A stretch of 64,000 bases of DNA from positions 1 through 64,000 of the IMG/VR virus record IMGVR_UViG_3300027759_000074; one strand, written 5' to 3'. Of this stretch, positions 1-64,000 are shown piece after piece. The stretch is from a virus. The translations under genes were made by a program, and so were the position numbers. The notes beneath the pieces are model-generated. The model saw nothing but the letters and a program-made list of their open reading frames with translations. It was not told where the DNA came from and searched no databases. Each line of letters begins with the position of its first letter. Position 1 is the first letter of the stretch.

Positions 1-2
1 AT

Positions 3-404
3 CAAGCTCATGAACGAGAAATGGCTAAAATGCAAAATGAACAAGCTATGCTTATGGCTCAAAAAGGTTTTCAATCACAAGAAAAAATAGCAGCTATTGA
101 ATTGGAGGGTACTTATGCAGAAACATTCGCACAAGAAAGACAAGCACTTTATGAACACGATGCAAAACTTGTACACGACGCTGCTCCCTGGGTTAGAACT
201 CTTAACGCAGCTGTCCGCCCTATTGTTGCTTTCACTTTTGTAGGATTACTTATATTTGTGGATGTGGCTGGTTTTATTTGGGCTGTACAAACTGTAGGGT
301 TTAGTCGTGAATCTATGGATGTTATATTTTCATCTGATGAAATGGCTATTGTAGGTTCTATTATTGGCTTCTATTTTGGAGCTAGAACTTGGGAAAAGAA
401 ATAA
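3..404 (+). CDS. Holin-like membrane protein (5' truncated)
   Basis: Frame is open upstream of the ATG at 21; two TM segments (VRPIVAFTF..., IIGFYFG) resembling 3TM holins; abuts the endolysin. Confidence 0.65.
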   Translation, partial: QAHEREMAKMQNEQAMLMAQKGFQSQEKIAAIELEGTYAETFAQERQALYEHDAKLVHDAAPWVRTLNAAVRPIVAFTFVGLLIFVDVAGFIWAVQTVGFSRESMDVIFSSDEMAIVGSIIGFYFGARTWEKK

Positions 405-854
405 GTGAATGTATCAAAAGCTGGCATCGCTCTTATTAAACATCATGAAGGCGTGCGTAATAAGCCTTATAAATGTCCTGCTGGGCTTTGGACTTGTTGT
501 GTGGGTCATCTTATCGGGGATGGTAAATCATTGCCTGAATCTTGGAATAGAACTTTTTCACAGGAAGAAATAGATGGACTTCTTAAATCCGACCTACGTC
601 GCTTCGAGCTGGGAGTACATAAGATGCTACCTAACGTGCTTCTTCGACAACATGAGTTTGACGCTCTTGTCAGTTTTTGCTTTAATTTGGGTCTTGGATG
701 CTTTCAAAGATCAACACTCCGTCAAGCGCTTCTTCGCGGCGATAAAAAGGCGGCTATGGAATCGTTAGTAAAATATTGTAGGGCCGGTGGTAAAATACTG
801 AGAGGTCTACAAACTCGTAGGCTAGATGAAAAAGCACTCTTTGAAGGTAAATAA
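405..854 (+). CDS. Endolysin, GH24 phage lysozyme
   Basis: HEGVRNKPYKCPAGLWT, FDALVSFCFNLG, GLQTRR motifs. Confidence 0.9.
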   Translation: MNVSKAGIALIKHHEGVRNKPYKCPAGLWTCCVGHLIGDGKSLPESWNRTFSQEEIDGLLKSDLRRFELGVHKMLPNVLLRQHEFDALVSFCFNLGLGCFQRSTLRQALLRGDKKAAMESLVKYCRAGGKILRGLQTRRLDEKALFEGK

Positions 855-3010
855 TGCCATTAAGTAAACTTGTATTTAAACCAGGAATTAATCGAGATCA
901 GACTGACTATGCCTCTGAAGGCGGTTGGTATGAGATGGACAAAGTTCGTTTTCGTTCAGGTTTTCCTGAAAAACTTGGCGGCTGGACTGTAAGAACTATT
1001 GAACCTTATGTTGGCGTTGCAAGGTCTATTGCAACTTGGTCTACTACTGATGGTGCTAAACTTATTGGTATTGGTACAAATGAAAAGATGTATGTAAGTG
1101 CTGGATCGAGTATTTACGATATTACCCCCTTACGAGTTACTTATACTTCTACCACAGATCCTTCAAGTGATGATTGCTTTTCTACAACAAATGGGTCTAA
1201 TCAAGTTGAGATTTTAACTATCACGGCCGGCATTGAAGATGGTGAGTGGGTTACATTTAGTGGTGTGACTAATCCTATTGGCGGTATTCCTGCAGCCGAA
1301 TTTAATAACGAGTTTCAAATTACAGCTATTGGGGGCTCATACTTTATAACACTTCCCACAACAGCTACATCAACTGCAGTCTCGTCTGGTAACACCTCTA
1401 TTGTGGCAGAGTTCCAAGTTAATATTGGCTCTGATATTGTTACCTTTGGTCCAGGTTGGGGAGCAGGTGTTTGGTCTCGTGGTACTTGGGGCTCTAGTGC
1501 ACTTATACCTATTACAATATATCCAAGGCTTCAGTTTCAAGACAACTTTAATAATGACTTAATTTTTAATTATTTTTTAGGCGACATTTATTACTGGGTA
1601 TATGATCCTACTTATACTGATCGCGCTGTAACATTACAATCTGTGCCAGGTGCTATTGCAGTCCCCCGTGAAGTATCAATTACCATATTTTCTCCATCAG
1701 GCCATCTTGTTGCATTAGGTGGTACTAATTATGAAGCGACAGTAGTCCCCGGTCAAAGCATAGTAACTCTTGTTCAAGACCTAGTAGACCCACTTATAGC
1801 TATTGCAGAAACCGCAATTGCGCACGGCCTTCAATCAGGCGATTGGGTAACATTATCAGGCCAGATCCCTGTTGACTATGAAGGTACTTATCAAGTTACT
1901 TATATTGACGCTACACACTTTAGTTATACGATGTTAACAGATCCAGGCGGCAATGCTACAACCGAAGGTACATATGACTATAATGATTACACAGGGGCTT
2001 ACGATGCGCTTCTTGTTCGCTGGGCTAATGTAGACCCAGCTATTGGGCCTCAACCAGAAGTATGGCAACCTACACTAACTAATACTGCCGGCTTTTTAAG
2101 AATACAATCGGGCTCTAGAATTGTCGCGGCAATTAATACCCGACAAGAAACACTTATCTTTACTGATAGATCACTAACATCTATGCAATTTTTAGGTACA
2201 GCCGATGTGTTTGGTTTACAAGAAATGGGGGCTAATATTTCTATTATGGGTCCTAATGCGGTTACAGGCATTAATAATATTGTCTACTGGATGGGACGAG
2301 ATAAGTTCTATACTTATTCAGGCCGTGTTGATACACTACCTTGTACACTACGCCAATACATATTCTCCGATATTAACACAGCCCAAAGTGAATTAATTTT
2401 TGCAGGCACTAACAATCAGTTTAATGAAATTATTTGGTTCTACTGTTCCGCAAACTCTAATACTGTCGATCGATATGTAGTGTATAACTATTCTGAAAAC
2501 ATTTGGTATTATGGTAATTTAGATCGAACTGCTTGGCTAGATTCAGGTGACTTTAGTAGGCCTCTAGCATTAAATGATTCATGGATTTATAACCACGAAG
2601 ATGGCGTTGACGACGGACAACCACTAAGTGCTGCTCCATTACCTATTGAGTCTTTTATTCAGTCTGCATTTATTGACGTAGATGATGGTGATAAATTCAT
2701 GTTAATTCGCCGTGTAATTCCTGATATTAACTTTACTAACTCGGATTCAACTTATGATACGCCAGAAGTTGTTATGACAGTAGGGGTTACAAATTTCCCT
2801 GGAGCTTCAACATCTACAACTAACGCAGATAATTTAACTACAGCAAGAAGTGTTCTAACTACCGCTACCATTGATCAATATACAAACCAAGTTTTTGTAA
2901 GAACCCGTGGCCGTCAGATGAACTTTAAAATCCAATCTAATAATTTAGGTACTCAGTGGCAGCTAGGTATGCCTCGTATTGATGCACGTCCAGACGGAAT
3001 GAGGGGATAA
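854..3010 (+). CDS. Tail nozzle / packaged-DNA stabilisation protein (P22 gp10/T7 gp12-like)
   Basis: 718 aa, beta-propeller-like; precedes ejection genes; inserted AHGLQSGDWVT...DATHF FCCH-like domain. Confidence 0.6.
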   Translation: MPLSKLVFKPGINRDQTDYASEGGWYEMDKVRFRSGFPEKLGGWTVRTIEPYVGVARSIATWSTTDGAKLIGIGTNEKMYVSAGSSIYDITPLRVTYTSTTDPSSDDCFSTTNGSNQVEILTITAGIEDGEWVTFSGVTNPIGGIPAAEFNNEFQITAIGGSYFITLPTTATSTAVSSGNTSIVAEFQVNIGSDIVTFGPGWGAGVWSRGTWGSSALIPITIYPRLQFQDNFNNDLIFNYFLGDIYYWVYDPTYTDRAVTLQSVPGAIAVPREVSITIFSPSGHLVALGGTNYEATVVPGQSIVTLVQDLVDPLIAIAETAIAHGLQSGDWVTLSGQIPVDYEGTYQVTYIDATHFSYTMLTDPGGNATTEGTYDYNDYTGAYDALLVRWANVDPAIGPQPEVWQPTLTNTAGFLRIQSGSRIVAAINTRQETLIFTDRSLTSMQFLGTADVFGLQEMGANISIMGPNAVTGINNIVYWMGRDKFYTYSGRVDTLPCTLRQYIFSDINTAQSELIFAGTNNQFNEIIWFYCSANSNTVDRYVVYNYSENIWYYGNLDRTAWLDSGDFSRPLALNDSWIYNHEDGVDDGQPLSAAPLPIESFIQSAFIDVDDGDKFMLIRRVIPDINFTNSDSTYDTPEVVMTVGVTNFPGASTSTTNADNLTTARSVLTTATIDQYTNQVFVRTRGRQMNFKIQSNNLGTQWQLGMPRIDARPDGMRG

Positions 3011-3011
3011 C

Positions 3012-3689
3012 ATGGCCGGTTTTAACATTGCCAATATTAAGCCACCTAAAGCACCAAGCTTACCAATACCTCCATCGCAGTATAGTCAAGAATATTTTAA
3101 TCTATTTGACAACGCCTTACGTCTTTATTTTAACCAATTAGATAAAGTGTTTCAGTATACAATTGATCCTAATATTGGGCAGTATATTAACTTTCCGTTT
3201 TTAGCTGTTTTAGATACAACTATTCAAGTTGCTACTGTGGTAGGAGATTCTTACCCTATTACTTTTGATTCGCCTTATTTACCTGTTTATTATGCAGGGC
3301 CCAATGATAGTCACCCTTATTTAGATCCTCTTGATGCATCTAAAATTATTATACCCAACTCACATTACTATAACTTTGCATACACAATTAACTTTTACAA
3401 AGCAACAACAAACCCAGCGACCGTAGCGGTATGGTTTAGACTTAATAGTACTACGTTAGGGACCATAGATTTTCCAGGTACCACTCGGTACTACACTGTT
3501 TTAGGCGACGGCGCTATTACCGCTGCAAACTGCACTATCATGACTGATGAACAAAACGGGGACTCTTGGCAAATTATGTGGACTACTTCAGATATAGATG
3601 TTTCTATTGTTCCAACCCCAGGTGCCGTTATAGGATCAGAACCCACAGGAGCATCGGCCGCATTAGCAATTAGCTATGTTTCAGCATAA
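3012..3689 (+). CDS. Putative virion protein
   Basis: LPIPPSQYSQEYF...LRLYFNQLD N-terminus; operon context. Confidence 0.5.
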   Translation: MAGFNIANIKPPKAPSLPIPPSQYSQEYFNLFDNALRLYFNQLDKVFQYTIDPNIGQYINFPFLAVLDTTIQVATVVGDSYPITFDSPYLPVYYAGPNDSHPYLDPLDASKIIIPNSHYYNFAYTINFYKATTNPATVAVWFRLNSTTLGTIDFPGTTRYYTVLGDGAITAANCTIMTDEQNGDSWQIMWTTSDIDVSIVPTPGAVIGSEPTGASAALAISYVSA

Positions 3690-3695
3690 TTTGTA

Positions 3696-3704
3696 TGGTA
3701 TCAT
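3696..3704 (+). promoter_or_regulatory. Extended -10 promoter candidate (TGgTATCAT)
   Basis: Intergenic, upstream of the AAGGA RBS of 3730. Confidence 0.35.
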
Positions 3705-3729
3705 TACACTATCTTAAAAAGGACTTTTT

Positions 3730-5526
3730 ATGGCAGCACACCACTCAGCACAAGGTTTAGCATCCCTCGGTCGTCACGGCGATTCAATGCTAGTTCACAT
3801 GAGCCCACACGAAGTTGCTGGCTTAAATTATTTAGCTAAAAAACAAGGTACTAAACTTACAATCAATCCTGAAACAGGTCTTCCTGAAGCATTTAGCTTA
3901 GGTGGATTCTTTAGTTCATTATTGCCTATGTTTGCTGGTATGGCTTTGGGGCCAGGAGCTGGTATGATGCCTTTATTAGCAGGTGCTGCAACCGGTGCGG
4001 GTTTAGCGGCTGTAAAAGGCGAAAATCCTTTAATGGGCGGATTAATGGGCGGTCTTGGCGGTTATAGCGGCGCTAATTTAGCTGGCGGATTTGGTGCTGC
4101 GGCAGGTGGTGCGGGCGGTGCTGCGGGTACTGTAGGTGCTAACGGAGAAATAGGTTCTAGTTTGTTAAGCTCAGCTGGGGGATATACACCGGCTTCTGTT
4201 ATTAATGGTGTTTCTGTTCCTAACGTTTCTGATATTGCAGGCGGCATGGATAAATCTATGATTAATACTGGACTTAATATTCCTAAAACTTCTATGATGA
4301 ATTCTGCTAATATAATTAATCAGTCAGGCGCTGGAGCAGGATCAGCATTTTCAGGAGCTAGCTCATTTAATCCGATGCAGACTCTAAAGAATTCATATAC
4401 TGGCGCTAAAAATGTAGTTACAGGTGAACCAGGTTCATGGGACGCATTTAAAAATTACTTTAATGAAGCCGGTCAAGCACCAACTACTAATTTCCAAGCG
4501 GGAATGAAAATAGCTATGCCACTAGGTGGTGCGGTATTAGGGGGTTTAGAGCCTACTGATATTTATGGTGAACCGATGAAACCTGATGGTAAAGATAAAT
4601 ATGATCCCTATTCAACATTAAACTTATCAGGCGATACAGGACTCCGTTTATATGCAGCCGGTGGAGATGTAAATAATAATCAATCTTCAATTGCATCTGG
4701 TGGCTTACAAAGTTTGTATGGCACTTCTGATAATTCAGGAGGTCCTCAAGCATTAAGTCGAGATGGTTATGGTGTAGGTAGATTAGAAGGATTAACTGCT
4801 GCAGGATCTAGAGCAAAAGCCGCTGATATGTTTTATGCTCAAGGTGGCCCAGTAAGTTTTGCTGATGGGGGTGATACAGAAGGTGTTGCACTAGAGCAAT
4901 TAAGTATGTCTCCTGATTCAGCAAGTCCAAGTCCGGGTGGTATTGTGGCATTAGCTAATTCAGCTCAAATGAGTCCACAAGGCGGACAAGCTTCAGATAT
5001 CAATTTAGCAGCCCCTCCAACAGCAACAGATGGTAGTCTAATTACACAAGTAGCTAATAATTTACAAGCAGACCCTAATTACCAACCTAAAAACCCTATT
5101 GAAGCCGCTATTGTTAAACAATTAAAAGGTACTGATCCAATGCAAGAAGGACAACAAGGTTTAGGATCATTAGCTCCAGCACAACCTTCATTCCCAACAG
5201 CAGCTACTTTTGCTCCTGCTCCAGCCATGGGTCCTACAGATTATAGTCAATCAAGTACACCTTATATGGCTAAGGGTGGTTATTTAAATGGTTCTGGTGA
5301 TGGTATGTCTGACTCAATCCCTGCTACAATAGAAGGAAAACAACCTGCCAGATTAGCTGATGGTGAGTTTGTAGTGCCAGCTGATGTTGTAAGTCATATT
5401 GGTAATGGCTCATCTAAAGCAGGATCAAAAAGATTATATGCAATGTTAGACAAAGTACGTAAAGCACGTACAGGACATACTAAACAAGGTAAACAAATTA
5501 ATCCTAGCAAATACATGCCTGCATGA
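3730..5526 (+). CDS. Internal virion (ejection) protein
   Basis: GRHGDSMLVH/INPETGLPE N-terminus, Gly-rich hydrophobic segments, GDGMSDSIPA..ARLADGEFV C-terminal domain. Confidence 0.55.
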   Translation: MAAHHSAQGLASLGRHGDSMLVHMSPHEVAGLNYLAKKQGTKLTINPETGLPEAFSLGGFFSSLLPMFAGMALGPGAGMMPLLAGAATGAGLAAVKGENPLMGGLMGGLGGYSGANLAGGFGAAAGGAGGAAGTVGANGEIGSSLLSSAGGYTPASVINGVSVPNVSDIAGGMDKSMINTGLNIPKTSMMNSANIINQSGAGAGSAFSGASSFNPMQTLKNSYTGAKNVVTGEPGSWDAFKNYFNEAGQAPTTNFQAGMKIAMPLGGAVLGGLEPTDIYGEPMKPDGKDKYDPYSTLNLSGDTGLRLYAAGGDVNNNQSSIASGGLQSLYGTSDNSGGPQALSRDGYGVGRLEGLTAAGSRAKAADMFYAQGGPVSFADGGDTEGVALEQLSMSPDSASPSPGGIVALANSAQMSPQGGQASDINLAAPPTATDGSLITQVANNLQADPNYQPKNPIEAAIVKQLKGTDPMQEGQQGLGSLAPAQPSFPTAATFAPAPAMGPTDYSQSSTPYMAKGGYLNGSGDGMSDSIPATIEGKQPARLADGEFVVPADVVSHIGNGSSKAGSKRLYAMLDKVRKARTGHTKQGKQINPSKYMPA

Positions 5527-5936
5527 ACACCGTACAAATTGTAGCACCCAATAACGTATATAGCGTTTGGGACAACGTAGAGAATTATTTAAATGTGTCA
5601 ATTAATGTAAGTGGTGGAGATTACACTTTAGACCAGCTTAAATTATTATTAGTACGGGGTGAGCAAACCTTATTAGTTTCTACAGATGAAAAAGGCGTTT
5701 TAAATGGCGCTATGACTGTAGAGTTTTCTAATCGTCCTAATAGTAGAGTTATGTTTATTACAGCATTAGGCGGCAACGGCATAGTAAATAAAGACACATT
5801 CGACCAAGTAGAGAATTGGGCTAGAATGCAGGGGGCAACAAAAGTAAGTGCATGGGCACAAGAAGCGCAAGCAAGGTTATACAAAATCAAATCAAATTTT
5901 AATACCGTTAGAATGGTTGTGGAGAAAGATTTATGA
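5523..5936 (+). CDS. GNAT-like virion-associated protein
   Basis: FITALGG...WARMQGATKV...ARLY pattern; position typical of podovirus acetyltransferase-like genes. Confidence 0.5.
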   Translation: MNTVQIVAPNNVYSVWDNVENYLNVSINVSGGDYTLDQLKLLLVRGEQTLLVSTDEKGVLNGAMTVEFSNRPNSRVMFITALGGNGIVNKDTFDQVENWARMQGATKVSAWAQEAQARLYKIKSNFNTVRMVVEKDL

Positions 5937-7228
5937 AATTATTTAACATATTTAATTGGGTACAAAACCTAGTAGAATTATTTACCTTTTATGGTGGTGG
6001 CTCTGGTGGCGGAGGCTCTCAAACTTCTACTTCGTATTCTACAAACTTGCCTGAATACGCTAAGCCATACTACGAAGAGTTAATGAAACAGTCAAACAAG
6101 GCTGTTTATACAACAGATGCAAAAGGTAATGTAACCGGTGTTAAGCCAATGCCAACTTATACTGGCGAACGTGTAGCAGGGTTTAATCAAGATCAAATAA
6201 ATACTCAAAATGCAGTTATGGGCATGCAACAACAAGGTGGTTTTGGGCAAGCTGCTCAAGGTCTTACAGGCGCTCAAGGACTTTCTGGTGCTGCCGCAGG
6301 TATGGGGTTATCAAAGGCTTTAAACTATAACCCTAATCAAATTGCCGCACAAAGTATTAATGCGCCTACATTACAACAATATCAAATGGGCCCAGTAGAA
6401 CGTGCAACAAGTCAATATTTTAGTCCTGCAGCGGCTGCTTATTATGGTGATCCATATCAACAAGGTGTTACTAATATCGCCCTTCGTGAAGCTCAATTAC
6501 AAGGTGCTAAAGACAGACAAGCGGGTATGTTAGGTTCTATTGGTCGGGGTACATTTGGCGGCGCTAGACAAGCGCTTATGCAAGCCGAACAACGTCGTGG
6601 ACTCAATCAAAACTTAGGCGACATTCAAGCTAGAGGTTCACAAGCAGGTTATGAAAATGCACAAAAAGCATTCTTGGCTGATCAAGCTAACCGTATGGCG
6701 GCTCAACAACTTAATGTCCAAACAGGCCTAACAGAAGCACAACAAAACTTGGCAGCGCAATTACAAACCCAAGGATTAAGTGCAGACCAAGCAATGAAGG
6801 CAGCATTATCTAATCAACAAACTAATTTAACTGCACAACAAGCCAATCAACAAGCTCAATTACAAGCAGCTCAACTTGCAGGTCAAACAGGTATTGCAGG
6901 TCTTACTTCTAGTATCGATGCAGCTAAAGCTCAGGCTGCAACAGCGGCGGCAACTCAAGGAGCTGAACTTGAAAGACTTAAAGCACAAGCAGCAACAGGC
7001 GCTGAAAAACAAGCGCTACAACAAAAAATTGATGATCTTAAATATCAAACGTTCCAAGAACAACAAAACTATCAAAAAACACAACTTGAATATCTTAGCA
7101 ATATTCTTCGTGGGAACGCGGGTGCGTTGGGTTCTACTCAAGTGGCTTACACACCTACGCCGTCTGCAATATCACAAGTTGGCGGCCTTGGGTTAGCTGG
7201 ACTTGGTTTAATGAAAGCGTTAGGATAA
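5933..7228 (+). CDS. Ejection / DNA-pilot protein
   Basis: Gln/Ala-rich helical, GTFGGARQAL, hydrophobic Gly-rich C-terminus. Confidence 0.55.
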   Translation: MKLFNIFNWVQNLVELFTFYGGGSGGGGSQTSTSYSTNLPEYAKPYYEELMKQSNKAVYTTDAKGNVTGVKPMPTYTGERVAGFNQDQINTQNAVMGMQQQGGFGQAAQGLTGAQGLSGAAAGMGLSKALNYNPNQIAAQSINAPTLQQYQMGPVERATSQYFSPAAAAYYGDPYQQGVTNIALREAQLQGAKDRQAGMLGSIGRGTFGGARQALMQAEQRRGLNQNLGDIQARGSQAGYENAQKAFLADQANRMAAQQLNVQTGLTEAQQNLAAQLQTQGLSADQAMKAALSNQQTNLTAQQANQQAQLQAAQLAGQTGIAGLTSSIDAAKAQAATAAATQGAELERLKAQAATGAEKQALQQKIDDLKYQTFQEQQNYQKTQLEYLSNILRGNAGALGSTQVAYTPTPSAISQVGGLGLAGLGLMKALG

Positions 7229-7237
7229 GGATAAAAT

Positions 7238-8959
7238 ATGAACATTATTAAACTACAAAATGAATTAAAAGGGGTACCAGACCAAGCTCTCATTGGTTAT
7301 GTTCAAAATCCTACTGGTCAAGTACCAACCTACCTTGCATTAAGTGAATTACAACGCCGTAAAGAAATGCGTAATAGTTATCAAGCTGCAAAGCCTGAAA
7401 CAACTGTAGCTGAAAGTTTAGTTAACGAGGCACAACCTCAACCTATGCAACAAGGTATAGCAGCCATGGCTCCGCAACAACCAGCTCCTGAACCAGCGCC
7501 GATGCCACAGGCTCCTATGGCGCCACCACAAGGTATGGCTCATGGCGGTATGGTTTCTTTTGCAGAAGGTGGCGAGACTCAACCTGCAATATATAGACCC
7601 ATGACTTCAGGGCTAATTCCTCGCCCTGTAACAAATCCACCAATTAGTAATTCAACGCCTAACACTGTAGAAATTAAATTTGATGGATCTAATCTAAATA
7701 GGATACCTTCACTAAATTTAGATGCACTTCCTTCACTTAATTTAGACATGGCTCATGGCGGTATGGTTTCTTTTGCAGATGGTGGCATAGCAGGACTAGA
7801 CACAGGCAATATGTACGATGAACAAATCTATGCCCAAGGTGGTATCGTTGCGTTTGATGATGGGGGGGATGTTAAAGGTTACGCAGGGCCGGAAGGCAGC
7901 TATGTTCAAGCAGATACTCCAACTTCACGTATTGATGCGTTGTATAAATTATTATCAGGGGCTCCAAATAAAATTCTTAGAGGACTAGCTGAATCGTCTG
8001 CTAATGTACCTTATGGGGCAGTAAGATCACAATTCCCAGATTTACCTGAAGATATATTTCATAAAAATGTACTTGGCGGAGAACCAGGTGCAGGGCTTTT
8101 TGGAGCGTCCACACCAGTAGCAGAACAACCAATAGCACCTCCAACTTTAGCGGCAGATACAACAACCGGTGCTAAACCAGCGGCAGAATCAACTAAACCT
8201 ACTGTAGCAGATGATCCATTTGCAGCATTAAAGAAAACATTAGCCGCGGGCCCTACAGAAAAACCTAAATCAATGCAAGACTATGCAGCTGAATATAAAC
8301 AAGCATTAGGTGAAGACCCTACAGTACAAGGTGCTAAAGATAGACTGAAAAAAATGGAAGATAAAGCAGCTGAACAAGAATCTAAATCTGGGTGGATGTC
8401 ATTAGCTAAAGCGGGGCTAGCTATGGCTGCAGGTAAGTCTCCTCGAGCATTACAAAATATTGCTGAAGGCGCAACTGCAGGTGTTAATGATTATACAGAA
8501 GCACAAGACAGATTAGTAAAATTAAGAGAAAAACATTTTGAACTCCAATCTCAACTTGATAGACAAGCTCGTGCTGAACAAGTATCTGCTACAACATATG
8601 GTGCTAATAGTAAAGAACGCGCAGAAGACAGGGCAGCGAGAGAAAAACTTGAGAAAATGGCGATGGGTAATCAATTAGCAATAGCTCAATTAAACTATGG
8701 CATGCAAAAAGATAATAAAGTTGTAGCTAATAGAGATAAAGCAATTGATAACGCAATGCAAAAAGCTAAGATTATAGCTGAACAAAAGGGCGTTTCAGAT
8801 GCCACTGAGTTTGATGCTATTTACCAACCTTTATTAGCACAAGAATTGGCTACATTAGGAGTGACTGGTACTGGATCTACTTATAAACCTCCTGTAAGTG
8901 GTATGTTACAAACAACTAAAGACGGTGTATTGAACTACGTAAGGAACGCCGCTAAATAA
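7238..8959 (+). CDS. Internal virion protein
   Basis: Multiple xxGG motifs, coiled-coil C-half, ejection-gene cluster. Confidence 0.5.
   Translation: MNIIKLQNELKGVPDQALIGYVQNPTGQVPTYLALSELQRRKEMRNSYQAAKPETTVAESLVNEAQPQPMQQGIAAMAPQQPAPEPAPMPQAPMAPPQGMAHGGMVSFAEGGETQPAIYRPMTSGLIPRPVTNPPISNSTPNTVEIKFDGSNLNRIPSLNLDALPSLNLDMAHGGMVSFADGGIAGLDTGNMYDEQIYAQGGIVAFDDGGDVKGYAGPEGSYVQADTPTSRIDALYKLLSGAPNKILRGLAESSANVPYGAVRSQFPDLPEDIFHKNVLGGEPGAGLFGASTPVAEQPIAPPTLAADTTTGAKPAAESTKPTVADDPFAALKKTLAAGPTEKPKSMQDYAAEYKQALGEDPTVQGAKDRLKKMEDKAAEQESKSGWMSLAKAGLAMAAGKSPRALQNIAEGATAGVNDYTEAQDRLVKLREKHFELQSQLDRQARAEQVSATTYGANSKERAEDRAAREKLEKMAMGNQLAIAQLNYGMQKDNKVVANRDKAIDNAMQKAKIIAEQKGVSDATEFDAIYQPLLAQELATLGVTGTGSTYKPPVSGMLQTTKDGVLNYVRNAAK
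7535..7786 (+). repeat. 39-nt direct repeat (7535-7573 and 7748-7786)
   Basis: ATGGCTCATGGCGGTATGGTTTCTTTTGCAGA(A/T)GGTGGC, 38/39 identical, 213 nt apart. Confidence 0.9.
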
Positions 8960-8960
8960 A

Positions 8961-11900
8961 ATGCCTATAGTAAATGTTCCAGGCGTAGGTCAAGTTAATT
9001 TTCCTGATGACATGTCTCATAATGAGATTGTCGGCGCTATTGAATCAGATGTTATTCCTCAATACCAACAACACCTAGAAAAAACAGGTTTTGTACCCGC
9101 ATTAAAAGCCGCAGGTCGTAGTGCATTAGGTGCTACTGAATTAGCCCTTGGTGAAGCTTTTAATTCTGATAAACTCCGTCAGCTTGCTGAAGAACAAAAA
9201 CAAAAAGCCGCTCAAACATTTGAGCCAACAACGGAAGCAGATATTGCTGCAGCTCAAGGTATATTGCCTACTGCGGGAGCTTATGCTTCTAAATATGTAA
9301 CCGAGCCATTAGGTGGTATTGCAGGCAGATTTGGTGCTCCTATTGCGGCAGGTATGGCGGCTCCGTTTATTGCTCCTGAAGCCCTTGGTGGATTAGCAAC
9401 AGGCGCTATCGCTACAGCATTAACTGATTTGCCCGCTGAAATTGGTGAGAACGTTGAACGCCAAAAAGAACAAGGTAAAGAAGTTGACTTACTATCTGCC
9501 ACAACAACAGGTTTAGCTCAAGCTGCATTAGCAGGATTCGGAGTACCCGGTACAGGCGCTTTAAATAAAGTGTTAGGCCCTCAATTATTAAGAGAAGCTG
9601 AAATCCTTGCTCCTAAAGTTTTAAAAGGTCAACTTACTAGAGAACAGGCTATTGCAGGATTAACAGGTAAAGCAGAATCTTACGCTCGATCTGTTGGTGT
9701 TAATGCGATTACAGGCACAGGCTTGATGGTAGGTACAGAAGAATTGCGTCGTGCTCAAGCAGGTCAAGAAGGTATGACACCAGGAGAACTCGGCGAGACT
9801 GCATTAACAGCAGGCTTATTAGCTCCTATATTTGGTGGATTACATCCAGTTGGACGTGGTGCTGCTGAAGCTAAAATCGGTGAAGCTGCCGGAAAACGCC
9901 AAACAAAATTAGACGCTATTGAAGCTAAAAATCAAGCTAGAGAAGAAGCTTTCTTTAGAATAGAACAAGAAAAACTTACAGAACAACTCGCTCAAGAAGA
10001 AGCTGCTAAGAAAGCACAAGAAGATTTTGATGCGGCCAACGCTCCTAACAAATTTGGTAACTTTGCTCCAGAAGGAAGTAAACTCGCTAAATCAATTGCA
10101 GATGCAGTTAATCTTCCAGAACAAGAATCAATCAAGCAAGCTACTAAAGCCCGTGATACCGCATTTGAGGATCTTCCTAAAAACATTGCATCGTTAGCTA
10201 AACGCCCAGAATTACCTTCTATTGACAATGTAACTCGTATCGATGATAATTTCACTAAAGCAATTGGTACTGCACCTAATGCCGGCTTCTTAAAAAACAT
10301 TAAAAATTTAGAACTAAACGCAGAGAACGCGCCTAAGATACAACAAGAAATAGAAAACTATAATGGTACAAGTAAAACTGTACTAAATAATCTTAAGCAG
10401 TTTTCAAATCGTTTAGAGGACATTAAAAATGGAAATGATGCACGAGTTAACGAACGAAGAGCTAGCGAAAATCTTTCAATATTTGGACAACCCGAACCAG
10501 GAGTTACCGCAGGAAATGAAGCATTTAACAGACTTAGAGATTATGGGGCTCCAGTTGATGTTAGTGCAGCTCGAGCAAGAAAAGAGAGCATCTACGCTCC
10601 AATAGAAGCAGCCACTAAACCTACCACTCCAAACTTATTAACAACCTTACGTAAGTATGGGGGCATTAATTTATCTGATCTCCGTGAACTAAAAGGAGAA
10701 ACTAGAAAAGTTGAAAAACGTGGATACTATAATGTATTTAATCAACGCGCTAAATCACTCATGGAGCATATTGAGAGTGGAAGACTTGATGACTATTTGC
10801 CCTACCAAGATAGAATGAATACAGCCGCAGAACGCGGTGAAACTTTTGATGCAAAACCTGCATATGATTTCCTAGCAGAAAAAATTAAAAATGAAGAGAC
10901 AGTTTATCACTTTGAAGATGCACAACGTATGGCAGAAGCCCGTAATGAATTACGTAGTCGCCAAGAAGAGCCTAGTGATATTAATCAACGTCTTGCAGAA
11001 GAAGCTGCGGTTGAAAAAGGTATGGGTGTTAAATACGCTAAAGAAGAAACTAGACCTGAATGGGTAACACCTGACGTATGGAGAAAATACGATGCAGCTC
11101 GTGAGGCTGAAGCTTTTGCTAAAAAACATGATCTAGGTGCATATCGTGACATGGCAGAGCGGGCTAATAAAAACCTTGATGAAGCTATTAAAAGAGACCA
11201 CCCTACTGAAAAACCATTAGAGTTTAAAGATAAATTAAAAGACGCTTATGGAGATAGACTTAAATTAGCTAAGGGTCTTGAAGCGCTTACAAAAGAAACA
11301 ATCGGTTCTATTAAGCAAGCTCTCAAAGATAGATTTGGTAAGAACGTAGAAAGAGCTATTGAGCGTAAAGATTTAAACTTAATTGAAAGTAAAGATGTGC
11401 CCGCTGGTATTGATGCCGAGGCTGTAGCTTACTTTGATAAAGGTAAAGTTTATTTAATTGCAGATAGATTATCTAAAGAAGATGCGGGTGCTAAGCTCCT
11501 ACATGAAATGGGTGTTCACTACGGCTTAGAAGGTATGATTGGTAAAGACATATACCGCGATGTTCTACGCACAGTCAATAGATTGAACAAGATGGACAAG
11601 ATTGCTACTGCGGCTCATGATTACGTTAACGCTAGATACCCTGAATTAAAACCAGGTTCAGCTGCGCATGCAGAAGAAGTGCTAGCACGTATCGGTGAGA
11701 CTGCACCTAACCATACATTATGGCGTAGAATTGTAGCTGCGGTTAAAAACTTCTTAATCAAAAAAGGTCTATATGACCCGAACAAATTAAGTGTAAAAGA
11801 TTTGCAAGACATGATTAATAGCTCATTGCATAGAGCACTACGAGAAGAAAAGAAACCAGTTGCTTTAGAGATGAGAGAACCTCTACTTGAACGCACAGTT

Positions 11901-14600
11901 CAATACGCTAAAAAAGAACAACCCCGTAATGCAGAGCTTCATGCAATATTAAGAGCTTCCGGTTCAGACTTTAAAAAAGAAGATCCTAGCTTATTCCAAT
12001 CATTCCGTGATAAACCTAAAGAAACAGCTAAGCAATATTATGACGATGCTAAGACAGGTGCATCTGGCTTCTTACGTAACTTTGAAACTAACTGGTTCTC
12101 AGCTGATGCTGCACTACAACGCGGTATACGTTCTGCTATGGAAGGAAGCAAAGAAACTTGGGATGCGGTTCGTCAAGCTATGTACCAAACAAGTACTTCT
12201 CAAGCCTTACACAATGAAGGCGTAGCACATACATTCCTCGAGATGGGTAATATTAAATATAATCCTGAAACATACAAGTGGGAAGTTAAAAAGGGCGATA
12301 CTAGCTGGGTAGATATTACTAAAGAAATTAAGAATTTAGCTGAACAAAAAGGTGTATCTTATTCTGAAATGGAAACTTATGCTCATCGATATTTAGAAGC
12401 TAAGCGTCTACAAGGTTTAATTAAACAAAACGAAACAATGGATACCCGTGCTAGACAAATGTTATCCGAAGGTAAATCTAAAGCTGATGTATCTAAATTC
12501 CTGTTTGACAATAAAGTTAAAATACACATGTCGCCTGAGCAGATTGCTGCGGCATTAAAATTCAAAGATAAGATTAAAGGTCTTGAAAAGGTAGAAGAAA
12601 AATGGCATAAAGTTCGTGCCGAAGTATTAAAGTTTGCAGAAGATACAGGCCTGTATACAAAAGACGAAGCTAAAAAGTTATTAGAAGTGATGGACTACGT
12701 TCCGTTCTATCGTATTGAGCAACTAGAGAACCAAGCTGGACCTCGAGAATATAGTCGTGGTTTACTTGATGCAGCCCGAGATAAAAAACTACATGGTAGT
12801 GGACAAGAAGTTAACAACGTATTTGACAATATGGAGCGTTGGATTTCTTATACTATTCGTAGGGGCGTTAATAATAAGTCAGCTCAGAATCTAGCAGAAG
12901 TTGCTACTAAATATTTACCTGAAGGTGAAGTTAAACTTGTAGATGAAGTAGGACGCGGTATGGAAAACAATACCGTAGGTATATGGAAAGGTGGACGTCG
13001 TTATCTATACGAGTTTAGTGATCCTCTCTTTGTAAAAGCATTTACAGGCATTGAATCATTAGCTATCCCTGCAATGAAAGGCTTCGCTAAATTTACAAAT
13101 GCCTTACGTCAAAACATTGTATTAAATCCGTTGTTCTCAATAGGTCAGCTATCTCAAGACGCGTTTGGCGCCATGTTTACATCAGGTGTTAAGAGCCCTT
13201 TTGCTATTCCTTTAGAAGTTATGAAAGAGTTTTATAAGACTTTACGTGGTACAAGTGCCGCTCACGAAGCATTAAGATCAGTAGGCGCAGTAGGTGTTAA
13301 AGACTATTCTGCAGAAGCAAGTAGACTACAGGCTGAAATTTCAGCAGGACTTCGTAGCCCAACACTATTACAAAAAATTAAATCTCCATTAGAGAAATTC
13401 TCTATGGCATCAGACAACGCTGTACGTCAAGCTATCTTTAATAGAACCCTAAAAGAAACAGGCGATAAAGCTAAAGCAATTGAACGAGCATTTGAAGTCA
13501 TTAACTTCCGTCGTGCTGGTGCATCTAAAGAAGCTACATTTATGAGACAGACTGTTCCGTTCTTTGGAGCTTACTTACAATCTATGAACGTAGCAGCTAA
13601 AGTAATTTCTGGTCGTGGTATTGCTCCTGAACAAAAAGCTGAAGCTCATCGAGTGCTAGCAAGTACAGCAGCTAAGGTTGCAGCCTTATCATTAATTTAT
13701 AATATTATGGTAAGTGACGATGATACTTATAAGCAAACTGATCCTTCAATCCGTGACCGTAAACTATATATTCCAGGCACAGGTATGAGCTTACCATTAC
13801 GTCCTGATATATTTACATTAACAACTAAGATTTTACCTGAGCATATTTATCAAATGACTATGGCTGAAGCTACAGAAGATAAAACTAAAGCCATGAAAGC
13901 TCTAAAGAACGGATTATCTAATGCACTATTAGGCCCTAACGTATTGCCTCAAGCAATCAAACCTATCCTAGAAGTGTCAACTAACCATGACTTCTTTACT
14001 GATCGAGCTATCGTAGGTCAAGGTTTAGAGCAATTAGAAACTTACAAACAATACACTAACAATACTTCTGAATTAGCTAAAGCATTAGGCAATTTCGGCA
14101 TGTCTCCAATGAAGATAGATCATTTATTAAAGGCTTACTTTGGGTATACAGGCGGTTTAGCTTTAATGACTACAGATGCTTTAATCAATGCAGGGTCAGA
14201 TATTCCTAAACCTGATAAATCAATCCGAGATAATATTGCGTCAGTTCCTGGCATGTCAGCATTTGTAGCTAAAGAGCGCGGTACTAAACTTATGAATGAC
14301 TTCTATGAGCTTCGTGATGAAGTATCTACAGCAGTAAATACATTTAATAAACTGAAAAAAGAAGGTACGCCAGAAGAACGTCAAGAATATAGAGAGAAAA
14401 ACCAAGAGTTACTTCGCGTTAAATCCGCGGTTAACAATATGAATAACCAATTAACTAAGATTAGAGAAGCTGAGAAAAGAATTTACAATAACCGTTCAAT
14501 GTCCGGTGAAGAAAAAAGAATTAAACTTGAAGAGATCCGTCAACGCCAAGAAAGAATATTAGCTAACGTAGAGAAACTAAGATTACGCGCAGGGTTCTAA
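8961..14600 (+). CDS. Large polyvalent ejection protein with zincin-like metallopeptidase and LPD38-like C-terminal domain
   Basis: 1879 aa; LLHEMGVHYG...AEEVLA; C-terminal LPQAIKPILE..NHDFF..SPMKIDHLLKAYFG. Confidence 0.65.
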   Translation: MPIVNVPGVGQVNFPDDMSHNEIVGAIESDVIPQYQQHLEKTGFVPALKAAGRSALGATELALGEAFNSDKLRQLAEEQKQKAAQTFEPTTEADIAAAQGILPTAGAYASKYVTEPLGGIAGRFGAPIAAGMAAPFIAPEALGGLATGAIATALTDLPAEIGENVERQKEQGKEVDLLSATTTGLAQAALAGFGVPGTGALNKVLGPQLLREAEILAPKVLKGQLTREQAIAGLTGKAESYARSVGVNAITGTGLMVGTEELRRAQAGQEGMTPGELGETALTAGLLAPIFGGLHPVGRGAAEAKIGEAAGKRQTKLDAIEAKNQAREEAFFRIEQEKLTEQLAQEEAAKKAQEDFDAANAPNKFGNFAPEGSKLAKSIADAVNLPEQESIKQATKARDTAFEDLPKNIASLAKRPELPSIDNVTRIDDNFTKAIGTAPNAGFLKNIKNLELNAENAPKIQQEIENYNGTSKTVLNNLKQFSNRLEDIKNGNDARVNERRASENLSIFGQPEPGVTAGNEAFNRLRDYGAPVDVSAARARKESIYAPIEAATKPTTPNLLTTLRKYGGINLSDLRELKGETRKVEKRGYYNVFNQRAKSLMEHIESGRLDDYLPYQDRMNTAAERGETFDAKPAYDFLAEKIKNEETVYHFEDAQRMAEARNELRSRQEEPSDINQRLAEEAAVEKGMGVKYAKEETRPEWVTPDVWRKYDAAREAEAFAKKHDLGAYRDMAERANKNLDEAIKRDHPTEKPLEFKDKLKDAYGDRLKLAKGLEALTKETIGSIKQALKDRFGKNVERAIERKDLNLIESKDVPAGIDAEAVAYFDKGKVYLIADRLSKEDAGAKLLHEMGVHYGLEGMIGKDIYRDVLRTVNRLNKMDKIATAAHDYVNARYPELKPGSAAHAEEVLARIGETAPNHTLWRRIVAAVKNFLIKKGLYDPNKLSVKDLQDMINSSLHRALREEKKPVALEMREPLLERTVQYAKKEQPRNAELHAILRASGSDFKKEDPSLFQSFRDKPKETAKQYYDDAKTGASGFLRNFETNWFSADAALQRGIRSAMEGSKETWDAVRQAMYQTSTSQALHNEGVAHTFLEMGNIKYNPETYKWEVKKGDTSWVDITKEIKNLAEQKGVSYSEMETYAHRYLEAKRLQGLIKQNETMDTRARQMLSEGKSKADVSKFLFDNKVKIHMSPEQIAAALKFKDKIKGLEKVEEKWHKVRAEVLKFAEDTGLYTKDEAKKLLEVMDYVPFYRIEQLENQAGPREYSRGLLDAARDKKLHGSGQEVNNVFDNMERWISYTIRRGVNNKSAQNLAEVATKYLPEGEVKLVDEVGRGMENNTVGIWKGGRRYLYEFSDPLFVKAFTGIESLAIPAMKGFAKFTNALRQNIVLNPLFSIGQLSQDAFGAMFTSGVKSPFAIPLEVMKEFYKTLRGTSAAHEALRSVGAVGVKDYSAEASRLQAEISAGLRSPTLLQKIKSPLEKFSMASDNAVRQAIFNRTLKETGDKAKAIERAFEVINFRRAGASKEATFMRQTVPFFGAYLQSMNVAAKVISGRGIAPEQKAEAHRVLASTAAKVAALSLIYNIMVSDDDTYKQTDPSIRDRKLYIPGTGMSLPLRPDIFTLTTKILPEHIYQMTMAEATEDKTKAMKALKNGLSNALLGPNVLPQAIKPILEVSTNHDFFTDRAIVGQGLEQLETYKQYTNNTSELAKALGNFGMSPMKIDHLLKAYFGYTGGLALMTTDALINAGSDIPKPDKSIRDNIASVPGMSAFVAKERGTKLMNDFYELRDEVSTAVNTFNKLKKEGTPEERQEYREKNQELLRVKSAVNNMNNQLTKIREAEKRIYNNRSMSGEEKRIKLEEIRQRQERILANVEKLRLRAGF

Positions 14601-14812
14601 CCTATCCTCCAAGCCCTAACTCCTAGGCAACCATCTTTCGTAGTAACATAAACTTTAACTCTTACTCGTGCTCGCTTAGCGCCGGACTCAATGGCATAGA
14701 TAAGAGGCGAGGGCTTCAATGTTGGTATAAAAAAACTCTCGCCTAATTCCATTACTTCAAACGGAAAGATCCATTCGGGTTCATCATGCAGGTTCAGATA
14801 CAACTCCTCCAA
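14597..14812 (-). CDS. Hypothetical protein
   Basis: FPFEVMELGESFFIP...GVRAWR; overlaps the primase stop. Confidence 0.6.
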   Translation of the reverse strand: MEELYLNLHDEPEWIFPFEVMELGESFFIPTLKPSPLIYAIESGAKRARVRVKVYVTTKDGCLGVRAWRIG

Positions 14813-17624
14813 TAATATCTTTTGGGATTGAGTTAAGATTTAACTTATAGACTCTTGTTGCTGACTTACCAATATCTCTCCAGCCTGCGTTCATACGCTT
14901 TCTAATATCTCGTCCTGCATCGATCTCAATGTTAGATAACTTCATTTGATATAAGAACTCTTTAGAACTAACTGACATTTCATTAAGATACTTTTCAAAC
15001 TCTGTCTTAGATATATACATTGCATTACCTTCTACTTCAACGCGGATAACTAAAGCTGATCTAGGTTCCATCACTGCCTTCCCATCTTTCATAATAAGAA
15101 TACCTGTTTGGTTCTTATTGATATAGTCTGACAATACTGACTCATAGTCGACTGCGTTAACCTTGACCACGTTATCTCGAATAGCAATCATTTCTCCTAC
15201 TATGCGTCGATAGACCCGATCCAAGTCAAAATTAGTAATGCCCGCGTTATTCGTAATTTCACCCGCAGTCATCGTAGCAGAGACTAAGTTCTCGTAGAAT
15301 CGATAAGCCGTATCCCGACCAAAGTCTTCATTAAACTTAATACCCCACTTAGTAATCATGTCTTGTAGAGCATGTTCACCTACCTTGTAGACTTCTTGAA
15401 TAAACATAGGGCCTGCCCAACCATAATTAAATCTAAACTTGTCAAATATCTCACGACCAAGTGAAGCGTCGTCTTTAAATGCGTCAGGTTTACGTACAGA
15501 TAACTCAATTAAACGCGCTACCTCACCATTAGGATCTTTCTTTAACCCTGTTAGCTTGTCGTATAATGAGTGATTGGATGTAAACATAGCAATCATCGAA
15601 GCTGACATCTCATGATCTCGTTCCGCATTGACTGATGCTTGCATACGGATTTTAGATTTACCCTGTGAGATTTTATGGATAAGCTGTGATAAGTCTTTAG
15701 GTAGGATATTGCCAACTTCGTCCAAACCAAATGGAAGATTATGTAATCCCAAATATCGACCTGTCATACCATTAGCCGTAGCTTCGAGTACTGATAAATC
15801 TTTAGGGTTACCCCATACAGATAAAGCTGAATATAAAGCTCCAGTCTTAGCTGCACCTGATTCCCCTGTTAAACAAATTGTCACGCCGGAGGTTGATGTA
15901 TAATCCATGAGAACTGAGCCGAACCCAGCTAACATAGTAAAAGCATGAAGTTCTAGACTTGGCAGATTAAGTTTATTAGCTGCCACTTTCCATTCTTCGT
16001 ACGTACCATGTTTGGATAAATGTTTTGCGATGCCTCGGCAAAGAGGAGACGTAGGAGAAGGTTTTGTTTTCCCGTCCCTAGTAATTTCATCTTCACCGAT
16101 AACAAAGGATTCTCTGTTTGGAGTCCACCCCATCTGCATCCTCATTACGTCTGCAGCGCCTTTGTTCATTAGGTATTGACCCCATTTAATAATATATTGC
16201 AATAGATGCCCCACTTCCTTATTTCCTGGACTAAATAATATGCCATTACTTGCTATGATCTCTTTAAACTTTTCTACTGCATATACATGCTTCAATGGCA
16301 ATAGGAACTTTCTTTCGGGATCATTAGGTAATAGCGCCTTCATTTCTAAACACTCTCCGTCAGCGATACTAAAAATACGTCTAACTGGATATATGTCATA
16401 TAGAGATACTGTGATTGGGATACTTCGTGTAACTTCCCCATGCTCATTTGTTTCTTGTTGCATATAATAAATACCGCCATTTTTACCATATACATAAGGT
16501 GAAAGTTCTTCAGGTAAAGATTTTAACATAGATACTACAGTGCCTGTTTTAGCGTCGAACTGATGTACAACAGGGTTATCTGATGCGGGAGTTATATTAA
16601 ATACTTTACCTAATGCTAACGGATTTGTAATTTTGCCTCGATGCGGACAGCCTTCGCAGCCACCAGGATTGACTGAGTTAAATGTCTCGCATGAATGAGG
16701 CATGTTTTGTGTAGCTTGAGCTTTTCTCTCTGCTGCGTTCTTATCATAACCCGGATGACCTTCTGATATTGCTCGAATAGCGTCTTCTCTATCATTACAA
16801 TGTTGGGCTATGGATAACCCTGAATACCAAATAGGCTCCGTTAAAGTTGCTACATTTTCTAGAATATATTTAAGTTGATTACATCCTTTACCATCTAAAC
16901 TCTCAACGGCAATCTTCTGAAAGTTAGACTCGAAGTTATCGAGCTTAAGCATTTTCTTTTGATCTTCTGATAAACCTTTAGGTACTGATTGTAGTATAGA
17001 CTCTAATGACTGGGTAATTTCACCTAAGAAATCTTTAAACTCATCAAAGGTGTACACAGGTAATTCGTCATGTCTATAGATAAAGGTTCTACTTGGAGGG
17101 TCTGATTTATGATTGAACGTATCAGGACTACGTAGAATACGAGCCGCGTCTGCTGTCACTACTGGATCAATCTTTAAGCCATGACTAATACAGAAGTCTT
17201 TAAACTTCTCTGCATAAGGTTTCCATTCAGTCGTATCGATGTCTCGGTCAAAGAACCAATAGGCATGGATGCCCCCACCTGAATCTACTATTACAGGATC
17301 AGGTAATTCTGACTCTAATACAAACTTATCTAAATCATCTAATGCTTCTTTTTTAGATTGGTAATCTTTAGTTTCACCTACATCTAGATCTATAAAGAAT
17401 GACCTAGCATAAATAGCTTCATCTGCCTTACGGCTATAGCCCTTAAATGAGCTCATAGCTACAAATATGTTCGTCTTGTCGTCTCGTTTTGTTTCAATTG
17501 TTTCTGCTAAATCATCAATGGACTCTACGAATTTGTGTCTAGTCCTCTTGGTTATTGGGTCTATATCTGCTATACAATAAACCCCTTTAGTAGGCAATGC
17601 TTTCGTATAAAATTCTCTTATCAT
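14784..17624 (-). CDS. AEP-type primase / DUF927 helicase
   Basis: FFIDLD, SGGGIHAYW, Cys cluster, Walker A GESGAAKT, Walker B FGLDE. Confidence 0.8.
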   Translation of the reverse strand: MIREFYTKALPTKGVYCIADIDPITKRTRHKFVESIDDLAETIETKRDDKTNIFVAMSSFKGYSRKADEAIYARSFFIDLDVGETKDYQSKKEALDDLDKFVLESELPDPVIVDSGGGIHAYWFFDRDIDTTEWKPYAEKFKDFCISHGLKIDPVVTADAARILRSPDTFNHKSDPPSRTFIYRHDELPVYTFDEFKDFLGEITQSLESILQSVPKGLSEDQKKMLKLDNFESNFQKIAVESLDGKGCNQLKYILENVATLTEPIWYSGLSIAQHCNDREDAIRAISEGHPGYDKNAAERKAQATQNMPHSCETFNSVNPGGCEGCPHRGKITNPLALGKVFNITPASDNPVVHQFDAKTGTVVSMLKSLPEELSPYVYGKNGGIYYMQQETNEHGEVTRSIPITVSLYDIYPVRRIFSIADGECLEMKALLPNDPERKFLLPLKHVYAVEKFKEIIASNGILFSPGNKEVGHLLQYIIKWGQYLMNKGAADVMRMQMGWTPNRESFVIGEDEITRDGKTKPSPTSPLCRGIAKHLSKHGTYEEWKVAANKLNLPSLELHAFTMLAGFGSVLMDYTSTSGVTICLTGESGAAKTGALYSALSVWGNPKDLSVLEATANGMTGRYLGLHNLPFGLDEVGNILPKDLSQLIHKISQGKSKIRMQASVNAERDHEMSASMIAMFTSNHSLYDKLTGLKKDPNGEVARLIELSVRKPDAFKDDASLGREIFDKFRFNYGWAGPMFIQEVYKVGEHALQDMITKWGIKFNEDFGRDTAYRFYENLVSATMTAGEITNNAGITNFDLDRVYRRIVGEMIAIRDNVVKVNAVDYESVLSDYINKNQTGILIMKDGKAVMEPRSALVIRVEVEGNAMYISKTEFEKYLNEMSVSSKEFLYQMKLSNIEIDAGRDIRKRMNAGWRDIGKSATRVYKLNLNSIPKDIIGGVVSEPA

Positions 17625-17701
17625 TTTGCTTTCCTAAATTTTTAGTCAAAGTTATCCCGCTGCATCAATATGCATTTTTTTCGATCTCTTTCGGGATACT
17701 G

Positions 17702-17944
17702 TTATTGTACTACTTTTTTCTCTAATTCTTTAATCAGTATCTTTATTTTCTCTAAATTCCTATTTCGTATAGCGCCGCCTCTAAACCATGTATAAACTGT
17801 CAGTCTAGATACATTACATTTTTCGGCAACTTCAATAGGGGGTACGTCCGCCTTAACACATAACTTGGCTAGTTTAACCCCTATCAAATTGTCGTTAAGC
17901 TTGTTTAATTCAAGCCTAAATTTCTCGCTATACATTATTGCCAT
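17702..17944 (-). CDS. XRE-family HTH regulator
   Basis: EVAEKCNVSRLTVYTWFRG. Confidence 0.7.
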   Translation of the reverse strand: MAIMYSEKFRLELNKLNDNLIGVKLAKLCVKADVPPIEVAEKCNVSRLTVYTWFRGGAIRNRNLEKIKILIKELEKKVVQ

Positions 17945-18837
17945 TACGTTTTAGTCGACCACTTTTTTACAATATCATTAACGCTACTTACAGGTTTAGG
18001 TTGAGCTTGTGTTGTTTCTCTCAATACCGGTTCTGTTGAGTCAACGTCACTCTTTTGTGCTTCGGCAGGTTGTGCCTGAGCTGGAGCGGCTGTTGCTTGA
18101 ACTGGTTGAGAAGGAGCTTCACCTTCTTCTGTTGATTGGAAAATGGTTAACTTAACTGCTTGTTCAGCAGCTTGACTCTTCGCTTGTCTTGCGATTACAT
18201 CCATATCACCTGGATCAACTGCGGCTGCAGGAGAGAATAGTACCTTGGGTGTAGGAGACTTAGTATCAAATTGCATCTTAGTAACGACGCGGCTAGCACT
18301 TACATTGTTGCTTGCTAACATTTGTACATAAGGTCTGAAACCCCACTTACCACTATCTTCTTTTTGCCAACATGATGTTGAAGGTAATACGAGTTGCATA
18401 ACATCGCCTGCAGGATCATTAGGTAATACAACGGCTAGACGCCATGATAGGCGGCATGATGAACCCGCACCACTTTTAACGCTTTGTGGGCATGCATCAC
18501 ATGATTTTGCTTGCGGTGTTTTAACATCAGCGTCAGGTACTCGAGAGTCGCTAGACCAGCATGAAGGGCTAACTTTCTCATTCTCTTTATATGATGTTGC
18601 ATAAAATGTTCTAGATGCGGCATGAGCCATCTTAACGATGATTACATTCATATGACGATCTTCGATGGCACTGACTTCTTTACCACCAACTATCTTACGA
18701 AAGACTCCACCACGAATTGATATACGCTTGGTCGCATTACCCAGTGCACCACCGGCAACGGCTAAGGTATCTTCATCTAACCCTGTCTGAATTAGGCTAG
18801 GACTGTTCTGCAATATTACTGATAATTCTGTATTCAT
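17944..18837 (-). CDS. Putative ssDNA-binding protein
   Basis: RISIRGGVF, PSCWS, CxxCP; low-complexity tail; replication module. Confidence 0.5.
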   Translation of the reverse strand: MNTELSVILQNSPSLIQTGLDEDTLAVAGGALGNATKRISIRGGVFRKIVGGKEVSAIEDRHMNVIIVKMAHAASRTFYATSYKENEKVSPSCWSSDSRVPDADVKTPQAKSCDACPQSVKSGAGSSCRLSWRLAVVLPNDPAGDVMQLVLPSTSCWQKEDSGKWGFRPYVQMLASNNVSASRVVTKMQFDTKSPTPKVLFSPAAAVDPGDMDVIARQAKSQAAEQAVKLTIFQSTEEGEAPSQPVQATAAPAQAQPAEAQKSDVDSTEPVLRETTQAQPKPVSSVNDIVKKWSTKT

Positions 18838-18854
18838 AACTGTATCTCCACTAA

Positions 18855-19262
18855 TTATTTACTGGTTGGTTTGCGTACTACAATGCCAAATTCTCGCATT
18901 GTGCTGATGCCGGGTGGCAGTCCTTCGTCTTCCTTACCATTAAAGAACTCTTTACAATTGCTTTGATGTAAGCGTTGTTGAAGTAACTCGATTGCGTTAT
19001 TCTCGATAACGTACTGCTTAAAGTTATTCCAATCGCTACATACAAAGTTCTCTTTAAGAGACTTAATGATAGTGCCATTCCCCGTACGTATACTATCAGC
19101 ATTTATATCATTGCAGGCACCTAACATCACCTGTTCTAACTGAAACATGTCCGCTTTTAACTGTGCGTCCTTTGCTTCGTATTCTCTTGCTATATTATCC
19201 CTTTCTGATCTTATAGTCAAATAAGTTTGTACTAATTCATCTAGTTGTGGTGCATCACTCAT
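18855..19262 (-). CDS. Conserved replication-module protein
   Basis: Coiled coil, SIRTGNGT, DW..F, LPPGI. Confidence 0.55.
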   Translation of the reverse strand: MSDAPQLDELVQTYLTIRSERDNIAREYEAKDAQLKADMFQLEQVMLGACNDINADSIRTGNGTIIKSLKENFVCSDWNNFKQYVIENNAIELLQQRLHQSNCKEFFNGKEDEGLPPGISTMREFGIVVRKPTSK

Positions 19263-19408
19263 TTCTTTCTCCTTAATTTATCTTTCTCTAATTGATCCAA
19301 CTCATATAGTACCTCAAATAATATAACTAGTATATAGCCAATCCAAAACCACATATTAGCATGGAAATTATATAAAAGGAACCCAGCCATAAAAGTATTT
19401 AATATCAC
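19259..19408 (-). CDS. Small membrane protein (49 aa, not in ORF track)
   Basis: GTG start overlaps the SNF2 stop and its TGA overlaps the next ATG; hydrophobic WFWIGYILVILF. Confidence 0.5.
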   Translation of the reverse strand: MILNTFMAGFLLYNFHANMWFWIGYILVILFEVLYELDQLEKDKLRRKK

Positions 19409-20970
19409 TCTCCAAGCTCCTCTCTATAAAGATCTACTAATTTAGTGTGCATATCTACCTTACCTTGTAGCATCTTATACATCTTCTTTTCTACGTCTGA
19501 TCCTTGTAGGTGTACTACAGTCATCTTATTCTTCTGTCCTACGCGATCCATACGGGCAACACATTGTAAGTAAGTTTCAACGCTCATCACAGGAGACCAG
19601 AAGACTACCGTGTTTGCTCTAGTTAACGTCACTCCGTGAGACGCAGCTTGAGGCTGTATGACTAAGACTCTTGGATCTTCATCTGTTTGGAACCTACCTA
19701 TAATACTGGCTCGCTTTGTCGCTGTAACATCCCCATTAATGATCTCATTTGTAACCCCCTCCCCATCTAAAAATCTTGCAACGACCTCGATGGTATGTCT
19801 ATAGGGTACGAATATTATCACCTTATGTTCTGTTTCGTCAATGACCTCTTTCAACTCTTTAAGACGCGGGCTAATATCAAACTCAATAACATCATGCTTG
19901 TCTGTATAGACAGCTCCGCCTGAAATCTGTAATAACTTATTAAGTCCTGCTGCAGCGTTGACTGCGGTCACTTGTGCTCCTGCTGCCTCGATCAACATCT
20001 GTTCTTTTAAAGCCTTGTAGTACTTCATAACTTGGGGAGTTAAAGGAACTTCGCGTGTCTGGTACATGACTTCGGGTAAATCAAGACAATCATTTTTAGC
20101 AAAGCGTATCGCAGGGTTTAGCGCTTTAAAGACCTCGTGCCTTGAGTTAGGCTTGGGTATCCATTTAAACTTAGTGACTTGGTGCATCACTAGATCTCGC
20201 CACGCCATAGCAAACTTCGGTATACGTTGTGGACAAACTAACTTAGCTAATCCATAAGCATCGATGGGCGATTGAGATGCCGGCGTTCCAGTGAGCATCC
20301 ATAAACGAGTTTCGGGTTTTAATATTTTAGCTAGCGTTTTCCACCTTGTTGTAGATGGGCTCTTATAAGCATTAGCTTCATCGACTACGATTAAATCAAA
20401 TCCGCCATTAGCGATGACGTCTCGTACTACCCCTACACCATCATAGTTAATAATGATAATCTCGTAATCCCCGTTAATAATCTTAGCTCTTTTTTCTGCT
20501 GTTCCGTGAGCTACGGCTGAGGTTCTATGCATGCACGTATTAAAGACATCGCCTTGCCAAGCTGAATACATAATTGACAAAGGACATATAATAAGAATGC
20601 GTTTGATCTCGCCTTGATTCATTAAATAATCCGCTGCCCATAGTACTGACGAGGTTTTCCCTGTACCAGCTTCGTTAAAACAAAAGGCTCGACGATTGAT
20701 TGAGAGGAATTCTGAGGTTATTCTTTGGTGATCGAAAGGTTTATACAGCCCAGGATAATGATAGTCCCGAGTGATAGGTGAAGGTAGATTGGTTCTGAAT
20801 GATACGATTTGGTTAAGCTTAGTCATCTCATGTAAGCCCCAATAGACCATTACGTCTGCTAGGTTACCATTCCATTCAATAACTTCTGACTTTTCAATTG
20901 CGTCCGTAATATGTGGGACGATGTGTTCAGGTACTGTAATTCTTACTGCGGTATTTTCTATAAGTTCCAT
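19405..20970 (-). CDS. SNF2-family helicase
   Basis: NEAGTGKT, VVDEA, LTGTP, ARMDRVGQ. Confidence 0.9.
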   Translation of the reverse strand: MELIENTAVRITVPEHIVPHITDAIEKSEVIEWNGNLADVMVYWGLHEMTKLNQIVSFRTNLPSPITRDYHYPGLYKPFDHQRITSEFLSINRRAFCFNEAGTGKTSSVLWAADYLMNQGEIKRILIICPLSIMYSAWQGDVFNTCMHRTSAVAHGTAEKRAKIINGDYEIIIINYDGVGVVRDVIANGGFDLIVVDEANAYKSPSTTRWKTLAKILKPETRLWMLTGTPASQSPIDAYGLAKLVCPQRIPKFAMAWRDLVMHQVTKFKWIPKPNSRHEVFKALNPAIRFAKNDCLDLPEVMYQTREVPLTPQVMKYYKALKEQMLIEAAGAQVTAVNAAAGLNKLLQISGGAVYTDKHDVIEFDISPRLKELKEVIDETEHKVIIFVPYRHTIEVVARFLDGEGVTNEIINGDVTATKRASIIGRFQTDEDPRVLVIQPQAASHGVTLTRANTVVFWSPVMSVETYLQCVARMDRVGQKNKMTVVHLQGSDVEKKMYKMLQGKVDMHTKLVDLYREELGE

Positions 20971-21014
20971 ACTATCCTTTTAACTAGGCATCCCCGATGC
21001 CTTTCTGTGTATTA

Positions 21015-21329
21015 CTATTTCTTCTTGCGTTCTCTACTACTAATCTCTGAAATTAGATTACCTTTCTTGTCTCTGTTAAACGATCTATTCTTGGCAGCGC
21101 TTTGTATGACTACGCCGTCTTTATTCGATCCTCCTTTATCTAGTGCTTTCTTGTGAGCTACGTCTTTACCTTCCCGTGCGTCAGCTTTACCATCTTTGTC
21201 TTTATCAGCCATCGTTTTATCTAGTAATCGACGAGCGCGTTGTCTTTCCATTCGGCGTTCATGTTCACCACGTTTCTTTTCTAGTTCATATTCATGATTA
21301 TAAGGTCTCTTACCTTTTGCGTATGCCAT
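21015..21329 (-). CDS. HNH-like small basic protein
   Basis: GKDVAHKKALDKGGSN...NRS. Confidence 0.55.
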   Translation of the reverse strand: MAYAKGKRPYNHEYELEKKRGEHERRMERQRARRLLDKTMADKDKDGKADAREGKDVAHKKALDKGGSNKDGVVIQSAAKNRSFNRDKKGNLISEISSRERKKK

Positions 21330-21337
21330 ATTTTCTC

Positions 21338-21994
21338 CTAAGATTTATTATATTCACAGCTCTTAACAGGGCAATATCTACAGAGCGGTGTTGGGTTAGC
21401 TTGCCATGTGTTATTATCATACGACATATCTAATCTTGCAAGCGATTGTCCAAAGTCATTCCAATACTTATCTATCTTATCTCTTGTATACTCTTCTGTA
21501 ATAAAGCTATTGTGCATCACAAAGAGAAGTCCAGCTTTGATCTTATTAATATTTGGAAAGTGGGCAAAGGTCATTAGCGCCATAAGTTTAAGTTGCTTAG
21601 AGTCCGGATACTTATTTGAACCAGTCTTATAGTCAACAATAAAAGCATAGTCATCATCAACAATAAGTAAATCCACAATACCACGAACCCATCTATTAGG
21701 GTCATCAAAAGCACACGGGGTTTTATCTCTCCCCAAAGCCATTTCATACTCTGGATATTTATCCCCAGGGATCGCAATAAGTTCATCGACTACTCCTTTA
21801 AATCTTAAATAGTTTAATGCTAATTCTTTACCATCTTTTACATAGTCTTCTAATGCTTTATGTACTTCTGTTCCATAGATCATTTTTTCACTAGGAATAA
21901 CTTGATAGCTTTGTGCTACCCTAATTTCATAGTACTTTCTAGGGCACTTAAGATACTCACTTAAAGCTGAATAAGACCATGTGTATTGAGCCAT
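21338..21994 (-). CDS. PD-(D/E)XK Cas4-like exonuclease
   Basis: WSYS..CPR, GIVDL, VDYKTG, QL, CRYCP..C. Confidence 0.85.
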   Translation of the reverse strand: MAQYTWSYSALSEYLKCPRKYYEIRVAQSYQVIPSEKMIYGTEVHKALEDYVKDGKELALNYLRFKGVVDELIAIPGDKYPEYEMALGRDKTPCAFDDPNRWVRGIVDLLIVDDDYAFIVDYKTGSNKYPDSKQLKLMALMTFAHFPNINKIKAGLLFVMHNSFITEEYTRDKIDKYWNDFGQSLARLDMSYDNNTWQANPTPLCRYCPVKSCEYNKS

Positions 21995-22209
21995 TATTTT
22001 TTATCTACTTTCTGAACGTTCCCCGTCGATTTATTAAGTTCATACTCAGGTAATACTTCTTTTCCTATGGGTTTCATTTGATCCCATTCTTTATCTACAG
22101 GCAATTCTTTCTTCCTAAAAATCAAATCAAAGTTTTGTTCATACAGCTCATTGTTTGGTTTACTCTGTAACAGATCTCCTGTTGATTCATTTCTTGCTGT
22201 TCTTTTCAT
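21994..22209 (-). CDS. Hypothetical protein
   Basis: Translationally coupled to neighbours. Confidence 0.5.
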   Translation of the reverse strand: MKRTARNESTGDLLQSKPNNELYEQNFDLIFRKKELPVDKEWDQMKPIGKEVLPEYELNKSTGNVQKVDKK

Positions 22210-22708
22210 AATTTTCCTCCACGTCTTTTAATAATCGATCAAATGTTAATTTATCTTTGTCTTGTAAAAATTCTACGCTAAACATATATCTTGGTTTTTG
22301 AAAATTAATTACCATGTGTTCATGTTGAGTATTATATAAGTAATATGTATTAGGTTTGTAATGTAGTTGCATAAAATTTCTACTCACTTCTTTTTTGTTT
22401 CTCGAAAATAAACTATGACTATATACACTTCCATTAGGTGTTAATAGCATATTAATTCCTACGCCCCGCCTAGTATCTACATGCCAATCGTAACAAGTAT
22501 ATGGATCTAATTTAATAACCCCACCTAAATACTCGTACCTATTTCCTAGCCATTTAAAGAACGGGTCTTGTTCTAATAGGTCGTATGGTAAAGGTTTACC
22601 CGCAAAATTATAATAAGGAAACCAAGCCTCATCATTTTTCGCATATTCTAAAATACTGTCTGCAATGTTAGACTCATGTTTAATTTCCATAAATGAGTAT
22701 GCCATCAT
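22187..22708 (-). CDS. Putative 2OG-Fe(II)/cupin oxygenase
   Basis: WHVD...NTQHEHMV...R (HxD...H); start placed at the ATGA overlap. Confidence 0.5.
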   Translation of the reverse strand: MMAYSFMEIKHESNIADSILEYAKNDEAWFPYYNFAGKPLPYDLLEQDPFFKWLGNRYEYLGGVIKLDPYTCYDWHVDTRRGVGINMLLTPNGSVYSHSLFSRNKKEVSRNFMQLHYKPNTYYLYNTQHEHMVINFQKPRYMFSVEFLQDKDKLTFDRLLKDVEENYEKNSKK

Positions 22709-23157
22709 TTTTCTCCGTATATATAAATTATCCAATTTGCAAATCTAAGTAGTTGTTCAGGTGATGCGCTGTTCTTCATTGTGTTAGCTTTGTGACTAAG
22801 CACCTGTATATTACCTTTAACATATCCTTTATCATTATCTATCCTATCTACCGACGGAGAATGTGGCGACGGCCCCGTTTTCATTCCCTCATTTGTGCCT
22901 ACTAATATAGGTATACCAAGTGCGGGACATAGAATAGGTATATCAATATCTTGCCAATCTAAATTAAACTCCGTTCCCATTCGTTTAGCTCTACTTTTTA
23001 TATTAAGATGTAGACATCTTTCAGGGTTTGCATACCGCCATATTTTAAGTTTCTGTGTAGATTTTGCCTGATGTTTTTGTACATATGCTTTTATTTTGTC
23101 AGGGTTTTTTAATCTCCACGCTTTTTGGTACTCTTTATTATTTTTAGCAGTCGCCAT
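22705..23157 (-). CDS. HNH homing endonuclease
   Basis: CPALG...SPSVDRIDNDKGYVKGNIQVLSHKAN. Confidence 0.8.
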   Translation of the reverse strand: MATAKNNKEYQKAWRLKNPDKIKAYVQKHQAKSTQKLKIWRYANPERCLHLNIKSRAKRMGTEFNLDWQDIDIPILCPALGIPILVGTNEGMKTGPSPHSPSVDRIDNDKGYVKGNIQVLSHKANTMKNSASPEQLLRFANWIIYIYGEK

Positions 23158-25009
23158 AGCTTTCTCCATAGTTAGCTTCGCATGCTACGGGTAATCCTTC
23201 TGCCCATTCAGGTGGTTTTGACATAACCCCCATAATAAAATCTTTAGCGTTATCTGCATCATCTTTTTTAGCTATACAAACTACGGCATCATGTACAGTT
23301 AAAACAGGTCGATACTTCTCATTAATAGTTATCATTTGCTCACCCACAATGATACGGGCTAGGGCTTGAATAACATTCTCTACTACTGAACCACCCCACA
23401 CAGAGATAGTGCCACGTCTAGACTTATAAGTGAACCGACTCTTTGCTTCCGATGTATCATACGTCAGTCCGGGATATTGTATATAAAGCCCATTAGGTAA
23501 TTTAATACCTCTCGATGTTACAAGTAATGCTTTATTCTTATCTAGATAGTAAGGTTCTTTTTGATACGGCCATGAAGATATATCATGTAAGGCTTCGTCA
23601 CATGTGCGCCAAAACTCAATCACTTTATTATTAACTTCGCGGTATACTCTTACTAACCTTTGGCATTCTAGGTCATCGAGCTCTGTATTCGCAGCGATCT
23701 TTAAAGTCTGTTGTAACTTCTGCCACCCTGTACCATACCCTAATCCAAGAATACAAGTTTTACCTACAGCTCGTTCAGTCTTATCTTCCTTAGTAATAGG
23801 TCTATCATAAACTTTACTTGCAAACTCTGAATAAACATCTCGACCTTCTTTATACCATTGAACGACATCATCTTGTCCAGCTATCCATGTAAGTACTCGA
23901 GCTTCAATTTGGGAAGAGTCACAGTTAATAACTACGTGACCACTTGGTGCTATGACTGCATTCTTTAAGGCTTTCTTTTTCTTATCTCGGCTTGGTAAGT
24001 TTTGGAAGTTAACTTTATCCGAGCCTGCCCATCGACCCGTATGTGCGCCGTAATACTTAAGAGGAATAGGCAGCTTGCCCTTATTGCGCGACCCAATTGC
24101 GATAAACCTTTCAATTCTACTCTCCTCTATGGTTGACTTAGTTCCTAATCTAACTGTACAAAGCTGTTGAATAAACGGATCTTCATGTTCCATCAAAGCT
24201 ACGAACCCTTCATCTCCTTTAGCTAAAGCAAAGGTATCCTTACCTGTTGCAGGACTTATTTTAGTAGGTACAACTACCCCTAATTCTTGAAGTATCTCGG
24301 CAAATTGTTTATTAGATGCAAGCTTTGCCCTAACACATTCTTCTGTTTCGCATACAAGTTTAACCATGAGGCCTTGTAATAGCTGTGACTTTTCTAACTT
24401 GACTTCTTCTAGTCGCTCGATCAATAGCCCATCATCAACTTCTAGGACAGGTATAGTATACATACGTAAGGTTAGATCAATGAGTTTTAATTCTTCTTGG
24501 GGGAACATCGGGGACAATACATGAAACAATTTATAGGTAAGTTCGACGTCGTTCTTACAATATGAACCATAACGTTCTAGGTCATCATGGGCAAAATCTT
24601 CTCTACGTTTACCCTTGGCTTCTACTACCTCTGTACCTTTAGCGCCTAACTCATATCGTTCGACAAGGGCGGCTAAGCTACCTCCCGCATCTACGCCATG
24701 AATGGCACGAGCCATACCAAGAGTATCAAAATATATGTGGGGGACAATGTTAAATACGAAAGAAAGGATTCCGCCATCGAATTGGGTATTGTGGCAGAGC
24801 AACATAGAATTGTCCCAATCATAGCTTTGTAACCTAGCTTTAATCTCATCATGAGTGCCTGTATACCAATGAGTATCGCCGTCATCTATCTTTACTCCTA
24901 CTCCGATAACCTCGAAGCGTGGGTCTCTAATATATTCTTCTGTTGTAAGTCCTGAGAGTGAGTAGCCTGTATCATAAAATGTTTCAAAATCAAGCGTTAG
25001 AAGTTGCAT
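23144..25009 (-). CDS. polA: DNA polymerase family A with 3'-5' exonuclease
   Basis: LDFET, HNTQFD, DSSQIEAR (motif A), KTCILGLGYG (motif B), VHD (motif C). Confidence 0.92.
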   Translation of the reverse strand: MQLLTLDFETFYDTGYSLSGLTTEEYIRDPRFEVIGVGVKIDDGDTHWYTGTHDEIKARLQSYDWDNSMLLCHNTQFDGGILSFVFNIVPHIYFDTLGMARAIHGVDAGGSLAALVERYELGAKGTEVVEAKGKRREDFAHDDLERYGSYCKNDVELTYKLFHVLSPMFPQEELKLIDLTLRMYTIPVLEVDDGLLIERLEEVKLEKSQLLQGLMVKLVCETEECVRAKLASNKQFAEILQELGVVVPTKISPATGKDTFALAKGDEGFVALMEHEDPFIQQLCTVRLGTKSTIEESRIERFIAIGSRNKGKLPIPLKYYGAHTGRWAGSDKVNFQNLPSRDKKKKALKNAVIAPSGHVVINCDSSQIEARVLTWIAGQDDVVQWYKEGRDVYSEFASKVYDRPITKEDKTERAVGKTCILGLGYGTGWQKLQQTLKIAANTELDDLECQRLVRVYREVNNKVIEFWRTCDEALHDISSWPYQKEPYYLDKNKALLVTSRGIKLPNGLYIQYPGLTYDTSEAKSRFTYKSRRGTISVWGGSVVENVIQALARIIVGEQMITINEKYRPVLTVHDAVVCIAKKDDADNAKDFIMGVMSKPPEWAEGLPVACEANYGESYGDC

Positions 25010-25026
25010 ATTGTCCTTAAAATTGG

Positions 25027-25095
25027 TGGGTTACTTGCGGTTTATATAATTGCAAAAATACCATTTTAAACATATAAATAAAGTGCTTTCACCCA
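25027..25095 (-). ncRNA. Candidate structured leader RNA with loop-E-like motif
   Basis: UGGGU-GAAA-GC ... GC-AAGUA-ACCCA with an inner AU stem, just upstream of the pol RBS. Confidence 0.45.
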
Positions 25096-25119
25096 TTGCG
25101 TTTACTGCAAATTACTTAT

Positions 25120-25314
25120 TTACTTTGCGTGTCGTGCAAATTCATCTCGGCAGTCTGTTGAGCACCACCTTCTTGTATCGGGAACGTCTTCACCACACCA
25201 CGTACACTTGCCCGAAAGGTTCGGGGCCACTTTAGCTTCCGCTGCAGCGTTTTTAATTGCAATATCAGTGATGACTTCCATGTATTCATTGGCTCTGTCT
25301 ATTTCGTCTGCCAT
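25120..25314 (-). CDS. TraR/DksA-like zinc-finger protein
   Basis: N-terminal DEIDRA (DxxDxA) plus CxxC...CxxxC. Confidence 0.65.
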   Translation of the reverse strand: MADEIDRANEYMEVITDIAIKNAAAEAKVAPNLSGKCTWCGEDVPDTRRWCSTDCRDEFARHAK

Positions 25315-25564
25315 ATTTTGTACCTAATTCTTTTCCCATAATTTGAAAATTTTGTGACCATTTATTATTAGCGCTTCTCTTTTTGGGAAGTGTGACCTTA
25401 CCCGCTTGTTCTAATCCAACTATTCTATCATAAGAGCTATTGATATTGTCTAGAAGTTTAGACCTTGATATGTTAGGAAACTTTTCTATGCACTCATTAA
25501 TTTTTACTACTAATTCTTCATCTGTTAATTTTTTGTATGCAGGTGTTACGCTCATATTAAACAT
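25286..25564 (-). CDS. Hypothetical protein
   Basis: ORF in a coupled operon. Confidence 0.5.
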   Translation of the reverse strand: MFNMSVTPAYKKLTDEELVVKINECIEKFPNISRSKLLDNINSSYDRIVGLEQAGKVTLPKKRSANNKWSQNFQIMGKELGTKYGRRNRQSQ

Positions 25565-25734
25565 TCTCCGACTAATTCAAATAAATCCTCTTTAACTTGA
25601 GGTTCTTGTTCTAAGGTTATTATTGTAACATCTTTGTGTGTATCTCTATACCATTTAGCTTCACGGCGTGACCATCTATACTTGCGGACGATCTCTCCGT
25701 CTTCAACTAAAGCGTGAGTAAAAGGTAAAGACAT
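25552..25734 (-). CDS. Hypothetical protein
   Basis: AGGAGGAG RBS upstream. Confidence 0.55.
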   Translation of the reverse strand: MSLPFTHALVEDGEIVRKYRWSRREAKWYRDTHKDVTIITLEQEPQVKEDLFELVGECLI

Positions 25735-25785
25735 TTAATTACTCCTCCTATAAAACACAATGTTGTAAATACTATTATGCCGATT

Positions 25786-25794
25786 ATTATAGCA
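25786..25794 (-). promoter_or_regulatory. Extended -10 promoter (TGcTATAAT)
   Basis: Perfect extended -10 in the intergenic gap upstream of the replication genes. Confidence 0.5.
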
Positions 25795-25801
25795 TCAAAT
25801 T

Positions 25802-26017
25802 TCATTGTAGTGTAGGTTTCTCGACGGGTTCAAATGCTTGTAATGTTTCCATGAGGTCTTTGAAGTTTTCCTCTGAGCCACTAATCTCGTTAAACAAGTA
25901 TAGCCTCGCATTGATGACAGCACTTAACTCTAACGGCGTTATATTATATCGTTCAACTTCGTTAATTAAAAAGTCATCTACTTTGTTACTCAATTCTGCT
26001 ATCTCTAAGTCGTCCAT
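25802..26017 (-). CDS. Hypothetical protein
   Basis: Coupled ORF with RBS. Confidence 0.5.
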   Translation of the reverse strand: MDDLEIAELSNKVDDFLINEVERYNITPLELSAVINARLYLFNEISGSEENFKDLMETLQAFEPVEKPTLQ

Positions 26018-26268
26018 TATAAGCCTCCTTCGGCTTCGGTTAATCGCTTACTATTATACTTTTTATTCTTTGATAAGCTGTGCGTATACTTTTGAAACTC
26101 TTTTTGTCCCATAAAATCTTCTAACACTAACTTGTATGCTTCGTTTAAATTAACTTCTTCATCAAATCCTAACGGCGCGTCTTTTAATAGAAGTTCATAT
26201 TGTTCTTTTAATACTGCCACTATAATTGGTTCTGCTATTTCGTAATCAATGTCAAGCGTTATCTTCAT
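26017..26268 (-). CDS. Hypothetical protein
   Basis: Coupled ORF with RBS. Confidence 0.5.
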   Translation of the reverse strand: MKITLDIDYEIAEPIIVAVLKEQYELLLKDAPLGFDEEVNLNEAYKLVLEDFMGQKEFQKYTHSLSKNKKYNSKRLTEAEGGL

Positions 26269-26596
26269 CTTCTATCTCCTCATCTTTAGTTTTAAGATTT
26301 AATACTCGTCCGTCTTTTTTAATTCTATCTTTGAGCTTTTGTCTTAGTGAGTGTACATTCCATTCAAGTAACCAACAGGATATATGAAGTATCGGACTAT
26401 CTGACATAAACCAATCTAATGTATCAAGGGGGTATCCTTCTTTTAACTCAAAGTCAAGATCCTCTAACGCTTGGATAAATATTGCGGTAATGAGTCTACC
26501 CTCTGGCGTTCCGATTAACCCCGTTGAGTTTTGATCTAACGTTTTATCAATTGATGGTATAGCAATAACATTGTTATACTTACCTATGATGTTCAT
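26252..26596 (-). CDS. Hypothetical protein
   Basis: PEGRLITAIFIQALED; start reassigned to the ATG after GAGG. Confidence 0.5.
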   Translation of the reverse strand: MNIIGKYNNVIAIPSIDKTLDQNSTGLIGTPEGRLITAIFIQALEDLDFELKEGYPLDTLDWFMSDSPILHISCWLLEWNVHSLRQKLKDRIKKDGRVLNLKTKDEEIEDEDNA

Positions 26597-26604
26597 TTTA
26601 ACCT

Positions 26605-26952
26605 CTAATAAAAAATGTGATTCTGAATTGTAACACGAGGTTTCATTTTCCACCTAGGGTTTACTGAAAAGTTATGGAAGTGGGTTGACCCTTTAGAATA
26701 GTCGGGCTCTAACTTATACATGACCCGCCATGCAAGTAAATAATATGGTTTGAGCTCGGCTTTCTGAGGGGGCTTTCGCTTGCCATACCAAGAAAACTGT
26801 GCTGGTCTCGCCATCTCTGAGCAAATACGCTCGGGTTTAAATTCTGCTCTACGCATCAATACGTAACCTACGGCGACCTGACCTTGATGGTTTTCGCCGC
26901 GGGCTTCCATAAAAATAGTTTGAGCTAAACAGGCTAACGCTTGATCTATCAT
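26605..26952 (-). CDS. SleB-like cell-wall hydrolase (Hydrolase_2)
   Basis: CLAQTIFMEARGE..GQVAV, QFSW, THFH, NHIFY. Confidence 0.85.
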   Translation of the reverse strand: MIDQALACLAQTIFMEARGENHQGQVAVGYVLMRRAEFKPERICSEMARPAQFSWYGKRKPPQKAELKPYYLLAWRVMYKLEPDYSKGSTHFHNFSVNPRWKMKPRVTIQNHIFY

Positions 26953-26991
26953 CTAGACCTCCTTTTAAGCAACTGGCTTCAGTTATTTAAT

Positions 26992-27249
26992 TTATTTTGA
27001 CTCGAGATAGTTCTTGAGTTCGTTGGCGTACCAAGCAATTTTGCCTGCGTCTTCAATGGGGTTACCTTTGAGTCCGAGACGGCTTGAGTACTTGAGAAGA
27101 TTTCCTTTGATATACCCACAATATTCTTCTGTGGATAGTTTTGCTTTAATAAAACTAATTGTTTCGATGCCACCCGTAGTATAGTGTGGCGGGCTATTTA
27201 CCATATCAGGTGTACTTTTAATAGCTTCAAATTCTTCCGCTAATGTCAT
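26992..27249 (-). CDS. DUF3310 family protein
   Basis: VNSPPHYT..GIETI..GNLLKY..R..KG..ED..K..WY. Confidence 0.8.
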   Translation of the reverse strand: MTLAEEFEAIKSTPDMVNSPPHYTTGGIETISFIKAKLSTEEYCGYIKGNLLKYSSRLGLKGNPIEDAGKIAWYANELKNYLESK

Positions 27250-27539
27250 ACTAACTCCTTTATTGTTGTCAATAATGTGCTTATATTACTCTCATTTACC
27301 ACGATTGTATATCCTCCAGCGGTTCTAATGCGTTTCATGTTGTTTTCTTGCAAAAAAGTGGGTACATTCTTCCCCGATTTGCACTCAATACCTATAAACA
27401 TACCACTATAACACGCGATAATGTCGGGTACTCCACTATGTCCATACCCTGTCATCATAGGAGAAAAGTGGTATGCTCCTAAGTCATCGAGTATCTTTTT
27501 AACTTGTTTCTTTACCTTACCTTCGGGTGTTGTTGCCAT
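27246..27539 (-). CDS. VRR-NUC nuclease
   Basis: TPEGKVK..GVPDI..IECK..LQ; start reassigned to MATTPEG. Confidence 0.8.
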   Translation of the reverse strand: MATTPEGKVKKQVKKILDDLGAYHFSPMMTGYGHSGVPDIIACYSGMFIGIECKSGKNVPTFLQENNMKRIRTAGGYTIVVNESNISTLLTTIKELV

Positions 27540-27660
27540 CGTTTGCCTTTTGTGTTTGCTCTGTTTGTTGTGGGGGTTCTGATTTAGGGCTTGGCATATA
27601 TACACTTACCCATACCGCAACATATATAGCTGTTATCCATGCGATTGCATCCATCTTCAT
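27517..27660 (-). CDS. Small membrane-anchored protein (47 aa, not in track)
   Basis: AAGGAG RBS; MKMDAIAWITAIYVAVWVSV. Confidence 0.5.
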   Translation of the reverse strand: MKMDAIAWITAIYVAVWVSVYMPSPKSEPPQQTEQTQKANDGNNTRR

Positions 27661-27664
27661 CTCC

Positions 27665-28048
27665 TTAATCACCAAATTTTTTATAATAGACCTCGCCTTT
27701 TTTACGACGAGGTTGTTTGTCTTCGAGCTTGTGTTTAGTCACGCCCTTAATAACAAAGTCGGGCATCGGATGAAATAAATCTTGTAGAAAGCATCGCTCT
27801 ATTTTGTAATAGTGCATACGTCCACTAATAATTTTACCCGATAACTGCCCCGATCTGTGCAAGAACGACATCAAGTTCGAGACACTCTTTAACTCAATGC
27901 CTAATTTATCTGATATATCTTTAGATGAATACTGTTCCTCATCTGTAAAGAACGCCAAAATAATATCATATAGTTCAAATTGAGTTACGCTTTTCCCGTT
28001 GACTTGGTAATGCCTAACAATATCTGTCGCTCTCTTTTCTCTCATCAA
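27665..28048 (-). CDS. Winged-HTH-like protein
   Basis: SSKDISDKLGIELKSVSNLMSFLHRSG. Confidence 0.45.
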   Translation of the reverse strand: MMREKRATDIVRHYQVNGKSVTQFELYDIILAFFTDEEQYSSKDISDKLGIELKSVSNLMSFLHRSGQLSGKIISGRMHYYKIERCFLQDLFHPMPDFVIKGVTKHKLEDKQPRRKKGEVYYKKFGD

Positions 28049-28332
28049 TGTCCTACCTTATCTAACTTAGTGAGCATATAAAGATCAGCCCAATGTAAGT
28101 CATCGTTAAGGTACTCGTCTCTATATGTAATGACGCTTGCATCATAAATACCCACAAGCTTTCGATAAACATTCTTATCTGTCGTGCCTAACTCATCACC
28201 TACTTTCTTTGCCATGAAGCTCTTACCACTATAATATAATTCGATGCGACTATCTTTGGTAGGGTTATTAGATTCAAATGCTTGATGTATCCTAGTACTA
28301 ATGCGTTTAAAATCTTTATGTACATTATCCAT
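28045..28332 (-). CDS. Hypothetical early protein
   Basis: AGGAG RBS. Confidence 0.55.
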   Translation of the reverse strand: MDNVHKDFKRISTRIHQAFESNNPTKDSRIELYYSGKSFMAKKVGDELGTTDKNVYRKLVGIYDASVITYRDEYLNDDLHWADLYMLTKLDKVGH

Positions 28333-28346
28333 TATATCTCCTTTAA

Positions 28347-28628
28347 TTAATCTTCACACGATCCACCGATACAAGCTCGGCTCGTGATCTCGTTTTCAAG
28401 TTCTTCCATAGCATCGCGTACAGCATACGACTCTGCATCTTCTTTAAGTCTCGCGTACGGGCTATGATCTACTTCTTTTGACCATACTTTAATGATCATG
28501 CCTTTCTCTCTCATGTGCTCTGCAATCTGCGTTGAGATATAGTCGGTAGGTTCTACCCCCCATGACTCGACAACTTTATACTCGTCATCATTTAATTTTA
28601 ACTCTGCTACTATAATAAATTTAATCAT
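28347..28628 (-). CDS. Hypothetical early protein
   Basis: RBS; C-terminal ACIGGSCED. Confidence 0.55.
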   Translation of the reverse strand: MIKFIIVAELKLNDDEYKVVESWGVEPTDYISTQIAEHMREKGMIIKVWSKEVDHSPYARLKEDAESYAVRDAMEELENEITSRACIGGSCED

Positions 28629-28637
28629 GTCCTCTCC

Positions 28638-28871
28638 TTAATGTATCCAAAAACTAATTAATAATCCTACTACTACCCATACACCTGCTTCAATCGGATT
28701 AATACGTTTGATATGAACCCATGCGTCTGCACCTAGATGATCTTTTTTCTCAGGTATTGGAGTTCCTAATCTTTTACTAATTCTTTTCGCAGCTCTTTTT
28801 CTCATGCGTTGATAGTCGTGATTAATTTCGTTCAGCTTTCTATCAATACTTATGTTTTGTTTAAATGCCAT
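28638..28871 (-). CDS. Hypothetical protein with C-terminal TM helix
   Basis: RBS; hydrophobic tail. Confidence 0.55.
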   Translation of the reverse strand: MAFKQNISIDRKLNEINHDYQRMRKRAAKRISKRLGTPIPEKKDHLGADAWVHIKRINPIEAGVWVVVGLLISFWIH

Positions 28872-28880
28872 ACTTATCTC

Positions 28881-29177
28881 CTAGTTTGTTGTATTAGTTT
28901 TAAGAATTGTTTCGCTAGTCTTATCTGTGCTCTGAGTTTCATTTGCGTTTGCTTTCTCCTGTTCAAATTTTCTTAATGATTCGATGTATTGATTAGTGGC
29001 AAAGTTTAAACCTCGTATTACACCAATCCTCATCGCTGTATAAAACATCTCTGCATCCTTTTCTTTTCGCTCTCGCTTATGTACGTCAACGTACTGATAG
29101 TATTCAGCTACGGCTACTTCGATAATGTCTTCTTCAAACTTTCGTTTCTTTTCTTCGTTCTTCTGATGTTGGGTCAT
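28881..29177 (-). CDS. Hypothetical early protein
   Basis: GGAGG RBS. Confidence 0.55.
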   Translation of the reverse strand: MTQHQKNEEKKRKFEEDIIEVAVAEYYQYVDVHKRERKEKDAEMFYTAMRIGVIRGLNFATNQYIESLRKFEQEKANANETQSTDKTSETILKTNTTN

Positions 29178-29341
29178 TCGTATATCCTCCCTACTCCTTC
29201 AAAAATTCCAACTAAATCGTTGGGTTTAAAATCGTTCTTGTTATATGAGAACGGCATCTTTTTTCCATTAGCGTGTTTAACATAGCCTGTCACTATGACT
29301 TGCTCCACGATAATCTGTTTCTGTTTCTCTTTAGTAGTCAT
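29174..29341 (-). CDS. Hypothetical protein (55 aa, not in track)
   Basis: MTTKEKQKQ...GRIYE; ATGA-coupled to the next gene. Confidence 0.5.
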   Translation of the reverse strand: MTTKEKQKQIIVEQVIVTGYVKHANGKKMPFSYNKNDFKPNDLVGIFEGVGRIYE

Positions 29342-29567
29342 GGCTTTTGTGTTCGTCCTCCCTTTGTTGTTTTAATAAGTATTCATCTGTTTGTGACATC
29401 GGCGCGTCGTAAACTTTGGGTGGCGTAGGTTTATGGTAGTCTTTAATTTCAAACCCTGTCATAAAATGGTTCTCACCACAACAACTCCCTTTCCACTCGG
29501 GTACGGCATCATAGCAATACACGCAATAAGTCACATCATCTTCTAAATCATCATAGTCATCACTCAT
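29331..29567 (-). CDS. Small Cys/His zinc-binding protein
   Basis: YCVYC...CCGENHF. Confidence 0.55.
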   Translation of the reverse strand: MSDDYDDLEDDVTYCVYCYDAVPEWKGSCCGENHFMTGFEIKDYHKPTPPKVYDAPMSQTDEYLLKQQREDEHKSHDY

Positions 29568-29719
29568 ACTGTTTCCTTGTCTTGTTTAACATCGCTTGAT
29601 TGCTTACGCCATGCTTTAATTAACGCAAAGCGTTTAGCTTCGAGTTCTGTTCTAGGCGTCGCCCATTGGTAATAGTTATATTTAAAGTAGTCTTGTATCT
29701 TATCATTATTCGTTTTCAT
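29564..29719 (-). CDS. Hypothetical early protein
   Basis: Start reassigned to MKTNNDK. Confidence 0.45.
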   Translation of the reverse strand: MKTNNDKIQDYFKYNYYQWATPRTELEAKRFALIKAWRKQSSDVKQDKETV

Positions 29720-29966
29720 ACACCACCCCGTCTGCATCATCAAAACGTTTGTCATCGCTTGGTTCATCATAGTACGGCTCGATGTTTAATAGGTGACAGA
29801 TGTCATTATAAGTAGCTACCCCACCGCTTGACATTCGTTGGCAGTCCCACCCTAAGTCTAAAACTAAGTTCGTTAGCTTTTTGTCTAAGGCTTTGCTCTC
29901 ATCTTTGAGCGTAGCGATTTTGTTTGTTGCATCGATGTATAGTTCGTTTAATTCGTCGTAAGTCAT
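29706..29966 (-). CDS. Hypothetical early protein
   Basis: AAGGAG RBS. Confidence 0.55.
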   Translation of the reverse strand: MTYDELNELYIDATNKIATLKDESKALDKKLTNLVLDLGWDCQRMSSGGVATYNDICHLLNIEPYYDEPSDDKRFDDADGVVYENE

Positions 29967-30085
29967 GATGTCTCCTTATAGTCATCAACTTCAAATCTTA
30001 ATAGCCGTGTACCTTCAAAAATTTCAACTATCTCAAAATCAAATCCCGCTTTAACTAATGCCTCATACAATTCTTCTGCTGTCAT
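29963..30085 (-). CDS. Hypothetical protein (40 aa, not in track)
   Basis: MTAEELYEAL...; ATGA overlaps at both ends. Confidence 0.5.
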   Translation of the reverse strand: MTAEELYEALVKAGFDFEIVEIFEGTRLLRFEVDDYKETS

Positions 30086-30339
30086 GCCACCACTCCTTTC
30101 AATGCTTGTCTAAGTTCTGCTTTTAACTCAGGTGACGTCGATGATAGTATGGGGGCTATCATATACTTGATCGCTTTCTTAACGTCGTACTCAAACTCAT
30201 GCCAGTCGCGGTCTATCGTATCATTAGTAAACTTTTTCTTTGTGTACCCTGTGCCGTCATGTACCACAACGATTGACCACTTGCGACTACGTTGTAGTTC
30301 AAGGATAATGTTTCTGTTATGGTTTCTTAATACTCTCAT
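30082..30339 (-). CDS. Hypothetical early protein
   Basis: AAGGAG RBS, coupled. Confidence 0.55.
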   Translation of the reverse strand: MRVLRNHNRNIILELQRSRKWSIVVVHDGTGYTKKKFTNDTIDRDWHEFEYDVKKAIKYMIAPILSSTSPELKAELRQALKGVVA

Positions 30340-30521
30340 GCTAGTCTCCTTATAATCTCTGTGTTATCTTCGTCACAGCCCTCGTACGTTAAGTCAAGTA
30401 TTGATGACGGGTTTTTCTCTAACGCTTTCTCGTATGCGTCGTCTTGATTATCAGCGTTCACTACAACTTCGTGTGAATATAAAAATCTAAATGTATAAGT
30501 ATTGTCTATCTTTGGTTTCAT
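30336..30521 (-). CDS. Hypothetical early protein
   Basis: VVVNADNQDDAYEKA motif; GAGG RBS. Confidence 0.55.
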   Translation of the reverse strand: MKPKIDNTYTFRFLYSHEVVVNADNQDDAYEKALEKNPSSILDLTYEGCDEDNTEIIRRLA

Positions 30522-30523
30522 AC

Positions 30524-30812
30524 AATCCTCGCGGTCTAAATAGTTAATAATGTTTATTACGAATTATTATTAGAGCATACTTTTTGGACTTTGTGTAAAT
30601 TATTTTAATGTTTTTTATCATTTGTGAGACATTTTTTAAATCAAGCGACCCTCTTTGATAAGCAAAACTTATCAATCCTCACGTTAAAACTATAAAGTCT
30701 CGCGTCCTAATTATATAAACCCACTCCTATCGAGCCTACTATGCGTCTCATGGCGACCCCGTTTAAACCCCTCTCCCCAAAGTCTCGCGTTCTAACTAAG
30801 GCTCACGTCCTC
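30524..30812. repeat. Five dispersed CTCRCG-core repeats
   Basis: Copies at about 30524, 30674, 30694, 30780, 30800; AAAGTCTCGCGTYCTAA occurs twice. Confidence 0.6.
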
Positions 30813-30828
30813 TATAGCAACTGGTTTC

Positions 30829-30854
30829 AAAAAACTAAGGGTGGGCTTAGTTTT
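30829..30854. terminator. Hairpin, possible terminator
   Basis: AAAACTAAG-ggtggg-CTTAGTTTT. Confidence 0.4.
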
Positions 30855-31000
30855 AGCGTGGGGGGTAGGGCGCAGCTTAAATTGAATTTGAATAACCATG
30901 TTATGAGTAGGGTTATTTATTTTGTGGTGTCCTGTGTGTCGGGTGTACCTTTCTTTTTTAGTGTGACTTGGTTGGGTTGTGGGCGTGAATAACGCCCAAT

Positions 31001-31024
31001 AAAAAGCCCCTAGAATATAGGGGC
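31001..31024 (-). terminator. Rho-independent terminator
   Basis: GCCCCTA-loop-TAGGGGC then U5 on the minus strand, after the peptidase gene. Confidence 0.7.
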
Positions 31025-31046
31025 GTTAAGTTAAAACTTAGTCCCC

Positions 31047-32144
31047 TTAGGTGCGTTCGTGTCCGTGTTCTAGTTCGTGGTTGTAGTCGTCCCACTCATG
31101 CACGGGGTTAGGGTTTAAAGTGTTGTAGTAGGGTTCATTATAGGCGTTATATTCGGCGTCCATTGAGTAAGCATACACGTCTAAAAGTTCGCTCACGGCG
31201 TCTGCTATGTCCTCGGGGTGCGCTGTCTTAATCCAATTTAATAAGCCCTTATAATCTTTTGAATATAACTCATCAATGACGGGGCTTGACCCTATGCCGT
31301 AATAATCGTTAGCCCCCCACGTTGAGCCGTAGCCTTGTTTATATTCCACCTTGGTGTAGTCACGTTCGTAAGGTAGGGTTATCTCGTCCCACTTGATCGC
31401 TAGTACCTTGTCCCGTAGTTTTAAAACGTGGTCGGTGTCTAGGGTTTCTTTGTTGCTGTGTTCTGATTGATAGCCTATCGATATGTTTAGGCACTCGCTC
31501 ACTTGTTCCATGTATTGCGCCGTGTCTGTGTATAGCCCTGTGTCGTCTAGTTCGTACCCCATGCCGAGAAGCGAAGCGATAGCATTTGAGCAAGTATCAC
31601 TTGACGCCCTCTCACCCATTTGGTGCGTAATTACTGACGTGGTGCCCCGTCTGTCAAAGGCTATGGCGTGGGTAAATTGTTTTAAAAAATCTTGATAAAG
31701 TGTCGCCACTTGTTTTGACCCCCAACACCCCCGCTCCTCTCCTCTGTGGAATACATACACCCCGCCAATGTTAGCTTGTACCATTTCCAATAAAAGAAAA
31801 GCCCCTGCGCCGTCATCTGCTCCCAAACAATCGGACGCTTCACTTACAAACGCTGTCCCGAAGTCGTCACAAAATACGTCTTGTTTTATTGTGTCGGGGT
31901 TTGAGTTGTGCATGGTGTCAATATGACAGCTCCATAAAGTTGTATTCGCTGTGCTGTTCTCTTTTCTATTGTCTATATAGTAGGCTATGACCTCGCCCGT
32001 TTCGTTTTTAAGTTGTTGGACGTCCCCGCCTGATAGATAAGTTTCTATAAAATACGCTTCGCCTTTCGTGCCGTGTTGGCGTCTTATTGATAGTATTTCT
32101 AATAAGTTGTTTCTTAATATTTCGTTTTGTTTAGTTGTTTTCAT
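31047..32144 (-). CDS. M28/M20-like zinc peptidase
   Basis: CHIDTMH, LGADDGAG, GEERG, AFDRRG, EHS; start reassigned to MKTTKQ. Confidence 0.75.
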   Translation of the reverse strand: MKTTKQNEILRNNLLEILSIRRQHGTKGEAYFIETYLSGGDVQQLKNETGEVIAYYIDNRKENSTANTTLWSCHIDTMHNSNPDTIKQDVFCDDFGTAFVSEASDCLGADDGAGAFLLLEMVQANIGGVYVFHRGEERGCWGSKQVATLYQDFLKQFTHAIAFDRRGTTSVITHQMGERASSDTCSNAIASLLGMGYELDDTGLYTDTAQYMEQVSECLNISIGYQSEHSNKETLDTDHVLKLRDKVLAIKWDEITLPYERDYTKVEYKQGYGSTWGANDYYGIGSSPVIDELYSKDYKGLLNWIKTAHPEDIADAVSELLDVYAYSMDAEYNAYNEPYYNTLNPNPVHEWDDYNHELEHGHERT

Positions 32145-33774
32145 CTGTTGCCCCTTGTGTAGTTGTTTCGTTGGTTTCGGTTTCTTCTTCTTCGTCAATC
32201 TCTGCTTGTAATTCGTCTGCGTCATCTTTATGGCATAACTTTCCGTTGCTTAGTTCGTGAATGTCATCTTCGTGGGCGTAGTTGTTGCCCTCGCTGTCCT
32301 CATAGTCCAATCGCTTAGCATAGCTTTCATGTATAAAGCCCATTGAAGTATGTACTAAATCATCTATGTGGTAATACTCATCTGACGCTTCGCATGGGTA
32401 TATGTCGTTTTCACTTAAATAATTGCTGTCGTAGTATTCATCACTCGCATAAATAGCATTATCGCTGTGGACGTAGTATTGATCGCCATTACGCCCATAA
32501 ACGTAAGTATAATCATTACCCAAACAATTCTCACAAACATGGCGGTCTGTGTCCTCAACGTATTCTATATCGTCCTCGTCCACGTTGTCCCCGCATTCGT
32601 CACAAGTCCATTCTTCAACGTTGGACGTCCACCCGTTTGTATTCGCTAGATCATATTCGCCGTCACCTATGACTAAATAAGTTTTCCCGTCTATGTTCTC
32701 GGGGTCTGCTGTTTGGCTTCCGCCGTTCCCGTAGTCAATATATGGGGTCATAAAAACGTCATCTTCATTGGGGTGTGGTACACCTAGCAATAAACACCCG
32801 TTAAGGTTTGTCTGCTTTTCATAACCTAGATTTTTTAATGTATCCAACATGAAACGCCCCTCTGCGTGTCCGTTTGGGTCGGGGTAAACTCTGATATATC
32901 CCTTTGATGCGTCCCCCGTGTCGTCATAGTTGTTTTGAGTTCTAACTATTGCACGGGCTATGACTGCGCCACCTTCCAACATATAAGCCAATTTTAAAAC
33001 GCTCTTTTCGTGGGCGTACACTTGCACCGCTTTTGAGTTGGTCATACATGAATTAAATCTCTCGCCCTGTCCGTAGATATTCACCCACCCCGTGCCGTCT
33101 GTGCTTTCAATAAAGCGTACTTCCCACCCCGCTTGTGCTTGTACCCGTGCGGTGTGTGCTTCTGTAATGCTTTTAATTTCTAGGTCTGTGAGTTGTATTT
33201 CTTCTTTAAACTGCGTTAGATATTTTCCTAGTTTGGTTCTAACTTCCCGCCCCTGTCTAAAATGATCTAAGTTCGGATAGTAAGCAATTAACATAGGGGA
33301 CATGAGCGAATAATGGACGTTATGAAGTGAGTGCAAGTTGTTAAGTTTTGATAGTTTGTCGGTGTCATTCATGCCATACTTAACCCAATCTAGTTTTTCC
33401 CATTCACCCGTTTTGAATTTCTGTCTTATATCTAATACACGGGGCTCTATTCTTTTAAGTATCTCGTCCCGTATGTGATGCGTTAAATAATTAATATAGT
33501 TTATGACACTTTCGGGGGACGCCTTCCTAGCGTCTTTTACTTTCGCCCGTTCTATTGCGAGTGAGTGCCCGTTTAATTTAAATTCTTTAGCCGTTGCCTT
33601 GTGACTAAAATTAATACGGGGCTCTTTTGTTTTTGCTTTTAGTTGGTCTTGCATAAAGTTTTTTATATCATATCGGGCGTACCCGTCTTTGATTAGTCCG
33701 CTAAACGTGACAAGGTGCGGGGGTATCGGTCTTACTAGGTTTCTAACTGCGTTGAGTTGGTGTGTGTTTAACAT
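32131..33774 (-). CDS. Early protein with SCM domain and acidic Cys-rich repeats
   Basis: NSCMT..IARAIV..YIRVY..PYID; C-terminal CDECG/CENC zinc-ribbon repeats. Confidence 0.6.
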   Translation of the reverse strand: MLNTHQLNAVRNLVRPIPPHLVTFSGLIKDGYARYDIKNFMQDQLKAKTKEPRINFSHKATAKEFKLNGHSLAIERAKVKDARKASPESVINYINYLTHHIRDEILKRIEPRVLDIRQKFKTGEWEKLDWVKYGMNDTDKLSKLNNLHSLHNVHYSLMSPMLIAYYPNLDHFRQGREVRTKLGKYLTQFKEEIQLTDLEIKSITEAHTARVQAQAGWEVRFIESTDGTGWVNIYGQGERFNSCMTNSKAVQVYAHEKSVLKLAYMLEGGAVIARAIVRTQNNYDDTGDASKGYIRVYPDPNGHAEGRFMLDTLKNLGYEKQTNLNGCLLLGVPHPNEDDVFMTPYIDYGNGGSQTADPENIDGKTYLVIGDGEYDLANTNGWTSNVEEWTCDECGDNVDEDDIEYVEDTDRHVCENCLGNDYTYVYGRNGDQYYVHSDNAIYASDEYYDSNYLSENDIYPCEASDEYYHIDDLVHTSMGFIHESYAKRLDYEDSEGNNYAHEDDIHELSNGKLCHKDDADELQAEIDEEEETETNETTTQGATDENN

Positions 33775-33775
33775 A

Positions 33776-33871
33776 TTAGAAGCCCCCCATGATTAAAGTT
33801 AAAAAGCACCAAAAAGAAAATAAACACCATATCAAAAAGAAGCCATACCCGATTAATTTTAACTTGCTCAT
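33776..33871 (-). CDS. Small TM peptide (31 aa, not in track)
   Basis: MSKLKLIGYGFFLIWCLFSFWCFLTLIMGGF; ATGA-coupled. Confidence 0.45.
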   Translation of the reverse strand: MSKLKLIGYGFFLIWCLFSFWCFLTLIMGGF

Positions 33872-34029
33872 AGATAACCCCCCATTAATAACGCTAACAC
33901 CATGCACCCGAAAAGAGTTCCCGCAATAATACCAAGCCCGATCATAAAGCCGTCAATGTCTTGTTGGCGTTTCATTTGTCTTATACGTCCTAGTTCTTCG
34001 TATCTTTTTTCTAGTCTAGTTAGTCTCAT
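33868..34029 (-). CDS. Small TM protein (53 aa, not in track)
   Basis: MRLTRLEK...FMIGLGIIAGTLFGCMVLALLMGGYL. Confidence 0.5.
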   Translation of the reverse strand: MRLTRLEKRYEELGRIRQMKRQQDIDGFMIGLGIIAGTLFGCMVLALLMGGYL

Positions 34030-34408
34030 TTTGATTTTCTTCCTCGTTTTGTTCTCGTGTGATGAGTTCGTTTAATGCTTGGTTGATTTGAGTTGATGCG
34101 ATTAAGTCTAAAAGGGTTGGGGGTTGTTTGTCCCCGTGTTTAATTGCGTGTTCGGCTCTTAGGTTGTTTTCAAGTTCCCTTGCGTAGTTTTCTGTTTGTT
34201 TCATATCGTGGGGCGTTGCGTTGTAGAAGTATTTAACACCGATTTGATGCCCGTTTATTGTAATGCTTCCGCCGTTGGCTTCGTCAAAAAAGGTTTTGCC
34301 TTGTGGTGTTTGTGTCACTTCATAACTTTTGGTTGGTCTTATCTCGTTGCGTAGTGCTTCGATCATGTCAAAGCGTTGTGCTTCTGTTGATAGGTTTGAG
34401 TTTTCCAT
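34016..34408 (-). CDS. Hypothetical early protein
   Basis: AAGGA RBS. Confidence 0.55.
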   Translation of the reverse strand: MENSNLSTEAQRFDMIEALRNEIRPTKSYEVTQTPQGKTFFDEANGGSITINGHQIGVKYFYNATPHDMKQTENYARELENNLRAEHAIKHGDKQPPTLLDLIASTQINQALNELITREQNEEENQNETN

Positions 34409-34420
34409 GGTTTGTTTTCC

Positions 34421-34789
34421 TTAGTTGGTTTGAAATTTTTGTTGTTGTGCTTTTATTACTCTAAACAATGTCGGCTTGATGTCATCTGGATTTAATACGA
34501 TTGAAGCGTTATCGTACTGCTCCCAATAAGTCCCGAAGCGTTGCGCCCATTCATTTAGTGTTGGGTGTATGGGTTCGGTCGGTCTAAACTCGCCGTAAGT
34601 GTCATAAACAAATAGATCGGCGTTCAACATATCTTCACTAGATATAAATAAAAGTCCGTCACGTTCAAAGGCGTTGGGCTTGGCATAATCTTCCGTGAAA
34701 TCTTTTGTTTCTTTGTCCCATTTAAAATACTTAATAGAGGGTAGTAGATCAATGAGTTCTTGTGCGGTTGCGTGTGGTTGCTTAGTCAT
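34421..34789 (-). CDS. Hypothetical early protein
   Basis: IHPTLNEWAQRFGTYWE motif. Confidence 0.55.
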   Translation of the reverse strand: MTKQPHATAQELIDLLPSIKYFKWDKETKDFTEDYAKPNAFERDGLLFISSEDMLNADLFVYDTYGEFRPTEPIHPTLNEWAQRFGTYWEQYDNASIVLNPDDIKPTLFRVIKAQQQKFQTN

Positions 34790-34863
34790 AATGTGCCTTT
34801 CGTTAAGTTGCTTAAAATTTAATCAGTTGTTAAGTGGTGCTTTTTTCTGTGTTGCTGTGCGTG

Positions 34864-34893
34864 ATTATAATTCGGCGTTTTCTGTTTGTGTAA
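34864..34893 (-). promoter_or_regulatory. Sigma70-type early promoter candidate
   Basis: TTACAC-N18-TATAAT with an A-rich upstream tract. Confidence 0.4.
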
Positions 34894-34980
34894 TTTATTT
34901 TATGTTCGTTGGGTTAAATAAGAAAAGGGCTAAGCATAAACCATGCCAAGCCCCCCAAATATAACCTTGCTCCCGTGTGC

Positions 34981-35193
34981 CTAGTTTGCGACAGCTTGGG
35001 ACGCCGTTTTATATAGTTTTAAGCCCAATAGCCCGATAACCAAAAAGAAAAGCGATAAGCCCCAATTTTCCCCGTGATGTATAGCTAAACAAAAACCCGA
35101 TATAAAAAGGCTCAAGGTTGGAATGAGTGCTAAGTAGATGTTAAAAAGTTTTAATGCTGTTTTGCTTGGTTTGTTTGCTGTTGATGTGTTCAT
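34981..35193 (-). CDS. Small two-TM membrane protein
   Basis: AAGGG RBS; two hydrophobic helices. Confidence 0.5.
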   Translation of the reverse strand: MNTSTANKPSKTALKLFNIYLALIPTLSLFISGFCLAIHHGENWGLSLFFLVIGLLGLKLYKTASQAVAN

Positions 35194-35280
35194 GTTTAAT
35201 TTCCCTTTGTTGTTTAAGTTTTATTGTGTTGCTATCTGATAAACGTTTAATTTTTCCGAATGTAAGGCTTTTCTGTGTTT

Positions 35281-35968
35281 ATTTTGTTTTATTTTGTTTT
35301 ATTTTGTTAAGTGCTTGATTTTAAACGTGTGTCCATGTGTCCACTTCATAAACTATACTCATTATGCTTGGTCACAGGCTTTGTGGACTAAGTTGGTGTT
35401 CGTAAGTCTTTGTTTTATATATATAATATATTATTTATTATTATTATTAGTTGTCTTGTGCCCATGTGCCCACTACTTATGCAGAGTGAAGACTGCGGGG
35501 TTTTTACACTTGCGAGGTGACACGAAGCCCTACCAAGTTTTCCAAGTTTACCCCCCGCCCCCTATGTTTAAACGTGGACACAACGGACACAAACGTTATT
35601 AATCAAAGACTTAGCTTAAATTAGTGGACACAAGAATGGACACCAAGTCGCACCAAGTGGACACAAGGTCAAACGGGGTTAGGTCGGGGCTTACTTAGTG
35701 GACGCAGTTGGACTTAGTTGGACGAAGTGACGCAGAAAAGGACGCAGTTGGACAAAATTGGACTTGGTTTTGACTTGGTGGACTTAGCGACCCCACCCGT
35801 ACCCGACCACCCCAAATTTAGTTGGGACTCCGTGGACTCTGTTTACACTTGAATTCGCACAAATAGTAGGCAAAAAGTTCAAAATCTATAGGAAACACCC
35901 CCCGTCACTCAAATAAAGGGCATTCTAAAAAAATTTTTATAAAAAAATTCTGAAATATCAGGGAGTTA
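35281..35968. other. Putative replication origin / genome-end region
   Basis: Non-coding; inverted GGACAC iterons around an AT-rich core; IHF-consensus sites at 35308, 35403 (1 mismatch), 35601, 35956. Confidence 0.55.
35699..35790 (+). repeat. ~10-bp-phased GGAC/TGAC repeat array
   Basis: gacgcagttg gacttagttg gacgaagt.. gacgcagttg gacaaaattg gacttgg.. Confidence 0.7.
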
Positions 35969-35997
35969 ACTGCAAAAAGTGCATGAAACTTTAATAA

Positions 35998-36327
35998 CTA
36001 CGCGGAAAAAGAAGATCCACAACCACATGTACTAGTTGCAGCGGGGTTTTTTATTTCAAAACCTGATGTCATTAAAGAAGTATTGTAACTTATAACCGAT
36101 CCAGTTAGGTATTGCATACTATGTGCGTCTACAAGAAGGGATACTTCGTCCTGAACCACTATAAAGTCATCTTCGTTTTGAGTGTCGTCAAAAGTAAAAC
36201 CGTATTGAAACCCAGAACAACCACCACCGGATACATAGATTCGTAGTTTAAGTCCTTTGACTTCTTCATCTGCTAACAGATCTTTTATTTTTACTATTGC
36301 AGAGCTTTCTAGGGTTATTGGATTCAA
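35998..36327 (-). CDS. erpA: A-type Fe-S carrier, ErpA/IscA (HesB) family
   Basis: LRIYVSGGGCSGFQYGF, NPAATSTCGCGSSF. Confidence 0.9.
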   Translation of the reverse strand: MNPITLESSAIVKIKDLLADEEVKGLKLRIYVSGGGCSGFQYGFTFDDTQNEDDFIVVQDEVSLLVDAHSMQYLTGSVISYNTSLMTSGFEIKNPAATSTCGCGSSFSA

Positions 36328-36668
36328 ATTGCTTTAGGATCGAAGTTGTAGAGCTCGGAGTAAACGTCTTTAATCTTAAGAAACTTCTCGCCGTGCTGAT
36401 CAAAGTCATCGTCGCCCTTATAATAGAGGTGTAAATGTATCATTTCATGAAGCAATGTCTGAAAAATGGTTATAAAGTGACCACAAGACCCAGAACTTAT
36501 TTCAATAGCCATGTCCACTTCGTCAAAACATCCATAAATGCCAGGGTTCTTAATGACACGAAAGGTAACTTTGTTAGATTTAGGCATCTTTAATTTATTA
36601 AAAGGGGGTAGTTGACAAGCCATGTTATATAGTATCTCAAGGTTTTTCTTAGTCAACGTAGTTTTCAA
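36324..36668 (-). CDS. SprT-like zinc metalloprotease
   Basis: TLLHEMIH...HGEKF. Confidence 0.75.
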   Translation of the reverse strand: MKTTLTKKNLEILYNMACQLPPFNKLKMPKSNKVTFRVIKNPGIYGCFDEVDMAIEISSGSCGHFITIFQTLLHEMIHLHLYYKGDDDFDQHGEKFLKIKDVYSELYNFDPKAI

Positions 36669-37072
36669 AAGGTAAACTCCTTGTAGATCATAATTCGATT
36701 AGGTTCTACTCTAACTGGGCTCTTACTAGGCTGTTCTTTGGGTAGTCTTGGTTCAAACAAAGCAGGGTTATAAAATTCAGTAGACTTAGATTGAGGGAAG
36801 TACACCTTAACAGCTTTGAACCTATCTATGATATCCATAGTCCAACAACCTTCGTGATTAGCTTGACCCAGTTTAATAACGTAAGCTGCATAAGGATAGC
36901 CCTTCAAACCCATCTTTGTATACTCACAAGGTTCTCTAGTCAATACAACTTCACCCGATGGGGTCTTTACAAAGAATTCTTTTATCTCGTCAGCACGAGC
37001 ATCTTCAATAGGCCACATAGCAACCCACCAAAGTAGAATCCCTGCAACACCAATTGTAAATAAATCTTTCAT
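36665..37072 (-). CDS. Exported hypothetical protein
   Basis: Signal-peptide-like N-terminus ending ARA; one Cys pair. Confidence 0.55.
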   Translation of the reverse strand: MKDLFTIGVAGILLWWVAMWPIEDARADEIKEFFVKTPSGEVVLTREPCEYTKMGLKGYPYAAYVIKLGQANHEGCWTMDIIDRFKAVKVYFPQSKSTEFYNPALFEPRLPKEQPSKSPVRVEPNRIMIYKEFTF

Positions 37073-37078
37073 ATGACT

Positions 37079-37121
37079 ATTATACTAAAGACTTGCAAAA
37101 ATCTTTGAAACACTATATATT
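37079..37121. promoter_or_regulatory. Divergent promoters
   Basis: + strand TTGCAA(37093)-N17-TATATT for terS; - strand TATAAT at 37079-37084. Confidence 0.5.
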
Positions 37122-37165
37122 ACAGGAATAGCTGCAAATAATTTCTAGGGTGTAATCAGCGACAC

Positions 37166-37786
37166 ATGTCAAATGAAATATCGAAACAATCAGACGTTAA
37201 TGAGGACGAGCATTTCCATGCGGTTCTTATACCTACCATAGAGAACGACGTCCCAATCCCTAAGAATTCAAAAGAAGCTCTACCTGAAATGACTATTAAT
37301 GAAGAGTTAAACATCAGGGCAGAAACTATAAAAGCAGTAGCAGATATAAAAGGTGAAGACATAAAGCCCACGTACTCTAATATAAAAGACGCAGAAGACC
37401 TAGCAAAAGAAATGATGAAGAACCCTCTACTTAAACCTGAGTTTGATAAGTATCCAAATGAAACGATGGCGTTCTTAGCTGGCTTAGTGGGACAGACTCA
37501 ATGTATGTTAACAGAGCAGTTAGCGGATTTTAAATTGTATGTATTAAATAGACTTGTTGAGATCGTAGAAAAAACTGATAACCCAAAAGAAAAAATAGCA
37601 GCGCTAAGATCTATAGGTGAGATTGATGGCGTCGATGCGTTTAAGAAAAAGACAGAAGTTACGCATAAAGTTGAGTCGATGGAAGAAGTTGAAAAAGAAT
37701 TACTAAGTATGTTAGCTGAGTTAAAAGAGAAAGGCTTAGTTAAAGAAAAAGAAGTGATCGATGCGGAAGTTGTAAAAGATGAGTGA
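37166..37786 (+). CDS. Terminase small subunit (putative)
   Basis: Directly upstream of terL; IAALRSIGEIDGVDAF. Confidence 0.55.
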   Translation: MSNEISKQSDVNEDEHFHAVLIPTIENDVPIPKNSKEALPEMTINEELNIRAETIKAVADIKGEDIKPTYSNIKDAEDLAKEMMKNPLLKPEFDKYPNETMAFLAGLVGQTQCMLTEQLADFKLYVLNRLVEIVEKTDNPKEKIAALRSIGEIDGVDAFKKKTEVTHKVESMEEVEKELLSMLAELKEKGLVKEKEVIDAEVVKDE

Positions 37787-39314
37787 GGAAAAGTTAACGC
37801 CTGAAAAAGTAGCGTTACTAGAAGCAAACTTCTCTGAGTTAACAGATGCACAAAAAGTTAAAGCACTTAATGCACTACGTATATATAAGAAGCATGCAGT
37901 ACAAGAACATGGGGCAGAACATTTTTTAGACTTTATTCAGCATGTATACCCTGGTTACATTATAGGAGACCATCATAGAAAACTTGCAAAAATATTTGAA
38001 GACATTGCTAACGGAAAGAAAAAAAGAGTTATTGTCAACATTGCGCCTCGCCATGGTAAATCGGAACTTATCTCCTATCTTGCGCCAGCATGGTTCCTTG
38101 GTAAATTTCCTCACAAGAAAATTATTATGGCGTCTCACACAGCTGATCTGGCGGTTAACTTTGGCCGTCGTGTGCGTAACTTGGTGGGCAGTGACGCGTA
38201 TAAAGACATTTTTCCGAAAGTAGAGTTACAAGCTGATAGCAAATCCGCATCTCGTTGGGGTACTAATTTTAACGGCGAGTACTTTGCTATCGGTGTTGGG
38301 GGTGCTCTGGCTGGTCGCGGCGCTGATTTGTTTATCATTGACGATCCTCACTCAGAACAGGATGCGAAGACAGGACGTTCGGATATTTTTCTTCCGGCTT
38401 GGGAGTGGTTTCAGTCTGGTCCTATTCAGCGTCTTATGCCAGGTGGAGCTATTATTGTAGTCATGACTCGGTGGAGTAAGCTGGACTTAACGGGACAAAT
38501 CGTTAACCAGATGGTAAAGCAAGAAGGCGTAGATGAATGGGAGCTAGTTGAGTTTCCCGCAATCATTGAAAATAAAGCCGGAGAGGAAGCGTCGCTTTGG
38601 CCTGAGTTTTGGCCGCTTGAAGAATTACAGGCAAAGAAAGCCGCACTAGATATTAGGTATTGGAACGCTCAGTATTTACAAAATCCAGTGTCAGAAGAAG
38701 GTGCACTAATTAAAAGAGAGTGGTGGAAGATGTGGGAGAAAGAAGACCCTCCACATTGTGAGTTTACTATTATGTCGTTAGACGCGGCACAAGAGGCAAA
38801 TACTAGAGCCGACTACAATGCGTTGACTACGTGGGGAGTATTTTTCAACGAAGAAACCAACAATTATAATATAATACTATTAAATTCAATTAAGAAGCGA
38901 CTAGAGTTTCCAGAGCTTAAAGAGCTAGTACTTGAAGAGTACAAAGATTGGGAACCTGACGCATTTATAGTAGAAAAGAAATCTAACGGCGCTGCACTCT
39001 ATCAAGAGATGAGAAGAACAGGTGTGCCACTTGGTGAGTTCACACCAGGCAAAGGACAAGATAAAATTTCTAGGGTTAACGCAGTATCTGACTTATTTAG
39101 AAGTGGTGTGGTTTGGGCTCCTGATAGACGATGGGCTCACGAGGTTATCGAAGAATGTAATGACTTCCCAGCAGGAGCTAATGACGACTTAGTGGACTCA
39201 ACAACCATGGCACTTATGAGGTTCAGACAAGGCGGGTTTATTAGATTACCTAATGATGAGCCTGAAGAGATACAAGGATTTAGAAGTTCTAGAAATAGGT
39301 TGTACGCAGTGTAA
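37779..39314 (+). CDS. terL: Terminase large subunit
   Basis: APRHGKSE Walker A, IIDDP Walker B, RNase H-like SLDAA/DDLVDS. Confidence 0.95.
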   Translation: MSEEKLTPEKVALLEANFSELTDAQKVKALNALRIYKKHAVQEHGAEHFLDFIQHVYPGYIIGDHHRKLAKIFEDIANGKKKRVIVNIAPRHGKSELISYLAPAWFLGKFPHKKIIMASHTADLAVNFGRRVRNLVGSDAYKDIFPKVELQADSKSASRWGTNFNGEYFAIGVGGALAGRGADLFIIDDPHSEQDAKTGRSDIFLPAWEWFQSGPIQRLMPGGAIIVVMTRWSKLDLTGQIVNQMVKQEGVDEWELVEFPAIIENKAGEEASLWPEFWPLEELQAKKAALDIRYWNAQYLQNPVSEEGALIKREWWKMWEKEDPPHCEFTIMSLDAAQEANTRADYNALTTWGVFFNEETNNYNIILLNSIKKRLEFPELKELVLEEYKDWEPDAFIVEKKSNGAALYQEMRRTGVPLGEFTPGKGQDKISRVNAVSDLFRSGVVWAPDRRWAHEVIEECNDFPAGANDDLVDSTTMALMRFRQGGFIRLPNDEPEEIQGFRSSRNRLYAV

Positions 39315-39475
39315 TGTTTGTTTACAAGATTAAAAGGTTATTTGGTGGAAGAAGACGCTACGTAAAGACAAGGGTGTCAGATAAGAATAAAAGAAGAAAC
39401 CAACAAATTAAAAGTTTAAGAAGAGTTTGGTTTTGGCACGAAGATAGATGGAATCAAAGACACGGAATTAACTAA
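39314..39475 (+). CDS. Small basic protein (53 aa, not in track)
   Basis: TAATG-coupled to terL; fills the gap before the portal RBS. Confidence 0.4.
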   Translation: MFVYKIKRLFGGRRRYVKTRVSDKNKRRNQQIKSLRRVWFWHEDRWNQRHGIN

Positions 39476-39484
39476 GGATAAAAA

Positions 39485-42037
39485 ATGGCAGACAATATTG
39501 ATAAAGGGTTATACCAAACTCCACTAGGTTTAGACAAAGAACCAACTATGGCAGATGCAGCGCTTGCTATTGAGATTGAAAATCCAGACAGCGTGACATT
39601 AGATGATGGCAGTATGGAGATTACGCTTGAGCCTGGTAAAGAATATGAAGATGAGTTTAATGATAACTTAGCTGAAGAACTAGATGAAGGCACTTTAACA
39701 GAATTAGCTGGCGATTTAATAGGCGATTTCCAAACAGATATAGAATCAAGAAAAGATTGGCTCAACACTTATGTTGAAGGTCTAGAATTATTAGGTCTTA
39801 AAGTAGAAGACCGAACCGAACCGTGGCCCGGTGCTTGCAATGTATACCATCCCTTAATGACTGAAGCCCTTGTGAAATTCCAAGCGGAAACTATGATGGA
39901 AACTTTCCCTGCAGCTGGCCCAGTAAAAACAGTAATCATAGGTAAACAAACAATAGAAAAAGAACAAGCAGCTGAACGGGTTCGCGATGACATGAACTAT
40001 CAGTTGACTGAAAAAATGCCAGAGTATAGACCTGAACATGAGCGCATGTTATGGGGACTTGGGCTTGCAGGTAACGCATTTAAAAAAGTTTATTATGATC
40101 CGTCATTAAATCGTCAAGTATCTATGTATGTCACTGCAGAAGATATTGTAGTTCCGTATGGCGCGTCTAACTTAGAAACATGTGAGCGTATTACTCATGT
40201 GATGCGAAAAACTAAAAATGAATTAAGAAAACTCATGGTAGCTGGATTCTACAAAGATGTAGATTTAGGTGAACCCTCTCACACAGTTGACGAAGCCGAG
40301 AAAAAGATTGCAGAAAAGATGGGCTTCAATGCGTCTGAAGATGACCGATACAAAATTCTTGAAATGCATGTTAATTTAGATTTAGAAAATGGTGATGACG
40401 AAGATGGTATTGCACTACCTTATGTTGTTACTATTGAACAAGGTACAAGCACAATCTTAGCCATTCGTCGTAATTGGAACCCCGATGATAAGTTAAAATT
40501 AAAACGTCAACACTTTGTACACTACGGTTATATACCAGGCTTTGGTTTCTATTGTTTTGGTTTAATTCATTTGATAGGTGCCTTTGCAAAATCCGGTACT
40601 ATGATCTTACGTCAACTTGTTGATGCAGGTACTTTATCAAATTTACCAGGGGGATTAAAATCTCGCGGTCTTAGAATTAAAGGTGATGATACTCCAATTG
40701 CCCCAGGCGAGTTCCGTGACGTTGATGTACCATCAGGTGCTATCCGTGACAATATCTTACCTCTTCCATATAAAGAACCTTCACAAGTATTAAATAGTTT
40801 GATGAATCAAATCATCGACGAAGGCCGTGCGTTTGCTAATGCAGATGGATTAAAAGTTTCTGATATGTCAGCTAATGCTCCAGTAGGTACAACGTTAGCT
40901 ATTTTAGAAAGAACTCTTAAAGTAATGTCAGCTGTACAAGCTCGTATTTACTACGCGATGAAACAAGAGTTTAAACTTCTTAAAGGCATTATTAGAGATT
41001 ACACTCCTGATGAATATAATTATGAACCTGAAGTAGGTGATAGACGCGCTAAACAATCTGACTACGATAACTGTGATGTTATTCCTGTATCAGATCCAAA
41101 TGCATCAACGATGTCTCAAAAGGTTGTACAGTATCAAGCTGTAATGCAGATGGCGCAAGCTAATCCACAGATCTATGATTTACCTGAGCTTAATAAACAA
41201 ATGCTAGAAGTATTAGGCATTAAAAATATTAACAAGCTTATTCCAAGTGTCGAAGACTTTAAACCAAAAGATCCTGTATCTGAAAATATGGCAATTCTTA
41301 ATGGTAAACCTGTTAAAGCATTTATTTATCAAGACCATCAAGCACATATGACGGTTCATCAATCAGCCATGCAAGATCCTAAGATAATGGAAATGATAGG
41401 ACAAAATCCACAAGCACAATCAATTCAGGCAGCTATGATGGCACATATTAATGAGCACGTAGCATTTGAATATAGAAAACATATTGAAGAACAACTTGGT
41501 GTACCTTTACCTGGTATGGATGAAGTATTACCAGAAGACGTAGAAACAGAAATTTCTAAACTTATGGCCCAAGCTGCACAACAATTATTAGCTAAAGATC
41601 AAGCCGAAGCTCAACAACAACAAGCTGAACAACAGCAACAAGATCCGCTCATTCAAATGCAACAACAAGAATTAGCTATCAAACAACAAGAATCACAAGC
41701 AAAAACGCAAAAAATGATGGCAGATACTCAATTAGATCAACAAAAACTTGAAGCTACTCAAGCGTTAGAGCAACAAAAACTTGAATTAGAAAAAGCTAAA
41801 CTTGAGTTAGAAAAAGCCAAAATGGACTCACAAGAAAGAGTTGCAGGGGCTCATCTAGGGTTTAAATCTGTAATAGATAAACAAAAAATGGAAGCAGAAG
41901 ACCAACGCACTCAAGCACAACAAGCAGCAGAGGGCATGAGGATTGGGTTAGATGCAACTAAATCAGAGTTAGATCGCGAACACGCGATTGAGTTAGCGCA
42001 CATTAATAAAAAGGAACAAAAACAACCCAAGGAGTAA
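39485..42037 (+). CDS. Portal protein
   Basis: 850 aa after terL; P22-like long Gln-rich coiled-coil tail. Confidence 0.85.
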   Translation: MADNIDKGLYQTPLGLDKEPTMADAALAIEIENPDSVTLDDGSMEITLEPGKEYEDEFNDNLAEELDEGTLTELAGDLIGDFQTDIESRKDWLNTYVEGLELLGLKVEDRTEPWPGACNVYHPLMTEALVKFQAETMMETFPAAGPVKTVIIGKQTIEKEQAAERVRDDMNYQLTEKMPEYRPEHERMLWGLGLAGNAFKKVYYDPSLNRQVSMYVTAEDIVVPYGASNLETCERITHVMRKTKNELRKLMVAGFYKDVDLGEPSHTVDEAEKKIAEKMGFNASEDDRYKILEMHVNLDLENGDDEDGIALPYVVTIEQGTSTILAIRRNWNPDDKLKLKRQHFVHYGYIPGFGFYCFGLIHLIGAFAKSGTMILRQLVDAGTLSNLPGGLKSRGLRIKGDDTPIAPGEFRDVDVPSGAIRDNILPLPYKEPSQVLNSLMNQIIDEGRAFANADGLKVSDMSANAPVGTTLAILERTLKVMSAVQARIYYAMKQEFKLLKGIIRDYTPDEYNYEPEVGDRRAKQSDYDNCDVIPVSDPNASTMSQKVVQYQAVMQMAQANPQIYDLPELNKQMLEVLGIKNINKLIPSVEDFKPKDPVSENMAILNGKPVKAFIYQDHQAHMTVHQSAMQDPKIMEMIGQNPQAQSIQAAMMAHINEHVAFEYRKHIEEQLGVPLPGMDEVLPEDVETEISKLMAQAAQQLLAKDQAEAQQQQAEQQQQDPLIQMQQQELAIKQQESQAKTQKMMADTQLDQQKLEATQALEQQKLELEKAKLELEKAKMDSQERVAGAHLGFKSVIDKQKMEAEDQRTQAQQAAEGMRIGLDATKSELDREHAIELAHINKKEQKQPKE

Positions 42038-42040
42038 CAT

Positions 42041-42235
42041 ATGGACCAAACGCTAGAGCTATTATTGTCTCGAATAGATGATCAGCGCAAAACAGTATTA
42101 ATAAATTTAGGAGACGGAGCCGCAAAAGATTTTGCTTCGTACCAAAATATGACAGGGTATATTCGAGGTCTATCCGTCGCAGAAAGTATCATAAAAGACC
42201 TTGCACAAAGAATGGAGACGTTTGAAGATGAGTGA
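42041..42235 (+). CDS. Hypothetical protein
   Basis: Y..GYIRGL motif; AAGGAG RBS. Confidence 0.6.
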   Translation: MDQTLELLLSRIDDQRKTVLINLGDGAAKDFASYQNMTGYIRGLSVAESIIKDLAQRMETFEDE

Positions 42236-42674
42236 ACAAATACTCACAATAAATAAGAATTTGGTAGATGCAAATGGTCGACCGATTGTTGTTCCAAAGA
42301 TAGACGATGTAAATGCAGAAGACATACCGATTGAAGAACGTGGTTTACAGTTGCCTGAGCCTAAAGGATACAAGATACTTTGTGCAATTCCTGACGCCGC
42401 AGAAACTTATCAAGGGGGTATTGTAAAAGCAGATTCAACTAGAACTGTAGAAGAACATTCAACTGTAGTTTTATTTGTAGTAAGAGTAGGTGATTTAGCT
42501 TATAAAGACGAGGCTAGATTTCCTACAGGTCCATGGTGTAAAGAGGGTGATTTTGTTTTGACACGTGCATACGCAGGTACAAGATTTAAAATCCACGGAA
42601 GAGAATTCCGCATTATTAACGACGATACAGTCGAGGGGGTTGTTGAAGATCCTCGTGGCTATACTCGCGCATAA
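42228..42674 (+). CDS. groES: GroES-like co-chaperonin
   Basis: PKGYKIL..GGIV..VGDLAY..GDFV..YAGT..RIINDDTV. Confidence 0.8.
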   Translation: MSEQILTINKNLVDANGRPIVVPKIDDVNAEDIPIEERGLQLPEPKGYKILCAIPDAAETYQGGIVKADSTRTVEEHSTVVLFVVRVGDLAYKDEARFPTGPWCKEGDFVLTRAYAGTRFKIHGREFRIINDDTVEGVVEDPRGYTRA

Positions 42675-42684
42675 GGAGAACTAA

Positions 42685-43722
42685 ATGGCTGAGAACAAAG
42701 AAACCGAGATAATCTTTGAATATCCCGATGACAATGAAATTTCAGGTAATAAACTACCTGATGAAAAAGAAGTCAACGTAGAGACAAAACAAGTTGAGTC
42801 TAAAGAAAACGAAACAAAAGTAGACGCTAAGGTTGATGATTTTGACCTTGAGATAGAAGATGATACACCTGCACAAGATAGAAATCGAGAGCCTTTACCT
42901 AAAGAGGTAGTAGAGGAATTAGAAAACGATAATCTTGATGACTATTCTGAAAGAGTTAAACAGCGTTTATCTCAGATGAAAAAAGTTTGGCATGATGAAA
43001 GACGCGCTAAAGAACAGGCTGATAGAGAACGAGAAGAAGCAATTCGATTTGCTCAACAAATTTCTCATGAAAATAATAAACTAAAAACTACACTAAGTAA
43101 CGGAGAAGAAGACTACGTAAAAACAGTCTACTCTGCAGTAGAACAACAGTTTAGTATGGCCCAAAGAGATTATCGCGACGCATATGAATCTGGTGACACT
43201 GATAAAATTTTAAATGCTCAAACTAGAATGAATGACGCACAACTTAGGCTGTCTCAAATTCAAAATTATACGCCTCAATTTAGAAATACTTTACAAGAGC
43301 CTGAAAATAATGTATATATACCACAATCACAGCCTCAAGTACCAAAACCTGATAATCGAGCCTTAAAATGGCAAGAAAAGAATGATTGGTTCGGTTCTGA
43401 TGAGGAAATGACAAGCCTTGCATTAGGCTTACATGAGAAATTAGTTAGGAGTGGTATAAACCCCACATCTGACGAATATTATCGTCGTATCGATGGTACG
43501 ATGCAGAAACGATTCCCAGAATACTTTGGGGATGCAACGCTGGACGAGGTTCAACCCGCCCAACGCACAAAACCTTCGACTGTAGTTGCCCCGGCAACGC
43601 GTAGCACCGCGCCAAAAAAAGTGCGTCTGACGAAGACACAAGTAGCGTTAGCCAAGAAATTTGGTCTAACACCGGAGCAATATGCAAGAGAAACTTTAAA
43701 ATTGGAGAGAACAAATGGATAA
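42685..43722 (+). CDS. Capsid scaffolding protein (putative)
   Basis: Acidic coiled coil; C-terminal LAKKFGLTPEQYA. Confidence 0.6.
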   Translation: MAENKETEIIFEYPDDNEISGNKLPDEKEVNVETKQVESKENETKVDAKVDDFDLEIEDDTPAQDRNREPLPKEVVEELENDNLDDYSERVKQRLSQMKKVWHDERRAKEQADREREEAIRFAQQISHENNKLKTTLSNGEEDYVKTVYSAVEQQFSMAQRDYRDAYESGDTDKILNAQTRMNDAQLRLSQIQNYTPQFRNTLQEPENNVYIPQSQPQVPKPDNRALKWQEKNDWFGSDEEMTSLALGLHEKLVRSGINPTSDEYYRRIDGTMQKRFPEYFGDATLDEVQPAQRTKPSTVVAPATRSTAPKKVRLTKTQVALAKKFGLTPEQYARETLKLERTNG

Positions 43723-44161
43723 AAGAATAGATCGTGAAGTAGATACAAGAGATGATTTTACTCGTGGAGAAAGCTGGAAACCCGCCTCACTCCTACCTGA
43801 ATTTAAAAAGGTACCAGGCTGGGCATATCGATGGATCAGAACAAGTGTCATGAACGAAGCAGACAATCTAAATGTATCCTCTAAAATGCGTGAAGGTTGG
43901 GAACCCGTTAAATTAGCGGACCATCCTGAAATGAAACTAATGGTTGACCAAGCATCTCGCTTTAAAGACGGGATTGAAATTGGTGGACTATTATTATGCA
44001 AGATCCCAGAAGAGTTTGTTGCACAACGTAAGGCTCATTATGCTACACAAGCAAAACAACAAGCCGATGCAGTTGACAACAGCTTTATGAAACAAAGTGA
44101 TGCTCGTATGCCTCTCTTCGCAGAGTCAAAATCTACGACATCTTTTGGTAAAGGTAAATAA
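43715..44161 (+). CDS. Conserved head-module protein
   Basis: YRWIR..REGWEPV..GGLLLCKIP. Confidence 0.6.
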   Translation: MDKRIDREVDTRDDFTRGESWKPASLLPEFKKVPGWAYRWIRTSVMNEADNLNVSSKMREGWEPVKLADHPEMKLMVDQASRFKDGIEIGGLLLCKIPEEFVAQRKAHYATQAKQQADAVDNSFMKQSDARMPLFAESKSTTSFGKGK

Positions 44162-44182
44162 TATAAATATAAGGAGATTACT

Positions 44183-44782
44183 ATGTCATATCCAACAGTA
44201 ACCGCTCCATACGGACTTAGACCAATTAACCGTTTCGACGGCATGCCATATGCAGGTGCTACTAATCAGTACCCTGTAACATCTGGTCAAGCTGTTTTTA
44301 ACGGTCAAGTAGTTGCATTCGTAAATGGCGGTACAGTATCACCAGTAGCATCTCACACAGCTAGTACTTATGCTGTAGGTGTTGTAATGGGTGTTCAATA
44401 CACAAACTCAACGGGTCAAACAGTGCAAGCTCAATATGCACCTTCATCAGGCGTAACAGATGTTATTGCTTATGTTGTAAATGATCCTGCTGCAGAGTTT
44501 AAAGTAGCAGTTACAGGTAATAATCAAACGATTACTCCAGTAGCAGGCACTGTTTTAAACACAAACGTTTTATTAGTAGTAGGTACAGGAGACACAGCAA
44601 CAGGTAATATTAATTCATCTATTGATGGTTCTTCTGCTAACAGTACTGCTACATCAATATTTAGAGTTACTGCTCTTATTCCAGAAACTATCGATCCAAC
44701 AACTGGTTATTACACAGAAGTTGTCGTTAAATTTAACGGAACATGGCATCAACAATTATCAACAACCGGTACTACAACTTAA
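44183..44782 (+). CDS. Capsid decoration/cement protein (putative)
   Basis: APYGLRP N-terminus, beta-rich, directly upstream of the MCP. Confidence 0.55.
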   Translation: MSYPTVTAPYGLRPINRFDGMPYAGATNQYPVTSGQAVFNGQVVAFVNGGTVSPVASHTASTYAVGVVMGVQYTNSTGQTVQAQYAPSSGVTDVIAYVVNDPAAEFKVAVTGNNQTITPVAGTVLNTNVLLVVGTGDTATGNINSSIDGSSANSTATSIFRVTALIPETIDPTTGYYTEVVVKFNGTWHQQLSTTGTTT

Positions 44783-44794
44783 GGAGAATAAAAC

Positions 44795-45712
44795 ATGGCT
44801 ATTTCACGCGCACAGCTCCTTAAGGAGCTCTTACCAGGACTAAATGCACTATTTGGTCTAGAGTATAAACGTTACGGCGAAGAACATAAAGAAGTTTATG
44901 AAACAGAGACTTCAGAGCGTTCATTCGAAGAAGAAACAAAACTTTCAGGTTTCTCAGCAGCACCAGTCAAAAACGAAGGCACTGCAATCGCTTATGACAA
45001 TGCTCAAGAAGCTTGGACAGCTCGATACAATCATCAAACTATTGCTCTTGGCTTCAGCTTAACTGAAGAAGCTGTAGAAGATAACTTGTATGATACATTA
45101 TCAGCACGTTACACAAAGGCTTTAGCTCGCGCTATGGCTTACACAAAACAAGTTAAGGCTGCTGCAGTTCTTAATAATGGTTTCAATACTTCCGGTGCTT
45201 ATGACGGTGGTGATGGTGTATCATTATTTAACACGGCTCATCCTCTTGTTTCAGGCGGTACAAACAGCAACACTCAATCAACTCCAACAGACTTGAACGA
45301 AACAGCACTAGAAAACGCTGTTATTCAAATCGCTGCATGGACTGATGAACGTGGTCTTTTGATTGCTGCTCAACCACGTAAGTTAGTAGTTCCACCAGGT
45401 AATCAATTCGTTGCAACTCGCTTGCTCGAAACTGAATTACGTGTTGGCACAACAGACAACGACATCAACGCTATTAAGAATAATGGTTCAATCCCAGAAG
45501 GTTACACAATTAACCACTTCTTAACAGATCCTGATGCGTATTTCTTAACAACTGATGTACCTAACGGCATGAAACACTTTGTGCGTACTCCGTTATCTAC
45601 TTCTATGGATGGCGATTTTGACACAGGCAATGTTAGATACAAAGCTCGTGAGCGTTATTCATTCGGTTGGTCAGATCCTCTCGGTATGTGGGGTTCACCA
45701 GGTTCTGCTTAA
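44795..45712 (+). CDS. Major capsid protein (Mu gpT-like)
   Basis: MAISRAQLLKELLPGLNALFG; DGVSLF..HP; PRKLVVP; RYKARERY. Confidence 0.85.
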   Translation: MAISRAQLLKELLPGLNALFGLEYKRYGEEHKEVYETETSERSFEEETKLSGFSAAPVKNEGTAIAYDNAQEAWTARYNHQTIALGFSLTEEAVEDNLYDTLSARYTKALARAMAYTKQVKAAAVLNNGFNTSGAYDGGDGVSLFNTAHPLVSGGTNSNTQSTPTDLNETALENAVIQIAAWTDERGLLIAAQPRKLVVPPGNQFVATRLLETELRVGTTDNDINAIKNNGSIPEGYTINHFLTDPDAYFLTTDVPNGMKHFVRTPLSTSMDGDFDTGNVRYKARERYSFGWSDPLGMWGSPGSA

Positions 45713-45742
45713 TAGCGACTTGGTTCACAATGTACTAGGATT

Positions 45743-45765
45743 AACCCTGCTTCGGCGGGGTTTTT
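45743..45765 (+). terminator. Rho-independent terminator after the MCP
   Basis: AACCCTGC-TTCG-GCGGGGTT followed by a U-run. Confidence 0.85.
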
Positions 45766-45823
45766 CTTTATGAGCCGCTCATGGTTTTCTTTACAACGGT
45801 TTAAATTGCAAAAAGAGCATAAT

Positions 45824-45877
45824 ATGCATAACAAAGTAGTTTGTGTATAACAAATGCAAGACAAAGTACTTTGTGTA
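45824..45877. promoter_or_regulatory. Tandem operator-like palindromes upstream of pqqA
   Basis: 24-nt direct repeat (21/24 identical), period 30; cores ACAAAGTAGTTTGT and perfect ACAAAGTACTTTGT. Confidence 0.5.
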
Positions 45878-45918
45878 GTAAAAAACAAGAAATATTATAT
45901 ACAAACTAGGAGAATATT

Positions 45919-45990
45919 ATGTGGACAACACCAGCTGCAACAGAAATGAGATTTGGCTTTGAAGTAACTATGTACGTAATGAATAAGTAA
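45919..45990 (+). CDS. pqqA: PQQ precursor peptide PqqA (23 aa, not in track)
   Basis: MWTTPAATEMRFGFEVTMYVMNK: W-x-x-P and RFGFEVTMY with E-x-x-x-Y; AGGAG RBS at 45908-45912. Confidence 0.95.
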   Translation: MWTTPAATEMRFGFEVTMYVMNK

Positions 45991-46019
45991 TGGTTTTTGT
46001 AACAGATTGCTATTAAACT

Positions 46020-46040
46020 AAGGGGCTTCGGCCCCTTTTT
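46020..46040 (+). terminator. Rho-independent terminator after pqqA
   Basis: AAGGGGC-TTCG-GCCCCTT followed by TTT. Confidence 0.85.
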
Positions 46041-46042
46041 AC

Positions 46043-46070
46043 TTGTGTAAAATCTATATTGTGGTATTAT
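46043..46070 (+). promoter_or_regulatory. Promoter candidate
   Basis: TTGTGT-N16-TATTAT with an extended -10 TG. Confidence 0.45.
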
Positions 46071-46078
46071 TGCAGTAT

Positions 46079-46152
46079 CCGGGCATATCCGGTTTATTAG
46101 ACTGTCCCGGCAGATGCATACACAACTAATAAACTTAACTTTGTATGAAGGA
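46079..46152 (+). ncRNA. Pseudoknotted structured RNA (possibly Mu-gpT-DE-like)
   Basis: Interleaved pairings CCGGG/CCCGG, GTTTATTAG/CTAATAAAC, CATACA/TGTATG. Confidence 0.55.
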
Positions 46153-46160
46153 AAATTATT

Positions 46161-46592
46161 ATGGCTATATCTACAGCTTCAGGCCCATGGCGCTCGCTTA
46201 CGGGTTTTATCGTTCCAATCACTTACGTTTATGCAACTGACATTGTTGGTGGCGAATATCAAATTCAAGATGCAGGCGCTAGAGTTTTAGTTCTATCACC
46301 AGCCGATGGTGGTCCAGCTTCAGCAGTTGACTTTATTCTTCCTAACGTTGTAACAAATGATGGTAATGCATGGGTAGGTCCTCAATCTGCTCAACCAGAA
46401 CTTAATGGCGTTCAAGGCTCAATTACTAACTACGGCGCAGTTGCTCACGTACTAAAAGGTACTGGCACACAACCTGTATCGGGTAACGTTGCTGGTGTAA
46501 CAGTTGCTGCTGGATCTATTGTTCAATGGGGTGGTAACGGTAATCCGAATGCTCCTTGGATCGCAATTAACAACGCTATCTTAGCTTCCTAA
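46161..46592 (+). CDS. Putative virion protein
   Basis: AAGGA RBS; SGPWRSLTGF N-terminus. Confidence 0.55.
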   Translation: MAISTASGPWRSLTGFIVPITYVYATDIVGGEYQIQDAGARVLVLSPADGGPASAVDFILPNVVTNDGNAWVGPQSAQPELNGVQGSITNYGAVAHVLKGTGTQPVSGNVAGVTVAAGSIVQWGGNGNPNAPWIAINNAILAS

Positions 46593-46601
46593 TTAAACTC
46601 T

Positions 46602-46621
46602 GGGGGCGCTTAGCCCCCTTC
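46602..46621 (+). terminator. Hairpin / weak terminator
   Basis: GGGGGC-gctta-GCCCCC with a short U tract. Confidence 0.45.
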
Positions 46622-46642
46622 TAAAACTTAAGGAGATTAATT

Positions 46643-46927
46643 ATGATGCAAACAGACATATTAGCCACACATTTAAATGCTGATGGAGTAGTAGCTGCGT
46701 ATCCTGTACGTGTTAAAGGATATCAAATTAAACCTGGTGGTACTGCAGGACAAATTGATTTTTACGATAACGCATCAGCAGCTTCAGGCACTATTAGACT
46801 ATCACTAGACATTACAACAAACACTGTAGTTGTTTCTACAATACTTCCAGGTGAAGGCATTAGATTTAATAATGGTGTTTATGTAGATTTACCCGCCAGC
46901 GCAGGTATAACAGTATTCTATGGCTAA
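46643..46927 (+). CDS. Putative virion protein
   Basis: PGEGIRF..GVY..TVFYG. Confidence 0.55.
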   Translation: MMQTDILATHLNADGVVAAYPVRVKGYQIKPGGTAGQIDFYDNASAASGTIRLSLDITTNTVVVSTILPGEGIRFNNGVYVDLPASAGITVFYG

Positions 46928-47183
46928 CAAGAAAAAAGGTCCTAGCTTAGCAGTTGGACGTGGTGAGAAACTTCCTGTATCGAAAGGTGCAGGTCTTACC
47001 GCTAAAGGACGTGCAAAGTATAACGCAGCTACAGGCTCAAACCTCAAGGCTCCTCAGCCACAAGGTGGCGCTCGTAAGAAGTCGTTTTGTGCTAGGATGT
47101 CTGGTATGCCCGGTCCTATGAAAGATGAAAAAGGTAGACCTACTAGGAAAGCCGCATCACTAAAAAGGTGGAATTGTAAATGA
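46920..47183 (+). CDS. Small basic conserved phage protein
   Basis: GLTAKGRAKYN..RKKSFCARM..RWNC. Confidence 0.6.
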   Translation: MANKKKGPSLAVGRGEKLPVSKGAGLTAKGRAKYNAATGSNLKAPQPQGGARKKSFCARMSGMPGPMKDEKGRPTRKAASLKRWNCK

Positions 47184-47398
47184 GTGCAGAACGCGAATTA
47201 GCAGAACATGGTGTTGAAATTAAACACATTCAATCAGACGTGGATACTATTATGGAAGACATGGATCAATTAAAAAAACGTCTTGATAGTATTGAAAAAA
47301 CATTAGAAGAAATCAAAGGCGGATGGAAAGTATTTATCGCTATTGCCACTATCGGATCTATGTTTATTAGTTGGCTTGTTAACCACTGGTTAAAATAA
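47180..47398 (+). CDS. Coiled-coil protein with C-terminal TM helix (XhlA-like)
   Basis: Heptad repeat followed by a hydrophobic tail. Confidence 0.5.
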   Translation: MSAERELAEHGVEIKHIQSDVDTIMEDMDQLKKRLDSIEKTLEEIKGGWKVFIAIATIGSMFISWLVNHWLK

Positions 47399-47613
47399 TG
47401 AGAGCTTTTATTGAAAGAGTATTTAAGTCTAAAAAACTTAAAACAGAAAAGAAAGACACAGAGGCAATAGTAGAGTCTATTATTGAAGAAGTAAAAGAAG
47501 TTATTATTAAAGAATTAAAACAAGGAGAAGTAGTTACTTACTCAAAACCTAAACACTTCCCCGATTGCAATTGTTTTAAATGTGAAAGATGGAAACAACA
47601 AAATGCCAAGTAA
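47398..47613 (+). CDS. Hypothetical protein
   Basis: HFPDCNCFKC; coupled. Confidence 0.45.
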   Translation: MRAFIERVFKSKKLKTEKKDTEAIVESIIEEVKEVIIKELKQGEVVTYSKPKHFPDCNCFKCERWKQQNAK

Positions 47614-47989
47614 ATCTAAAGCACAACGTAATCTAATGGCAGCCGCAGCTCATAATCCTGCGTTTGCTAAAAAGGTAGGGGTTCCTGTGGCAGTTGCGCA
47701 GGAGTTTAATAAAGCCGATAAAGGCAAAAAATTTGGGAGTGGTGGTATGGCTAAATCAGATATGAAAGAAGATACAAAAATGGACAAAGCTCAAGACAAA
47801 GCTATGATCAAAAAAGCATTCAAGCAACACGATATGCAAGAACACAAAGGCGGCAAAGGTACTAAGCTAGCACTTAAAAAAGGTGGTATGACTAAAGGCT
47901 GTGGTTACGCTTCTGGTGGTAAAGTATCTCAACTAGCAAAAGCTAATGGGATTGCTAAAAAAGGTAAATCAAGAGGCACACTTATTTAA
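47603..47989 (+). CDS. Basic virion protein with xxGG motifs
   Basis: Start reassigned to MPSKSKAQ. Confidence 0.55.
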   Translation: MPSKSKAQRNLMAAAAHNPAFAKKVGVPVAVAQEFNKADKGKKFGSGGMAKSDMKEDTKMDKAQDKAMIKKAFKQHDMQEHKGGKGTKLALKKGGMTKGCGYASGGKVSQLAKANGIAKKGKSRGTLI

Positions 47990-47998
47990 GGATATATC

Positions 47999-48448
47999 AT
48001 GGCTACTAAAGAAGATTATTTAACGGGGTATGAAACAGGAATAAAAAAGGCAAAAACTAATGAGCCTGGACTACCTGACAGATATCGTAAATCTACGCTA
48101 GATAAAGTTTTAGCAGTCGGCGACAAATTTAATATATTTGAAAATCCTGAAGCTAAAAACATAAGATTAAAAAGAGAAGCTGACGATAAATATTTAGATT
48201 CTTCGATGGGCAAAGGTGAAGCTCAAGGACGTGCAGAATTTGATAAAGCATTAAAATTAGAAATGGACAGGTCAAAAAAGAATCCACCTGAAACTATTCC
48301 TATGACAGAAAAAGATGCAAAAATCATTAATTCTAAAGAATTTAAAAAAGCTAATGAGAGAACTACAGATATGAAAAAAGGTGGCTCAGTTTCTTCAGCT
48401 TCTAAAAGAGCAGATGGTTGCGCTGTTCGCGGTAAAACAAGAGCATAA
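47999..48448 (+). CDS. Protein with MKKGG..ADGCAVRGKTRA tail
   Basis: AAGGA RBS. Confidence 0.55.
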   Translation: MATKEDYLTGYETGIKKAKTNEPGLPDRYRKSTLDKVLAVGDKFNIFENPEAKNIRLKREADDKYLDSSMGKGEAQGRAEFDKALKLEMDRSKKNPPETIPMTEKDAKIINSKEFKKANERTTDMKKGGSVSSASKRADGCAVRGKTRA

Positions 48449-48457
48449 GGAAACCCT

Positions 48458-49534
48458 ATGGGTGGTATATTTAAAGCCGCTGCCAATATAGTAAGTGCCC
48501 CAGCGAATATTATTAATTCTATTCCTGTTGTAGGACCTATTGCAGGACCTGCTTTTAATATTGCTACAGGTAATTATTTAGGGGCTGCCGGACAAATAGC
48601 GGGTAATGCTGCTATGGGAAGTTACGGGGGCGGCGGAGGTAGTAGCGGTGGCGGAGGAGCAGCTAATGGAGGTATTCCAGCTTATGGATCTACTGACGCT
48701 TCAGGCAATGCAATTCCAGCTACTCCTGGTTTTAACTATGGTGCTAACACCTATACTTACGGCAATCAACCGTATGATGCTTCTAAGTACTTTGTATCAG
48801 GTAATAAAGGCGTATACAACGTTCTTCCCGAGTTAGGTAATATGTATAGCCCAGAAGCTCAAGGTGCGCAAGGCACATCAAGCTTTAATGCATACCAAAA
48901 TATATACGGCAAAATGGCTGGTGATGAATTAGCTCAAGCTAACTTACAAAAATCATTTAATCCTGGCATGTTGTCAGTAGCACCAGTTAATAATACTTAT
49001 ACACCTATTAGTGATTTTAACCCGGCTACTACTCCATACGCAGGAGCTCAGGCAAATTTACCTGATTATTTAAAACAAGATATTCAATCTGCATACGGTG
49101 AATATCAACCACAAGCGCAAACAAGTGGGTCAAGTTATTTACCGATTCAGTATGCTGATTTTGGTTTTGGTAGTGGGGACCAAGCTTATAAATTAGCTCA
49201 ATACGCAGCTCAAAATAAGAACCCTTTCTTCCAAGCTTATGCAGAGCCAACAAATACAGCAGCACCGCAGATGGCTAACCCATTTGCTTTTGCTAGACCG
49301 CCAGAGGCACCAGCGCCTGCACCAAGTCCTTACCAACCTGTAGAAGGCGGAGCACGAAGAGGACCTGCTGAACGAGGTATGGTACCAGCAACAACTGCAT
49401 CATTAGGTACATTTAGACCTGTAGAAGCAAGTACAGCAACACCAACATCAACAGTTACAACGGGTAGACCTGAAGATTATAAACCTGTTAATATTAGAAC
49501 TGGCGGATTAGCTAGTTTAAGGAGAAAAGCATGA
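48458..49534 (+). CDS. Low-complexity putative internal virion protein
   Basis: AAGGA RBS; Gly/Ala/Pro-rich; ends RTGGLASL. Confidence 0.5.
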   Translation: MGGIFKAAANIVSAPANIINSIPVVGPIAGPAFNIATGNYLGAAGQIAGNAAMGSYGGGGGSSGGGGAANGGIPAYGSTDASGNAIPATPGFNYGANTYTYGNQPYDASKYFVSGNKGVYNVLPELGNMYSPEAQGAQGTSSFNAYQNIYGKMAGDELAQANLQKSFNPGMLSVAPVNNTYTPISDFNPATTPYAGAQANLPDYLKQDIQSAYGEYQPQAQTSGSSYLPIQYADFGFGSGDQAYKLAQYAAQNKNPFFQAYAEPTNTAAPQMANPFAFARPPEAPAPAPSPYQPVEGGARRGPAERGMVPATTASLGTFRPVEASTATPTSTVTTGRPEDYKPVNIRTGGLASLRRKA

Positions 49535-49791
49535 GACCTTCAAGAGGCATGGGCGCTATAAAGAAAACTAAAATACCTAGTGCTGTAGAAAATAAAATGC
49601 CTAAAGGAGTAGTTAAAGCTAGACGAGATAATACAGACTTTACTCAGTTTAAAGAAGGTGGACCTGTAGGACTTTATGCAAATATGAATGCTAGAAAAAA
49701 AGCAGGTACTTCACGAAGTAAATCAAAGTCTACAATAACACCTAAAGCATATGCAAATATGAAAGCTGGATTTCCAAAAGGTAAAAAATAA
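49531..49791 (+). CDS. Small basic protein
   Basis: SRGMGAI, FKEGG, GLYANMNAR. Confidence 0.55.
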   Translation: MRPSRGMGAIKKTKIPSAVENKMPKGVVKARRDNTDFTQFKEGGPVGLYANMNARKKAGTSRSKSKSTITPKAYANMKAGFPKGKK

Positions 49792-50735
49792 TGGTAGATA
49801 AAACCACAGGACAGACAAGTTTTAATTTAGATTTAAATAATCTAGTAGAAGACGCATTTGAAAGATGTGGTCAAGAACTTCGTACGGGCTATGATTTAAG
49901 AACTGCAAGACGTAGTTTAAACTTACTTACTATTGAGTGGGCTAATCGTGGTATTAACCTATGGACTGTAGAACCAGGTCAAATTGCATTAAATCAAAAT
50001 CAAATTATGTATGCTTTACCCTCTGATACGATTGATTTACTTGATATGGTAACACGTACAGGTACAGGACAAAATCAACAAGATATTAATATTAACCGCA
50101 TTTCAGAATCAACATATATAACAATCCCTAATAAGAATGCAACAGGTCGTCCTATTCAAGTTTGGATTAATAGACAAAGTGGTCAAGAAAACCCTACTAA
50201 TTTATTATTAGCTGAAACTCTAACTGCTACTGCATCAACAGCTGCTAACCCACAAACAATTACTTTAAGTTCAACTGTTGGTTTAGCTCAGTTTGGCTTT
50301 ATTAAAATAGGTGAAGAAACGATTCAATATGGGGGTATCAGTGGTAATGATTTAACAACATGTATACGAGCCGTTAATAACACTGCATTAGCTCCTCATG
50401 CGATAGGGGATAGAATCTCTGTACAAAATTTACCTACTGTTAATGTTTGGGTAGCTCCAGACCAAAGTGATTTCTATACTTTTGTATATTACAGACTAAG
50501 ACGTATTCAAGACGCAGGCAATGGTGTTAACGTAGAAGATATACCGTTTAGATTTATTCCCGCTATGGTTGCAGGATTAGCTTCTTATTTATCTATAAAA
50601 TTACCTAATGTAGATCCTATGAGAATCCAGATGTTAAAACAAGATTATGAACAAGCATTCCAATTAGCAGCTGAAGAAGATAGAGAAAAAGCTCCAGTAA
50701 GATGGGTACCACGCGAACAGTTTTTTAGGGGCTAA
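49791..50735 (+). CDS. Head-tail connector/adaptor protein
   Basis: EDAFERCG..ARRSLNLL..WANRG; IPFRFIPAMVAGLA. Confidence 0.6.
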   Translation: MVDKTTGQTSFNLDLNNLVEDAFERCGQELRTGYDLRTARRSLNLLTIEWANRGINLWTVEPGQIALNQNQIMYALPSDTIDLLDMVTRTGTGQNQQDININRISESTYITIPNKNATGRPIQVWINRQSGQENPTNLLLAETLTATASTAANPQTITLSSTVGLAQFGFIKIGEETIQYGGISGNDLTTCIRAVNNTALAPHAIGDRISVQNLPTVNVWVAPDQSDFYTFVYYRLRRIQDAGNGVNVEDIPFRFIPAMVAGLASYLSIKLPNVDPMRIQMLKQDYEQAFQLAAEEDREKAPVRWVPREQFFRG

Positions 50736-51128
50736 GTGATGGCTGATGTAGCTGAAATTTTAAAAAGACTTAATCTAGATGCTGGTGGGGTAAAGTCAGA
50801 TGATGTTACTTCTGTAGGCGGTAGGTTAGGATATGTACATCCTATTGATGATACATCAAGTCTAGAAGTAGGCGCTTCCGGTCATTATGCAAAAGGTAAA
50901 GGATGGAAAGATTCTAATATTGATAGAGGCGATGTTACATATTCTAAAGAATTTGAAAATAAACATAAGTTAAGAGCTAGTTTAGGTGGCGGCGCCAAAG
51001 GTATCGATGAAGTTAAAGCAACATATGAAATTCCTTTTAAAAAAGGTGGCAAAGTTAAAGCTAAGGCACCTAAAGTACGTGGACACGGCATAGAGAAAAA
51101 AGGTAAGACAAAAGGCAGGTTCGTTTAA
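50736..51128 (+). CDS. Beta-strand-rich protein with KKGG basic tail
   Basis: Amphipathic strands ending KATYEIPF. Confidence 0.5.
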   Translation: MMADVAEILKRLNLDAGGVKSDDVTSVGGRLGYVHPIDDTSSLEVGASGHYAKGKGWKDSNIDRGDVTYSKEFENKHKLRASLGGGAKGIDEVKATYEIPFKKGGKVKAKAPKVRGHGIEKKGKTKGRFV

Positions 51129-51559
51129 TGCCAACCAATTTTGCAAGCGCCAAGAACTCGATTGCGCAGTGTGATCGCTGCGGGTTTAGATACAAACTAA
51201 AAGAGTTAAAACGCTTAGTTATTAAGACAAAAAATGTTAATATATTGGTATGCCATGAATGTTGGGAACCGGATCAGCCACAATTACAACTTGGTATGTA
51301 CCCAGTGCAAGATCCACAAGCAGTACGTAATCCAAGACCTGATAGTCCTGGTTATTATCAAGCAGGTTTAAATGGATTACAAACATTAGAACAAACGGGT
51401 CCTTCAACCTCTGAAACAGGCGTGCCTACAATGGGTAGCAGAATTATTCAATGGGGTTGGAATCCTGTAGGCGGTTCGAGATTAAACGATGCTGGATTAA
51501 CGCCTAATGATCTAGTGGGAATAGGTAATGTAGGCACAGTAACAGTATCAACAACATAA
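51128..51559 (+). CDS. Zinc-finger protein
   Basis: CDRCGF...CHECWE..PQ. Confidence 0.6.
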   Translation: MPTNFASAKNSIAQCDRCGFRYKLKELKRLVIKTKNVNILVCHECWEPDQPQLQLGMYPVQDPQAVRNPRPDSPGYYQAGLNGLQTLEQTGPSTSETGVPTMGSRIIQWGWNPVGGSRLNDAGLTPNDLVGIGNVGTVTVSTT

Positions 51560-51570
51560 GGAGAAATAAC

Positions 51571-51765
51571 ATGACATTCAGAAAAGCAGCGGATGGTATT
51601 ACTAAACAAGGTAAAACTAAAGGTCGTAACTTAGGTGACGACGGCGCTACAGTAGCTATTCAAAACGGTCCAAAAGAATCAGGCAGCAAAGGTGGTAAAA
51701 CTAATGCTGATATGAAGAAAATGGGTCGTGGTATGGCTAAAGTTGCAGCACAAAAAAAGGGGTAA
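51571..51765 (+). CDS. Small basic protein
   Basis: AAGGAG RBS; ADGITKQGKTKG. Confidence 0.55.
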   Translation: MTFRKAADGITKQGKTKGRNLGDDGATVAIQNGPKESGSKGGKTNADMKKMGRGMAKVAAQKKG

Positions 51766-51769
51766 TAAA

Positions 51770-52114
51770 ATGGCTAAAAATGACTTTCCAAAACCAACAC
51801 CAGCGGAATCATATCCACTAGGTCACGCTAAAGAAAACAAAGATGCAAGTGCCTATACAGGATTTAAATACCCATCAGGCGGTACTGGCAGCGATATTGG
51901 TATCTATAAACAACCAATGCCTAACCCAAATAGTACTGATATACATTTCAGTCAAGATCCTAATAAATTAAGATCACAACAAATTAGTAAGCAAACAGGT
52001 GTCCAACGTGTAAGCGTAGGTGATCCTACTCGCCCTGCTAAGACTGAAGGTATTACTATTCGTGGTTGCGGCGCAGCTACTAAAGGTACTAAAGCTAGAG
52101 GTCCGATGGCGTAA
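51770..52114 (+). CDS. Small basic protein
   Basis: Start reassigned; ends RGCGAATKGTKARGPMA. Confidence 0.55.
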   Translation: MAKNDFPKPTPAESYPLGHAKENKDASAYTGFKYPSGGTGSDIGIYKQPMPNPNSTDIHFSQDPNKLRSQQISKQTGVQRVSVGDPTRPAKTEGITIRGCGAATKGTKARGPMA

Positions 52115-52749
52115 TGAACTACACGCAGCTAGTTGATGAAATACAAAGTTATGTAGAAAATACGTTTCAGACAACGGATATAGACACGTTTATAACCCAA
52201 GCCGAACAACGTATTTATAACTCAGTGCAACTTCCTGCGCTTAGAAAGAACGTAACAGGCTCGCTTACTACAGGTAATAAATATTTAGCTATGCCTAGTG
52301 ATTGGCTTGCTACATTTAGTTTGGCAGTGATTAATGCAGATAATGAATACTTATATCTTTTAAACAAAGATGTAAACTTTATTAGGCAGTCTTACCCAGA
52401 TACAGATTCTGATTATTATGGTGAACCTGCATATTATGCGGTATTTGATAGTACTACATTTATTGTAGGACCTACTCCAGATGCTTCGTATGCTGCGGAA
52501 CTTCATTATTTTTATTATCCAGAGTCCATCACTACTGCTGGCACATCTTGGTTAGGCGATAACTTTAGTTCTACATTGTTATATGGCTCATTATTAGAAG
52601 CTTATACCTACATGAAGGGCGAACAAGACATTATTAATCAATACCAAAAACGATATGATGAAGCTATGATTCTATTGAAACAACTAGCTGACGGCAAAGA
52701 TAGACAAGATGCTTATCGTTCAGGTCAAGTAAGGTACCCAGTTAGATGA
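52114..52749 (+). CDS. Tail adaptor / tubular protein A-like
   Basis: FITQAEQRI..PTPD..Y..LLYGSLLEAY. Confidence 0.6.
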   Translation: MNYTQLVDEIQSYVENTFQTTDIDTFITQAEQRIYNSVQLPALRKNVTGSLTTGNKYLAMPSDWLATFSLAVINADNEYLYLLNKDVNFIRQSYPDTDSDYYGEPAYYAVFDSTTFIVGPTPDASYAAELHYFYYPESITTAGTSWLGDNFSSTLLYGSLLEAYTYMKGEQDIINQYQKRYDEAMILLKQLADGKDRQDAYRSGQVRYPVR

Positions 52750-53171
52750 TCTTAGGACAAGCACTGACCACAACCTTTAAGGTAAACTTATTAAAAGGTT
52801 TAGAGAATTTTTACACGGGGTCACCTTATACATATAAAATAGCCTTGTATAATGCGGTAGCTACTTTAAATAGCGAAACAACGGCATATACAACGCAAGA
52901 CGAAATTACAGGTACTGGCTATATAGCGGGGGGTAAAGTTTTAGCTCCTACCGTAGGTAGTGATCCTAGTAATAACACGGCTTATGTTACGTTTGCTAAT
53001 GTAACTTGGAGCCCTGCAAGCTTTACGACTGCTGGCGCTTTAATATATAATAGCACTACAAATGCATCAGTCGCAGTACTAAATTTTGGTGGTCAAAAAA
53101 CAGCCACTACAACATTTACAATAGAATTCCCTTCAGCAACTTCAACCACTGCTGTAATACGAATTAACTAA
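52746..53171 (+). CDS. Tail protein
   Basis: KIALY..GTGYIAGG..GALIYN. Confidence 0.55.
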   Translation: MILGQALTTTFKVNLLKGLENFYTGSPYTYKIALYNAVATLNSETTAYTTQDEITGTGYIAGGKVLAPTVGSDPSNNTAYVTFANVTWSPASFTTAGALIYNSTTNASVAVLNFGGQKTATTTFTIEFPSATSTTAVIRIN

Positions 53172-53181
53172 AGGAGTAATT

Positions 53182-53778
53182 ATGAGCAACATAGACAAAT
53201 TTGGAATGGGCGACTCAGTTGATGCGTCTGTGACAAGAAATGCTGGATCAAATGATGAGTTTGGTCTAAACGGCGTCTATACATTTACATGCTACGATCA
53301 AGACGGCAATGTTAAATGGGAAGACGCATTTGAAAATTTAACAACAAACGTAGGTCGTCAAAGCTTACTAAATTCTTATTTTGCTAACACAGGTGGCGGC
53401 GCAGTTGTTATGGGTCTTATGACTAATAATGCTGTACCAGCATCTATTCCAGCTTATACAGATACACAAGCATCTCATGCTGGTTGGTTTGAAGCAGGTT
53501 CTGCAAATGCACCTACATACTCTGGTACAAGAAAAACACCAGCGTTTAGTACTGCAACAAATGCTAACCCATCAGTATTAACTACATCAGCAGCGGTAGT
53601 ATTCTCAATGACTGGTTCTGGTACTGTAACAGGTGCATTTATTAATATTGGTGGTTCATCAGCGATTGATAACACAACAGGTACATTGTTCTCTGCAGGT
53701 AACTTTACAGCAGGTTCTAAAACTGTAACATCAGGCGACACAATTAACGTAACATATACTTTATCAGCTTCGGGCTAA
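53182..53778 (+). CDS. Tail protein
   Basis: Beta-rich; GDTINVTYTL. Confidence 0.55.
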   Translation: MSNIDKFGMGDSVDASVTRNAGSNDEFGLNGVYTFTCYDQDGNVKWEDAFENLTTNVGRQSLLNSYFANTGGGAVVMGLMTNNAVPASIPAYTDTQASHAGWFEAGSANAPTYSGTRKTPAFSTATNANPSVLTTSAAVVFSMTGSGTVTGAFINIGGSSAIDNTTGTLFSAGNFTAGSKTVTSGDTINVTYTLSASG

Positions 53779-53788
53779 GGAGTCTTAA

Positions 53789-55636
53789 ATGGCTCTAGTG
53801 GTCTATGATCGAGTCCAGGAAACGACGACTACATCAGGTACGGGTTCTGTAACCTTACTTGGTGCAGTCAGCGGGTTCCAATCGTTTGCTGTTGTTGGAA
53901 ATAGCAATACTACCTATTACACTATTACAGATGGTGCTCAATGGGAAGTAGGTATTGGTACATATTCAACTTCAGGTCCTACGTTAGCACGTACTACAGT
54001 ATTATCTAATTCAAATGGTAATACATCGCCTATTACTTTATCAGGCGGAACAGCTCAAGTCTTTGTTACTTATACTGCTGAAAAATCAGTCAATCTAGAT
54101 GCTTCTGGTAATGTTACTCCTTTAGGTACCATTGCGTCTGGCACTTGGCAAGGAACTACGGTTGGAGTTTCTTACGGCGGTACGGGTGTAACAGCTTCTT
54201 CTGGTGGTAGTAGCGTAGTATTAAGAGATGCTAATCAAAACACTTCACTTAATAATATCTTTAGAAATATAACGTCTACAGTATCAGCAGGTGGAACAAC
54301 ACTACTTACAGCGGCTTCATCATTTTCACAAGTTTTAACAGGTTCTACAACTCAAACCTTTCGGCTCCCTGATGCTACTACATTAGTTAATGGCGCTAGT
54401 TTCCAGTTTAATAATAACTCTACAGGTAACATGACTATTGTAGATTATGGTTCCAATGCAATTGCTACTGTAGATAATGGTGGCGCTGCACAAATATTTT
54501 TAACATCAACTAGTACTGCTAATGGTGTTTGGGATACGCATGGATTTATTCCTGAAAGTATTGAGTGGGGTACAAATGCTTTATATTTAGCGTCTACTGT
54601 AATTACAGGCGGTACTTGGAACGGTGGCACAATTGGTACAGGTTATGGTGGTACAGGATTAACTAGCTTTACTTCTGGTGGCGCTTTATATGCAACATCT
54701 ACATCGTCTTTAACTAGCGGTACTTTACCTGTTACAGCAGGTGGTACAGCAGCTAGTACGTTTACAGCTAATGGTATTTTATATGGTAATGGCACTTCTG
54801 CATTAGGTGTAACAGGAGCTGGTACTACAGGACAAGTTCTTTTAGCTAATACAAGTGGCGCTCCAACATGGGGTTCAGTACCATCCACAGGCGCAGTTAC
54901 AACATTCCAAACTTCACTTAACGGATTAACACCAAGTACAGCTACAGCAGGTGCTGTAACATTAGCAGGGACTTTAGGTCCTACATCAGGTGGTACAGGA
55001 CTATCTGCTTATACTACCGGTGATATTATTTATGCCTCAGCTACAAACACATTAGCGGCATTAGCAGATGTAGCAACAGGTAATGCTTTAATTTCAGGCG
55101 GTGTTACTACAGCACCTTCATGGGGTAAGATTGGTTTAACTACACATGTATCAGGTACACTTCCAGTAGCTAATGGTGGTACAGGTTCTACATCATTTAC
55201 TGCATATGGTGTTTTAACTGGCGGTACAACTTCTACAGGCGCTGTTCAATCAGTAGCTGCGATAGGCACAAGTGGTCAAGTATTAACATCTAATGGTGCA
55301 GGTGCATTACCTACATTCCAAACAGTAAGTGCCGGTCTCACTGTAACTAATGATACTTCTACTGCTACAGCGTTATACCCAACATTTACAAGTGCTACAT
55401 CAGGTTCTATATCAGGTATCAGCGTTACAAGTAGTAAGTTTACTTTTGTGCCAACTACTGGTTCTTTAACAGCGCCACAAACTGTGGCATCAAATGGTCT
55501 AGTTGTAAATAGTAATACAGTAAGCGCAAGTTATAGTATTCCAAGTGGATCAAGCGCTACAAGTACAGGTCCTATGACTATAAGTAGTGGAGTTGCTGTG
55601 ACTGTACCTACTGGATCTAGGTGGGTAGTGTTATAA
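53789..55636 (+). CDS. Tail fibre protein
   Basis: DRVQETTTTSGTG N-terminus; GTLPVxxGGTG and GQVL repeats. Confidence 0.75.
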   Translation: MALVVYDRVQETTTTSGTGSVTLLGAVSGFQSFAVVGNSNTTYYTITDGAQWEVGIGTYSTSGPTLARTTVLSNSNGNTSPITLSGGTAQVFVTYTAEKSVNLDASGNVTPLGTIASGTWQGTTVGVSYGGTGVTASSGGSSVVLRDANQNTSLNNIFRNITSTVSAGGTTLLTAASSFSQVLTGSTTQTFRLPDATTLVNGASFQFNNNSTGNMTIVDYGSNAIATVDNGGAAQIFLTSTSTANGVWDTHGFIPESIEWGTNALYLASTVITGGTWNGGTIGTGYGGTGLTSFTSGGALYATSTSSLTSGTLPVTAGGTAASTFTANGILYGNGTSALGVTGAGTTGQVLLANTSGAPTWGSVPSTGAVTTFQTSLNGLTPSTATAGAVTLAGTLGPTSGGTGLSAYTTGDIIYASATNTLAALADVATGNALISGGVTTAPSWGKIGLTTHVSGTLPVANGGTGSTSFTAYGVLTGGTTSTGAVQSVAAIGTSGQVLTSNGAGALPTFQTVSAGLTVTNDTSTATALYPTFTSATSGSISGISVTSSKFTFVPTTGSLTAPQTVASNGLVVNSNTVSASYSIPSGSSATSTGPMTISSGVAVTVPTGSRWVVL

Positions 55637-55637
55637 C

Positions 55638-56576
55638 ATGTTTGGGCTATCGACCTTTGCCCAAGCTCCGTTCGCTTCATTAGGTGGTACAAAATATGAT
55701 GTAGCTACGGATGAGAGCTTTAGCTTAAGTGATGTGTATGCTATATCAAAAATAGATTATGCTGGGATAGTTGATGACACTATTGCATTAACTGATGATG
55801 TACCAAACCAATTTAATTACTATTTAAATACTGATGAAACATTTGATTTAGCAGACGACTATACAGGTAATTTAGATTCAAGCGCTGCTAACGATGAAAG
55901 TTTAGCACTTACTACAGAAGAATTAGGTGCATGGAATACAAGTGCATCACTTGCTGAAACATTTAGTATAAGCGAAGCAGTATCTTCAATCGTTACATTT
56001 TTAGCAGACCGCGAAGAAGCTGCTACGTTAACTACAACTGAAAATGCTGGAGCTACATTTGTAGGCTTAGACGAAGAACTTGTTTATTTAACTACGACCG
56101 AAGAAGGACAAGTAGAGTTTGCTGGTTTAACTGAAGAAACAGTTACCTTAACAGATACAGAAGCAGCACAAGCTGACTTCGTAGGCGCAGTTGATGAAAG
56201 TACGACTTTAGCTGACGAATATATTGGTAATGCAGATTACTTTGATTCAATAACTGAAGCGTTTGCTTTATCTGATGAATATGTAGGTGGCTTTGGTTTC
56301 TACGCTGATGTAGATGAAACAGTAGACCTAACAGATGTTTATAGTGGTATTCGCATGGTCTACGCAACAGTAACTGATACAACAGGATTTACAGATACAT
56401 ATGTAGCGGTAGGCAATTTTAACCCAACAGTAGCTGAACTAATAACTATCATGGATATGGTTTGCGTTGCGGGTTGGTTTGTAATAGATGATTCTCAAAC
56501 AGCTAGCTGGGTTGATGTTAATACTGCTCAAACCGCAAATTGGGGCTCAATACCTACTACTGTACCATGTGTTTAA
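55638..56576 (+). CDS. Acidic repeat tail-associated protein
   Basis: MFGLSTFAQAPFASLG; ~21-aa DExxxLxD repeats. Confidence 0.55.
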   Translation: MFGLSTFAQAPFASLGGTKYDVATDESFSLSDVYAISKIDYAGIVDDTIALTDDVPNQFNYYLNTDETFDLADDYTGNLDSSAANDESLALTTEELGAWNTSASLAETFSISEAVSSIVTFLADREEAATLTTTENAGATFVGLDEELVYLTTTEEGQVEFAGLTEETVTLTDTEAAQADFVGAVDESTTLADEYIGNADYFDSITEAFALSDEYVGGFGFYADVDETVDLTDVYSGIRMVYATVTDTTGFTDTYVAVGNFNPTVAELITIMDMVCVAGWFVIDDSQTASWVDVNTAQTANWGSIPTTVPCV

Positions 56577-56608
56577 TGTATAATACAGAAATATAAAAAG
56601 GATTTTTT

Positions 56609-57574
56609 ATGGCAAGTACCTATAGTGATTTAAAGATAGAACTTATTGGAACGGGTGAGCAATCAGGTACCTGGGGCACCACTACGAATACCAATTTAAG
56701 TACGGCATTAAGTGAAGCTATTACAGGTTCTGCTGATGTTGCCTTCTCAAGTGCCGATGTAACCCTAACACTTACTAATACTAATGGAGCTCAAACTGCT
56801 CGTAACTTAAGACTTAATCTCACAGGTACTTCAGGTGGTGCTCGTAACCTTATCTTAGGTTCAGGCTGTCAAATTGAGAAATTCTACCTAATTAACAATG
56901 GTTTAGCAGACGCTGTTACAGTAAAAAATACATCAGGTACAGGTACTGCAGTCCCTGCTGGTACAGCAATGTTAGTCTTTAATAACGGCACTAACGTTGT
57001 TAATCCTCTTACTTATGTTACAGGCACTATTGTTACAAGTTCAGCTACAATCACAGGCGGTACGATTAATAATACAGCCATCGGTGGAAGTACTGCAGCA
57101 GCAGGTGCGTTTACTACATTAGCAGCTTCTGGTACTTTAGGTGTCGCAGGAAATACAACTTTATCTGCTGACTTAGCCGTTAATGGAAACACTACACTTG
57201 GTAATGCTTCATCTGATACAATAACACTTAATGCTAACACAGCAAACGTACCTAACAACTTAAACTTTAATGGTACAGGTAGTATTACGTTACCTAATGG
57301 TACAACAGGAGAAAGACCAACCCCAGTTACAGGTATGGTTCGTTATAATAGTACTGAAGGTACTTTTGAAGGATACTCAAATGGTGCTTGGGGTGCAATT
57401 GGTGGTGGTGCTACAGGCGGTGGTGGTGACCAAGTATTCTACGAAAACGAATTAACAGTAACAGCAGATTACACTTTAACAACAGCAAGAAACGCAATGT
57501 CTACAGGACCCATAACAATCGATTCAGGTATTACCGTGACAGTTCCAACAGATCAGCGTTGGGTCATATTATAG
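56609..57574 (+). CDS. Tail fibre protein
   Basis: MASTYS..GEQSGTWG; GTTGERP..RYN..FEGY. Confidence 0.7.
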   Translation: MASTYSDLKIELIGTGEQSGTWGTTTNTNLSTALSEAITGSADVAFSSADVTLTLTNTNGAQTARNLRLNLTGTSGGARNLILGSGCQIEKFYLINNGLADAVTVKNTSGTGTAVPAGTAMLVFNNGTNVVNPLTYVTGTIVTSSATITGGTINNTAIGGSTAAAGAFTTLAASGTLGVAGNTTLSADLAVNGNTTLGNASSDTITLNANTANVPNNLNFNGTGSITLPNGTTGERPTPVTGMVRYNSTEGTFEGYSNGAWGAIGGGATGGGGDQVFYENELTVTADYTLTTARNAMSTGPITIDSGITVTVPTDQRWVIL

Positions 57575-57583
57575 GAGAAGTAA

Positions 57584-58438
57584 ATGGCACAAATTATTCT
57601 AGATTCTAATAATAACTTAATACAAGGTGACTTTGATAACGCCACGTTAAACAATCGTACTAAGTTACAAACCACAACAACTAATGCCACGACTAACGTG
57701 TACATAGCTCCTAACGGCTCATCTACATCTGCCGGTGTTTCAGTCGCTAATAACTCAAGTCTTACTAATGCATCTAAGATTGTCATGGCTACAAACGGCA
57801 CAACAGATACACAAATTATTTCTGGTATAAATGGGTCTGGTACTTATTTACCTTTGAGTTTTTATACGAACAATGCTTTGGCGATGCAAATTGATACGGC
57901 TAATAATGTGTTGGTAGGAACTACAACAGCTAATGCAAGAATAACATCACAATCGTCAAATAACAACGCATCTTCATTTGCGTTATGGTGTATGAACAGT
58001 TCATCAACACAACTTTTAAAAGTGCGAGATGACGGTTTGATTGAAACTGGAACAGCTACAAACTCTCCATATAACTATACAACTGGTTCAGCGGCTAATA
58101 CATTTATAAATTCCAGCGGACAATTTCAACGTTCAACATCGTCATTAAAATATAAACAAAATGTACAAGATGCAACACACGGTTTAAGTGATGTATTAAA
58201 ACTTCGCCCTGTTACGTTTACAAGTAAAAATGATGAATCAGGCACAATATTTGGTGGTTTAATTGCAGAAGAAGTTCACGAAGCTGGATTAACTGAATTT
58301 GTGCAATATTCAGAAGACGGTAGTCCAGATGCTTTGGCTTATGCAAATATGGTTTCACTTTTAACAAAAGCCATACAAGAACAACAAACCATTATCAACG
58401 AATTAAAATCAAGAATAGAAGCTTTGGAGAGTAAATAA
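57584..58438 (+). CDS. Tail fibre with peptidase S74 intramolecular chaperone
   Basis: TSSLKYKQNV..LRPVTF..GLIAEEV..C-terminal coiled coil. Confidence 0.8.
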   Translation: MAQIILDSNNNLIQGDFDNATLNNRTKLQTTTTNATTNVYIAPNGSSTSAGVSVANNSSLTNASKIVMATNGTTDTQIISGINGSGTYLPLSFYTNNALAMQIDTANNVLVGTTTANARITSQSSNNNASSFALWCMNSSSTQLLKVRDDGLIETGTATNSPYNYTTGSAANTFINSSGQFQRSTSSLKYKQNVQDATHGLSDVLKLRPVTFTSKNDESGTIFGGLIAEEVHEAGLTEFVQYSEDGSPDALAYANMVSLLTKAIQEQQTIINELKSRIEALESK

Positions 58439-59730
58439 TGTCCTCACTCATTTTAGGCGGAGATACCTCAGGAACCATAACGTTAACAGTGCCAGCTACC
58501 GCTGGTACAAATACTATAACGCTTCCAGCGTCTACCGGTACTGCGATTACTACAGCGTCAACATCAGGTGTACCTAATACAATCAACTGGACAACAGTAC
58601 AAACAACGAGTGTAAGCCCAGCGGTAGCAGGTACAGGTTACCCAATGAACACAACAAGCGGTGCTCTCACCGTGACATTACCAGCAAGCCCAACTGCAGG
58701 TAACTTAATTTCTATAGTAGACTACGCAGGAACAGCGGCTACAAATAATATAACGATCAATCCAAACGGCTTAAAAATAAATGGCGGTACTGCTAATGCT
58801 TTAATTTCAGTAAATCGTGAAGCTATTAATTTAGTTTATGTAGATAGTACTCAAGGCTGGTTAGCTTATGCTGATGTTTATTCTACAACTTCTCCTTTAC
58901 CTCAACCTTATACAGCTTCTTATTTAGTAGTAGCTGGCGGTGGCGGTGGTGGTTCAAGAGTTGGTGGAGGTGGAGGTGCTGGGGGTGTAGTATCAGGAAC
59001 AATAACCTTAAATCCCAATACTGTTTATACTGCTGTGGTAGGTGGAGGTGCAGCAGGTCAGGCTCAAACACCAGCAGGGAATAAAGGATCAAGCGGATCT
59101 AATTCTACATTCCCAGGGGTTACTACTGCTTTAGGCGGAGGTGGTGGTACAGGATTTAATCAAGGAGCAGCTGTATCAGGAGGTTCTGGTGGCGGTGGTG
59201 GTTCAGGTGAAAATGGTTCTACACCAGCACCAGGTGCAGCAGGTACTCCAGGTCAAGGTAATGGCGGAGGTACTGGTGCAGGTCCATTATGGGCTGCCGG
59301 TGGTGGCGGTGGAGCTGGCGCTGTTGGAGGAAACGGAACATCTGGTACAATTGGTGGTGCAGGTGGTGCAGGGCTAGCTTCCTCTATTACAGGATCCTCA
59401 GTAATATATGGTGGCGGCGGCGGAGCTAATGCTGATTCTGCTGGCGGTTTAGGAGGTCCAGGAACACCAGGAGTTTCTGGTGGTAACGGCTCACCAGGAC
59501 CAAGTACACCTCTTGCGGCTGCTAATAATGGAGTTGTTAATACTGGCGGTGGCGGTGGTGGTATAGGCACAACTGGACCTAGTACAAGTTCAGGTGGTTC
59601 AGGCGTAGTCATACTTTCTGTTCCCACAGCTAATTATTCTGGTACGACAACAGGTTCACCTACAATTACAACATCAGGTGCAAACACAATTATTAAATAT
59701 ACATCTGGTTCAGGAACTTACACAGCATAA
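58438..59730 (+). CDS. Gly-rich adhesin / tail protein, paralogue 1
   Basis: ASYLVVAGGG...GSGVVILSVPT. Confidence 0.7.
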   Translation: MSSLILGGDTSGTITLTVPATAGTNTITLPASTGTAITTASTSGVPNTINWTTVQTTSVSPAVAGTGYPMNTTSGALTVTLPASPTAGNLISIVDYAGTAATNNITINPNGLKINGGTANALISVNREAINLVYVDSTQGWLAYADVYSTTSPLPQPYTASYLVVAGGGGGGSRVGGGGGAGGVVSGTITLNPNTVYTAVVGGGAAGQAQTPAGNKGSSGSNSTFPGVTTALGGGGGTGFNQGAAVSGGSGGGGGSGENGSTPAPGAAGTPGQGNGGGTGAGPLWAAGGGGGAGAVGGNGTSGTIGGAGGAGLASSITGSSVIYGGGGGANADSAGGLGGPGTPGVSGGNGSPGPSTPLAAANNGVVNTGGGGGGIGTTGPSTSSGGSGVVILSVPTANYSGTTTGSPTITTSGANTIIKYTSGSGTYTA

Positions 59731-61013
59731 TGGCTTCTTTCATTGTTTACGGTGACGCGTCAGGTCAGGTTACAGTTAAAGCTCCTGCTGTTGCAGGGAC
59801 AAACACAATCACGTTCCCAGCTGAAACAGGTACACTTTATACATCAGCGTCAACATCGTACCTAAATGGTCAAATCGCATGGGACACAACAGTCAAAACA
59901 GCAGGGTTCACAGCGGTAGCCTATGGCGGTTATTTTTGTAATACAGCAAATGCAGCGTTTACAGTAACCCTACCCGCAACACCTTCTCGTGGTCAGTTTG
60001 TAGTCATTGTTGACTATGCAGGAACAAGTGCGACTAATAATATAACTGTAAGCCCTAACGGCGGAAAAATAAATGGACTAACAGGTAATGCGAGTATGAA
60101 TACAAATAGACAAGGCATTACATTTACCTATATCGATTCAACACAAGGTTGGTTATCTACAAGCAACGTTTATGGTGGTAATCCTCCTTTTACAAGAGCT
60201 TATACTGCTTCTTATTTAGTTGTAGCTGGTGGCGCATCGGGAGGAACAGCAGCTTCTGGACTATGGGAAACTGGAGGTGGTGGTGGAGCTGGAGGTTATA
60301 TAACAGGAACTACATCTTTAAATATTGGAACTGTTTATACAGCTGTAGTAGGTGGCGGTGGATCAGCGGTTTCTAGTAGTTCTAGTGGTAACAATGGTAG
60401 CAGCAGTCAATTTGATACAGTCTCCGCAACAGGCGGCGGCGGCGGCGGTGGTGGTAATGCCACACCTCGGATTGCAAAATCAGGAGGGTCAGGCGGCGGC
60501 GGGTCTGGATATGATTTTAGAGATGGAGGAGCAGGAACACCTGGACAAGGTTTTGCTGGAGGAAGTGGATATGCAGATGGTGGTGGTGGAAATGCTGGTG
60601 GCGGTGGCGGCGGTGGATCTAGTGCTGTAGGTAATAATGCTACAAATGCAAATGGAGCAACAGGCGGTGCTGGAACAGCATCTTCTATAACTGGAGCTTC
60701 AGTAACTTATGCTGGCGGAGGGGGCGGTGCAGGGGGTAACAACTCAGGATCAGGTGGTGCTGGAGGCTCAGGTGGCGGCGGTGCAGGTGCCGTAGGTGGA
60801 ACAGCTACTTCAGGTACTGCTAATACAGGAGGTGGTGGCGGAGGTAATTCAAGATCAGGAACTAGCGGCGCTGGTGGATCAGGCGTTGTTATTATAAGCG
60901 TTCCCACTGCATCATATTCAGGTACAACTACAGGAAGCCCTACAATAACTACATCAGGAAGTAATACTATAATTAAATGGACTACCGCAGGTAGTGGAAC
61001 TTACACAGCATAG
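59730..61013 (+). CDS. Gly-rich adhesin / tail protein, paralogue 2
   Basis: Same framework. Confidence 0.7.
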   Translation: MASFIVYGDASGQVTVKAPAVAGTNTITFPAETGTLYTSASTSYLNGQIAWDTTVKTAGFTAVAYGGYFCNTANAAFTVTLPATPSRGQFVVIVDYAGTSATNNITVSPNGGKINGLTGNASMNTNRQGITFTYIDSTQGWLSTSNVYGGNPPFTRAYTASYLVVAGGASGGTAASGLWETGGGGGAGGYITGTTSLNIGTVYTAVVGGGGSAVSSSSSGNNGSSSQFDTVSATGGGGGGGGNATPRIAKSGGSGGGGSGYDFRDGGAGTPGQGFAGGSGYADGGGGNAGGGGGGGSSAVGNNATNANGATGGAGTASSITGASVTYAGGGGGAGGNNSGSGGAGGSGGGGAGAVGGTATSGTANTGGGGGGNSRSGTSGAGGSGVVIISVPTASYSGTTTGSPTITTSGSNTIIKWTTAGSGTYTA

Positions 61014-61021
61014 GATATAAT

Positions 61022-61312
61022 ATGGCTAAAATGACTATAGAAGAACTTATAAAAGAATTTAGTAACGAACAAGGTTTTCAATTTGGTATTGACATTGTGA
61101 TGAAGTCATTAAGACCAGGTGCACTTTACGGCTTATCAGCCTCTGGAGGTACTTTTGAAATCGTATCGTGGGATGAATCAAACACAGAACCAGCGCCGTC
61201 ATCACAAGAAATACGAGATGAATATATTCGTCACCAAACCATTAAAGAATTTATAGAGTTTATGGAACAAGCAAAGCTAAATAAAAAATCAAGAGTTAGG
61301 AAAACTGCTTAA
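61022..61312 (+). CDS. Tail-fibre assembly-like (XkdW-like) protein
   Basis: SLRPGA..W..P.PS..EI. Confidence 0.4.
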   Translation: MAKMTIEELIKEFSNEQGFQFGIDIVMKSLRPGALYGLSASGGTFEIVSWDESNTEPAPSSQEIRDEYIRHQTIKEFIEFMEQAKLNKKSRVRKTA

Positions 61313-62430
61313 TGGCTATTGTAATAGACTCGCTTAAAGGTATTACCCAAGCTGGCTGGACTACAGCAGGTCGCCCTGCCACACCTAGTGCTGGACAAGT
61401 AGGCTTTAATACATCGTTAAATGCGTTTGAACAATATAATGGTACAGGCTGGGCTACAATCTCATCATGGACAACAGCAAATAGACCTGTCACACCCGTA
61501 GCTGGATTTAGTGGATTTAACACTACACTTTTAGCTTTTGAATTTTACAATGGAAGTACTTGGATTGGAGTTGATTCTAGTATCCTTGCTCCTGTTACTG
61601 CTAGTTATTTAGTTGTAGCCGGTGGTGCTGCTGGTGGATCAGGTGACTCAGCAACTAGTGGCGCATTTAGATCTGGCGGCGGCGGTGGCGCGGGAGGATA
61701 TTTAACTGGTACTACATCTTTAACTATAGGAGTTGTTTATACAGCTGTAGTAGGTGGCGGCGGTGCTGCAGGAACAACTGGTGGAAATGGAAACGTAGGA
61801 ACAGCCTCTACAATTAGTGGATCAGGTTTTACTACAATAACAGCATCTGGCGGTGGATACGGCGGTGGATATGCAAATGCTGGAGGATCTGGTGGGTCTG
61901 GCGGCGGTGGTGGAGGTAATAATCAATCGGGAGCAGCTGGAACCCCGGGACAAGGAAATTCGGGTAGTAATGGGGCTAATCCAGGCGGAGGAGCTGGTGG
62001 AGGTGGTGGAGGTGGATCTGCATCTGCTGGAGTAACCCCTGGTACTGTTGGTAACGGAGGTAATGCCACTGCTAACTCTATTACAGGAACCCCTGCTTTT
62101 TATGCTGGTGGTGGTGGTGGTGGCGCGGGAGCAGCTCCTAGTACTCCAGGTTTAGGCGGTCCAGGTACTCCAGGTGTTTCAGGCGGTAATGGACCAGGCA
62201 ATGCTGACGGAACTGCTGGAATTGCAAATACAGGTGGCGGTGGAGGAGGCGGATGTACTTACTTCCCTGCATTAAAAGTTGGAGGTGCCGGCGGTTCTGG
62301 TGTAGTTATTCTTTCAGTACCAACATCCAAATATACAGGCACTACTACAGGCAGCCCAACAGTAACAACTAGTGGAGCAAATACGATTATTAAATGGACC
62401 ACTGCTGGTTCAGGAACTTACACAGCTTAA
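61312..62430 (+). CDS. Gly-rich adhesin / tail protein, paralogue 3
   Basis: Two WTTAxRP..YNG repeats plus the Gly-rich domain. Confidence 0.7.
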   Translation: MAIVIDSLKGITQAGWTTAGRPATPSAGQVGFNTSLNAFEQYNGTGWATISSWTTANRPVTPVAGFSGFNTTLLAFEFYNGSTWIGVDSSILAPVTASYLVVAGGAAGGSGDSATSGAFRSGGGGGAGGYLTGTTSLTIGVVYTAVVGGGGAAGTTGGNGNVGTASTISGSGFTTITASGGGYGGGYANAGGSGGSGGGGGGNNQSGAAGTPGQGNSGSNGANPGGGAGGGGGGGSASAGVTPGTVGNGGNATANSITGTPAFYAGGGGGGAGAAPSTPGLGGPGTPGVSGGNGPGNADGTAGIANTGGGGGGGCTYFPALKVGGAGGSGVVILSVPTSKYTGTTTGSPTVTTSGANTIIKWTTAGSGTYTA

Positions 62431-62439
62431 GGTTAATAA

Positions 62440-63471
62440 ATGCCAATAATATTAAATGGAACAAACGGTATAACTAATGCATCATGGACAACTGCAACTC
62501 GTCCAACTTCACCTGCAACAGGTCAAACAGGGTGGAATACTACACTTAATTCTTACGAAACATATAATGGTACTGCATGGTCACCGACAGGATCATGGAC
62601 GACTGCAACAAGACCTTCTAGTCCAGCTTCTGGATACTCAGGATATAATTCAACAACTAGTGGATTTGAATTTTATAATGGAAGTACTTGGATCACTATT
62701 ACTAATTCAAAGCTCACATACTCCGCGTCTTATTTAATAGTTGCTGGTGGTGGTGGTGGTGCTAAAGATTTAGGTGGCGGTGGCGGTGCTGGTGGTTTAT
62801 TGGCTGGAACAACTTCTATATCTCCTGGAACTGTTTATACAGCTGTAGTGGGTGCTGGTGGAGCAGGGGGAACATCAGGAGGGGGAACAGCTGGATCGCA
62901 ATCAACATTTACTGGTATTACAACCGCGGTAGGTGGCGGTAATGGAGGCTCTGGAAATGGTGGTTCTGGGGGTGGTGTTAGAGGAACAGGTCCTGCAGGG
63001 TCAGGTACTCCTGGGCAAGGAAATAATGGTGCCAATTCAACTGTAAATGAAGCTGGAGGTGGTGGTGGCGGAGCTGGAGCGGCTGGAACACAAGCTTCAC
63101 CTTCACAAAATGGAAATGGTGGAAATGGCTCAGCTTCAAGTATTACTGGAACCCCAGCTACTTACGCAGGGGGAGGCGGGGGAGGCGGTGGGTATCCTTC
63201 TAGTTCATCACCAGGAAGTGGAACAGGTGGTACCGGTGGTGGCGCAAACGGAGGAAATCCTGGTCAGAGCAGTCCTGCAAATACTGGAGGTGGAGGTGGT
63301 GGTGGAACAGTATCTTCTAATGGCGGTGCTGGTGGTTCTGGTGTAGTTATACTTTCTGTTCCCACAGCTAATTACTCTGGCACAACAACAGGTTCACCTA
63401 CAATTACTACATCAGGTTCTAATACGATTATTAAGTGGACCACTGCGGGTTCAGGTACATATACGGGATAG
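62440..63471 (+). CDS. Gly-rich adhesin / tail protein, paralogue 4
   Basis: Same architecture as paralogue 3. Confidence 0.7.
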   Translation: MPIILNGTNGITNASWTTATRPTSPATGQTGWNTTLNSYETYNGTAWSPTGSWTTATRPSSPASGYSGYNSTTSGFEFYNGSTWITITNSKLTYSASYLIVAGGGGGAKDLGGGGGAGGLLAGTTSISPGTVYTAVVGAGGAGGTSGGGTAGSQSTFTGITTAVGGGNGGSGNGGSGGGVRGTGPAGSGTPGQGNNGANSTVNEAGGGGGGAGAAGTQASPSQNGNGGNGSASSITGTPATYAGGGGGGGGYPSSSSPGSGTGGTGGGANGGNPGQSSPANTGGGGGGGTVSSNGGAGGSGVVILSVPTANYSGTTTGSPTITTSGSNTIIKWTTAGSGTYTG

Positions 63472-63482
63472 GGATTATATAA

Positions 63483-64000
63483 ATGTCAATAGTATTTAAT
63501 GGAACTTCAGGAATTAACAATGTAACTTGGACAACTACAAGTCGTCCAACTTCACCTGCAACAGGTCAAACTGGCTATAACACAGCCCTTAATTCTTACG
63601 AAACATATAATGGCACTGCCTGGACAACTACAGGATCATGGACAACTGCAAACAGACCTGCGAGCCCTTCACAAGGTTATTCAGGTTATAATACATCATT
63701 AAATGCATTTGAATTTTATAATGGTACCTCATGGATAAGTATAAATTCTAATTACTCTAGTTATACCGCCTCTTATTTAGTAGTAGCTGCTGGTGCAGGT
63801 GGTGGTGGATCACATGGCGGTGGCGGTGGTGGTGCGGGAGGATTTTTAACAGGTACACAGACGCTAACTTCAGGCACTTCATATAGCATAACAGTAGGCG
63901 GGGGCGGTGCTGGTGCTGGTCCAGTAGGAGGATCTGCAGGGGCTAATGGTAGCAACTCCGTCTTTAGTGCTATTACAGCTACAGGTGGCGGAGGTGGAGG
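63483..64000 (+). CDS. Gly-rich adhesin / tail protein, paralogue 5 (3' truncated, not in track)
   Basis: MSIVFNGTSG..WTTTSRP..ASYLVVAAGAGGGG; open to the window end. Confidence 0.7.
   Translation, partial: MSIVFNGTSGINNVTWTTTSRPTSPATGQTGYNTALNSYETYNGTAWTTTGSWTTANRPASPSQGYSGYNTSLNAFEFYNGTSWISINSNYSSYTASYLVVAAGAGGGGSHGGGGGGAGGFLTGTQTLTSGTSYSITVGGGGAGAGPVGGSAGANGSNSVFSAITATGGGGG

Follow-up and report, generated by a model that had tools for sequence, protein, structure and literature searches.

The open reading frame (ORF) of 72 nucleotides that follows the major capsid gene of this virus is confirmed as a genuine pqqA gene, and it is probably an auxiliary metabolic gene with which a lytic-type freshwater Methylophilaceae phage supplies the single-use precursor of the redox cofactor PQQ to the PqqB-E enzymes of its host. 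Viral copies of pqqA are common and were already reported in 2020. What is added here is the position of the gene after an HTVC023P/027P-like capsid gene, with clear insertion boundaries, together with the host-type design of the cassette and its pattern of presence and absence within the capsid lineage.

Identity of the pqqA gene

The ORF lies at 45919..45990 on the plus strand of the window, by which we mean the whole stretch of 64,000 nucleotides that was analysed (positions 1 to 64,000 of the IMG/VR virus record IMGVR_UViG_3300027759_000074). It starts with ATG, consists of 23 codons plus TAA and translates to MWTTPAATEMRFGFEVTMYVMNK, exactly as an earlier note, made from the letters of this DNA alone, had given it. 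The strong ribosome-binding site mentioned in that note is a Shine-Dalgarno sequence, AGGAG, at 45908-45912 (+), 6 nt 5' of the ATG, and the upstream gene that it had called the major capsid gene (44795..45712, +) matches PHROG 371 (major head protein, E 4.7e-22) and lies directly 5' of the cassette. Chance short ORFs are plentiful around pqqA (94 of at least 20 amino acids in 6 kb). The identity as PqqA, for which a profile search had been suggested, was borne out by both curated PqqA models, whose cut-offs MWTTPAATEMRFGFEVTMYVMNK exceeded about twofold: Pfam PF08042 gave 40.3 bits against a cut-off of 21.1 (E 3e-10) and NCBIfam TIGR02107 gave 38.8 bits against 20 (E 5.6e-10), while a six-frame search of the genome returned a PqqA score of 36.4 bits. 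The Glu-X3-Tyr cross-link motif near the PqqA C-terminus reads E15-V-T-M-Y19, with the codons of Glu15 at 45961-45963 and of Tyr19 at 45973-45975 (+). The leader MWTTPAAT is the same as that of the host's own PqqA, and from this identity PqqD would be expected to recognize the phage leader.

Phage genome

The phage is a complete 78-kb phage of lytic type; the window is part of a 78,363-bp IMG/VR virus record to which CheckV assigns 100% completeness and whose G+C content is 39.9%. Besides the capsid protein, the window encodes a large terminase (37779-39314), a portal protein (39485-42037), a family A DNA polymerase, an SNF2 helicase, a DUF927 primase-like protein and a PD-(D/E)XK nuclease, as well as virion, ejection and tail-fibre-like proteins. 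Viral genes flank pqqA, the capsid gene on its 5' side and virion genes on its 3' side, and it sits inside a bona fide viral genome. By blastn, the capsid gene matches the annotated capsid genes of the pelagiphages HTVC027P and HTVC023P, and it has at least 600 relatives in IMG/VR. A GroES-like co-chaperonin ORF (42201-42674; PHROG 3188, E 1.6e-9) lies between the portal and head genes. Three successive ORFs of 430, 427 and 372 amino acids (58438-62430) all match PHROG 2295 with tail-fibre-like N-terminal parts, and they look like tandem paralogous receptor-binding or fibre proteins.

Searches for the remainder of the PQQ pathway were negative. The earlier note had seen no pqqB-E in the window, and this absence extends to the whole 78,363-bp record, in which neither tblastn with host proteins (their identity confirmed by NCBIfam) nor profile searches for PqqE and PqqD detected pqqB, C, D or E; none of these genes is present at 126 other viral loci either. 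The phage record encodes no PQQ-dependent dehydrogenase, methanol dehydrogenase included, and no peptide deformylase. No tyrosine or serine integrase was detected in the 78,363-bp record, and a search for tRNAs as host clues found none.

Host and host pqqA genes

When the core EMRFGFEVTMYV was searched for as a degenerate DNA pattern, at least 120 stretches matched in IMG/VR and at least 120 in species-representative bacterial genomes. The bacterial matches listed are almost all from Methylophilaceae (Methylotenera, Methylophilus, Methylovorus, Methylobacillus, Ca. Methylopumilus and OM43). The likeness to Methylophilaceae PqqA that the earlier note had drawn proved to be an identity, the window's exact 23-aa peptide being the commonest variant in both sets of matches listed (27 of 120 viral and 57 of 126 bacterial copies). 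Methylophilaceae are obligate or restricted methylotrophs. The prediction of a methylotroph host likewise stands, given that the core among the matches listed is almost confined to this family and that the cultured phages carrying pqqA all infect Methylophilales. The sequencing runs containing DNA of the phage are labelled lake water or freshwater metagenomes, which together with the Methylophilaceae peptide points to a freshwater member of this family as the host. At the level of the 72-nt DNA the signal stops short of a genus, the nearest bacterial pqqA copies (67 of 72 nt identical) coming from several genera.

Among the listed bacterial copies, pqqBCDE directly follows pqqA in only about 17 of 126 and the others stand alone, so that adjacency to pqqBCDE is not a family-defining trait in this host group. 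In the 1.3-Mb genome of Ca. Methylopumilus universalis, pqqE is accompanied by three dispersed stand-alone pqqA copies, all of them far from it, and two further Methylophilaceae chromosomes contain four and five pqqA copies. These multiple host copies suggest that precursor dosage matters. A host without pqqBCDE would have spoken against the interpretation in the earlier note; the candidate hosts have pqqE, the complete pqqBCDE row having been confirmed in Methylophilaceae OrH-2 only. Some Methylophilaceae contigs (L167, L143, L175 and L195) carry two pqqA units 150-1200 bp apart. In L167 (6000-6217), a Methylobacillus MAG, the leader of one of the two is a variant of phage type, MWTQPQAT, and its surroundings are AT-rich; this copy may be prophage-borne or a tandem duplicate.

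Anatomy of the cassette

The pqqA ORF lies between two intrinsic terminators on the plus strand, in a region with four terminator-like sites against 0.4 expected. The upstream one (45743..45769; stem 45743-45762, 8 bp with 5 GC pairs, plus a T-run) closes the capsid transcript and is present only in pqqA-bearing relatives (alignment A1). The downstream one, found in the terminator scan (46020..46042; stem 46020-46037, then a T-run), ends the pqqA unit and is the terminator of its own that the earlier note had ascribed to the gene. Rfam searches over 45650-46250 returned sub-threshold terminator-like matches only.

Two elements precede the 5' untranslated region (UTR). One, CATGGTTTTC (45780..45789, +), is a variant of the TCATGAAAATCATGA-type motif that emerged from k-mer enrichment and is a candidate promoter or regulator site; a CATG(G/A)TTTTC motif is found upstream of pqqA both in the window (45780-45789) and in its relatives. 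The other, AAAGAGCATAAT (45812..45823, +), contains a -10-like CATAAT (45818-45823) and recurs 5' of pqqA in related contigs. It is the candidate promoter of the cassette, and a promoter scan of the plus strand upstream of pqqA found no canonical sigma-70 -35/-10 pair. A wider role of AAAGAGCATAAT as a general late promoter was rejected, the pqqA site being its sole exact copy in the 78-kb genome; with up to two mismatches, 6 occurrences were counted versus 13.6 expected. As regards moron-type features, the insertion and the unit's own terminator are present, and the promoter side consists only of the -10-like box and the shared upstream motif.

Host and viral pqqA units have a common upstream motif and 5' hairpins. 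K-mer enrichment found ATCATGA in 65 of 115 bacterial pqqA upstream regions versus 3 expected, and on the viral side ACCATGA, AAACCAT and AAAATCA each in 25-35 of 113 upstream regions versus 1-10 expected, together with AAGGAGA in 57 of the 113 versus 2 expected. Where relatives of the phage have one or two 5'-UTR hairpins, two are predicted on the plus strand of the window, ACAAAGTAGTTTGT at 45831-45844 and ACAAAGTACTTTGT at 45861-45874, and the fold of 45819-45905 has an energy of -16.3 kcal/mol (z = -4.2). The best perfect 5'-UTR stem averages 5.8 bp in 20 lineage members versus 3.96 +/- 0.22 bp in shuffled sequences, and the stems of these members, though similarly placed, have more than 10 different sequences. 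Because the position is kept while the stem sequences vary, RNA structure is more likely than a protein operator here. The palindromes ACAAAGTAnTTTGT were accordingly dropped as operator candidates, as relatives keep a hairpin at this place with many different stem sequences. Across the whole set, the minimum free energy z of the 5' UTR was -1.28 versus -0.80 in an upstream control region, a difference that is not decisive, and the stem-length test is the clearer one.

The design of the cassette closely follows that of the stand-alone pqqA units of Methylophilaceae (PF08042/TIGR02107), with which it shares the identical 23-aa peptide, the absence of an adjacent pqqB, a TCATGAAAATCAT-type motif, a -10-like box, a 5' hairpin, a ribosome-binding site, the ORF and an intrinsic terminator. 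Unlike these host units, the phage copy has the capsid gene on one side and the next late gene on the other, its flanks show no similarity in DNA to bacterial loci, and its upstream region is more compact with a duplicated hairpin.

Further downstream, the 5' UTR (46076-46160) of the next ORF (46161-46592) is up to 88% identical at the DNA level in capsid relatives with and without pqqA. RNAalifold on 22 sequences of this segment predicted a helix GTTTATTA/TAATAAAC with compensatory changes in 7 of 16 predicted pairs, and its segments CCGGG, CCGG and CCCGG co-vary (CCAGG/CCTGG/CCTGG in the relatives L252 and L255), which suggests alternative pairings. It matched no Rfam family.

Insertion and distribution among capsid relatives

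About 19 pqqA-bearing contigs are related to the phage (capsid identity 77-96%), and in all of them pqqA directly follows the capsid gene. When relatives were sampled via the capsid protein (84-96% identity), pqqA was found after the capsid gene in 4 of 69, and it is therefore dispensable for this phage type as such. In the relatives without pqqA, the capsid stop codon is followed by one terminator only, the counterpart of that at 46020-46042; in the window, about 300 bp are inserted as a discrete block between the capsid stop codon and this original terminator, and the block brings the extra terminator with it (alignment A1). No DNA similarity was found by blastn between the cassette flanks and bacterial pqqA loci, which argues that the cassette, though host-like in design, is not a recent capture. 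The presence of pqqA on the capsid tree requires 3 changes versus 12.2 in shuffles, a value as low being reached in 0 of 500 shuffles, with the proviso that carriers and non-carriers were drawn from different searches and that sampling is uneven; 11 of 13 carriers fall in one weakly supported group.

Viral pqqA elsewhere and selection on the peptide

At least 120 contigs in IMG/VR contain pqqA, and all cultured Methylophilales phages in the GenBank phage set carry it (P19250A, MEP301, Venkman, MEP401, MEP402 and four Melnitz isolates). These isolates are of unrelated morphotypes, and the PqqA peptide of P19250A is 100% identical to that of the window. They share with the window phage the 23-codon ORF, the same core, the intergenic gap and a ribosome-binding site of its own, but they are other phage types in which pqqA lies near recombination or early genes, whereas in the window phage it follows the HTVC023P/027P-like capsid gene. 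Recombinase genes occur nearby in some pqqA-carrying siphoviruses. In the records of cultured phages the gene is unannotated, labelled 'hypothetical' or overlapped by a coding sequence on the wrong strand; individual cases of pqqA left unannotated, called 'hypothetical' or placed under a spurious opposite-strand coding sequence are MW202481.1 (2067-2195), Melnitz MZ577095-98 and the Manatee Spring podovirus. Weak PqqA-like tblastn matches (72% over 18 aa, E 0.09) were also seen in sequences labelled 'Acinetobacter phage MD-2021a' (CAKLQF020000010.1, 108210-108263, and CAKLQH020000055.1, 419-472), which may mean that pqqA also occurs, in a phage or a prophage, beyond the methylotrophs.

A second scan of IMG/VR, in which the leader alone was constrained, returned 121 matches, all 121 of them intact ORFs with Glu-X3-Tyr, and the only changes in their cores were F/Y, V/I and M/L. 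In 109 unique viral DNA sequences, Glu15 and Tyr19 are invariant although the scan left the core unconstrained, and the Tyr19 codon is TAC 56 times and TAT 53 times. Over codons 11-23 of these 109 sequences, pS is 0.71 and pN 0.057. A pN/pS of 0.08 with synonymous sites near saturation indicates strong purifying selection, in several phage lineages, on the peptide and not on the DNA.

Function and alternative explanations

Binding by PqqD and cross-linking by PqqE, with PqqB and PqqC completing PQQ, is an established pathway according to the references given in PMC7678222. In the mechanism that we propose, host RNA polymerase would transcribe a short, stable, hairpin-protected mRNA from the pqqA unit, host PqqD would bind the phage peptide and PqqE would cross-link Glu15 to Tyr19, after which PqqB and PqqC would mature the cross-linked peptide into PQQ. 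One peptide being used per PQQ, the phage copy would keep up the supply of precursor as host expression declines, and the sustained PQQ would maintain methanol dehydrogenase (XoxF/MxaF) activity and hence energy for phage production.

The earlier note had offered both substrate supply and a decoy for PqqD/E. We infer that supply is the best-fitting reading, supported by a host-identical peptide in a phage without pqqB-E, and of the two readings it alone is supported. A decoy or inhibitor would bind PqqD/PqqE unproductively and shut down host PQQ synthesis, which agrees with a phage that carries the peptide alone and no processing genes; a difference at reactive or recognition residues would, however, be expected, and all host residues are kept in a peptide identical to functional host PqqA, just as Glu15 and Tyr19 never vary among the 109 unique viral sequences, whose remaining core substitutions are all conservative. 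With no residue that sets the peptide apart from working host PqqA, the decoy reading fails, and we regard it as extremely improbable. Just as improbable is a role at the DNA level, in which the 72 nt would serve without coding as attP-like homology for integration or recombination with host pqqA copies, of which hosts have 3-5, dispersed and 85-93% identical in DNA; the recombinase genes near pqqA in some siphoviruses also fit such a role. It fails because synonymous sites are nearly saturated, the opposite of what selection on DNA sequence would leave while the peptide is kept, and because the record has no tyrosine or serine integrase, and a unit with a complete ORF, ribosome-binding site and terminator likewise speaks against it.

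The absence of pqqA from 65 of the 69 close capsid relatives could mean that it is a neutral passenger, i.e. captured host DNA that is neither expressed nor useful. Metatranscriptome contigs gave no RNA support for the cassette: on 43700-47000, the contigs of four lake metatranscriptomes extend over the capsid gene and neighbouring genes and leave 45698-45919 bare and 45920-46030 nearly bare, but such contigs, of sequence repeated in many phages and hosts, are uninformative on expression and cannot demonstrate its absence. Selection and recurrence defeat this reading, which we consider very unlikely: every copy in the leader-only scan is intact under a low pN/pS, all cultured Methylophilales phages have the gene even though their morphotypes are unrelated, and the same site is kept in lineage members whose capsids have diverged to 77-96% identity. 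PqqA might also be supplied for a purpose other than methanol oxidation, be it a different periplasmic dehydrogenase that depends on PQQ or the use of PQQ as a redox protectant. A methanol dehydrogenase gene is absent from the phage, and a 2026 survey that lists viral pqqA among the viral genes of reservoir sediments places it under phosphate solubilization via glucose dehydrogenase (PMC13188868). Against this stand the near-restriction of the core to Methylophilaceae among the matches listed and the isolate hosts, all of which are methylotrophs, and we therefore judge such a purpose to be unlikely.

Taking substrate supply for the methanol pathway as the preferred reading, a broader proposal can be made more tentatively. 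It is conceivable, though we would sooner doubt it than adopt it, that pqqA is a near-universal hallmark of Methylophilaceae phages, carried as a host-type unit with a TCATGAAAATCAT-like site and a 5'-terminal stabilizing hairpin that would plug into host pqqA regulation, and that precursor supply is the rate-limiting step of PQQ synthesis targeted by phages.

Relation to earlier work and significance

The novelty that the earlier note claimed for a viral PqqA was overrated, as viral PqqA has been in print since 2020 (PMC7678222) and appeared again in 2026 (PMC13188868). The first report concerned viruses from Lake Baikal that were predicted to infect methylotrophs, population VP_266 (Coutinho et al., 2020, Microbiome 8:163, PMC7678222). 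VP_266 resembles the present case as a PqqA precursor in an uncultured freshwater virus of predicted methylotrophs that was read as an auxiliary metabolic gene, and differs from it in that its representative also has a methanol dehydrogenase and a peptide deformylase, both of which the window phage lacks (PMC7678222). The account of VP_266 given there contains no cassette anatomy, selection analysis or statement on cultured isolates. Full-text searches found no literature linking pqqA to cultured Methylophilales phages, and the paper on the Melnitz isolates names PQQ only as a medium component. With the concept in print since 2020, the value of the present analysis is in breadth and anatomy, not in discovery.

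Cyanophage psbA, one of the classical auxiliary genes that phages carry singly, duplicates a host component with rapid turnover and has been proposed to keep energy metabolism running. The viral pqqA may be comparable in that it, too, would duplicate something that the host uses up quickly and would serve energy metabolism in infection. Unlike psbA, its product is a sacrificial peptide substrate and not an enzyme or structural subunit, and the function of psbA has been demonstrated while that of viral pqqA is so far proposed.

These results bear on both the annotation and the biology of methylotroph phages. The 72-nt gene was missed in every deposited isolate genome that was checked, which amounts to a systematic annotation gap, and pqqA can serve as a simple marker, readable from sequence, of phages whose hosts are Methylophilaceae (OM43, LD28 and relatives). 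If its function is confirmed, this would be an example in which what the phage provides is a sacrificial peptide substrate instead of an enzyme, and it would suggest that PqqA supply is a bottleneck of the methanol-driven energy metabolism of abundant aquatic methylotrophs.
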